Shown: positions 1 through 34,261 of the stretch, one piece after another | Layout of the letters: each line of letters opens with the position of its first letter | Position numbering within the stretch: the stretch's first letter is position 1 | Notes under the pieces: model-generated | Seen by the model: only the letters and a program-made list of their open reading frames with translations | The model's database searches: none | Told to the model about the DNA's origin: nothing | Made by a program: the position numbers and the translations under genes | NCBI GenBank assembly: GCA_003555465.1 | Contig: PWIB01000024.1 | Coordinates: 1-34,261, forward strand | Reading direction: 5' to 3' | Origin: Candidatus Aenigmatarchaeota archaeon | GTDB lineage: Archaea; Aenigmatarchaeota; Aenigmatarchaeia; PWEA01 | DNA: 34,261 bases

Positions 1-46
1 AGAGGAAAAAGATAAAAGTAAGCGCGAATTAAGTTATCTTGGTACG

Positions 47-763
47 ATGAAAAGATTGAGCAGTGGAATTTCCGACCTAGACGGAAAGATCGAAGGAGGC
101 TTCTTCGAGGGTTCAGTAAACCTCGTTACAGGCAAAACCGGGACAGGTAAGACAGCCTTTTCTGCTTCATTTATCCACGAAGGCATCGAAAACGGTGAGC
201 CGGGGGTTTACATAACTACAGAGGAAGAAGAGGAAGACATAGTAAAGGATGTAAAGGAGATGTTCGGCTGGGATCTGACGGAGTATATGGAAGATGGCGG
301 TAATTTGAAGATAGATTCCGTAAAGCCTGTTTTTCCTACACGGGAAGTTGAAAACATAAACAGCTTGATACGCGGCTACGTCTCTGACTTCATGGAGAAG
401 CTGGAAGAAGACATTGAAGAAGTAGATGCTGAAAGAGTAGTAATTGATTCAGTTTCGCTTATAGAGATGTTCGTAAAGGACGAATACATGGCCAGAGTCG
501 TTATTTCTTCTGTTATAAGAAAGCTGAAGGAGATGGAGGTTACAGCTCTTTTGGTAGGAACAATACCGGAGACATCCGAAGGTCTCACGGAAGGAGGTAT
601 AGTTGAGTATCTGGTCGATAGTGTAGTAAAGCTTGAATTTACGCCGATATCGGATAGGTACAACAGAACTCTGGAGATAAGGAAGATGAGAAGGACAGAT
701 CACGAGATAGAGATCTTTCCTATAGAAATATCTGATACAGGTCTAAGGTTAAAGGAGAAATAA
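47..763 (+). CDS. KaiC/RAD55-family single-domain RecA-fold ATPase
   Basis: N-terminal SSGISDLD, Walker A GKTGTGKT, YITTEE, Walker B RVVIDS, VEYLVDSVV and RTLEIRKMR motifs typical of archaeal KaiC-like ATPases. Confidence 0.9.
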   Translation: MKRLSSGISDLDGKIEGGFFEGSVNLVTGKTGTGKTAFSASFIHEGIENGEPGVYITTEEEEEDIVKDVKEMFGWDLTEYMEDGGNLKIDSVKPVFPTREVENINSLIRGYVSDFMEKLEEDIEEVDAERVVIDSVSLIEMFVKDEYMARVVISSVIRKLKEMEVTALLVGTIPETSEGLTEGGIVEYLVDSVVKLEFTPISDRYNRTLEIRKMRRTDHEIEIFPIEISDTGLRLKEK

Positions 764-769
764 TTCCAG

Positions 770-1444
770 CTAGACTATGGACTGGCCTACGTCTATTCCC
801 TTGTCAGTTATCTCGAAGGAAACCGTTTCCGTGGATATATCACTTTTCCTCATTTTTCTGACTTGCAGTGACCTGTATCCCTTTTCGCCGACTCCTTGGA
901 AGTAGAGAGCTATGACCCCGTCTACTGCGTACTGTACTACGTCGTGTCTCGTTAACCTTTCACTTCCTGATGGAGATTCAGCCGTTATGACTGCTGTAGT
1001 TCCCGTTTCCTTGATCGTCTTTATCATCTCGTATATAGCTTTCCTTATCTCATAGGGATCTTCATGGTAGAGTGTTAGGATTGATGTAGAGTCTATCGCA
1101 AGCCTGTCTATATCCTTTCTCTCAAGTTCGTTCCTGAACCAGAAGAGCTCTTCGTCCTCCTTTTCAAAGGGATCCTTTGTCTTGAAGTTTACCTGCTCTT
1201 CATACTTCTCGAAGTCCCAGCCGAAAAGCTTTGCTTCTTTTTTTATCTGTGAAGATGGCTCCTCGAAGGATACGAACATGCAGTTTTCTCCTTCCTGAAG
1301 GCCTTTCCACAGAAACTGGCTACAGAAAGTAGTCTTGCCTGCTCCAGATTCTCCGCTTACCAAAACAACATTACCTTCAGGTATTCCTCCTTTCAGAAGT
1401 TCGTCAAGTCCCGGCAGACCGGTTTCAACTCTATCGATTTCCAT
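770..1444 (-). CDS. KaiC/RAD55-family single-domain RecA-fold ATPase
   Basis: TGLPGLDELLKGGIP, Walker A GESGAGKT, FVSFEE, RLAIDS, QYAVDGVI, RSLQVRKMR; convergent with the first paralogue. Confidence 0.92.
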   Translation of the reverse strand: MEIDRVETGLPGLDELLKGGIPEGNVVLVSGESGAGKTTFCSQFLWKGLQEGENCMFVSFEEPSSQIKKEAKLFGWDFEKYEEQVNFKTKDPFEKEDEELFWFRNELERKDIDRLAIDSTSILTLYHEDPYEIRKAIYEMIKTIKETGTTAVITAESPSGSERLTRHDVVQYAVDGVIALYFQGVGEKGYRSLQVRKMRKSDISTETVSFEITDKGIDVGQSIV

Positions 1445-1487
1445 AAGCTCACTGAAGTTAATAGTGGTCTAGAACTTTAAAAGATTT

Positions 1488-4340
1488 TTAACCCTTTATT
1501 ACGCCCATGGTGTCTAGCTTTAGAACCTTTTCTACAACTCCCAAATCATGTGAAGTCTCTACTACTTCCCTCAGGTCCTTGTAGGCCCCGGGTGCTTCCT
1601 CCGCGACAACCGGCATCGAGGCTGCCTTTACAAGTATACCTTTGGTTTCTTCGAGGTCCTTCGCTACCGTTTCGCCCCAGAACTTACCTTTGGCCTTACT
1701 TCTGGACATCGTCCTCCCTGAACCATGTGGTGCAGTTCCGAAGGAAAGGTCCATTGACTTCTCCTGGCCTCGAAGTAGATAGCTTCCTTCGCCCATGTTA
1801 CCTGGTATGAGAACTGGCTGCCCGACGTCTCTGTACTTTTCTGGAACCTTTTCGTGACCCGGTGGAAATGCACGTGTAGCTCCCTTTCTGTGTACATAGA
1901 CCTCCTTCTCCCCGCCGTTTATTTCATGCTTCTCTTTCTTCGCTACGTTGTGGCAAACTCCGTAGACGAGTTCCAGATCTTTGTAATCGATATCAAATAC
2001 CTCTTCAAAGGCTTTTCTTGCCTGGTGCATTATCACCTGTCTGTTGGCGAAGGCGAAGTTTACTGCGCAGCTCATAGCCTTGAAGTATCTGTCCGCCATC
2101 TTTGAGCCGCCTGGTGCATAAACCAGCTCCTTGTCAGGAAGCTTTCTAACCAGGTTCTTGTACTTCTTCTCCGTTTCACGAAGATAGTCCGTGCAGACCT
2201 GATGGCCGAATCCCCTTGATCCTGTATGTATCATTAAGCATACCTGATCCTCATCGAGTCCAAACTCTCCGGCAACTTTTTCATTGTCGATGTTTCCTAC
2301 CTTTTCGACCTCGAGGAAATGGTTGCCTGCTCCCAAACAGCCTACCTGATCCTTGCCACGGTTTAGCGCCTTTTGTGAAACTTCGGATGAGTCTGCGCTT
2401 TCCATTCTCCCGTTTTCCTCAAGTGTTTCGAGATCCTTCTCCAGCCCGTATCCGTTTTCAACTGCCCATTTTGCGCCGTTTTCGAGAAGCTCCTTGAGCT
2501 CGTCTTCCGAAAGAGAGATGTTTGAGCCTTTTCCTACACCGGAAGGAACCTTCTGGAAAAGTACATTTATGAGCTCTTTGAGCTTTCCTCTTACCTCAGA
2601 AGCCCCCAAAGGTGTTTTAACGAGCCTGACTCCACAATTTGAAACCACAAACTCGTTGCCTATGAAGTTGTGATCAGAATGCTTTACACCTATATCGTAA
2701 ACCTTTTCCTTGGGCCTCCTTTCTATAAAAGAAATGGGTACTTTTGCAGTGAGATTGTCTTTCACTTGGATTTCCTCGGCAAATTCGTCATATCCTGGAA
2801 AGTTTTCTGAAGGTCTGGAGCCTGTCTTCCTTTCACCGTAAATACTTCTCTGGATAAACCTATCATTAATCTCAAATTCTCCTTTTATTTTCTGTGCGCC
2901 CTCACCACTCTCATACATCTCCAATGCCTTAGATGCAATCTTATCACGTTTCCGTACATTCTCGCGTTTCGCTTTTAGGTAAAGTGCTGCCTTCACAGCC
3001 TCTTTCTGTTTAGGGAGGCTATATCGGAAACCGACCTTAGTGAAAAATCTTATAAGGTTGTCTGTATCGTTTTTTACACCAAATCTAAACCGAAGATTCT
3101 CTTTGTTGGATTCAGCTTCGAACACCTCTAAGTTATTTGTCTTTATCCCTATTTCTTCCAGATGTTGTTTAAGGCCCTCCATAAACTTTTTGGCACTCTC
3201 TTTGTGTTTTTTTGATCTGTTGTGTGAGAGAGCGGGTGGATACATATTCTTATTGGTTTGTGCAGCAGGCGTGGACATCTCGGCCCCAAAAAATGTGGAC
3301 ATATAGAGGGCTTTCTGCCAATTAGTTAACCTTTCAAAATAATCTGGCAGTGTAAAATCATTTTCCCCTTTCTTTCCTTCGGGGACTCCAAGTTTCTTCA
3401 AAAGCTTCTGAAAAGCACGAGAGGTCGAACGAACACTGTATTCAGTAGTTTCAAACTCTTTCCCGTCTATATTGTGCTCCCTGTCCCTAGAATATATTTT
3501 TGAGGGTTTGACACCCAATCTTTCAATGTCCTTCTGGATCATCTCCAAGCTTTCTGGATCACCGTAGAACCAGGTCTGCTTTTCACCACTGAAGGAACCG
3601 TCTCCAGTGTGATAACCCACAAGTTTAAGAAGTATGTTGAACTTTCTGTCTGTACTTTTTAAAGGCAGTAAGTCTCTTTCTTGGAGATAGTTTAATATCT
3701 GATGGTTTTCCCCTTGAAAATCCCCCTCATCCAAAACTGTAAACTCCTCGGGACTCTCATCCTCAATTCCTTGGAAGGGGTTCACGTATACGAAAGAACC
3801 TTCCTCGAGTTCCTCCAATTTCTTCATACCGTTGGGGGTTAAAAAATTATGATCAGGAGAAGCTTTAATATCCTGACCTGTTGCAGTTTTTACCTCAAAG
3901 ACTGTCTTTTCACTCTCCGTTAGGAGCTGGATTTTTGATTCCGTCTTTCTCTCTGAGGCTACAATGGCTCTTTCTTCCTCAAGATCAGGTCTCAGTTCTT
4001 TTATTTCCCTTTTTCTACCGAACTCTAAAAGTACCTCCGAATCTCCAGACAAGCAGTTAATATCGTAGCCCACACCCCCCGGACTTATACCGCCTTCTTC
4101 CGTGTCTAAGGCCGCCACGCCTCCGATCGGGAAGCCGTAGCCTTGGTGAGCGTCGGGCATGGCTATAGAGTGCTTGTATATACCAGGGAGATGAGCTACG
4201 TTTTTTATCTGTTCGAGTGTTTTATCCTGTTTTATTCCTTTGAGAAGATCCTCGGAAGCGTAGACTCTACCTGGGACGTTCATCTCGTTCTCTTGTTCAA
4301 TTTCCCATGTATTTTCATCGATCTTTCTGAGTTCGACCAT
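1488..4340 (-). CDS. rtcB: tRNA-splicing ligase RtcB, intein-containing precursor (950 aa; about 477 aa after splicing)
   Basis: MPDAHQGYGFPIGGV, GYDIN/CGVR split by an intein, LGAGNHFLE, HTGSRGFGH, HNVAK, HRKGATRA, HGSGR, EEAPGAYK. Confidence 0.97.
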   Translation of the reverse strand: MVELRKIDENTWEIEQENEMNVPGRVYASEDLLKGIKQDKTLEQIKNVAHLPGIYKHSIAMPDAHQGYGFPIGGVAALDTEEGGISPGGVGYDINCLSGDSEVLLEFGRKREIKELRPDLEEERAIVASERKTESKIQLLTESEKTVFEVKTATGQDIKASPDHNFLTPNGMKKLEELEEGSFVYVNPFQGIEDESPEEFTVLDEGDFQGENHQILNYLQERDLLPLKSTDRKFNILLKLVGYHTGDGSFSGEKQTWFYGDPESLEMIQKDIERLGVKPSKIYSRDREHNIDGKEFETTEYSVRSTSRAFQKLLKKLGVPEGKKGENDFTLPDYFERLTNWQKALYMSTFFGAEMSTPAAQTNKNMYPPALSHNRSKKHKESAKKFMEGLKQHLEEIGIKTNNLEVFEAESNKENLRFRFGVKNDTDNLIRFFTKVGFRYSLPKQKEAVKAALYLKAKRENVRKRDKIASKALEMYESGEGAQKIKGEFEINDRFIQRSIYGERKTGSRPSENFPGYDEFAEEIQVKDNLTAKVPISFIERRPKEKVYDIGVKHSDHNFIGNEFVVSNCGVRLVKTPLGASEVRGKLKELINVLFQKVPSGVGKGSNISLSEDELKELLENGAKWAVENGYGLEKDLETLEENGRMESADSSEVSQKALNRGKDQVGCLGAGNHFLEVEKVGNIDNEKVAGEFGLDEDQVCLMIHTGSRGFGHQVCTDYLRETEKKYKNLVRKLPDKELVYAPGGSKMADRYFKAMSCAVNFAFANRQVIMHQARKAFEEVFDIDYKDLELVYGVCHNVAKKEKHEINGGEKEVYVHRKGATRAFPPGHEKVPEKYRDVGQPVLIPGNMGEGSYLLRGQEKSMDLSFGTAPHGSGRTMSRSKAKGKFWGETVAKDLEETKGILVKAASMPVVAEEAPGAYKDLREVVETSHDLGVVEKVLKLDTMGVIKG
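2637..4055 (-). mobile_element. Intein (473 aa) with LAGLIDADG homing endonuclease in RtcB
   Basis: Starts CLSGDSEV after GYDIN; block B ASPDHNFLT; LAGLIDADG-like LVGYHTGDGS and YMSTFFGAEM; ends VYDIGV..HNFIGNEFVVSN followed by +1 Cys (CGVRL). Confidence 0.95.
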
Positions 4341-4402
4341 TTCATCACCCGGACATGCTAATATTCTTCTTTAAGAACTTATAATTATGGGAGAACTTCG
4401 GC

Positions 4403-4891
4403 TTACACAGTCTTCAGCTTGAAAAATACGCCGCAGCCCTTCAGTGCCTCGTAAACTCTATCGGCCACTTCAAGTGCTCCTTCTATGTTACTGTCTTCGG
4501 GCCAGCGGTATACGTAGTCGTATTCACCCTTTATAGGCTCAAAGCCTATCGACATGAGGTCGGCTATCTTCTCATCTATGTCCGAAGGAGCCTCGCCACC
4601 TTCACTTCTAAAGACAAGCTTTAGATAAGTCTTCATTTCATCCTCGTCGGGCTCTTGATGTTTTCCACCCTCACTGTTTTCCAACTGGAACAGTATCTTT
4701 TTCCCTTTCAGAAGTTCCTGGATCTTGTCGCCTATGCTTTCAATCTGTTGAGAAGATGTGTCTTCGTCCCAGTCGTACCTGTAGTCGTAGTCCCCTCTCG
4801 TTAGCTTGAAACCTAGGTCCTTGAAGGTCTTCGTAACTTCAGAGGGCCTGTCGCCGTCGGAGTTGAAAAATACTGTAAGGTAGGTCTTCAT
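4403..4891 (-). CDS. Hypothetical protein made of two tandem ~75-aa homologous domains
   Basis: Two repeats of MKTYL.(V/L)F.S(D/E)G..PS....GF....G.YDY.Y.W...D......LKG....F.L; GGTGG SD before ATG at 4891; second repeat starts at Met 4636. Confidence 0.8.
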   Translation of the reverse strand: MKTYLTVFFNSDGDRPSEVTKTFKDLGFKLTRGDYDYRYDWDEDTSSQQIESIGDKIQELLKGKKILFQLENSEGGKHQEPDEDEMKTYLKLVFRSEGGEAPSDIDEKIADLMSIGFEPIKGEYDYVYRWPEDSNIEGALEVADRVYEALKGCGVFFKLKTV

Positions 4892-4960
4892 CTTTCCACC
4901 CAGTACCACTTTCCATGGGAGACTTAAATTCTTTTAGGGTGTCGAGAAAACATGTCGGAT

Positions 4961-5392
4961 TTATACATCAGGCGTTATAATTGTTTCCCATATACCGTCC
5001 TTCTTTTCTACTTTCATACCGAAGTAGGTTATTGCCTTGATTTCTGTTTTTACTTTGTGTCTTTCCCCGTCGAATGTTTCACCTTTGCACTCCGCCTTTA
5101 ATACAAGACCTTCACCTTCTTTACTTATCTCACAGGAGAAGTCAGAAAATAAAATCTTCTCGACATCCCATCTGTAAATGAGCTCGTTCAGAAAGTCGAG
5201 AAGGAGAGCCTCCTTGTCCTCGGCTTCAACGGTAATCAGGTCCACCTGCTTCACGTCCACGGATTTTATATCCGTTATAAGGCTGAAGAGGCCCAGGGCA
5301 GCATTGCTGTACATTTCCTCGAGACTTTCGCCGTAAGCTTTGTAGGCTACGTCGGCTGTAGCCTCTTCTTCGAGAACTTCAAACTTCTTCAT
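4961..5392 (-). CDS. Archease (RtcB cofactor)
   Basis: TADV, AYGESLEE, LLLDFLNELIY, EIKAITY, C-terminal DV; start set at MKKFEV (5392) because the upstream ORF extension overlaps the tRNA. Confidence 0.92.
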   Translation of the reverse strand: MKKFEVLEEEATADVAYKAYGESLEEMYSNAALGLFSLITDIKSVDVKQVDLITVEAEDKEALLLDFLNELIYRWDVEKILFSDFSCEISKEGEGLVLKAECKGETFDGERHKVKTEIKAITYFGMKVEKKDGIWETIITPDV

Positions 5393-5475
5393 ACCTTTAC
5401 CTTCAGATTTCAGAAATATAAACATGACCGAAAGATAAATAAAGGGAACTGCAAAACAATTGAACGTCTGAGTGT

Positions 5476-5654
5476 CCCCCGATAGCTCAGGCTGGCAGAG
5501 CGGTCGGCTGTAGACGAGCACCTTGGATGATTACAAAGCGATGGACGTAGCCTAAATCTGCGTCTTTTCGTATCGGTATGATGACATGGTGCTTTGGATT
5601 AGCGCCTCTGCCGATACCGACAGGCCCCGTGTTCAAATCACGGTCGGGGGACCA
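5476..5654 (+). tRNA. tRNA-Tyr(GTA) with a 102-nt intron at 37/38 (5514-5615), CCA encoded
   Basis: Acceptor CCCCCGA/TCGGGGG (C1-G72, A73), D-stem GCTC/GAGC, anticodon stem GTCGG/CCGAC with CT-GTA-G|A loop, T-arm CCGTG-TTCAAAT-CACGG. Confidence 0.93.
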
Positions 5655-5812
5655 CTTCCTATTCTTCAGTAAAGAGTGGAATGTCCTTGCCTACAACGCT
5701 TCCTGATGTTCAATCATTATCATGCTTGCATGCATCTTCAACTTTTCCTTACTGAAAGCTGATCTTGTTTAAAGTTAAAAATCCAGAATCCCTATCTTAC
5801 TATGGTGTTTGT

Positions 5813-6331
5813 ATGAACGTTTCCGAAGCTATTCTGACGCGAAGATCCGTTAGGTCTTACAAGGACAAGGATATCCCTGAGGAAAAGTTGCACAAAGTAA
5901 TAGAGTCCGCAAGGATGGCTCCATCCGCGAGAAACAAACAGGACTGGAAGTTCGTGATAGTACAGGACGAGGAGAAGAAAGACGAACTGCACGAGGCAGC
6001 CAACGGACAGAAGTTTGTCAAGGAAGCCCCTACAGTTATAGTGGGCGTAGCTACCAAACCTGAGGACGAGATGAAATGTGGAGTCGGAACAGGAGTCGTT
6101 GACGTAACTATAGCGATGGACCACATTACACTGAAGGCAACTGAGGAAGGACTCGGAACCTGCTGGATAGGTGCCTTCGACCAAGAAGAGGTCAAGGATA
6201 TACTTAACGTGCCTGAAGGCTGTAGAGTCATAGCTTTGATGCCTATTGGTTATCCTGAAGAGGAACTTGGGGTCATGTACAAAGAAAGGAAGAATCCCGA
6301 GGATATAACCTGCAGAGACACTTATTACTGA
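5813..6331 (+). CDS. Nitroreductase family protein
   Basis: RRSVRSY, APSARNKQDWKF, GLGTCWIG, IGYP motifs; start at MNVSEA. Confidence 0.92.
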   Translation: MNVSEAILTRRSVRSYKDKDIPEEKLHKVIESARMAPSARNKQDWKFVIVQDEEKKDELHEAANGQKFVKEAPTVIVGVATKPEDEMKCGVGTGVVDVTIAMDHITLKATEEGLGTCWIGAFDQEEVKDILNVPEGCRVIALMPIGYPEEELGVMYKERKNPEDITCRDTYY

Positions 6332-6333
6332 GA

Positions 6334-7299
6334 CTAGAGACCGACGACCTTCGAGTAGATTGACCTAGCCTCTTTCCTATCCTTTGCTTTAACTTGCATC
6401 CTACCGTTTTCGAAGAGTATGATTTCTTTACCGGACAAGGTGAAGGTTGTGAACAGGCCCTTGTACTCGCCGCTGTAGTTTTCGGCGATCCTTTCAAGGT
6501 CTACGTCGGCACTTTTAGGCACTACATTGTAACCTTCGCAGGTCTCTTCTACTATTATATCTCCACCTTCCTCTATTATATCAAAGCTATTATGACTGCA
6601 GACCTCACAGCCCTCGTTCTTATCTACCTCCACGGTTCGGAACTCACCCTTCTTCATATCAAAGACAAGGAGGTCCTTGTTAACGTTTCCGAAGCCCGTT
6701 AAGTGTTTGATTACCATATTGCTCTGAACAGAAGATACTAAGGATGTCGCGCTGTTGAGAACTCCTGACTGGGAACAGGTCTCGAGCTTTCCTGGTTCAG
6801 GTGTCCGCGGATACAGACAGCGGAAGCACTCGTTTTCGGAATCGAAGAACTTCACTCTTCCTTCGGCTCTTATAGCGCTACCATGGACGAAGGGAACTCC
6901 TTTCTTGACGCTTACCTCGTTTAGAAGGTAACGTGGTAGCATCGAGTCGAGACAGTCAGCGACTATGTCCACGTCCTTCATCATCTCTTTCCAGGTAAAC
7001 CGGTTGAAGTCCTTCACCAAAGCTTCTATCCTTACCTCGCTTCCTTCTTCAATTATTTCTTTGAGAGCCTCAGCCTTAGGCCTGCCGACGTCAGCCTTCC
7101 TGAAAAGTGTTCTATGTAGGTTGGACTCCTCGACTACGTCTCTGTCGACAAGCCTTAGATTAACTCCTGCTCTGGCTAAATTGTTAGCAACAAGGTTTCC
7201 TAAAGCTCCACAACCAAGGACGAGAACCAAAGAGTCCTGCAACTCTTTCTGTTTATCCTCGCCGAAAAGCGTAATCTGCCGATCGTAGACCTCGGACAT
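6334..7299 (-). CDS. ThiF/MoeB/UbaA-family E1-like adenylyltransferase
   Basis: YDRQI, GCGALG, VDRDVVEESNLHR, CFRC and CEVC zinc motifs, TCSQSGV catalytic Cys. Confidence 0.92.
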   Translation of the reverse strand: MSEVYDRQITLFGEDKQKELQDSLVLVLGCGALGNLVANNLARAGVNLRLVDRDVVEESNLHRTLFRKADVGRPKAEALKEIIEEGSEVRIEALVKDFNRFTWKEMMKDVDIVADCLDSMLPRYLLNEVSVKKGVPFVHGSAIRAEGRVKFFDSENECFRCLYPRTPEPGKLETCSQSGVLNSATSLVSSVQSNMVIKHLTGFGNVNKDLLVFDMKKGEFRTVEVDKNEGCEVCSHNSFDIIEEGGDIIVEETCEGYNVVPKSADVDLERIAENYSGEYKGLFTTFTLSGKEIILFENGRMQVKAKDRKEARSIYSKVVGL

Positions 7300-7346
7300 A
7301 AGAGAATCTTAAAACTCTGAAGATTAAAATAAGTTGTCAGGCATCT

Positions 7347-7772
7347 CTACGGAAGCTCGCAGCCTGTCTCTTCGGCTAGCGTCTCAGGAGGAATCACTCC
7401 TGTTTCATAGTATCCGTTGATGTGAACTTCGGGAACTCCTTCACCCTCCATCTCTTCCTCACATCTCTGACCTTCCACGGTACACTCAACCCAGATAGGA
7501 TCCACTATCTCATAGCCTCCTAAGCTTTCGGCGAGCTGGCCGCAGGCAGGGCACCACTCTGCTCCGTAGACTGTAAGTCCGCCTTCGTCCAGACAGTCTA
7601 TGAAGTCGGTTGCTTCTTCCTCTGTAACTTCGCTACCGGCTATCATGTATCCGGCTGGTGTCTCCTCTCCATCACCTGTAGTAAGGTAAAGACCGGCACC
7701 TATAAGCAGAACTACAACCAGTGAAGCACCCAGAAGGTTCTTACCTGTTATCGTTATCTTGTCATCTGACAT
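7347..7772 (-). CDS. Membrane-anchored thioredoxin-fold protein
   Basis: N-terminal TM helix (LLGASLVVVLLIGAGLYL), YGAEWCPACG CxxC, VEC..C, cis-Pro-like GVP; start at MSDDK. Confidence 0.7.
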   Translation of the reverse strand: MSDDKITITGKNLLGASLVVVLLIGAGLYLTTGDGEETPAGYMIAGSEVTEEEATDFIDCLDEGGLTVYGAEWCPACGQLAESLGGYEIVDPIWVECTVEGQRCEEEMEGEGVPEVHINGYYETGVIPPETLAEETGCELP

Positions 7773-7869
7773 ACTGTTTTTATTTTGAGAAAAAGTATTT
7801 AAGTCTTTGTTTAGGTCGCTCCCGAACAGAGTCGAAAGAAATATAAGCGGTGAAAAACAACCGTTCTCT

Positions 7870-8157
7870 ATGAAAAGAACACCTTTGGTACTTTTTGCTG
7901 CAGGCATAATTTTAACGGCCTTTCTCATTACAGTCTCGTTTGAAGACGAAAGGAGAGACAGGCAGGTAATAGACCACGAAGAGAATATAAACAGGGCACA
8001 ACAGTACTCCGAAGAGCAGGAGGTATGTACAGACGAATATAAGGAGCTGGTTTCGCCCGATGGAGAAGTTACATATGGAGCATCCGACGGATGTGAGATA
8101 TTCTTCCTTGAGGAAAGAGGCTGGAGACCACCAGGAGAAGAAGCTCCGAACAAATGA
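7870..8157 (+). CDS. Small exported or membrane-anchored hypothetical protein
   Basis: Basic N-terminus followed by a hydrophobic helix; CT..Y......C....L...GW domain. Confidence 0.65.
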   Translation: MKRTPLVLFAAGIILTAFLITVSFEDERRDRQVIDHEENINRAQQYSEEQEVCTDEYKELVSPDGEVTYGASDGCEIFFLEERGWRPPGEEAPNK

Positions 8158-8384
8158 TAGTGACAACCTGCCTTGAAGACGAGGAATGTGGCTGGGTAAG
8201 CACCAACTGCTGTCCTGAAAACATGGGAGCGAACTGGGAATGTGTGAACAAGGAAGAGACCGTACTTGACTGTCCCGAAGATCCTGTATGTCCTGCAGTC
8301 ATGAGTCCAGTGCCGGACCAGGAATGTGCATGTGTGGATGGATCCTGTGAGGCTCTTGGAGAAAACGGAGAAGTTTTAGAATAA
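8154..8384 (+). CDS. Cys-rich (disulfide) domain protein, possibly the frameshifted C-terminus of the preceding ORF
   Basis: C..D.EC......CC...C...C...C.C....C pattern, no signal peptide, ATGA overlap. Confidence 0.6.
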   Translation: MIVTTCLEDEECGWVSTNCCPENMGANWECVNKEETVLDCPEDPVCPAVMSPVPDQECACVDGSCEALGENGEVLE

Positions 8385-8390
8385 GTAAAG

Positions 8391-9419
8391 TTACTTCGCA
8401 AGTGTTGTAACGTCCTTGGAAACCACCACTACATTTTCTACATCGTCTGATTCAGTATGCTTAACAGGACTTAGAGTTCTGAGGAAATGTCTCTCAGGAT
8501 CTTCCCATGAGTGCCTGTGTTTAACTGTCTTCCCGGTTTCAAAAACCTCCCCTACCTTCTTCCTGAATTCCTCCGTTTCCTCTTCATCATGGAAAAATTC
8601 GAACTTCTCACCGATTATCTCGTTTTCACTGGCGTCTATTCTCCGTGTCAGTTCCTCGTTGACAAGTACGTAACGATAGTCTTCGTCTACCATGTAGATG
8701 GAGTCATCGGAAGCGTTGATTAAAGATCTCAGTCTTTCCTTCGTCCTCCTGACTTCCTCCGTTCTTTCCTTTACAAGCTCCTCCAGCCTTTCTCTGTACT
8801 TCTCACACTGCTTCCTAGCTTTCTTTCTTTCGGTTATATCCTTGAAAATGAGAGTAATTCCGGTCATGCCGTTCTGGAAGGTAGTTGGTATCATATCCAC
8901 TTCCAAATAGCATGCATCCGAACCTTCACCGAAGGAAACCTCCACATTTCTCTCTTCATCCTCGTTCAAGGCAGACTGTATCTCAGGTATAACGCTTCCA
9001 CTGGGGAATGCAGGAACGGATTCATCTTCACCTTCGTTCCTCTCGAAAGGAGGTATACCAATCTCATCCACAGACTCTCCTAGTACTTCCTCTTTCTCCA
9101 GATTAAAGCTCTCAAAGAAATTTCTGTTGGCCTGGACAAGTTTCATAGACTTGTCAAGCACGGCTATAGAATCATCGCTGTAGTCAAGTACAGCACTCAA
9201 AGGAACCTTTTCCGAAAGGCTGTAGACCTTTGCAGGACCTATCCTTTTTCTTTCAACTTCACCGGATATCGTTAAAATCTCCAGGTATTTCGCCACAGAG
9301 TTTCTGTTTAGATCCACTTCCCTTGAGATATCCCTTATAGTCATTCCACTGGGATTGTCCTCTAAAACCTGCTTTATCTCTCTGATGTTGCCATTCTTCC
9401 TGGGAGTTTTAGAATTCAT
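8391..9419 (-). CDS. One-component regulator: N-terminal winged HTH plus two PAS domains
   Basis: GMTIRDISREVDLNRNSVAKYLEIL...GPAKVY wHTH; PAS1 ending FKDITERK; coiled coil LEELVKERT; PAS2 ending SKDVT; no kinase domain. Confidence 0.85.
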   Translation of the reverse strand: MNSKTPRKNGNIREIKQVLEDNPSGMTIRDISREVDLNRNSVAKYLEILTISGEVERKRIGPAKVYSLSEKVPLSAVLDYSDDSIAVLDKSMKLVQANRNFFESFNLEKEEVLGESVDEIGIPPFERNEGEDESVPAFPSGSVIPEIQSALNEDEERNVEVSFGEGSDACYLEVDMIPTTFQNGMTGITLIFKDITERKKARKQCEKYRERLEELVKERTEEVRRTKERLRSLINASDDSIYMVDEDYRYVLVNEELTRRIDASENEIIGEKFEFFHDEEETEEFRKKVGEVFETGKTVKHRHSWEDPERHFLRTLSPVKHTESDDVENVVVVSKDVTTLAK

Positions 9420-9462
9420 CTATAACTAAGTTTCTCTCAGTAAAGGTTTTTATGCTTTACGG

Positions 9463-9490
9463 TTTTGCATATCACTACTGATTTGCAAAA
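9463..9490. promoter_or_regulatory. 28-bp imperfect palindrome, putative operator between divergent promoters
   Basis: TTTTGCA-T-ATCA-ctac-TGAT-T-TGCAAAA; TATA-like elements at about 9446-9453 (minus) and 9499-9506 (plus). Confidence 0.6.
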
Positions 9491-9637
9491 ACACAAACTT
9501 TAAGTATTTCGAACCGTAATATTCAATTCCCTCGCATAGCAGTTTGTGTCTAAGCGAGGGTTGGGGGCCGAAAAGCAGCTACCTAGTCCTTAGTACCCTG
9601 AATACGTAATCTAAACCTGGGAAAAGAAAACGACTAG

Positions 9638-9841
9638 ATGGGGGTGTCTCGTATCAAGTACGCATTGAAAGATCTTCAAAACCTCTCCGAAAAGCTTTCG
9701 GAAAATCTCAGGATCGAAGGAAAAAGAGTAAACGAGCTCATAAGCATCATGATTTTCTTCAGAGAAGGAAGCATTGACCTGGAAACTGCAGTAAAGGACA
9801 TCGACTCGATCTACGAAAGCGAATTCATTTTCAGGAGGTGA
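9638..9841 (+). CDS. Small hypothetical protein (67 aa, predicted helical)
   Basis: ORF downstream of a TATA box and structured leader; its stop lies inside the GGAGGTGA SD of the next ORF. Confidence 0.5.
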   Translation: MGVSRIKYALKDLQNLSEKLSENLRIEGKRVNELISIMIFFREGSIDLETAVKDIDSIYESEFIFRR

Positions 9842-9845
9842 GAAA

Positions 9846-9980
9846 ATGAGGAAAGACGATTCCTGTCCTCGCTGCCACAGCAAGGTAGTGTCGAACGCAT
9901 TGGAATGTCCGAAGTGCGGAGTAAAACTGAGGATAATTGATGAAAGCAGCGGACGTGGAATTCTTGAGGGTGCTATATAG
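9846..9980 (+). CDS. 44-aa zinc-ribbon microprotein (CPxC...CPxCG), absent from the ORF track
   Basis: MRKDDSCPRCHSKVVSNALECPKCGVKLRIIDESSGRGILEGAI; strong SD GGAGGTGA at 9834-9841. Confidence 0.75.
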   Translation: MRKDDSCPRCHSKVVSNALECPKCGVKLRIIDESSGRGILEGAI

Positions 9981-10122
9981 AACATAAACAAAGGATTGAG
10001 TATCCATAGCTTCTAAAGTAAAGGCCAAAGGTTCCGTTCTGTATATGCCTTTCTATTTCCTAGCTGCTTAACAACCTGTTAAGAAAAACTTTAAGTTTGT
10101 TATAACGTAAATTTCTGATAAG

Positions 10123-10533
10123 ATGAAGGTATTAACTGACAAGGTAACTTTTTCGACCTCCGACGAGGAGGTAAAGGACCTGACAAAAGAGGTACAGAGA
10201 AAGGTAAAGGAGTCTGGAGTAGAGGAAGGGATATGTCTTCTCTTTGCTCCACACGCGACAGGAGTTTTAATTCTCAACGAGAACGAGGAGGGAATTAAAC
10301 AAGACTATCTGAAAGCTTTGAATAAAATAGTTCCCAAGGAAAAAGACTGGAGCCATGATCGGATAGACAACAATGCCCATGCACACATCAAAAGCGCCTT
10401 GGTGGGAACCGACAGAACAGTACCTATAACCGACGGGAAGCTGGACCTTGGGACCTGGCAGAACGTGTTTTTCATAGAGACCGATGGTCCTAGAAGGAAA
10501 AGAACTGTGAAACTGAAGCTTTTGGGAGAGTAA
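10123..10533 (+). CDS. yjbQ: YjbQ/UPF0047 family protein
   Basis: PHATG, NENE, H...DNNAHAHIKSAL, LGTWQ, ETDGPRR. Confidence 0.93.
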   Translation: MKVLTDKVTFSTSDEEVKDLTKEVQRKVKESGVEEGICLLFAPHATGVLILNENEEGIKQDYLKALNKIVPKEKDWSHDRIDNNAHAHIKSALVGTDRTVPITDGKLDLGTWQNVFFIETDGPRRKRTVKLKLLGE

Positions 10534-10542
10534 TAATCAGTC

Positions 10543-10977
10543 TCAGAGCTCCAAAGTCTGAGAACGTTCAGGGGCACCTACAGGAGCAACTTCGACCTCG
10601 TCAGCTTCAGTCATGCTACCTTCAAGCTCAGTTCCTGTTAGGTTAAGGGTCTGGGCATGCCCTGAAGAAAGAGAGCTGTTTTCGACTTCCAGGGACTCTG
10701 CCACGTCGCCGTAGACTGTAACTACAAAGCCTTCGATATCGTTCTGGCCTGAGTTTCTAACTGCAATGTTATCGTTTTCCTCATCGATGTCTATTATCTC
10801 TATATCGGTGAAGATAGACCCGACCGGGTCCTCTTCCTCTATCTCTCCGCCCCAGTCCTCGGCAAGATCCATGAAAAGAGTAGAAGCTATCGCTGCCACA
10901 GCTATTACGAAGGCTATGAGTATTACGGACGCTATCAGCGGAGAAATACCTTCCTTACTGTTAAAAACTACCTTCAT
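10543..10977 (-). CDS. Archaeal type IV pilin-like protein (class III signal peptide)
   Basis: KEG/ISPLIASVILIAFVIAVAAI prepilin N-terminus; VRNSGQ..I motif. Confidence 0.85.
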   Translation of the reverse strand: MKVVFNSKEGISPLIASVILIAFVIAVAAIASTLFMDLAEDWGGEIEEEDPVGSIFTDIEIIDIDEENDNIAVRNSGQNDIEGFVVTVYGDVAESLEVENSSLSSGHAQTLNLTGTELEGSMTEADEVEVAPVGAPERSQTLEL

Positions 10978-11146
10978 CGTTCAATACATCGATTTCAATA
11001 TAAAAAAAGGTTAAGATTTGATGACCGAAACCTATTTAAGTGTCGGGACTTCTACTATCAGGGAGAAAAAGAGAAGGTTAACAAGAAAGGGTATAAAGAT
11101 GCTTTTTCTTGTCTTCACTCGATAACGAATTTAGGAGGTAATTTGA

Positions 11147-12274
11147 ATGCAACAGTTTGCAGATTTCAATCTTTCAAACCAGATTTTAAAATCTATAGAG
11201 GACAAGGACTTCGAAAGTCCTACACAAATACAGGAAAAGGCCATTCCGCCAATAATGGAGGGTAAAGATGTTATAGCTGGCTCCGCAACGGGGTCGGGTA
11301 AAACACTTGCCTTTGCGGCAGGACTTGTGGAGAACGTGGATCCTGACAAGGACGTAATACAGGGTCTTGTTCTGGCACCGACGAGAGAACTAGCAAAGCA
11401 GGTCAGTAACATGGTGGACGACTTTTCTAGACACCATGAGTACGACATAGCAACAATACATGGAGGAGTTCCATACGAGCCGCAGTACAAAGCGCTCAGC
11501 AAAGCCGAAATAGTAGTATCTACACCAGGAAGGCTCCTAGACCTTATAGGTAAAGGGAGAGTTGACCTATCCAACGTCAACACCTTCGTTTTAGACGAAG
11601 CTGACAGGATGCTTGACATGGGATTCATAGACGACGTAGAAGAGATAATGCAGGAGACGCCAGAGGAAAAACAGACTGTATTCACATCGGCGACTATAAA
11701 GGGAGAGATTCTGAAGCTCGCTGACAGATACATGGATGATCCTGTAAAGACCTTTGCAGAGAGGAAGGTGGATCCGGAGAAACTTGAGCAGGTGTACTAC
11801 GATATACCCGGGCACCTCAAGCTATCGCTTCTGGTTCATCTGTTGGACGAAGAGGAGACAGACCTTTCGATGGTTTTCTGTAATACGAGAAGGACTGTAG
11901 AGTTTGTGGAGAAAAATCTGAAGAACCAAGACATAAGAGCACAGGCAATCCATGGAGGCTTTTCTCAGAATCAGAGGGACAGAGCCATGGAGAAGTTCGA
12001 GGAAGGAAACATAGACGTTTTAGTATGTACGGATGTCGCTGCAAGAGGTCTGGATATAGACAATATCTCCCACATCTACAACTTCGACATACCCAACGAC
12101 AGCAAGCAGTATATGCATAGAATTGGAAGAACGGCCAGGGCCGGAGAGGAGGGTAAAGCTATCAACCTCTTGGAAAAGGATCAACATGAAGACTTCCGCA
12201 GAGTACTGAAGGACAACGACGTAAACGTAGACAAGGCAGAGACACCTTACGTAGACAAGGTGAACATCAAGTAG
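11147..12274 (+). CDS. DEAD-box RNA helicase (minimal core)
   Basis: Q-motif, ATGSGKT, PTRELA, TPGRL, DEAD, SAT, ARGLD, HRIGRTAR; SD AGGAGGT. Confidence 0.96.
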   Translation: MQQFADFNLSNQILKSIEDKDFESPTQIQEKAIPPIMEGKDVIAGSATGSGKTLAFAAGLVENVDPDKDVIQGLVLAPTRELAKQVSNMVDDFSRHHEYDIATIHGGVPYEPQYKALSKAEIVVSTPGRLLDLIGKGRVDLSNVNTFVLDEADRMLDMGFIDDVEEIMQETPEEKQTVFTSATIKGEILKLADRYMDDPVKTFAERKVDPEKLEQVYYDIPGHLKLSLLVHLLDEEETDLSMVFCNTRRTVEFVEKNLKNQDIRAQAIHGGFSQNQRDRAMEKFEEGNIDVLVCTDVAARGLDIDNISHIYNFDIPNDSKQYMHRIGRTARAGEEGKAINLLEKDQHEDFRRVLKDNDVNVDKAETPYVDKVNIK

Positions 12275-13388
12275 TTCGGTCCATGAACTCGTTAAGCTTC
12301 TCCAAACTCTTCATTTTCTCTTTCTTTCCTATTTTTGCTTTCTCCAGGGCTTCCTTTAGGAACTGTATAGAACTGTCGTATTCCTCCCTATCGACAGGCC
12401 TAGGATAACCGTCCTTACCTCCATGTGCATAGCTGTACTTAGCCGGATCCTTCCAATCGTTCTCGGTTCCATGGACAAGCTGTGCCACCAGGGCCAGAGC
12501 TCTGAGGGACTTCTTCCCTACACCTTCGGTTTCGACGAGTTCCTCGTAGTTTTCCGGCTGCCTCTGCTCTGCCTTCTTGAGGTTTTTCAGAGTCTGCTGA
12601 GTCAGTTCGGACACCCTAACGTCATGGTGTGAAGGCATATCCAGTTCTTTCTTCATTTTCGGTGAACCCGAAAAATTGAATACAGAGGTCTGGCTCTTCG
12701 GTTTGAGGTACCTTTCAAGGTGCTCGGGTCCGTCGTTGACCAGGTCCACAGAAACTTCTCTGGTCTCTTCGGAAAGTCTGGAAGTCAGGTTGAGGACTCT
12801 GTCCTCTCTTTGCTGTGCCGAAATTCCCCTATGAGGCTCTTCGACGAAACTATTCACGCGGTCTGAAAGCCAGTGGTAGCGTCGGGCGTACCTGTCTCCA
12901 GGATTCATGCCCTGCTGTACGACAGTCCAGTCCCCCTTTTCAGTGAAGATAAGCACGTGGTGGTAAAGGTTGTATTTATCTTGAACGCAGTTAGAGTCGA
13001 CCTTGGCGGAGAGTTTACTGGTCTCCGCAAGCTCCTCAAGTGTCGAGAAGTTGCATATATCTGAGCTGAGAATTTCATCCGGAGCTTTTCTTGACGTGGA
13101 GCCCTTTCCACCGACCACCTTTATGCCATGCTCCTCCTCGTCCAGGGCTTCCTTTAGAGCGCCGGTAAGAGTCGTTGTAAGCCCCGATGAGTGCCAGTCA
13201 AACCCTACGACGCAACCCAGCGACTGAAACCAGTATGGATCGGAAAGTCTCTGTAGAAGCTCTTCCTGGCTGTACTCGTGAATCACGACCTCTGATATAG
13301 CGCCGGTTAGTTTTTCCATTCTCTTGAATAGCCAGCGAGGCGCTTTACCTCCGTGAAGCGGAAGGTCCGCGGAGCCTGTTTTCTCCAT
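12267..13388 (-). CDS. DUF763 domain protein
   Basis: ADLPLHGGKAPRWLF, WFQSLGCVVGFDWHSSGLTT, VQQGMN, ARRYHW, AHGGKDG. Confidence 0.92.
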   Translation of the reverse strand: MEKTGSADLPLHGGKAPRWLFKRMEKLTGAISEVVIHEYSQEELLQRLSDPYWFQSLGCVVGFDWHSSGLTTTLTGALKEALDEEEHGIKVVGGKGSTSRKAPDEILSSDICNFSTLEELAETSKLSAKVDSNCVQDKYNLYHHVLIFTEKGDWTVVQQGMNPGDRYARRYHWLSDRVNSFVEEPHRGISAQQREDRVLNLTSRLSEETREVSVDLVNDGPEHLERYLKPKSQTSVFNFSGSPKMKKELDMPSHHDVRVSELTQQTLKNLKKAEQRQPENYEELVETEGVGKKSLRALALVAQLVHGTENDWKDPAKYSYAHGGKDGYPRPVDREEYDSSIQFLKEALEKAKIGKKEKMKSLEKLNEFMDRTT

Positions 13389-13440
13389 GAATACCTCCAA
13401 GTTTAAGTTTGCCTCTCACAAATATTAGTTTGGTGGTTAT

Positions 13441-14049
13441 CTGAACAGAAAGGAGTGTAAAAGGCAGCTTGTTCACCTATCAGGTGTCTTTCTTGCTGTG
13501 ATTACCCTGAGTCTAGGCAAGAGGGTAACCGGAATAGCTGCACTTTCTATAGCCGCTTTTCTACTATTCCTTTCTTGGTGGGTCAGGAACAAGGACAAGA
13601 TAAGGAAGAAGCTTCCCGTGAGGTTAGAGGAATGGGAGGAGATCGAGGACGAGACCTACAGGTTCATAAACTCCTTTGAGAGGGAGGAAGACCTGAAGGA
13701 GAGGCCTTACATAGGAGCTATAATGTTTATGGTGGCAATTGGTTTTACCCTATTAGTCTTTCCTGAAACCGCCGCAATCCTTGCTGTTCTTATACTTTCA
13801 ATAAGCGACTCGGCATCAACTCTTGTAGGAATACATCTCGGTGTGACGGACCTCCCTCACAACCGTGACAAGAGCTTCGAAGGTTCATCTGCGTTCTTCC
13901 TTACTTCCATAACTTTAGCACTTCTCTTTACGTCTCCCCTTAACTCAGCTATAATAGCTCTCGGAGGCGCTTTTGCGGAATCGCTTCCACGTGTGGACGA
14001 CAATTTCTCTGTACCGATAACAGTAGCTCTTCTCTTCATAATTCTCTAG
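13441..14049 (+). CDS. Dolichol/phytol kinase-like (CTP-dependent) membrane kinase; probable CTG start
   Basis: ECKRQLVH N-terminal motif upstream of the annotated GTG, SISDSASTLVG, KSFEGS, ES...DDNF. Confidence 0.8.
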   Translation: MNRKECKRQLVHLSGVFLAVITLSLGKRVTGIAALSIAAFLLFLSWWVRNKDKIRKKLPVRLEEWEEIEDETYRFINSFEREEDLKERPYIGAIMFMVAIGFTLLVFPETAAILAVLILSISDSASTLVGIHLGVTDLPHNRDKSFEGSSAFFLTSITLALLFTSPLNSAIIALGGAFAESLPRVDDNFSVPITVALLFIIL

Positions 14050-14055
14050 AAGTGT

Positions 14056-14847
14056 TCAAAGAAGGTCGTCGAGCACGTTCTGTATCCTCTCGAAGTCCTT
14101 TATCGTGCATTCGTAGACCCTTTTGTCGGGAAGACTTCCTTCCAGATCCTTTACTTCTTCTTCGTCCAGATCCAGAAAATGGGCGGAATCTTTGAGGGAG
14201 TTCTTTACAAGCTTTCGTTTGTGGTGGAAAGCTGCTTTAACTATCTTCCAGAACTCCCTGTCCTTCCCTTCCACATCCTTCTTTTCAAGCCTAACCACAG
14301 CAGAGTCAGTAACCGGCTCAGGATGGAACTTATCGGAGGTTATAACCCTGACCAACTCTGTGTCGCAGTGGTAGTTTACCTTGAGGGCCATGCGAGAGTT
14401 GTTCATGGTTCCAGGTTTACCTGTAAGTCTTTCGGCGAACTCCTTCTGGTAGATAAGGACTGCAAGGTCCCAGTCGAGGTTCAGAAGTTTGAAGGTCAGG
14501 GGTGTAGAAACGGAGTATGGAAGGTTCGAAACTATCTTGTTGAACTCGAGGTTCTTCAGGTGCGTGGACATAACGTCTCTCTGAAGAACTGTTATATTGT
14601 CCAGTTCGAGATGTCTCAAAACCGCAGCCATCCTGCCGTCCTTTTCTATAGCTGTAACCTGGCAGGTTTGGGCTATATACTTGGTCAGGTTGCCTATACC
14701 GGCGCCTATTTCGAGAACCCTGTCCCCTTCTTCCAGATTCGCAAGCTCCACGACTTCCTTCTGTATGTCTTCGTCCTCTATGAATATCTGATCTTTATGC
14801 TCCTTCGGCTCAAGGTTATACTTCCTTAGAACCTTCTTTACTTTCAT
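14056..14847 (-). CDS. rsmA: 16S rRNA m6,2A dimethyltransferase RsmA/KsgA/Dim1
   Basis: DQIF, VLEIGAGIGNLT, IEKD, VSNLPYSVS, QKEFAERL, F.P.P..DSAVV. Confidence 0.94.
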   Translation of the reverse strand: MKVKKVLRKYNLEPKEHKDQIFIEDEDIQKEVVELANLEEGDRVLEIGAGIGNLTKYIAQTCQVTAIEKDGRMAAVLRHLELDNITVLQRDVMSTHLKNLEFNKIVSNLPYSVSTPLTFKLLNLDWDLAVLIYQKEFAERLTGKPGTMNNSRMALKVNYHCDTELVRVITSDKFHPEPVTDSAVVRLEKKDVEGKDREFWKIVKAAFHHKRKLVKNSLKDSAHFLDLDEEEVKDLEGSLPDKRVYECTIKDFERIQNVLDDLL

Positions 14848-14900
14848 TCCGCATAACCCCAATGTATTTATAACCTACAAATTAAAATAGTTTGACCTAT

Positions 14901-15045
14901 GGGCCGGTGGTGTAGCCAGAAGAAAAGGTTCCTTTTCATTTTGTAGGAACCTAGCTTCCTACAATGGACTAGCATCGGGGCTTTGGGAGCCTCAGACAGG
15001 AGAGGTCCTTTGGACCCCTGAATTCAAATCTCCTCCGGCCCACCA
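14901..15045 (+). tRNA. tRNA-Pro(TGG) with two non-canonical introns: D-loop (14918-14964, 47 nt) and T-arm 53/54 (15003-15022, 20 nt); CCA encoded
   Basis: Acceptor GGGCCGG/CCGGCCC; anticodon arm GGGGC-TTTGGGA-GCCTC; T-stem AGGAG/CTCCT with TTCAAAT loop after splicing. BHB1: GTAG-CCA-GAAG / CTTC-CTAC-AAT. BHB2: GA-CAGG-AGA-GGTCC / GGACC-CCTG-AAT-TC. Confidence 0.92.
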
Positions 15046-15768
15046 ATCCTTTATCCTTTTTGGATTTCTTGGTTCAATTTTTCTAAGAAATTCCCTTGCT
15101 TCGTCTTTTGTAAGATAGACAAAGTTCATTGTATTATGACCCTCCCTATTGTCTTTATAGTTATAGAAAGTTGGATCGAAATCCAACCTTTCAATTAATT
15201 CTGAAATTTGATTTATCATATCTTTCGACGTACCAAAGAAGGATGCCTTTGGATAATCTTTATAACAATAACCATCAGAATCCAAATATCCTCTAAGAAA
15301 ACTCTTTATGAAGCATTCTTGGTGATCAAGTTCCTTTAATCTTACACTATAAGTCTTCTCATCCTGCCATTCTAAATATTCTGATATGAAATTCCTTATC
15401 CTCTTTGACACATATCTAACTTCTATTAGGTTCGCTTTATTGTATTTAAAAATATTTGGATCCTTATTGAACAGATCAGATAAAATTTCTTTTAGACTTT
15501 CCACATATTTATTCTCATCCCCGGAAAAATACAGCCTTATTCTGTGTCCGCCACATGACTTGTGGTAACTCCCATCACCTGCAAATACACCTAAAAATTC
15601 ACCGATTAATTCTTCACATTTATTTATGGATACTTCTTTGTAAGTCTTTCCAAAATTCTTCTTTATATGATAATAAGCTGTACTCTTACCTACGTTTAAT
15701 TCTTCACATATCTCAGTTAAGGACAAGCCATTTTCTCTGAGCTCAACAACCTTTTCTCCAAGAGACAT
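14992..15768 (-). CDS. Free-standing LAGLIDADG homing endonuclease with N-terminal HTH
   Basis: HTH (LRENGLSLTEICEELNVGKSTAYYH); two motifs EFLGVFAGDGS and FLRGYLDSDG; no intein splicing motifs; C-terminus runs antisense into tRNA-Pro; visibly AT-rich. Confidence 0.9.
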   Translation of the reverse strand: MSLGEKVVELRENGLSLTEICEELNVGKSTAYYHIKKNFGKTYKEVSINKCEELIGEFLGVFAGDGSYHKSCGGHRIRLYFSGDENKYVESLKEILSDLFNKDPNIFKYNKANLIEVRYVSKRIRNFISEYLEWQDEKTYSVRLKELDHQECFIKSFLRGYLDSDGYCYKDYPKASFFGTSKDMINQISELIERLDFDPTFYNYKDNREGHNTMNFVYLTKDEAREFLRKIEPRNPKRIKDWWAGGDLNSGVQRTSPV

Positions 15769-15882
15769 CTAATAATCCTCTAAAAGGTCCTCTATCACAT
15801 CGTTTACTTTCCTTCTATCCCCCTCGATTTTCATTTTCATTAATTTTTCCCATACACCCTCCGATACTTTGATGTTTTTCAT
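15769..15882 (-). CDS. 37-aa ribbon-helix-helix (CopG/VapB-antitoxin-like) protein, absent from the ORF track
   Basis: MKNIKVSEGVWEKLMKMKIEGDRRKVNDVIEDLLEDY fits the RHH pattern (I.VS....E.L...K.......DVI..LL); its TAG directly abuts the endonuclease ATG; TATA/BRE-like CAAAAAACATATAAAG about 30 nt upstream. Confidence 0.75.
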   Translation of the reverse strand: MKNIKVSEGVWEKLMKMKIEGDRRKVNDVIEDLLEDY

Positions 15883-15926
15883 GTTTATCTTTTTATACTT
15901 CTATCTTTATATGTTTTTTGATCCAG

Positions 15927-15956
15927 AATCACGGCCGGCCCACTATTCCTTTGTCC
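15927..15956 (+). repeat. Displaced relic of the tRNA-Pro 3' end (diverged direct repeat of 15027-15056)
   Basis: AATCACGGCCGGCCCACTATTCCTTTGTCC vs AATCTCCTCCGGCCCACCAATCCTTTATCC, 24/30 identical. Confidence 0.85.
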
Positions 15957-16036
15957 GATAAACCTTTGACACGTACCGATTTATCTTCAAGCAAAACCTT
16001 TAAATAACCGGAAGTGTATTACCAACGCTGGTATCC

Positions 16037-18658
16037 ATGACCAAATATGTATACTCTTTCGACGAAGGCAGCGCGGACATGAAAAACCTCTTAGGTGGAA
16101 AAGGTTCTAATCTAGCTGAAATGACAACAATAGGTCTAAACGTACCTTCTGGCTATACCGTCACGACGGAGGCCTGTGTAGAGTACTTGGATGAGGGAGA
16201 GTTGACGCAGGAAATGGAAAAGCAGATGAAGAAGTATATGAAGAAACTGGAAAAGGAGATGGACCAGGAGTTCGGAGATCCGGAAGATCCTCTACTGGTT
16301 TCTGTACGCTCCGGCGCTGCTGTATCTATGCCTGGTATGATGGATACCATTCTCAACCTGGGACTAAACGATGAAACTGTCGAAGGACTAGTAGAGAAGA
16401 CGGACGAGAGGTTTGCCTACGACAGCTACAGACGTTTCATAAACATGTTTGGTGAGGTAGTGAGAGGAATACCTCACAGAAAGTTCGAGGAGAAGATGGA
16501 CGAAGTCAAGGACAAAAGAAATGCGGACAAGGACGTTGACCTCGGCGCAGAGGGAATGAAGAAAGTCGTTGAAAAGTACAAGGAACTTGTCGATGATATC
16601 CCCTCGGATCCATGGGAGCAGCTCCTCGAGGCCACAAAGGCTGTTTTCGAGTCCTGGGACAATGACAGAGCTATCAGATGGAGGAACATCCAGGGACTTC
16701 CACACGACATGGGAACAGCTGTAAACGTGCAGACCATGGTTTACGGAAATACAGGTAACAACTCCGGTAGTGGCGTCGCGTTCACGAGAAATCCTTCCAC
16801 AGGTGAGAACGAGGTCTATGGTGAATTCTTGAGGAACGCACAAGGAGAAGACGTTGTTGCAGGAATAAGGACGCCTCTTGATATTTCTGAGTTAAGGGAA
16901 ATATGGCCAGATATCTACGAAGAGCTCGAAGAGGTATGCAAGATTCTCGAGGACAAGTACAAGGACATGCAGGACCTCGAGTTTACAGTTGAAGACGGTG
17001 AACTTTACATCCTTCAGACGAGGACAGGCAAGAGAACGCCTAACGCCGCAGTGAAGATAGCACACGACATGTGTGAAGAAGGAATAATCAGCAAGGAAGT
17101 AGCTCTTCTGAGAGTTGAAGGTGAACAGATAGAAAAAATACTACATAAGAGAATAGATCCTGAAGCCGAGCTTGAAGAGATGACTCAGGGTATAAACGCT
17201 TCCCCTGGAGCAGCTTCAGGCAGTGTCGTCTTCGATACGGACGAGGCCGAAAGAAGAGGTGAAGACGGTGAAGATATAGTTCTCGTAAGACCGGAGACTA
17301 CGCCGGAGGACATCCACGGTTTAGCGGCTTCGGAGGGAGTTCTTACAAGCAGAGGAGGAATGACAAGCCATGCAGCCGTTGTCGCAAGAGGCATGGGAAA
17401 GCCCTGTGTCGCAGGAGCCGAGGAGATCGACATAAACCTTGAGGAGGAGTACTTCGAGGTCAACGGAAAAAGGATAGAAAAGGACGATGTAATCACAATA
17501 GACGGAACTACAGGTGACGTAATAGAAGGCGAAGCACCGTTGATAGAACCCGAGTTCACCGAAGAGTTCGAGAAGCTCCTTCAATGGGCCGACGATATAA
17601 GAAAGATGGGCGTCAGAGCTAATGCTGATACACCCGAAGATACAAAGCAAGCGATAGAGTTCGGTGCTGAAGGTATCGGTCTCTGCAGGACGGAACACAT
17701 GTTCTTCGAGCCTGAAAGACTCGAGGTCATGCAGGAGCTGATAATCTCCGAGGAGAAAGAAGAAAGACAAAGAGCTTTGGACAAGCTTATGCCTATGCAG
17801 AAGGAGGACTTCAAGGGACTGTTTGAAGCGATAGAAGGAAGACCTCTTATAATCAGACTTCTGGATCCACCTCTGCATGAGTTTGCTCCAACTGAGGAAG
17901 GAAGACAGAAAGAACTGGCGCAGAAGCTCGACATAACCAAGGAAGAGATAGAGGCGAAGGTCGAGAGGCTTGAAGAGGAGAATCCGATGCTTGGTCACAG
18001 AGGATGTCGTCTCGGAATAACCTTCCCTGAAATCTACAGGATGCAGGTCCGTGCTATCCTTGAAGCAGCTTCAGAGGTCAAGGAGGAAGGTCAGGAAGTG
18101 AAGCCTAAGATAATGGTTCCGCTTATAGGAAACGTAAAGGAGCTGGAGAACGTCAAGGAGCAAGTTGTAAAGGAAGTAGAAGAGGAAATCTTTGAAACCA
18201 AGGAAGGGGTGGACTACGAGGTCGGTACGATGATAGAGATTCCAAGGGCTGCTGTCACAGCAGACAAAATTGCAGAAGAAGCGGAGTTCTTTTCCTTCGG
18301 AACCAACGACCTGACTCAGATGGGCCTAGGATTCAGCAGAGACGACGCAGGAACCTTCATTCCGAACTACATAGATCAGGGAATATTCGAGGAGGATCCG
18401 TTCCAGGTGCTCGACCAGGACGGAATAGGTCAGTTTGTAGAAATGGCCACGGAAAGAGGAAGGAGTACGAAGGAAGATTTATCCGTAGGAATCTGTGGTG
18501 AACACGGCGGTGAGCCTTCCTCGGTCAAGTTCTGCTACAAAGCCGGCCTTGACTACGTCAGCTGCTCACCGTACAGAGTTCCAGTGGCACGTATAGCTGC
18601 AGCGCAGGTAGTCATTGAAGAAGAAATGGACGTGGACGAAGGAGTCGAGGGCTACTAA
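16037..18658 (+). CDS. ppdK: Pyruvate, phosphate dikinase
   Basis: LLGGKGSNL, LLVSVRSGA..SMPGMMDT, GGMTSHAAVVAR, IGLCRTEHMF, NPMLGHRGCR, GTNDLTQ, CGEHGG. Confidence 0.98.
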   Translation: MTKYVYSFDEGSADMKNLLGGKGSNLAEMTTIGLNVPSGYTVTTEACVEYLDEGELTQEMEKQMKKYMKKLEKEMDQEFGDPEDPLLVSVRSGAAVSMPGMMDTILNLGLNDETVEGLVEKTDERFAYDSYRRFINMFGEVVRGIPHRKFEEKMDEVKDKRNADKDVDLGAEGMKKVVEKYKELVDDIPSDPWEQLLEATKAVFESWDNDRAIRWRNIQGLPHDMGTAVNVQTMVYGNTGNNSGSGVAFTRNPSTGENEVYGEFLRNAQGEDVVAGIRTPLDISELREIWPDIYEELEEVCKILEDKYKDMQDLEFTVEDGELYILQTRTGKRTPNAAVKIAHDMCEEGIISKEVALLRVEGEQIEKILHKRIDPEAELEEMTQGINASPGAASGSVVFDTDEAERRGEDGEDIVLVRPETTPEDIHGLAASEGVLTSRGGMTSHAAVVARGMGKPCVAGAEEIDINLEEEYFEVNGKRIEKDDVITIDGTTGDVIEGEAPLIEPEFTEEFEKLLQWADDIRKMGVRANADTPEDTKQAIEFGAEGIGLCRTEHMFFEPERLEVMQELIISEEKEERQRALDKLMPMQKEDFKGLFEAIEGRPLIIRLLDPPLHEFAPTEEGRQKELAQKLDITKEEIEAKVERLEEENPMLGHRGCRLGITFPEIYRMQVRAILEAASEVKEEGQEVKPKIMVPLIGNVKELENVKEQVVKEVEEEIFETKEGVDYEVGTMIEIPRAAVTADKIAEEAEFFSFGTNDLTQMGLGFSRDDAGTFIPNYIDQGIFEEDPFQVLDQDGIGQFVEMATERGRSTKEDLSVGICGEHGGEPSSVKFCYKAGLDYVSCSPYRVPVARIAAAQVVIEEEMDVDEGVEGY

Positions 18659-18733
18659 CCCCACATCCTTTCTTTTATTATTTCTCAGTAGCTTCTTCAG
18701 TATTAAATATTTTGAAATAAAATCTTTCAAAGC

Positions 18734-21412
18734 ATGAAACTTAAGATTATAGCTCTGTTGGTTTTGGCACTCTTCTTCCTAGTTCCACAGGCAGCGGAGA
18801 TATGGGTAGACTACCTGTGGTTTGAGTCGCTTGGATACCTTTCCGTGTTTACAACGATAATATCGACAAGGATAGCACTGGCTGCAGGAAGCCTAATATT
18901 TACTTCTCTCTTTATATGGCTCAATCTCAGGGCTGCAGGCAAAAGCATAAACCTAGAAGAGCTAAGGTTGAAGGCAAGGGTAAAGGGCTTCGAAGTTTTC
19001 GGGGCTGCATCCATACTCGTAGGAGTTATAGCTGCCTTCGTCTGCTCGGCATTCTACATGACCGTACTCAAGTTCTTCAACTACACGTCCTTTGGCACAC
19101 AGGAAGCGGTTTTCGGTAACGACATCTCCTTTTACTTTTTCCGTCTCCCCTTCTGGAACCTGACGTTAGGTTACTTCTTGGCACTGGTTGGTGTGACTAT
19201 AGGAATCGTTGGTGCCTTCTACTACTTAGCTGTAATCAAGAAGAAAGAAGCCGAAGAGGAGTTTGGAGATATCTTAAAGGGTGCGAAGAAACACCTTTAT
19301 CCACTTGGAGGAACCTTCTTTATTCTTCTGGGTGCAAGAGTGTTCCTGGCCCGTTATTCAGTACTTTACTCGGACATGGGTGCGGTCTTCGGTGCTGGAT
19401 ACGTGGACGTCAATGTTCTGTTGCCCGTTATAACCATAGCTTCCGTTGTTTGTTTAGCCGTAGGTGGACTGTTCTTTGCTAACCTAAAACTCGACAACTT
19501 CAGATATCCTGCCTACGGCCTGGCAGCACTTCTCCTTCTACTGGTTTTGGGCGGAATTGGCTCCGCATTAGTCCAGTCCTACTACGTGGAGCCAAATGAG
19601 TTTAACCTAGAGGAGGAATATCTGGAGAGGAATATAGAACATACCAGGCAGGCATACGGTTTGGAAAACATGGAGGTGGTCGACTTTGAACCAACCTACG
19701 ATCTGACTGCAGAGGATCTCGAGGAGAAAAGCCAGACCATGGACAACATAAGGTTGTGGGACTACCGCGTTCTACAGGATACTTACTCAAGTACACAGGA
19801 ACTCAGAACTTATTACGAGTTCGAGGACGTAGACGTAGATCGGTACAGGTTTAACGACGACAAAAAGCAGGTGATGCTTTCTCTGAGGGAGATGGACGTC
19901 GACCGTTTACCACAGAGGGCGCAGTCCTGGGTCAACAGGCATCTGGTATATACTCATGGAACAGGAGCTGTGATGTCCCCTGTAAGGGAGGTCCAAAGAG
20001 GACAGCCTCAGTTCTGGCTAAAGGACATACCGACACGGGTCACAGAGGAAGTTCCAAATCCCGAACCCATAGAGGTGGAAAATCCTGATATCTATTTCGG
20101 CGAAGCCACGGACAACTTTGTGGTAGTTGATACAGAGATGGAGGAGTTTGATTACCCGGCCGGCGACGAAAACGTATACACTACATACGATGGAGATGCA
20201 GGAGTCGAACTGAGCTTTGTGGACAGGCTTGCCTTTGCAATAAGTCTCGGCGACTTCCGTCTTCTTGTCTCCGACGCTCTTAAACCGGAATCAAAGATAA
20301 TGATAAGGAGAAACATCCACGAAAGGGCCAGAGAGATAGCTCCGTTTCTCCAGTACGATCAGGATCCCTACCCTGTTGTCAACGACGGGAGGATATTCTG
20401 GATCTACGACTCGTACACAACCTCCGGTGCGTATCCCTACTCCGAAAGGCTCAACGGTATAAACTACATACGTAATTCCGTAAAGCTGACAGTAGACGCT
20501 TACAACGGAAACGTGGACTACCATATTGTAGAGGAGGACCCGCTTGTCGAGACCTATCAGAATATATTCCCCGACCTCTTCAGGGATCAGGAAGAGATGG
20601 ACGAAGGTCTACAGGAACATATAAGGTATCCTGAAGACTTGTTCAGCGTCCAGGCGGAGGTGTTGACCACTTACCATATGACGAACCCACGGGTCTTTTA
20701 CAACCGCGAGGACCAGTGGGAGATTCCAAGGGAAAGCTACAGAGGAAGGACACAAGAGATGGAGCCGTACTACGTGACCCTCGAACTTCCGGAGCAGGAC
20801 GAAACCCAGTTCACGCTTATGCTTCCATTCACGCCCGAGGACAGGCCAAACATGGTTGCGTGGCTAGGAGCAAAGAGCGACGAGCCAAGCTATGGAGAAA
20901 CGATACTTTACAGGTTTACGAAGGAGGAACTCATCTACGGGCCGAGCCAGATCGAAGCAAGGATAGATCAGGACGCCGAAATTTCCGAGCGTCTGACCTT
21001 ATGGGATCAGAGAGGAAGTGAAGTCATAAGAGGAAATTTACTTGTTATTCCCATCAAAAACTCCGTACTATACGTGGAGCCAGTCTTCCTCGAAGGTCAT
21101 GAGGAAGCGATACCTGAACTGAGGAGAGTAATAGTCGCCTACGAGGACGAGATAAGCATGCAGCCCACCCTTGAGCAGGCCCTTGTTGAAATATTCGGCG
21201 AGTACGAAGGTATAGAGGATGTCCCCGAGGTGCCTGTGGACCCGGAAGATCCGGACGAAGTGATTGAGGACCCGTTGGTGGACGCGGAGCTTCTGGAAAG
21301 GGCGAGGGAGCATTATGAGAAGGCACAGGAGTATCTCAGGCAAGGAGAACTAGGTAAGTATCAGGAGGAAGTGGAAAAGTTAGGTGAAGTACTGGAGGAT
21401 ATGGACCTGTAA
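18734..21412 (+). CDS. UPF0182 family membrane protein
   Basis: DYLWFESLGY, NIRLWD, YYEFEDVDVDRY, HLVYTHG, NYIRNSVK, GNLLVIP, LYVEP. Confidence 0.95.
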   Translation: MKLKIIALLVLALFFLVPQAAEIWVDYLWFESLGYLSVFTTIISTRIALAAGSLIFTSLFIWLNLRAAGKSINLEELRLKARVKGFEVFGAASILVGVIAAFVCSAFYMTVLKFFNYTSFGTQEAVFGNDISFYFFRLPFWNLTLGYFLALVGVTIGIVGAFYYLAVIKKKEAEEEFGDILKGAKKHLYPLGGTFFILLGARVFLARYSVLYSDMGAVFGAGYVDVNVLLPVITIASVVCLAVGGLFFANLKLDNFRYPAYGLAALLLLLVLGGIGSALVQSYYVEPNEFNLEEEYLERNIEHTRQAYGLENMEVVDFEPTYDLTAEDLEEKSQTMDNIRLWDYRVLQDTYSSTQELRTYYEFEDVDVDRYRFNDDKKQVMLSLREMDVDRLPQRAQSWVNRHLVYTHGTGAVMSPVREVQRGQPQFWLKDIPTRVTEEVPNPEPIEVENPDIYFGEATDNFVVVDTEMEEFDYPAGDENVYTTYDGDAGVELSFVDRLAFAISLGDFRLLVSDALKPESKIMIRRNIHERAREIAPFLQYDQDPYPVVNDGRIFWIYDSYTTSGAYPYSERLNGINYIRNSVKLTVDAYNGNVDYHIVEEDPLVETYQNIFPDLFRDQEEMDEGLQEHIRYPEDLFSVQAEVLTTYHMTNPRVFYNREDQWEIPRESYRGRTQEMEPYYVTLELPEQDETQFTLMLPFTPEDRPNMVAWLGAKSDEPSYGETILYRFTKEELIYGPSQIEARIDQDAEISERLTLWDQRGSEVIRGNLLVIPIKNSVLYVEPVFLEGHEEAIPELRRVIVAYEDEISMQPTLEQALVEIFGEYEGIEDVPEVPVDPEDPDEVIEDPLVDAELLERAREHYEKAQEYLRQGELGKYQEEVEKLGEVLEDMDL

Positions 21413-21543
21413 AAGATTTATAAATATTAGGAGAAAAGAATAGGTTCAGTGGTTGTTATGGTAGGTGGACACGTTCCACGTCTGTAAGACAAATCTTCTT
21501 TTAAATCCTTCCAGACAAAAAACTAACTTATTCACTGGTAATC

Positions 21544-22980
21544 ATGTCTGAAGAGCTTGGTATAACTACAAAGAAAGAAGAGGATATAGGCGAGTGGTAC
21601 AGAGAGGTCATAACGAAGTCAGGCATGGCGGACTACACCTCTGTCAGCGGCTGCATAGTCTTCAGACCACTTTCTTACAAAATATGGAATAAAGTCAAGG
21701 AAGAGGTTGACAGAAGATTCAAAGATATCGGCATAGAGAACGCTTATTTTCCCCTTTTTATCCCCGAGAAACTCTTGGAGAAGGAAGCGGAGCACTTTGA
21801 GGGTTTTAGTCCAGAGGTCGCATGGGTTACAAGAGCCGGAAGCTCAGAGCTGGACGAGAACCTGGCAGTAAGACCGACCTCAGAAGCGATAATGTACGAA
21901 TCCTACAAGGACTGGATAAGATCCTGGAGAGACCTTCCTCATAGGATGAACCAGTGGAACAACGTCGTGAGGTGGGAGTTCAAACACGCCACGCCCTTTC
22001 TGAGGACGCGCGAGTTCCTATGGAACGAAGGTCATAACGCCTATGCCTCAGAGGAGGCGGCATTAGAGGACAGGGACAAGGTTCTGGACGCCTACCAGGA
22101 AGTATGTGAAGACTACATGGCTATACCCTGTGTACGCGGAAGAAAGACAGAGAGGGAGAAGTTTGCAGGTGCTGTAGATACATATTCCTTGGAGCACCTG
22201 CTTCCCGATGGGCAGGCTATACAGGGACCTGACTACCATTACGACGGGATCAACTTCGCAGAAGCCTTTGATATAAAATATACGGACGAGGACGGCGAAG
22301 AAAAGTACGTTCATCAGTCTACCTACGCTATAACCACGAGAGAACTGGGTGTAATGGTTCTCATGCACTCAGACGATAAAGGCCTTGTACTACCTCCCAA
22401 GTTGGCGCCTACAAAGACAGTGATAGTACCTATTTACCACGAGGAGGAGGAGAAGAAGGAAGTTTTAGGCATGGTTGAAGAGCTGGAAGGTAAGCTGGAG
22501 AAATGTAAAGTGGATGACAGAGACCACAAAACGCCTGGCTGGAAGTTCAACGAATGGGAGGTCAAAGGAGTACCACTTAGGATAGAGATAGGAAGCAACG
22601 AAGTTGAAGAAGAGGAGGTCACGATAGTGAGACGTGATACAGGCGAAAGAACCAATGCAGACGTTGGAAATATAGACGAGGTAGTTGCAGAAGAGCTCGA
22701 AGAGATGCAGAAGAGGCTTTACAAAAAAGCTAAGGATTACATGGAGGAAAACATACGCGAAACTGAGGACTACGACGAGCTTAAGGAAATAATAGAGGAA
22801 AAAGGCGGCTTTGTGAAGGCTCCGTGGTGCGGTAAGGATCTATGCGAGGAGATCGTAAAGGACGAAACCACAGCGAAGATAACCAATATACCGTTCCGGT
22901 ACGAAAAGCCCGAAGGAAGGAAGTGTGTCAGATGCGGCGAAGAAGCGGAGCACTGGGTGCATTTTGCAAAATCAAGGTGA
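21544..22980 (+). CDS. proS: Prolyl-tRNA synthetase (archaeal/eukaryotic type)
   Basis: LAVRPTSE, NVVRWE, PFLRTREF, TPGWKFNEWEVKGVPLRIEIG, C-terminal zinc domain. Confidence 0.97.
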   Translation: MSEELGITTKKEEDIGEWYREVITKSGMADYTSVSGCIVFRPLSYKIWNKVKEEVDRRFKDIGIENAYFPLFIPEKLLEKEAEHFEGFSPEVAWVTRAGSSELDENLAVRPTSEAIMYESYKDWIRSWRDLPHRMNQWNNVVRWEFKHATPFLRTREFLWNEGHNAYASEEAALEDRDKVLDAYQEVCEDYMAIPCVRGRKTEREKFAGAVDTYSLEHLLPDGQAIQGPDYHYDGINFAEAFDIKYTDEDGEEKYVHQSTYAITTRELGVMVLMHSDDKGLVLPPKLAPTKTVIVPIYHEEEEKKEVLGMVEELEGKLEKCKVDDRDHKTPGWKFNEWEVKGVPLRIEIGSNEVEEEEVTIVRRDTGERTNADVGNIDEVVAEELEEMQKRLYKKAKDYMEENIRETEDYDELKEIIEEKGGFVKAPWCGKDLCEEIVKDETTAKITNIPFRYEKPEGRKCVRCGEEAEHWVHFAKSR

Positions 22981-23052
22981 AGGATAAACTTTAAATACTT
23001 TTATTATAAAAGGAAATATGATTCTTCTGAGTTATCTCAGGGGGTTTCTAAT

Positions 23053-23703
23053 ATGCAAGGAATGAAACAAAAAGGTGAAGAGGAAGTTAAGACGGGTACA
23101 ACAACAGTTGGCGTTAAATACAACGAAGGCCTAGTCCTAGCTACTGAGAAAAGAGCTTCTATGGGTTATCAGGTTTCGAGTAAAAACGCCAAGAAAGTAT
23201 ACGAAGTCGACGAAGGCATAGGAATAACTACAGCCGGTTCTGTTGGTGACATACAGACCGTTGTACGCTACATGAAGGCTGAAACCAACCTGTTCAAGTA
23301 CCGCAAGGATAGGAAGATGTCCCCGAGATCGGTAGCAAGCCTCATGGCAAACATACTACAAGGGTCGAAGATGGTTCCTTACATGGGTTTATTCATACTA
23401 GGCGGCTACAACCACGAGGAAGATCAGCCAGAAGTCTACCAGCTTGATCCTGCCGGTGGAGTTTTAGGTGGCGATCCCTACTATGCGACAGGTTCCGGAT
23501 CACAGGTCGCCTACGGACTTCTCGAGGACCTTTACGAGGAAGGTATGGACAAAGACACAGCCGTTAGCATTTCACTGAGATCGATAAAGAGCGCTTCGAA
23601 CAGAGACATAGCCTCAGGAAACGGATTTTCAGTCATGGTGATAGACGCGGAAGGTTGTGAGGTTTTAGGAGACGAAGAAGTTGACAACTACCTAGAAGAG
23701 TGA
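23053..23703 (+). CDS. psmB: Proteasome beta subunit
   Basis: Propeptide then KTG/TTTVG, AGSVGD, ATGSGS, RD.ASG. Confidence 0.96.
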   Translation: MQGMKQKGEEEVKTGTTTVGVKYNEGLVLATEKRASMGYQVSSKNAKKVYEVDEGIGITTAGSVGDIQTVVRYMKAETNLFKYRKDRKMSPRSVASLMANILQGSKMVPYMGLFILGGYNHEEDQPEVYQLDPAGGVLGGDPYYATGSGSQVAYGLLEDLYEEGMDKDTAVSISLRSIKSASNRDIASGNGFSVMVIDAEGCEVLGDEEVDNYLEE

Positions 23704-23745
23704 TTTCATTTTGTTTGCCTTTTGGAATTTCTGTAGGTGTTTTAT

Positions 23746-25626
23746 GTGGAAATTATAGACAAAGTAAAGGACGGGCTTCCAAGCGATGCGATGATCTCGG
23801 AAGTCTGTTTCGAAGGGAGTGACATAGTCCTCTATACGAAGAACAAGAAGATGTTCAAGAGTAATGGGGATTTCATAAAGAAGCTCGTCAAAAAGCTGAA
23901 GAAGAGGATAGAGCTTAGACCCGACGCTTCTATAAGAAAGGACATAGAAAACGCAAAGGAAATAATTGAAGAGAAGGTTCCCGAGGAAGCTGGAATAGAG
24001 GAGATAACCTTCCAGCCTGGCTTCGGAAAGGTAATAATAGAGGCACATAAGCCAGGTCTTGTGATAGGTAAAGGTGGAAGTACCTTAGAAGAACTGAAGA
24101 AGGAGACTGTCTGGAAGCCCCAGGTCAAGATCGCCCCGGCGATATCTTCCGACGTCGTAGATACCGTGAGAAAGGTTCTTTATCAGGAGTCTGAGTGGAG
24201 AAAGGACTTTCTGAACGATATAGGTGAAAGGATACACTCGAAAGAAGTTGAGGAGGTGGACTGGGCGAGGATAACAGGTCTAGGTGGTTGCAGGGAGGTG
24301 GGAAGAAGTTCCTTCGTACTTCAAACCCCTGATTCACGTATAATGATAGACTGTGGTATAAAACCCGGCAACAAACACGAGTATCCGTACCTTCAGGTAC
24401 CTGAAGGTGATATAAGTTCTCTGGATGCAGTAGTCGTTTCACATCCACACCTCGATCACATAGGTTTCGTCCCATACCTATACGAGTACGGCTACGAAGG
24501 ACCGCTTTACCTGACAGCTGCCACCAGAGACCTTATGGTCCTTTTATGTTTGGATTACTTGGATGTCGCAAAGAGAGAGGGTAACGAAGTTCCGTACTCA
24601 TCGAAGTCCGTGGAAAAGGCTGTAAAACACTCAATAGCTCTTGACTACGGACAGGTCAGTGATATAACTCCTGATGTTGGACTGACCCTACAGAACGCCG
24701 GGCATATCTTAGGGTCTGCCCTGGCACACTTCCACATAGGAGAAGGTGACCACAACCTCGTTTACAGTGGTGATCTGAACTTCGGCGAGTCAAAGCTCTT
24801 CGACAAAGCTTCGACCGACTTCCAGAGGGTAGAAACCCTTATAACGGAGTCCACATACGGTGAAAACGACGCTATACAACCATCCAGAGATGATGCCGAG
24901 AAACATCTTCTAGAATACGTGAATAAAACTATAGACCGTGGTGGAAAGGTAATAATACCTTCCTTTGCAGTCGGTAGAGCCCAGGAAATAATGTGTATAC
25001 TCGACGAAGAGGCAAGAAACAACGGCCTTGATGCACCGGTTTATCTGGAGGGTATGATGTGGGACGCTACAGCCATACATACAACCTATCCTGAAGACTT
25101 GAATGATAAGATTCAGCATCAGATATTCCACAAGGACCACAACCCACTTACCTCTGATATATTCCACAGGGTTGCTTCCAACGAGGAAAGGGAAGAGGTC
25201 ATAAACTCTCCTGATCCTGCAATAGTTCTGTCCACGTCAGGAATGCTTACAGGAGGACCGGTAATGGAATATCTTAAGGAGTTTGCTCCTGATGAGAACA
25301 ACATGCTAATTTTTGTAGGTTACCAGGCCGAAGGAACTATGGGAAGAAGGATACAGAAGGGCTGGGATGAGATACCTGTTCAAAGAGAAGGTAAAAGGAA
25401 AGTAGTGGAGTTGAACTTAGAAGTAGGAACCGTAGACGGCCTTTCCGGACATTCCGACAGGAATCAGATTATAAACTTCATAAACGCATTGGACAGCAAG
25501 CCCAACAAGATACTTACAGTTCATGGTGACGAGAACAGCTGTATCCAGATGGCCAGAACTCTGCATAATATATTCAACAGGGAAACTATACCACCGAAGA
25601 ATCTTGAGACGATAAGGCTGAAGTAG
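23746..25626 (+). CDS. fttA: aCPSF1/FttA KH-domain beta-CASP ribonuclease (transcription termination factor)
   Basis: KH KPGLVIGKGG, LGGCREVGRS, SHPHLDH, AGHILGS, ESTYG, SGHSD, VHG; conserved position after psmB; GTG start chosen from SD spacing. Confidence 0.95.
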   Translation: MEIIDKVKDGLPSDAMISEVCFEGSDIVLYTKNKKMFKSNGDFIKKLVKKLKKRIELRPDASIRKDIENAKEIIEEKVPEEAGIEEITFQPGFGKVIIEAHKPGLVIGKGGSTLEELKKETVWKPQVKIAPAISSDVVDTVRKVLYQESEWRKDFLNDIGERIHSKEVEEVDWARITGLGGCREVGRSSFVLQTPDSRIMIDCGIKPGNKHEYPYLQVPEGDISSLDAVVVSHPHLDHIGFVPYLYEYGYEGPLYLTAATRDLMVLLCLDYLDVAKREGNEVPYSSKSVEKAVKHSIALDYGQVSDITPDVGLTLQNAGHILGSALAHFHIGEGDHNLVYSGDLNFGESKLFDKASTDFQRVETLITESTYGENDAIQPSRDDAEKHLLEYVNKTIDRGGKVIIPSFAVGRAQEIMCILDEEARNNGLDAPVYLEGMMWDATAIHTTYPEDLNDKIQHQIFHKDHNPLTSDIFHRVASNEEREEVINSPDPAIVLSTSGMLTGGPVMEYLKEFAPDENNMLIFVGYQAEGTMGRRIQKGWDEIPVQREGKRKVVELNLEVGTVDGLSGHSDRNQIINFINALDSKPNKILTVHGDENSCIQMARTLHNIFNRETIPPKNLETIRLK

Positions 25627-25673
25627 AAGAAATCTCCTCCTATTTTTTAATCTCAAGAAACAATATAATTCTT

Positions 25674-26456
25674 ATGGTTGTCTGCAGCTACTGTGATGAT
25701 GAAGTAGACGTACCGTTCAAATGCAAGTTTTGTAGCGACACTTTCTGTTCAGAGCACAGACTGCCTGAAAACCATGAATGTGTTGGTCTAGATAAATATA
25801 AAGAAGAGGCTCAAGCAGATAATAAAGTGGTTTACGAACCTTTCCAGGCATCAAATAAAAAAGAATCATCGGATCTTTTGTCCGGATTCCTTCAAGCAGT
25901 TACAAAGAGCTATTCGCTCTTGATAATATTCATATGCTTTGTAGTTTTCTTACTCCAGGCTACGATACCAGGCTTCACCGAGTACCTCTGGCTTTCTCCA
26001 GAGTTAGGGGAAATACTCAGCAGGCCTTGGACCTTCATAACCTCTATATTTCTCCACGGAAACGGTTGGCACCTCTTTGTAAATATGCTTGTGTTGTTTT
26101 TCTTCGGAGGAGAACTTGAAAGAAGGATAGGAAGTAAGAAATTCCTTGAGATATTCCTTGTGACAGGAATCGCAGGAAATATAGGCTTCACACTGTTTTC
26201 CTACGTCACCGCAGACTTCATCCCTGCTGTAGGTGCATCAGGAGCGATATTCGGTGTCTTCGCGACCCTTGCTATTATAGCACCAGAGATAAGAGTACTG
26301 ATATGGTTCGTCTTTCCTTTAAAGATAAGACAAGCGCTTGTAATATTCGGACTCTGGGATCTTTTCCTTCTTCCGAGGGGCGGACCGGTAGCAAATTCAG
26401 CACATCTAGCAGGACTGGCTATAGGACTGGTCTACGGCTACAGATTAAAAAAATAA
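25674..26456 (+). CDS. Rhomboid protease with N-terminal AN1 zinc finger
   Basis: CSYC..CKFC..FCSEHRLPENHEC; HLFVNM, GASG catalytic Ser, AHLAG catalytic His. Confidence 0.93.
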   Translation: MVVCSYCDDEVDVPFKCKFCSDTFCSEHRLPENHECVGLDKYKEEAQADNKVVYEPFQASNKKESSDLLSGFLQAVTKSYSLLIIFICFVVFLLQATIPGFTEYLWLSPELGEILSRPWTFITSIFLHGNGWHLFVNMLVLFFFGGELERRIGSKKFLEIFLVTGIAGNIGFTLFSYVTADFIPAVGASGAIFGVFATLAIIAPEIRVLIWFVFPLKIRQALVIFGLWDLFLLPRGGPVANSAHLAGLAIGLVYGYRLKK

Positions 26457-26510
26457 AGGAACCAGTGCAGCATCTAAGAAAATAACAAGGAAGTTGTGAA
26501 AGGGTTTTTT

Positions 26511-26873
26511 CTACTCCTCTTCTCCACGGACCACTTCTGCGTAAGAAGGAGCTACAACGATGTAGTTCTCGTCAACTCCTGCTATGTCTCCGTCAACAGC
26601 TGTGCAGGTCTTCCTTATCCTCTCTATAGCTCTCTTCAGATCCGACATGTCCTTGTCCTTGATCTTCTTTATTTTAACGAAGACAATTCTCCCTTCTCTG
26701 ACTGACTTCTGTACATCTTCTGCATCCTTGTATTCTTCAAGTTCTACTACTTCAATAGGAACAGCTCTAACTTCTCCTTCGCTAACTTCCTCAGAAAGCT
26801 CAAGAAGATCTCTATCCTCAATTTTCTCTTCCTTCTTTCCTAAAATGTCTTTCAAAGCCAAGTTTCTCACCAT
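26511..26873 (-). CDS. sepF: Archaeal SepF (cell division, DUF552)
   Basis: VREGRIVFV, LKRAIERI, GDIAGVDENYIVVAP. Confidence 0.85.
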   Translation of the reverse strand: MVRNLALKDILGKKEEKIEDRDLLELSEEVSEGEVRAVPIEVVELEEYKDAEDVQKSVREGRIVFVKIKKIKDKDMSDLKRAIERIRKTCTAVDGDIAGVDENYIVVAPSYAEVVRGEEE

Positions 26874-26912
26874 TTTAGTTTTTTCAATCAACTTATATAA
26901 AACTTCACAGGT

Positions 26913-27167
26913 TTACTCTCTGCTAGCTGATTCTAACATCGAAACTATGTTCCAGACCTGTGTTCTAGTATACATCGGAATATTTGCGTCGTTCGCGACG
27001 TTGTCCAGCTTGGATGTGCATGAGTTTATCCTGACCGAGAGTTCTTCCTCCCCGTCCTTTAAAATTTCTATACATTCCTGGCATTCTTCCTGTATATTTC
27101 TGGGTACGGAGCTATCTTCTGAGACTTGCTCCAACATATCAACCGCAGGTTCTAGACTTTCTTCCAT
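26913..27167 (-). CDS. UPF0147 family protein
   Basis: D.SVPRNI, D.NIP..TRTQVWNIVS.LE; start MEESL after GGTGG SD. Confidence 0.9.
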   Translation of the reverse strand: MEESLEPAVDMLEQVSEDSSVPRNIQEECQECIEILKDGEEELSVRINSCTSKLDNVANDANIPMYTRTQVWNIVSMLESASRE

Positions 27168-27249
27168 TTTGACCACCAATATCTGTTTGGACATAAGAGG
27201 ATCTTGGACTATCAATTTATGAAAATTTAAGTATAAAAAGCTTTTCGTG

Positions 27250-28200
27250 TCATAGCACCTTTGCTTTGGCTCCAAAAATCTCTTCAAACCTCTCTAAAAA
27301 GGCCTGTTTCACTTCTTCTAAATCCGTGTTACTTCCGTTTCCTGAAGCAGCTGCATCGTGACCACCTGCTGAACCTCTTAAAACTTCTTCCAGCTCTGAA
27401 AAGACGTCCTCACCCAGATGAACTATATCTGTAAGACCTCTCCTGCACCTTCCACTGACCCTGATCTCATCATCTCTCTGAGAAAACACCACAGAAACGT
27501 CGGAGCCTACCTTCAGGAAGGATCGGGCAGAAGCTGCCTCGAAGGATCCGACCTCCGAGAAGGAAATAAGCTTTCCATCGATATCGTAGTTTTCCAGTCT
27601 GGAGGCGGCCTTCAGCCTTGCTATCCTCTCGGAGCGATCTACGGGCGGGCTCAAAATGGATAGGATATCGGAGTAGTTCTTTCCCGATTTCGGAAGAAGT
27701 TCGGAGATATATCGAAACTGCTCCTTGTCAGCGAACCTGAGGTGCGAGGTGTCAGCAACTATCCCACAGATAAGAGCCTCGGAGGCCTTTTCATTTACTT
27801 CCTCTTTGAACAGTTGATAGATTAGTTCAGATGTAGACCTCGCCTCGGAATCAATATACTTAAAATCAACTAGTTCGTGGAGATCACCAGGACTGTGGTG
27901 ATCGACAAGCATAGTCGTGCCTTCAAAGCTTCCGATATCGAACGATCCAAGCTGTTCTGTAGAAGGACAGTCCACTACAATCAGAGTCTCGAACTCATCT
28001 TGGTCTGGCTTCTCAATGAAGTTATATCCATCGGCAAGCTCTTTCGCGCCTTTTGATACGGTATCAGGGACAGTTAAACTTACTTCATTATCTAAGATCT
28101 CATAGAGGGCTATGGCAGAGGCCACTGCATCGATATCGGCATTGTGATGAGCTAAAACTAAGATACCATTAGAACCTTTCAGTTTTTCCTTAAACTTCAT
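27250..28200 (-). CDS. DHH/DHHA1 family phosphoesterase
   Basis: HHNADID, VVD, VDHH, GIVADT, GGHDAAA; start MKFKEK after GGTGG SD. Confidence 0.9.
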   Translation of the reverse strand: MKFKEKLKGSNGILVLAHHNADIDAVASAIALYEILDNEVSLTVPDTVSKGAKELADGYNFIEKPDQDEFETLIVVDCPSTEQLGSFDIGSFEGTTMLVDHHSPGDLHELVDFKYIDSEARSTSELIYQLFKEEVNEKASEALICGIVADTSHLRFADKEQFRYISELLPKSGKNYSDILSILSPPVDRSERIARLKAASRLENYDIDGKLISFSEVGSFEAASARSFLKVGSDVSVVFSQRDDEIRVSGRCRRGLTDIVHLGEDVFSELEEVLRGSAGGHDAAASGNGSNTDLEEVKQAFLERFEEIFGAKAKVL

Positions 28201-28243
28201 AAAACCACCTTGGTTATAGAAAAATAGATATGAGGGGGAATTT

Positions 28244-28618
28244 TTATCCTGCTTCTCCTGAGTTTCCACCAGACATAAGTCCTCTGAGCTCCTTCTGCTT
28301 CTCCTGTGCTTCCTTTTCGATGTCCTTCTCCTTCTTCTCGATGGACTCGATCTTTACTTCGATGGACTCCTGCTTCTCCTCAAGTTCTTCGAGGAAGTCT
28401 TCCTTGTCGGTCTTTATAACAGCTGGACCTGCTACCTTGAAAACTTCGTCATCGTCACTGGCTTCCTTGAGTGCCTTGACGGCCTGGTCGATCTGTGACT
28501 TCTGTGCCTTCATCTCTGCTTTCTGCTGCTCCATCTGCTGAAGCTGTTGCTGCTGCTGCTGAAGCTCACCGATCATCTGCTGTGCCTCTGGTGGCATATC
28601 CTGTGGATTTTGTGGCAT
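28244..28618 (-). CDS. pfdB: Prefoldin beta subunit
   Basis: Gln-rich coiled coil, VFKVAGPAVIK hairpin, operon context. Confidence 0.92.
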   Translation of the reverse strand: MPQNPQDMPPEAQQMIGELQQQQQQLQQMEQQKAEMKAQKSQIDQAVKALKEASDDDEVFKVAGPAVIKTDKEDFLEELEEKQESIEVKIESIEKKEKDIEKEAQEKQKELRGLMSGGNSGEAG

Positions 28619-28845
28619 TAATTTTCACCTCCTGTAATTGATTTTTCTGTCGTCTTTACGAGTCTTAGTATAGTGTTTACACCTGCCCTTAGATTCGAAA
28701 TACTTTCAGCATCGACATAAACCCCTAGTTTGTCGTCTTTGATTTCCATATTGACTTCAATTGAACTTGATTCGTCCTTCTCGACTTCGATAGCTTTCTT
28801 CGCTAGCTCAGGAGACTGTACATCGATTTCAAGTTCAGCTTTCAT
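28618..28845 (-). CDS. pcc1: KEOPS complex subunit Pcc1
   Basis: A.SISNLRAGVNT.LRL motif; position between rpoP and pfdB. Confidence 0.88.
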   Translation of the reverse strand: MKAELEIDVQSPELAKKAIEVEKDESSSIEVNMEIKDDKLGVYVDAESISNLRAGVNTILRLVKTTEKSITGGEN

Positions 28846-28846
28846 C

Positions 28847-28984
28847 CTATCTGGCTTTGATCTCCTTTACACCTGCAGCTCTCTTCTTCTTTAGAATCCT
28901 GTATCCGCAGAAAGGACATCTAATCCTTCTTCTGAGGTCGTCCTTCTCAATATCCTCTTCACATTTCAAGCATTTGTATGTCAT
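28847..28984 (-). CDS. rpoP: RNA polymerase subunit Rpo12 (P), 45 aa, absent from the ORF track
   Basis: MTYKCLKCEEDIEKDDLRRRIRCPFCGYRILKKKRAAGVKEIKAR; follows rpl37ae. Confidence 0.95.
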   Translation of the reverse strand: MTYKCLKCEEDIEKDDLRRRIRCPFCGYRILKKKRAAGVKEIKAR

Positions 28985-29241
28985 TATTCTTCACCTGATT
29001 TTTCAAGAACTCTTTCTACCATACTCTTTCCCTTTGTCTTAGGTCTCCAAGCACCACCTGCTATCTTATTGCCGCATTTCTCGCACTTCCATATACCTTT
29101 GGCTTGTCTCTTCAAGGAATCGGAGCCGCATTCAGGACACTCGTGCTTGGACTTCTGGTCCTTCTCTATCTCAGATACCTTACTTCTTATCCTCTTTCCG
29201 TACCGGGCTCCGTATCTCTTTCCACTATCGTTATCGGACAT
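28984..29241 (-). CDS. rpl37ae: 50S ribosomal protein L37Ae (eL43)
   Basis: RYGARYG, CPEC, GIWKCEKC, AGGAW. Confidence 0.97.
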   Translation of the reverse strand: MSDNDSGKRYGARYGKRIRSKVSEIEKDQKSKHECPECGSDSLKRQAKGIWKCEKCGNKIAGGAWRPKTKGKSMVERVLEKSGEE

Positions 29242-29248
29242 ACTATCA

Positions 29249-30019
29249 CTAGATGAATTTTCTGAGCTCCGAGGATTTCTCCTTGGCTAGCTCGAAGATC
29301 TCAAGTAGCTCTTCCTTCTGGAAGCCTCCGTTTCCTCTCTTCTGAAGCGAACAGAGCTCTTCCTCTGTCCAGGTAACTGTGACCATACCATCCACTACTT
29401 CCTCTTCGACCAGTCCTGGATCAACTATATACTTGTCATCTACCTTACCGATGGTGCAAGCTATCGGAGTCTTGAGAACTTCAAAGTCCTCTCCTTCATC
29501 GCGAAGGACTTCACCGTCCTCGTAACCGGGCATCTCAGCTTCCTTGAGAGCCTTTATAGCTCCAAGTGCAGAAGCGTCCATCAGGTTTCCATCGTGGTCA
29601 AGTACATGTATGTCGACCATGACCTTCCAGACCTTTTCACCTTCTTCGATGCAGAGCTCTTCAAGAGGAATTGCTTCACATTCCCTCAGTCCTCTGTCTA
29701 TGACTCTTGCGAGCTCCGTGGCATCCTTTCCTGGAGGGCCAGACTCGAAGTCAGGTGAAGCCATTGGTCCAAGTTCTGCGTTAACCATCAACATTCCTTC
29801 GTCCGGTGTATCAGGGAACGGCTCACCTAAGCCAAACTTAACTCCGACTATTACCTTGGTATCTCCAAGGACAACTTTTGCACTTCCTTCGGCTTTTTTA
29901 GCTACTCCGGTAACTACCTCTATATCTCTGAATTCCTTGAGGTCTCTGTCGTCTATCCTTTCACCACTTTTTATGTTATCCAGAGCAGCTTCTTCTTCAA
30001 TTTCAGTTATTTCCATCAT
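29249..30019 (-). CDS. rrp42: Exosome subunit Rrp42
   Basis: RIDDR, AEGSA, PFPDTPDEG, FESGPP, ELARVIDRG, DGNLMDA. Confidence 0.95.
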   Translation of the reverse strand: MMEITEIEEEAALDNIKSGERIDDRDLKEFRDIEVVTGVAKKAEGSAKVVLGDTKVIVGVKFGLGEPFPDTPDEGMLMVNAELGPMASPDFESGPPGKDATELARVIDRGLRECEAIPLEELCIEEGEKVWKVMVDIHVLDHDGNLMDASALGAIKALKEAEMPGYEDGEVLRDEGEDFEVLKTPIACTIGKVDDKYIVDPGLVEEEVVDGMVTVTWTEEELCSLQKRGNGGFQKEELLEIFELAKEKSSELRKFI

Positions 30020-30732
30020 TTTTTATCCCCAAATGTTTCCATTAAAGCTTCTCTTTGTTTTTCGGCGACCTTTTCACAACCATCTATCGCGAGGTCAAGC
30101 ATCTTGTCCATCTCGTCGATGTCTGTCATGCCGTCCATCTGTAGTAGGGTTATCTCACCTGTTTCAATGTTCATCGCTATCGGTAGGTCAACCTGACCAT
30201 CCTTGTCTTCCTCGCCTTTGAGATCTAGTACTGGTGTATCCTCTATCTTACCTGCTGCACAGGATGAAATCAGTCCTTTCATAGGTATTCCTGCGTCGGC
30301 AAGTGCTATAGCCCCTGCATTGAGGGCGACACATCTTGTTCCTGCGTCAGCAGAAATAACTTCCATGTAGACATCGATAGTAGCTGTCGGGAACTCTTCC
30401 AAGAAGACTATCGAGGAAAGTGCTCCTTCGGCTACCTTTCCAATTTCTTTACCTCTTCTCGAGGGACCTGGCCTCTTCCTGTCATCCACGGAAAAAGGAG
30501 CCAGGTTGTATCTACATTGAATAATTCCTCTCTGTGGCTTTTGCTTGTGTTTTGGATGCAGCTCCCTGGGACCAAAGACGGAAGCAATTACTTCTGTACC
30601 TCCCATACGGAAGTATCCTGAGCCGTCGGCTCTCTTGAGAATCCCTGCTTCAGCTTCCATGTCCCTGAGCTCATCCTTAGCTCTACCGTCTATCCTTTTA
30701 CCATCTTTCAAAAGTTCTTTATCTTCACTCAT
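30016..30732 (-). CDS. rrp41: Exosome subunit Rrp41
   Basis: RIDGR..DELR, ADGS, PFSVDDRKRPGPSRR, DAGTR, DL..EED. Confidence 0.96.
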   Translation of the reverse strand: MSEDKELLKDGKRIDGRAKDELRDMEAEAGILKRADGSGYFRMGGTEVIASVFGPRELHPKHKQKPQRGIIQCRYNLAPFSVDDRKRPGPSRRGKEIGKVAEGALSSIVFLEEFPTATIDVYMEVISADAGTRCVALNAGAIALADAGIPMKGLISSCAAGKIEDTPVLDLKGEEDKDGQVDLPIAMNIETGEITLLQMDGMTDIDEMDKMLDLAIDGCEKVAEKQREALMETFGDKK

Positions 30733-30736
30733 ATTA

Positions 30737-31411
30737 TCACCTTTTATCCAGTATTTTTTCTACTTTATCTGTAAGGCCTCTTTCATGACCTCTCTCGTCC
30801 ACGGTCTTGACCGCCTCGACAGCAAGATCCTCGTCGCCGCCGTTTACCCAGACTATGCCGTTCTGGCCGATGATTATCCTTGAGTCAGTTCTGTCCTTGA
30901 TCATCTCGACCATTGAACCACCCTTGCCAATAAGTCTCGGAACCTTACTGGGACTTATCCTTATGATCCTTCCACCTGTAAGCTTCTTGCATATCCTGTC
31001 CTGCATCGAAAGCTTGACATCCTTTTCGCTTGTTACTTTTATAACCTCGGTGTAGATCATATCTCCGATGTCGTAGACATCCGAAAGCTCCGTTTCATCT
31101 AGATCAATGAACTCGTCGGAACCTTCTGCCAGAGACAGATAGCCATCGTACGGTGAATCGAGTTCAACCCACCAGTGGCTTGGACCTATACCGGATATCT
31201 TTCCGATTACATTGTCCCCTTCCTGGGGAATGTAACCTCCACTCAAAGGTATTACTCTCATCCTGTTTTTCTTTGTCCTCGCTACTCCGAGAACCTTAGA
31301 TTTTACCTTTCCGTTTTCTTTGTAAGTACCTCTTCCCGAAAGTATATCACCCTCAGCTATTACGTCTCCGGGAAGTACGTTCGATTTATCTTCAACTAAT
31401 TTTTTTCCCAT
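30737..31411 (-). CDS. rrp4: Exosome RNA-binding subunit Rrp4
   Basis: VLPGD, YIPQEGD.VIG S1 domain, KVPRLIGKGGSM KH, IGQNG.VW; start after GAGGTGA SD. Confidence 0.95.
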   Translation of the reverse strand: MGKKLVEDKSNVLPGDVIAEGDILSGRGTYKENGKVKSKVLGVARTKKNRMRVIPLSGGYIPQEGDNVIGKISGIGPSHWWVELDSPYDGYLSLAEGSDEFIDLDETELSDVYDIGDMIYTEVIKVTSEKDVKLSMQDRICKKLTGGRIIRISPSKVPRLIGKGGSMVEMIKDRTDSRIIIGQNGIVWVNGGDEDLAVEAVKTVDERGHERGLTDKVEKILDKR

Positions 31412-31424
31412 TTTATTCACCTCA

Positions 31425-32123
31425 TCAATCATCTATTATTTTAGTTTCAACTTCACCTTTTGTTACTGAATTCGCCTTCTTATAAAACTTGTCCTGTAAA
31501 CCTGCAGGCATTTTTACGACAGCTCTCCACGAACCATCGTTACCCCAGTCCTCCTTTTCAATTTCTCCTATATCCCTCAGTTTTCCTGAGGCCTCACCGG
31601 CGTGATCGGCCGGAACTCGCACAGCGATCTTGACCTCTTCTATGGATATAGGCAGTATAGCCTTTATCTCATCTATTACCTCTTTGACCTGCTCCTCGAC
31701 GTCCCTCATCTCGTCAACGTGTATCCCTGCTTCGTCCATCGCGTTGCTTATCCTCTTCGGTGGATGTGGCTTGCCTGTCTGTGGATCCACTGCACGCCGC
31801 GCTATAGTCGACGCGATCTCCTTCCTCATTTCCTCACGCATCTCTCTTCGCTGTTCAGTGGTAATCTGAACCTCGCCTTTCCTTATTATCTCGTAAACTA
31901 TATCCTTTATATCGTTGGTTCCGAAGACCTTATTAAGCTCTTCGTCGCCGACTCTCTTTCCTTTTTCTGCGTCCTCGAATACCTCGTCCGCGGCTATGAG
32001 ATCGTCTAGATCTATATCCTCGCCTTCCTTCACTTCAAGGGCTTTATCAGGATCCACTAGCACCTCAAAGTGCTCCCCATGCGAGTCGAGACGAGCTATC
32101 ACCGCGTCGTCAACAGATATCAT
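31425..32123 (-). CDS. sdo1: Ribosome maturation protein SBDS/Sdo1
   Basis: GEHFEVLVDPD, FGT, QITTEQRR, PHPPKRI..AM. Confidence 0.95.
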   Translation of the reverse strand: MISVDDAVIARLDSHGEHFEVLVDPDKALEVKEGEDIDLDDLIAADEVFEDAEKGKRVGDEELNKVFGTNDIKDIVYEIIRKGEVQITTEQRREMREEMRKEIASTIARRAVDPQTGKPHPPKRISNAMDEAGIHVDEMRDVEEQVKEVIDEIKAILPISIEEVKIAVRVPADHAGEASGKLRDIGEIEKEDWGNDGSWRAVVKMPAGLQDKFYKKANSVTKGEVETKIIDD

Positions 32124-32127
32124 CGGA

Positions 32128-32835
32128 TCACAGGAGCTCTTCGCACTCCTCCTGATCTAAGTATCTGAAACCGTCTTCCTCTGTTATAACCGCCATCTTG
32201 ACGGTATTTTTGTTCATATCTGTCTCACCTTCTGAAAGCACTTCCACGGCCAGCTCCTTTGCTTGCTTCTTTGACATCCCTTCTTCCCATTTCTCCTCTA
32301 GAAGTTCTTCACCGCCTTTTCTTCCTTTACCGATGACCTGTGCATTCCATCCGTAGATGTCACCGCCTACGTCCGTTTCGAAGATCATAGGCTCGTCCTT
32401 GTAGACTCCACCGACCAGGAAGGAAACACCCATCGGTCTCAGGCCGCCGTACTGCGTATGCTGCTGCTTGTAGTCGCCTATCTCCTCTGCGAGTGAACGT
32501 ACGTCTATCTTCTCCTGGTATGAAATCCTGTAGACCTGTGCCTGCTGTCTTGCGTTGTTTACAAGGACTCTTGTATCTCCGACCAGTCCAGCGGAAACAG
32601 CTCCTATGTGTTCGTCCAGCTGATGTACCTTTCTGCTTCCTCTATCGTCGGAAAGCTTGTCACAAGGTCTCAGACCAGCTAGAACGACACCGTCTTCAAA
32701 TTTCAAAGCTGTGCATGTCGCGGCTCTTTTGATAGCTTCTCTAGCGTACTCTACCTGGAAAAGACGTCCGTCTGGTGAGAACGTAACGATAGCTCTATCG
32801 TATCCCATCTTTCCTTGTTTCTGCATCATTCCCAT
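32128..32835 (-). CDS. psmA: Proteasome alpha subunit
   Basis: GYDRAIVTFSPDGRLFQVEYAREA, TQYGGLRP.G. Confidence 0.96.
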   Translation of the reverse strand: MGMMQKQGKMGYDRAIVTFSPDGRLFQVEYAREAIKRAATCTALKFEDGVVLAGLRPCDKLSDDRGSRKVHQLDEHIGAVSAGLVGDTRVLVNNARQQAQVYRISYQEKIDVRSLAEEIGDYKQQHTQYGGLRPMGVSFLVGGVYKDEPMIFETDVGGDIYGWNAQVIGKGRKGGEELLEEKWEEGMSKKQAKELAVEVLSEGETDMNKNTVKMAVITEEDGFRYLDQEECEELL

Positions 32836-33027
32836 GATTGTTCACCAAATTCATCTATTTTATTATTGAAATGGCTAGAATTGCCACATCTCCCTTTTTT
32901 CCAAATACTTATTACACCCAACCTTTAAAAGTTTTTACACAACCAGAAATTCAGTCAAAATACGCTTCCTTGGCCTGAAAACTACTCGGTCTTTATCGAA
33001 ACCTGTATCCAGCTAAACATTTGATTA

Positions 33028-33699
33028 CTAAAACCCGGAACTGTTGTCCTTGTTCGTTAGATAAAAATCACATATATCCTTTAAAGGACATTTTTCACAC
33101 AACGGCTTCCTTGCCTTGCAGATTTCCCTCCCATGTTTTATAAGATTTATATGGAACTCCTGCTTTCTTTCACCGGGGACCTTGTCCTCCAGAATAACAT
33201 GCGCTTTCTCCCTTTTTGCTTTCTCTGGTATCAGACCAAGTCTCTTCGTAACTCGGAATACATGCGTGTCAACAGGGAAAGCTTCTTTATCAAAGGTAAA
33301 GTTGAGGACTACCGCAGCACTCTTGGGGCCTATACCCGGAAGCTCTCTCAACCACTCCTTACCCTCTTCTACATCAAGATCTTCCAGAAAACTCAGGTCC
33401 AGCTCGCCCCGCTTCTCCTTTATATCCTCTAGACATTTCTTTATACGTTCCGCCTTCGTGTTGTGGAGACCTGCGACGGATATAGCCTCCGCTACCTCTT
33501 CCACATCCGCGTCCATTATCTCTTCCATACTTTCGAACCTTTCCTGGAGCCTTCTCCAGGCTCTGTCCCTGTTCTTGTCGTTTGTATTCTGTGAAAGTAT
33601 TACCTGAACCAGGGACTCGACAGGCTTTCCTCTATCAGAGACTTCAGGGACTCCATAGATTTCCCTCAGCAAGTCCATGGCCTCGTCAACCTTCTCCAC
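33028..33699 (-). CDS. nth: Endonuclease III (HhH-GPD, 4Fe-4S)
   Basis: ILSQNTND, LPGIGPKSA, PVDTHVFRV, C.ARKP.C..C.L...C; start uncertain (GTG at 33699). Confidence 0.92.
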   Translation of the reverse strand: MEKVDEAMDLLREIYGVPEVSDRGKPVESLVQVILSQNTNDKNRDRAWRRLQERFESMEEIMDADVEEVAEAISVAGLHNTKAERIKKCLEDIKEKRGELDLSFLEDLDVEEGKEWLRELPGIGPKSAAVVLNFTFDKEAFPVDTHVFRVTKRLGLIPEKAKREKAHVILEDKVPGERKQEFHINLIKHGREICKARKPLCEKCPLKDICDFYLTNKDNSSGF

Positions 33700-33762
33700 G
33701 CTACCACATAACCTACTTGCTGCCAAAACAATAAAAACTTTCGCGGACCATCTTTACAGGAT

Positions 33763-34092
33763 ATGACCGAAAAGACAATAAAGGAGTGGCAGGAGGAGAT
33801 CCACAGCATAGCGAAGGATAAGGGTTGGCATGATGAACAGAGGAGCGAAGCAGAGATAATAGCCCTCATGCACAGTGAGCTTTCCGAAGCTCTGGAGGAA
33901 TACAGAGAGGACAACAAAGACGTATACTACGAAGACGGGAAGCCAGAAGGCTACGTCGTGGAGCTCGTGGATGTGCTGATACGTATCCTTGACCATCTCG
34001 AGGGAAGAAATGTAAATACGGAAGAGGTTCTAAGGGAAAAATGTGACTACAACAGAAGCAGAGAAGAAAAGCATGGCGGTAAGAAGATATAG
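33763..34092 (+). CDS. MazG-like NTP pyrophosphohydrolase
   Basis: LMHSELSEALEE...ELVDVLIRILD...K..YN..R..KHGGK. Confidence 0.85.
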   Translation: MTEKTIKEWQEEIHSIAKDKGWHDEQRSEAEIIALMHSELSEALEEYREDNKDVYYEDGKPEGYVVELVDVLIRILDHLEGRNVNTEEVLREKCDYNRSREEKHGGKKI

Positions 34093-34142
34093 AAGGGAGA
34101 AAACTTTTTAACCTTAGGCCAAGAGTTTTTAGGCAGTCAGAG

Positions 34143-34261
34143 GCGGGGGTACCCAAGTGGCCGAAACCTCAAGGTTTCGTACCTTGCCATTGCCTCTTTT
34201 CAAGAGTAGGCTGACAAGGTGGCTAAAGGGGCAGCGTTGAGGGCGCTGTGCACGTAGGTGC
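34143..34261 (+). tRNA. tRNA-Leu(GAG), cut off by the window end, with a 62-nt D-loop intron (~21/22; 34165-34226)
   Basis: GCGGGGG-TA-CCCAAGTGG; BHB GGCC-GAA-ACCT / AGGT-GGCT-AAA; anticodon arm CAGCG-TTGAGGG-CGCTG; long variable arm GCAC/GTGC. Confidence 0.88.

Follow-up and report, generated by a model that had tools for sequence, protein, structure and literature searches.

What could place a homing endonuclease gene between a tRNA gene and a second, deviating copy of that gene's own 3' end? The question is raised by the tRNA-Pro(UGG) locus of a Candidatus Aenigmatarchaeota archaeon, located in a 34,261-nucleotide stretch of contig PWIB01000024.1 (GCA_003555465.1) that was analysed as a whole and is referred to below as the window. 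The genome, denoted G000, is available as a 62-contig assembly of 632 kb (90% complete, GC 0.46) that is probably metagenome-derived. The features of the locus, in window coordinates, are as follows.

14056-14862, minus strand: rsmA/ksgA-type rRNA adenine dimethylase, upstream host flank (Pfam RrnaAD, 2.8e-46; syntenic with G007, G003 and G006)
14901-15045, plus strand: tRNA-Pro(UGG) gene with two BHB introns (ARAGORN on the script-spliced sequence)
14918-14964, plus strand: D-loop BHB intron, 47 nt, host-type (BHB with helix GTAG/CTAC)
14992-15768, minus strand: HTH and two-domain LAGLIDADG endonuclease ORF, 258 aa (Pfam LAGLIDADG_3, 1.5e-14)
14998-15926, no strand: inserted segment, 929 bp relative to congeners (homology break in the alignment with G007)
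14998-15002, plus strand: new T-stem 5' strand AGGAG, pairing with CTCCT (AGGAG in 0/7 congeners)
15003-15022, plus strand: T-arm BHB intron, 20 nt, at position 53/54 (hBHBh' motif)
15023-15045, plus strand: new T loop, T-stem 3' strand CTCCT, acceptor 3' strand CCGGCCC, discriminator A and CCA (sequence; ARAGORN)
15769-15882, minus strand: RHH/VapB-like ORF, 37 aa, directly upstream of the endonuclease start codon
15883-15926, minus strand: AT-rich spacer that forms the right end of the insert and holds TATA-like motifs ahead of the small ORF (read from the sequence)
15927-15956, plus strand: relic of the original tRNA-Pro(UGG) 3' end with host trailer (positions 58-76, AAT-CACGG-CCGGCCC-A)
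16037-18658, plus strand: pyruvate phosphate dikinase, downstream host flank (Pfam PPDK_N, PEP-utilizers and PEP-utilizers_C; syntenic in congeners)

The tRNA gene itself carries a lesson for annotation: it is overlapped by the endonuclease ORF, and both ARAGORN and Rfam missed the intron-containing gene on unspliced DNA. Once 14918-14964 and 15003-15022 are excised by script, ARAGORN returns a perfect 78-nt tRNA-Pro(UGG) with the T stem AGGAG/CTCCT. A BLAST search of the genome's own assembly found no second tRNA-Pro(UGG) copy. Both introns conform to the archaeal BHB type, with a 4-bp helix and two 3-nt bulges that hold the splice sites. The T-arm intron, already described from the sequence as a perfect 20-nt BHB intron, is a canonical hBHBh' motif with the 4-bp helix CAGG/CCUG, the 3-nt bulges AG/A and AA/U (the stroke marking the splice site), an inner helix of 5 bp and an outer one of 2 bp. 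Splicing of the two introns appears possible, given that contig C61 of the same genome encodes a splicing endonuclease with two catalytic domains. The D-loop intron also occurs in tRNA-Pro(UGG) of G004 and G002 and in tRNA-Pro(CGG) of G002 (contig C69); it is absent from G007, G003, G006 and G001.

The origin of the arrangement becomes apparent from comparison with relatives. The preliminary description had predicted that related genomes would retain empty sites, and in all seven same-genus genomes tRNA-Pro(UGG) is indeed devoid of the cassette, of the T-arm intron and of the AGGAG/CTCCT arm. The T arms of these seven genes are CCGAG/CTCGG or CCGTG/CACGG, and those of G004 and G001 read exactly CCGTG-TTCAAAT-CACGG. 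The order rsmA-tRNA-(ppdK) is kept in G007, G003 and G006, and the G004 gene has the same D-loop intron, a CCGTG/CACGG arm and a similar trailer. In the alignment with G007, homology ends after ...CAGAC and picks up again at window position 15927; the sequences of the other congeners were read as well. The insert replaces 9 host nucleotides (CCGTGTTCA, tRNA positions 49-57), and the relic corresponds by orthology to the 3' portion plus trailer of the intact G007 and G004 genes. These comparisons establish that the resident tRNA-Pro(UGG) received the cassette as an insertion in its T arm. They establish, further, that the cassette brought a foreign T arm (a different stem and a BHB intron at 53/54) together with an acceptor 3' strand, CCA and a terminator, and that host nucleotides 49-57 were removed, with nucleotides 58-76 and the trailer persisting as a dead relic. 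Since the insert supplies the acceptor 3' strand, CCA and terminator, the tRNA remains whole. The observation made in the preliminary description is, as a whole, real, and its object can be stated as an insertion within the T arm of tRNA-Pro(UGG) at 14998-15926.

The AT-rich character attributed to the cassette is borne out by a GC content of 0.29-0.36 along 15100-15999, as compared with 0.44-0.50 in the flanks and 0.46 in the genome. The endonuclease is found in 0/8 genomes of its own family; across the phylum, 28/371 genomes have it (E<=1e-10). These are scattered among many families, and several of the copies contain stops. Low GC and this patchy distribution suggest that the cassette is foreign.

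The two copies of the tRNA 3' end form the direct repeat that had first drawn attention to the locus: 15027-15056 and 15927-15956, 30 nt each, are 24/30 identical (80%) at a spacing of 900. The downstream copy reads AAT-CACGG-CCGGCCC-A, and its CACGG is, as had been pointed out, unable to pair with AGGAG. The further claim that similarity continues into the trailer stands as a match of 9/11 and is weak as proof of duplication, because the new trailer is the antisense of a conserved C-terminal motif, PRNPKRIK.W, and because pyrimidine-rich trailers are shared by archaeal tRNAs of unrelated genomes. Two other readings of the downstream copy were rejected. It is not the 3' half of a split tRNA, as it starts at position 58, without positions 49-57 and the T-stem 5' strand, reads CTA in place of CCA and is orthologous to intact 3' ends in congeners. 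Nor is the cassette one giant intron, since ...CAGAC joined to the relic forms no T arm.

The main gene of the insert, whose ORF begins with M, is located downstream of the tRNA and runs antisense to it, the last 18 codons of the ORF being the antisense of tRNA sequence. As stated in the preliminary description, it is neither an intein nor intronic: Pfam finds no intein-type domain in the ORF, and neither BHB intron contains it. N-terminal HTH families match below their Pfam cut-offs in every case. The two LAGLIDADG motifs read ...GVFAGDGS... and ...LRGYLDSDG..., and in an alignment of 17 sequences (A1) D65, G66 and G166 are invariant and D165 is present in at least 90%. An AF2 model (pLDDT 89.9, pTM 0.79; residues 246-258 below 50) retrieved with Foldseek the TliVMA intein endonuclease (E 3e-11), I-DmoI (TM 0.72-0.78 on target) and I-Tsp061I; model and matches agree on the pseudo-dimeric alpha-beta-beta-alpha-beta-beta-alpha fold of a monomeric LAGLIDADG homing endonuclease. 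With an acidic residue kept in both motifs and a predicted I-DmoI-like fold, the endonuclease looks active. The only other ORF of the cassette is the 37-aa one, which has a weak Pfam match to VAPB_antitox (0.0014; 19.8 bits, below the cut-off of 27.9) and no counterpart elsewhere in its own genome. It occurs in 1/60 homologue loci and is therefore an accessory of the G000 copy alone. The TATA-like motifs in 15883-15926 may act as its promoter.

If the cassette were a mobile unit with a preference for tRNA genes, its homologues would be expected beside tRNAs. This association, suggested in the preliminary description, is observed: among 60 non-redundant homologue loci, a tRNA is found at the ORF stop in 40 and at the start in none (0/60). 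The count takes ARAGORN tRNAs that overlap the ORF stop or lie within 40 nt of it, and 5.8% of all positions in the homologue loci are equally close to a tRNA; the loci are related to one another and not independent, so that binomial significance is overstated. It leaves aside L003 and L005-L012 (weak matches, two of them in rRNA introns, several with long ORFs). Thirty of the 40 tRNA-associated loci have tRNA and ORF on the same strand and 10 are convergent. Among the 20 loci where ARAGORN reports none, at least four have multi-intron tRNAs by eye (G000, L040, L046 and L057) and three lie at a contig edge. Partner tRNAs differ among the loci, with the reservation that ARAGORN isotype calls are unreliable for multi-intron tRNAs. 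With these same labels, tRNA identity changes 18 times on a tree, versus 24-29 times in the 20 shuffles considered out of 200; the tree comes from a quick search, has many unsupported forks and covers 53/60 rows, the other 7 having ORFs of <180 or >300 aa. For homologue P0002 (54% identical), an overlap with a tRNA is suggested by the C-terminal peptide alone.

Moreover, the layout itself recurs, as had been anticipated, with duplicated 3' ends in six convergent loci and T-arm BHB introns in three. In 7/14 convergent loci, the 260 nt preceding the endonuclease gene contain a copy of the acceptor 3' strand and discriminator of the adjacent tRNA (at most 1 mismatch), where shuffles give 0.56 expected. 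T-stem or T-loop sequence precedes the copy in six of them (G000, L036, L040, L046, L084 and L087). A canonical BHB intron is present in the new T arm and absent from the relic in G000 (53/54) and in L040 and L046 (both 59/60); the new copy of the other three relic-bearing loci (L036, L084 and L087) is devoid of a T-arm intron. The positions 53/54 and 59/60 flank the T loop, where breakpoints cluster: by eye, relics start at about 57-58 in G000, L035, L084 and L087, and the ends of antisense fragments fall at position 57 (L076, L033) or close to it (L075). The relics of L040, L046, L036, L074 and L077, in which the endonuclease gene is apparently intact, retain whole T arms, which is awkward if the full target is the T arm. 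A blastn-short repeat scan proved too insensitive, missing even the repeat of G000. An 11-nt repeat match in L033 (E 0.016) may be due to chance.

A second comparison of filled and empty sites is offered by genus g82. In G157 and G163, the endonuclease gene lies between tRNA-Pro(GGG) and tRNA-Pro(UGG); in G160, G161 and G165, the same two tRNA genes are 37 nt apart. Between filled and empty sites, the tRNA adjoining the endonuclease gene is 59/75 identical, versus 68/75 for the other tRNA. Matches in G158, G159, G162 and G164 are split, and these genomes are left out of the comparison. Presence or absence at the same locus with co-converted flanks is hence found in two pairs, G000 with its congeners and g82.

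We consider it rather probable (about 0.65) that 14998-15926 is a minimal mobile cassette, in which a free-standing, putatively tRNA-targeting homing endonuclease moves together with a presumably resistant tRNA segment. The enzyme would cut endonuclease-free tRNA alleles within or beside the T loop, and repair of the break from the donor allele would copy both the endonuclease gene and the tRNA segment at the gene's 3' end (co-conversion). Indirect indications of cutting near the insertion site are the loss of host positions 49-57 and the clustering of relic breakpoints in the T loop. In the G000 lineage, the left side would have recombined by homology in the tRNA body and the right side would have been joined illegitimately at the break; such joining would explain the relic and the loss of 9 nt. 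Classical two-sided homing leaves no relic, so that this illegitimate step has to be assumed in addition. The imported arm would be uncleavable, owing to its different stem and to the intron, which would place 20 bp between the T loop and the site's variable-loop side. The interpretation given in the preliminary description thereby stands as regards the empty sites, the tRNA association, the recurring layout and the missing integrase; it is tempered by introns that occur without the endonuclease and by naive T arms that survive.

As to the introns, the AGGAG-intron-CTCCT module occurs without the endonuclease, in the DNA fetched from other Aenigmatarchaeota, in tRNA-Pro(UGG) (L069, L070/L061) and in tRNA-Val(GAC) (L071, L073/L065), and no relic lies beside these copies. 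The intron was thus imported into tRNA-Pro(UGG) and not created here. A BLAST search with the new arm in 371 genomes returned mostly generic T-loop and acceptor matches, only those in G285 and G363 being informative. Within G000, at least four other tRNAs have T-loop introns (59/60) with no endonuclease nearby, so that T-arm introns also exist independently of the cassette. These figures come from a noisy genome-wide scan for split T arms, in which the 59 candidates of the 53/54 type include a GC-rich tRNA-like acceptor in tRNA-Pro(UGG) only and 4 of the 57 candidates of the 59/60 type were accepted. As to the naive arm, the preliminary description had equated CCGTG/CACGG with the T stem of tRNA-Tyr, and CCGTG-TTCAAAT-CACGG is present at window 5627-5643 in a tRNA-Tyr-like gene. 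The tRNA-Pro(GGG) gene on contig C14 has the same arm and the acceptor CCGGCCC. A naive-type T arm intact in these two tRNAs excludes a target made of the T arm only, and the specificity of the endonuclease would have to involve the variable loop, the anticodon stem or spacing.

These same observations favour the view that the endonuclease could be a passenger, the foreign tRNA-Pro 3' part and the adjoining gene having arrived by horizontal transfer and become integrated through ordinary or illegitimate recombination. In that case, the LAGLIDADG gene would merely reside at safe, conserved and well-transcribed tRNA sites, the break would not be its doing and its real target, if any, would be elsewhere. 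That the arm and intron module exists elsewhere without the endonuclease gene, that two other G000 tRNAs retain the naive T arm and that one side of the junction is non-homologous all fit such a history. We nevertheless regard it as unlikely: co-residence hardly explains why the gene's 3' end, and never its 5' end, lies within a few nucleotides of the tRNA end in 40/60 loci, why the catalytic residues are conserved, why a unit of ~0.9 kb with relics recurs at different tRNAs, or why, in two independent filled/empty pairs, the replaced tRNA allele is exactly the one beside the gene. Direct repeats of a tRNA 3' end around low-GC DNA are also the classical att signature, which would suit a virus or plasmid integrated at the 3' end of tRNA-Pro, its attP bearing the intron-containing arm and its integrase, with almost all the rest of the element, removed by later deletions. 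An attP-borne intron has been proposed in the Caldiarchaeum model (Sugahara et al., 2012, PMC3293823). Such a decayed element is quite improbable here. In agreement with the preliminary description, tyrosine recombinases (PF00589) have 0 matches in the 632-kb G000 assembly, the control search being positive in 14/14 genomes, and neither the ORF list nor Pfam reveals an integrase fragment in the 929-bp insert; an integrase remnant was rejected on these grounds. Recombination was, moreover, non-conservative, with 9 nt lost, repeats matching at 24/30, and a repeat that includes neither the new T-stem 5' strand nor the intron, and at least six loci at different tRNAs share a small unit with the endonuclease as the sole common gene.

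Still less credence is given to the HTH-LAGLIDADG protein being an immobile host factor, for example a WhiA-like DNA-binding regulator, with the relic left by an unrelated rearrangement. WhiA, which combines LAGLIDADG domains with an HTH, is among the sequence and fold matches, and the constant position beside tRNAs could be that of a resident gene. The LAGLIDADG motifs of WhiA are, however, degenerate, unlike those of the G000 enzyme, where the catalytic Asp residues are kept. A host factor would also be difficult to reconcile with a patchy distribution (28/371 genomes, 0/8 in its own family), in-frame stops in copies, foreign GC, presence or absence varying within two genera and partner tRNAs varying by locus. 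Finally, a 62-contig, probably metagenomic assembly could contain a chimera of two organisms' tRNA-Pro loci, bridged by tRNA sequence common to different organisms. This we hold to be highly improbable, as the right junction has only a short and imperfect identity to the left copy (24/30), too little for an assembler to bridge, as a chimera would not re-enter host DNA exactly at position 58 with host trailer and ppdK, and as the same layout is found in independent assemblies.

The putative homing cassette may be compared with known systems. In phage T4, the free-standing endonuclease SegB is inserted at tRNA-Arg/tRNA-Ile and its target is listed as the 'tRNA intergenic region' (PMC2988022). 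As with SegB-type endonucleases, the G000 gene lies outside any intron or intein and beside tRNA genes, is inherited with flanking markers (co-conversion) and varies between close relatives (PMC2988022 and PMC3984707). SegB is, however, a GIY-YIG enzyme of a phage, whereas the G000 enzyme is an HTH-LAGLIDADG protein of cellular DPANN archaea; unlike SegB, its gene is fused end-to-end to the tRNA, carries a replacement tRNA part and leaves a relic. In collaborative, or trans, homing (cyanophage psbA/F-CphI; Aeh1 nrdA/mobE), a free-standing endonuclease is paired with an ORF-less intron at its target (PMC3984707). The G000 locus resembles it in having an ORF-less intron in the host gene adjoining a free-standing endonuclease gene, and here too the intron would shield the carrier allele and travel along (PMC3984707). 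The arrangement would be an archaeal BHB counterpart of such pairs: their introns belong to group I, splice themselves and interrupt phage protein genes, whereas that of G000 measures 20 nt, is of the protein-spliced BHB type and interrupts the T arm of a tRNA, where it may coincide with the cleavage site of the endonuclease.

SSV- and pNOB8-type elements, and the model for Caldiarchaeum tRNA-Thr, likewise bring their own tRNA part and leave the host part as a fragment, and in the Caldiarchaeum model the intron arrives with the element (PMC3293823). SSV- and pNOB8-type elements, however, rely on a tyrosine recombinase, and their att recombination is conservative, with repeats that are almost identical. 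The G000 cassette has neither recombinase nor matching repeats (9 nt lost, 24/30 identity), and its sole conserved gene encodes a LAGLIDADG endonuclease. I-DmoI and I-Tsp061I, LAGLIDADG enzymes of archaeal rRNA introns, share the fold and motifs of the G000 endonuclease, and more distant homologues of the latter lie inside SSU and LSU rRNA insertions (L003, L012). Yet the ORFs of I-DmoI and I-Tsp061I are located inside the BHB intron of their target gene, whereas the G000 ORF is outside the tRNA in antisense orientation, has an extra N-terminal HTH and neighbours an ORF-less intron.

The gain of non-canonical introns by archaeal tRNA genes, like the existence of tRNA fragments and split tRNAs, has long awaited an explanation. 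For intron gain, the literature invokes integrating viruses or plasmids with integrases (PMC3293823). An otherwise unexplained 'intron transposition' has also been put forward for tRNA introns. The cassette suggests one route by which archaeal tRNA genes gain odd introns. What is new is a homing endonuclease as candidate agent of the gain, as well as old intron-less and new intron-bearing tRNA ends standing side by side at three independent loci, with relatives providing empty sites. No description of LAGLIDADG genes abutting tRNA genes in DPANN archaea was found in the full-text literature searched. On a wider scale, it can be tentatively proposed, at somewhat less than even odds, that a widespread HTH-LAGLIDADG family of DPANN archaea homes into tRNA genes while attached to a substitute tRNA piece, and that such pieces, being resistant, carry short BHB introns in the T-loop region (53/54, 59/60) which outlast the loss of the gene. 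The endonuclease gene would disappear, e.g. through a deletion extending from the new end to the relic, and the intron would persist. If this is true, the G000 locus would represent the first 'collaborative homing' pair with a protein-spliced intron, and the family would be a driving force behind the emergence and dissemination of non-canonical introns in archaeal tRNA genes, as well as of orphan tRNA fragments.

The tRNA-Pro(UGG) gene lying between an rsmA-type methylase gene and ppdK was missed by ARAGORN and by Rfam in a scan of the window, which is the entire 34,261-bp contig C60 of the host assembly (G000; 632 kb, 62 contigs, 46% GC). After scripted removal of 14918-14964 and 15003-15022, ARAGORN returned a perfect 78-nt tRNA-Pro(UGG) with an AGGAG/CTCCT T stem and an encoded CCA. 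Both removed segments are introns with a canonical bulge-helix-bulge (BHB) motif. The locus comprises the following features.

14056-14862, minus strand: rsmA-type methylase gene, one flank of tRNA-Pro(UGG)
14918-14964: D-loop intron of tRNA-Pro(UGG), 47 nt; BHB helix GTAG/CUAC
14992-15768, minus strand: endonuclease ORF, 258 aa; LAGLIDADG_3 match (1.5e-14) and weak N-terminal HTH matches
15003-15022: T-arm intron of tRNA-Pro(UGG), 20 nt, at tRNA position 53/54; BHB helix CAGG/CCUG, bulges AG-A and AA-U, 5-bp inner stem
15769-15882, minus strand: small ORF abutting the endonuclease ORF, 37 aa; weak sub-threshold VapB/RHH match
16037-18658, plus strand: pyruvate phosphate dikinase gene (ppdK), other flank of tRNA-Pro(UGG)

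Both ORFs are located downstream of tRNA-Pro(UGG) and run opposite to it. The endonuclease region is AT-rich (GC 0.29-0.36), a composition foreign to the host. Direct repeats of 30 nt (24/30 identical, copies 900 bp apart) mark its two limits, and the downstream copy reads AAT-CACGG-CCGGCCC-A. The preliminary description of this cassette, its repeats, its AT-richness and its tRNA was accurate. It had also set beforehand, as a check, that related genomes should have empty sites, and they do. A family-wide DNA search, with inspection of the individual loci, recovered tRNA-Pro(UGG) in all seven congeners, each of which lacks a T-arm intron, the AGGAG/CTCCT arm and the cassette. The endonuclease gene is single-copy in G000 and was found in 0/8 other genomes of the family. 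In three congeners (G003, G006, G007), rsmA is followed by an intron-less tRNA-Pro(UGG) with a CCGAG/CTCGG T arm and then by ppdK, with one additional gene before ppdK in G006. The gene of G001 has no introns and a CCGTG/CACGG T arm, the naive type. A D-loop intron is present in G002, G004 and G005; in the first two, it is 95-97% identical to that of the window over the tRNA 5' part. The 3' part of the G004 gene reads CCGTG-TTCAAAT-CACGG-CCGGCCC-ACCA and has a pyrimidine-rich trailer similar to that of the old 3' end in the window. When the window is compared with G007, homology ends past CAGAC (14997) and restarts at 15927; therefore, 14998-15926 (929 bp) is an insertion. Nine host nucleotides (tRNA positions 49-57) were replaced by it, and the old 3' end (positions 58-76 plus trailer) persists as a relic contiguous with host DNA.

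Other variation was observed at these loci. A ~1.2-kb gene with a multi-pass membrane-like product lies between tRNA-Pro(UGG) and ppdK in G006 (L017, contig C28, 6030-7270) and G004 (L026, contig C90, 5640-6880), and is missing in G000, G002, G003 and G007; the genus thus varies at this intergenic position. The D-loop intron of the window (14918-14964) is nearly unchanged in tRNA-Pro(UGG) of G002 (L031, contig C29) and G004 (L026) and in tRNA-Pro(CGG) of G002 (L023, contig C69, 2004-2128); it is missing in tRNA-Pro(UGG) of G001, G003, G006 and G007, and G005 has another, longer intron at the identical site. This distribution suggests that isoacceptors exchange introns, with fast gain or loss inside one genus. 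In G000, one 372-aa ORF (C61:1352-2179; L129/L130) encodes the tRNA splicing endonuclease, which has two tRNA_int_endo catalytic domains and may be of the broad-specificity type, as expected with many non-canonical introns. At 224-280 on the plus strand of the window, Rfam gives a weak match to sR52 that resembles a C/D-box sRNA; at 24.4 bits (E 0.38), it does not reach the gathering score.

Both LAGLIDADG motifs and their aspartates are kept in an alignment of 17 relatives. Its AlphaFold2 model has a pLDDT of 89.9, with residues 246-258, which are encoded by the antisense strand of the tRNA, disordered. Foldseek and HMM matches are to intein endonuclease domains, I-DmoI and I-Tsp061I and, more remotely, to WhiA. 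The protein is thus a LAGLIDADG enzyme of the monomeric, two-domain kind that has gained an N-terminal HTH and whose catalytic residues are intact. The 37-aa ORF occurs at only 1/60 homologue loci, that of G000, so the endonuclease gene is the sole gene in common among the loci. In agreement with the proposal of an integrase-free element, no PF00589 tyrosine recombinase, Xer-type included, was found in the 90%-complete G000 assembly.

Close relatives of the endonuclease are few: four besides itself, the best at 54% identity, in a collection of 5.8 billion proteins. In a six-frame search, matches at E<=1e-10 were obtained in 28/371 phylum genomes, scattered over many families, some copies having in-frame stops. 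Metagenome contigs provided 43 further loci. The resulting 72 loci (L001, L002, L004, L033-L058, L074-L116), minus 12 with proteins >90% identical to that of another locus, gave a set of 60. At 40 of these, ARAGORN placed a tRNA overlapping the endonuclease ORF stop or within 40 nt of it, and none was placed so at the ORF start (0/60), as anticipated from the claim that such genes abut tRNAs. By comparison, 5.8% of all positions in the 60 loci are this near a tRNA; since the loci are related to one another, these counts describe the set and should not be read as a probability. The contact is strictly end to end: in 30 of the 40 loci, tRNA and ORF are on the same strand and the tRNA 5' end meets the stop, and in the 10 others the genes are convergent, the tRNA 3' end meeting the stop. 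Among the 20 loci without an ARAGORN tRNA at the stop, at least four (G000, L040, L046 and L057) have multi-intron tRNAs recognized by eye, and three end at a contig edge. In the window's clade, the conserved C-terminal motif of the endonuclease (PRNPKR..W) stops exactly at the start of the acceptor-stem sequence. Because the 5' acceptor strand is the antisense of the 3' strand, one junction sequence suits either end of a tRNA gene, which is probably the reason for the two orientations.

Remoter homologues (L003, G039:C41, 1086-2560; L012, G021:C1) were observed inside insertions of rRNA genes, measuring 649 nt in an SSU rRNA gene and 767-843 nt in an LSU rRNA gene. Such insertions are where archaeal LAGLIDADG genes classically reside. 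These homologues link the tRNA-flanking family with the classical rRNA-intron endonucleases.

Duplicated tRNA 3' ends, predicted to recur, were searched for in the 260 nt preceding the endonuclease gene; a copy had to lie on the tRNA strand and match the acceptor 3' strand and discriminator of the adjoining tRNA with no more than 1 mismatch in 8. Seven of the 14 convergent loci have such a copy, against 0.56 expected from shuffles. Six copies, preceded by T-stem/T-loop sequence, are true relics (G000, L036, L040, L046, L084 and L087). The remaining copy, at L054, is a 5' fragment in inverted orientation. The T stem was recoded at L040 (new GGGGG/CCCCC, relic CCGGG/CCCGG) and at L046 (new ATGGG/CCCAT, relic AGGGG/CCCCT); both new T arms carry a canonical BHB intron at 59/60 (19 and 32 nt, respectively) that the relics do not have. 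L036 has a recoded T stem and no intron, and L084 and L087 have an unchanged T stem and no T-arm intron. At four same-strand loci (L002, L039, L074 and L077), the endonuclease gene is immediately preceded by antisense tRNA 3'-end relics. The relic at L035 derives from a different tRNA. Inspection by eye indicates that breakpoints group in the T loop: relics begin at about position 57-58 in G000, L035, L084 and L087, and truncated tRNA fragments end at 57 in L076 and L033 and near 57 in L075. At L002 (G038:C2, minus strand, 1404-1438 and 2297-2313), the endonuclease gene and an intact tRNA-Gly(CCC) are found between two pieces of another tRNA, a 17-nt 5' fragment (acceptor GCGGCCA plus D stem) and, ~0.9 kb off, a T arm with the acceptor 3' end that matches it. 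Cassette insertion seems to have destroyed or split this second tRNA.

A second, independent filled/empty comparison was made in the genus g82, with four other g82 genomes having split matches left out. In the filled genomes G157 and G163 (L117/L118), the endonuclease gene lies between tRNA-Pro(GGG) and tRNA-Pro(UGG) and ends 2 nt before the latter; in the empty genomes G160, G161 and G165 (L120-L122), the two tRNAs are 37 nt apart. Here too, the tRNA allele was replaced: between G161 and G157, the tRNA touching the endonuclease gene is identical at 59/75 positions, versus 68/75 for the other tRNA. The differences lie in the acceptor, D stem, anticodon stem and variable loop, the T arm being identical. 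There is no repeat at the filled locus. The entire adjoining tRNA allele thus seems to have arrived together with the endonuclease gene, as would be expected of two-sided homing with co-conversion. The insertion also displaces a TATA-like TTTATAAA located ahead of tRNA-Pro(UGG) in the empty genomes; the filled tRNA-Pro(UGG) may be transcribed together with, or from inside, the endonuclease gene.

This raises the question of the origin of the new arm and its intron. The module AGGAG, followed at 53/54 by an intron ending in CCTGAA and then by TTCAAAT-CTCCT, was found in other members of the Aenigmatarchaeota, a DPANN lineage, in tRNA-Pro(UGG) (G285:C20, that is L061/L070, and L069) and in tRNA-Val(GAC) (G363:C37, that is L065/L071, and L073), with an intron of 23-26 nt across the copies. 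No endonuclease homologue or relic was found in the flanking DNA examined at these loci. The relic of L074, beside a 41%-identical endonuclease gene, is GAC-AGGAG-TTCAAAT-CTCCT-CGGGCCC-A, intron-free. The C-terminus of the 54%-identical relative P0002 (...GWARGDLNSGIA) would correspond to the antisense translation of a tRNA 3' end of this type. Some lineages thus have AGGAG as their native arm, and in them the intron is independent of the endonuclease gene; arm, intron and endonuclease gene reached G000 together. The cassette had been put forward as a mechanism of intron gain. In G000, the gain was by transfer, and the intron did not originate there.

It can be proposed that tRNA genes free of the endonuclease are cut by the enzyme within or close to the T loop, and that repair copies the endonuclease gene plus the stretch of donor tRNA joined to it. 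The left end in G000 would then result from recombination within the common tRNA body and the right end from illegitimate joining at the break. Relic T stems vary freely (CCGTG, AGGAG, CCCAG and others), whereas the variable loop (GAC), T loop and acceptor are constant in the window's clade. If the constant parts were read as the target, the simplest way to disable it would be, speculatively, a change of spacing, as an intron at 53/54 or 59/60 would produce. Several observations stand against a simple model. Naive-type T arms remain in two other G000 tRNAs, tRNA-Pro(GGG) (contig C14, with the same acceptor) and tRNA-Tyr, for which the CCGTG/CACGG stem had been correctly reported. Several relics retain whole T arms. 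Finally, a genome scan showed at least four other G000 tRNAs with 59/60 introns and no endonuclease nearby (inserts of 40-62 nt), whose T loops start, on the plus strand, as follows.

C4: ~2431
C4: ~22235
C9: ~3164
C27: ~18531

These introns could be old footprints, or unrelated. Three of the four inserts have common motifs (GAACCTTTTT ... GTTCATCA ... GAAAA) that look like the BRE/TATA-like sequence upstream of ppdK, and the inserts may represent one related intron family across different tRNAs. The tRNA-Tyr-like gene (5475-5655, plus strand; anticodon GTA, CCA encoded) has a long insertion behind the anticodon loop and escaped ARAGORN as well as Rfam, the latter even with a threshold of E<=1. 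Overall, there is good support for the structural part of the proposal, which comprises the foreign 3' part, the relic, the lack of an integrase and the association of the family with tRNAs. The enzymatic part, cleavage of endonuclease-free tRNA genes and safety of the new allele, is a prediction.

The closest published case is a 1.8-kb recombinase-encoding insertion that has a fragment of tRNA-Thr on one side and, on the other, a tRNA-Thr bearing an additional intron; introduction of this intron by an intron-carrying attP was proposed (Sugahara et al., 2012; PMC3293823). The present cassette is not an integrase-type element, since neither a recombinase nor conservative att repeats were found when tested for. 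In mode of action, it would resemble a free-standing homing endonuclease such as SegB of T4, which is located in a tRNA cluster (PMC2988022). Pairing of a free-standing endonuclease with an ORF-less intron has been termed "collaborative homing" (PMC3984707). Searches of the main texts of non-subscription articles found no account of LAGLIDADG genes that adjoin tRNA genes in DPANN archaea; an earlier mention may exist. Through this cassette, the origin of non-canonical tRNA introns becomes a question that can be tested at the bench.
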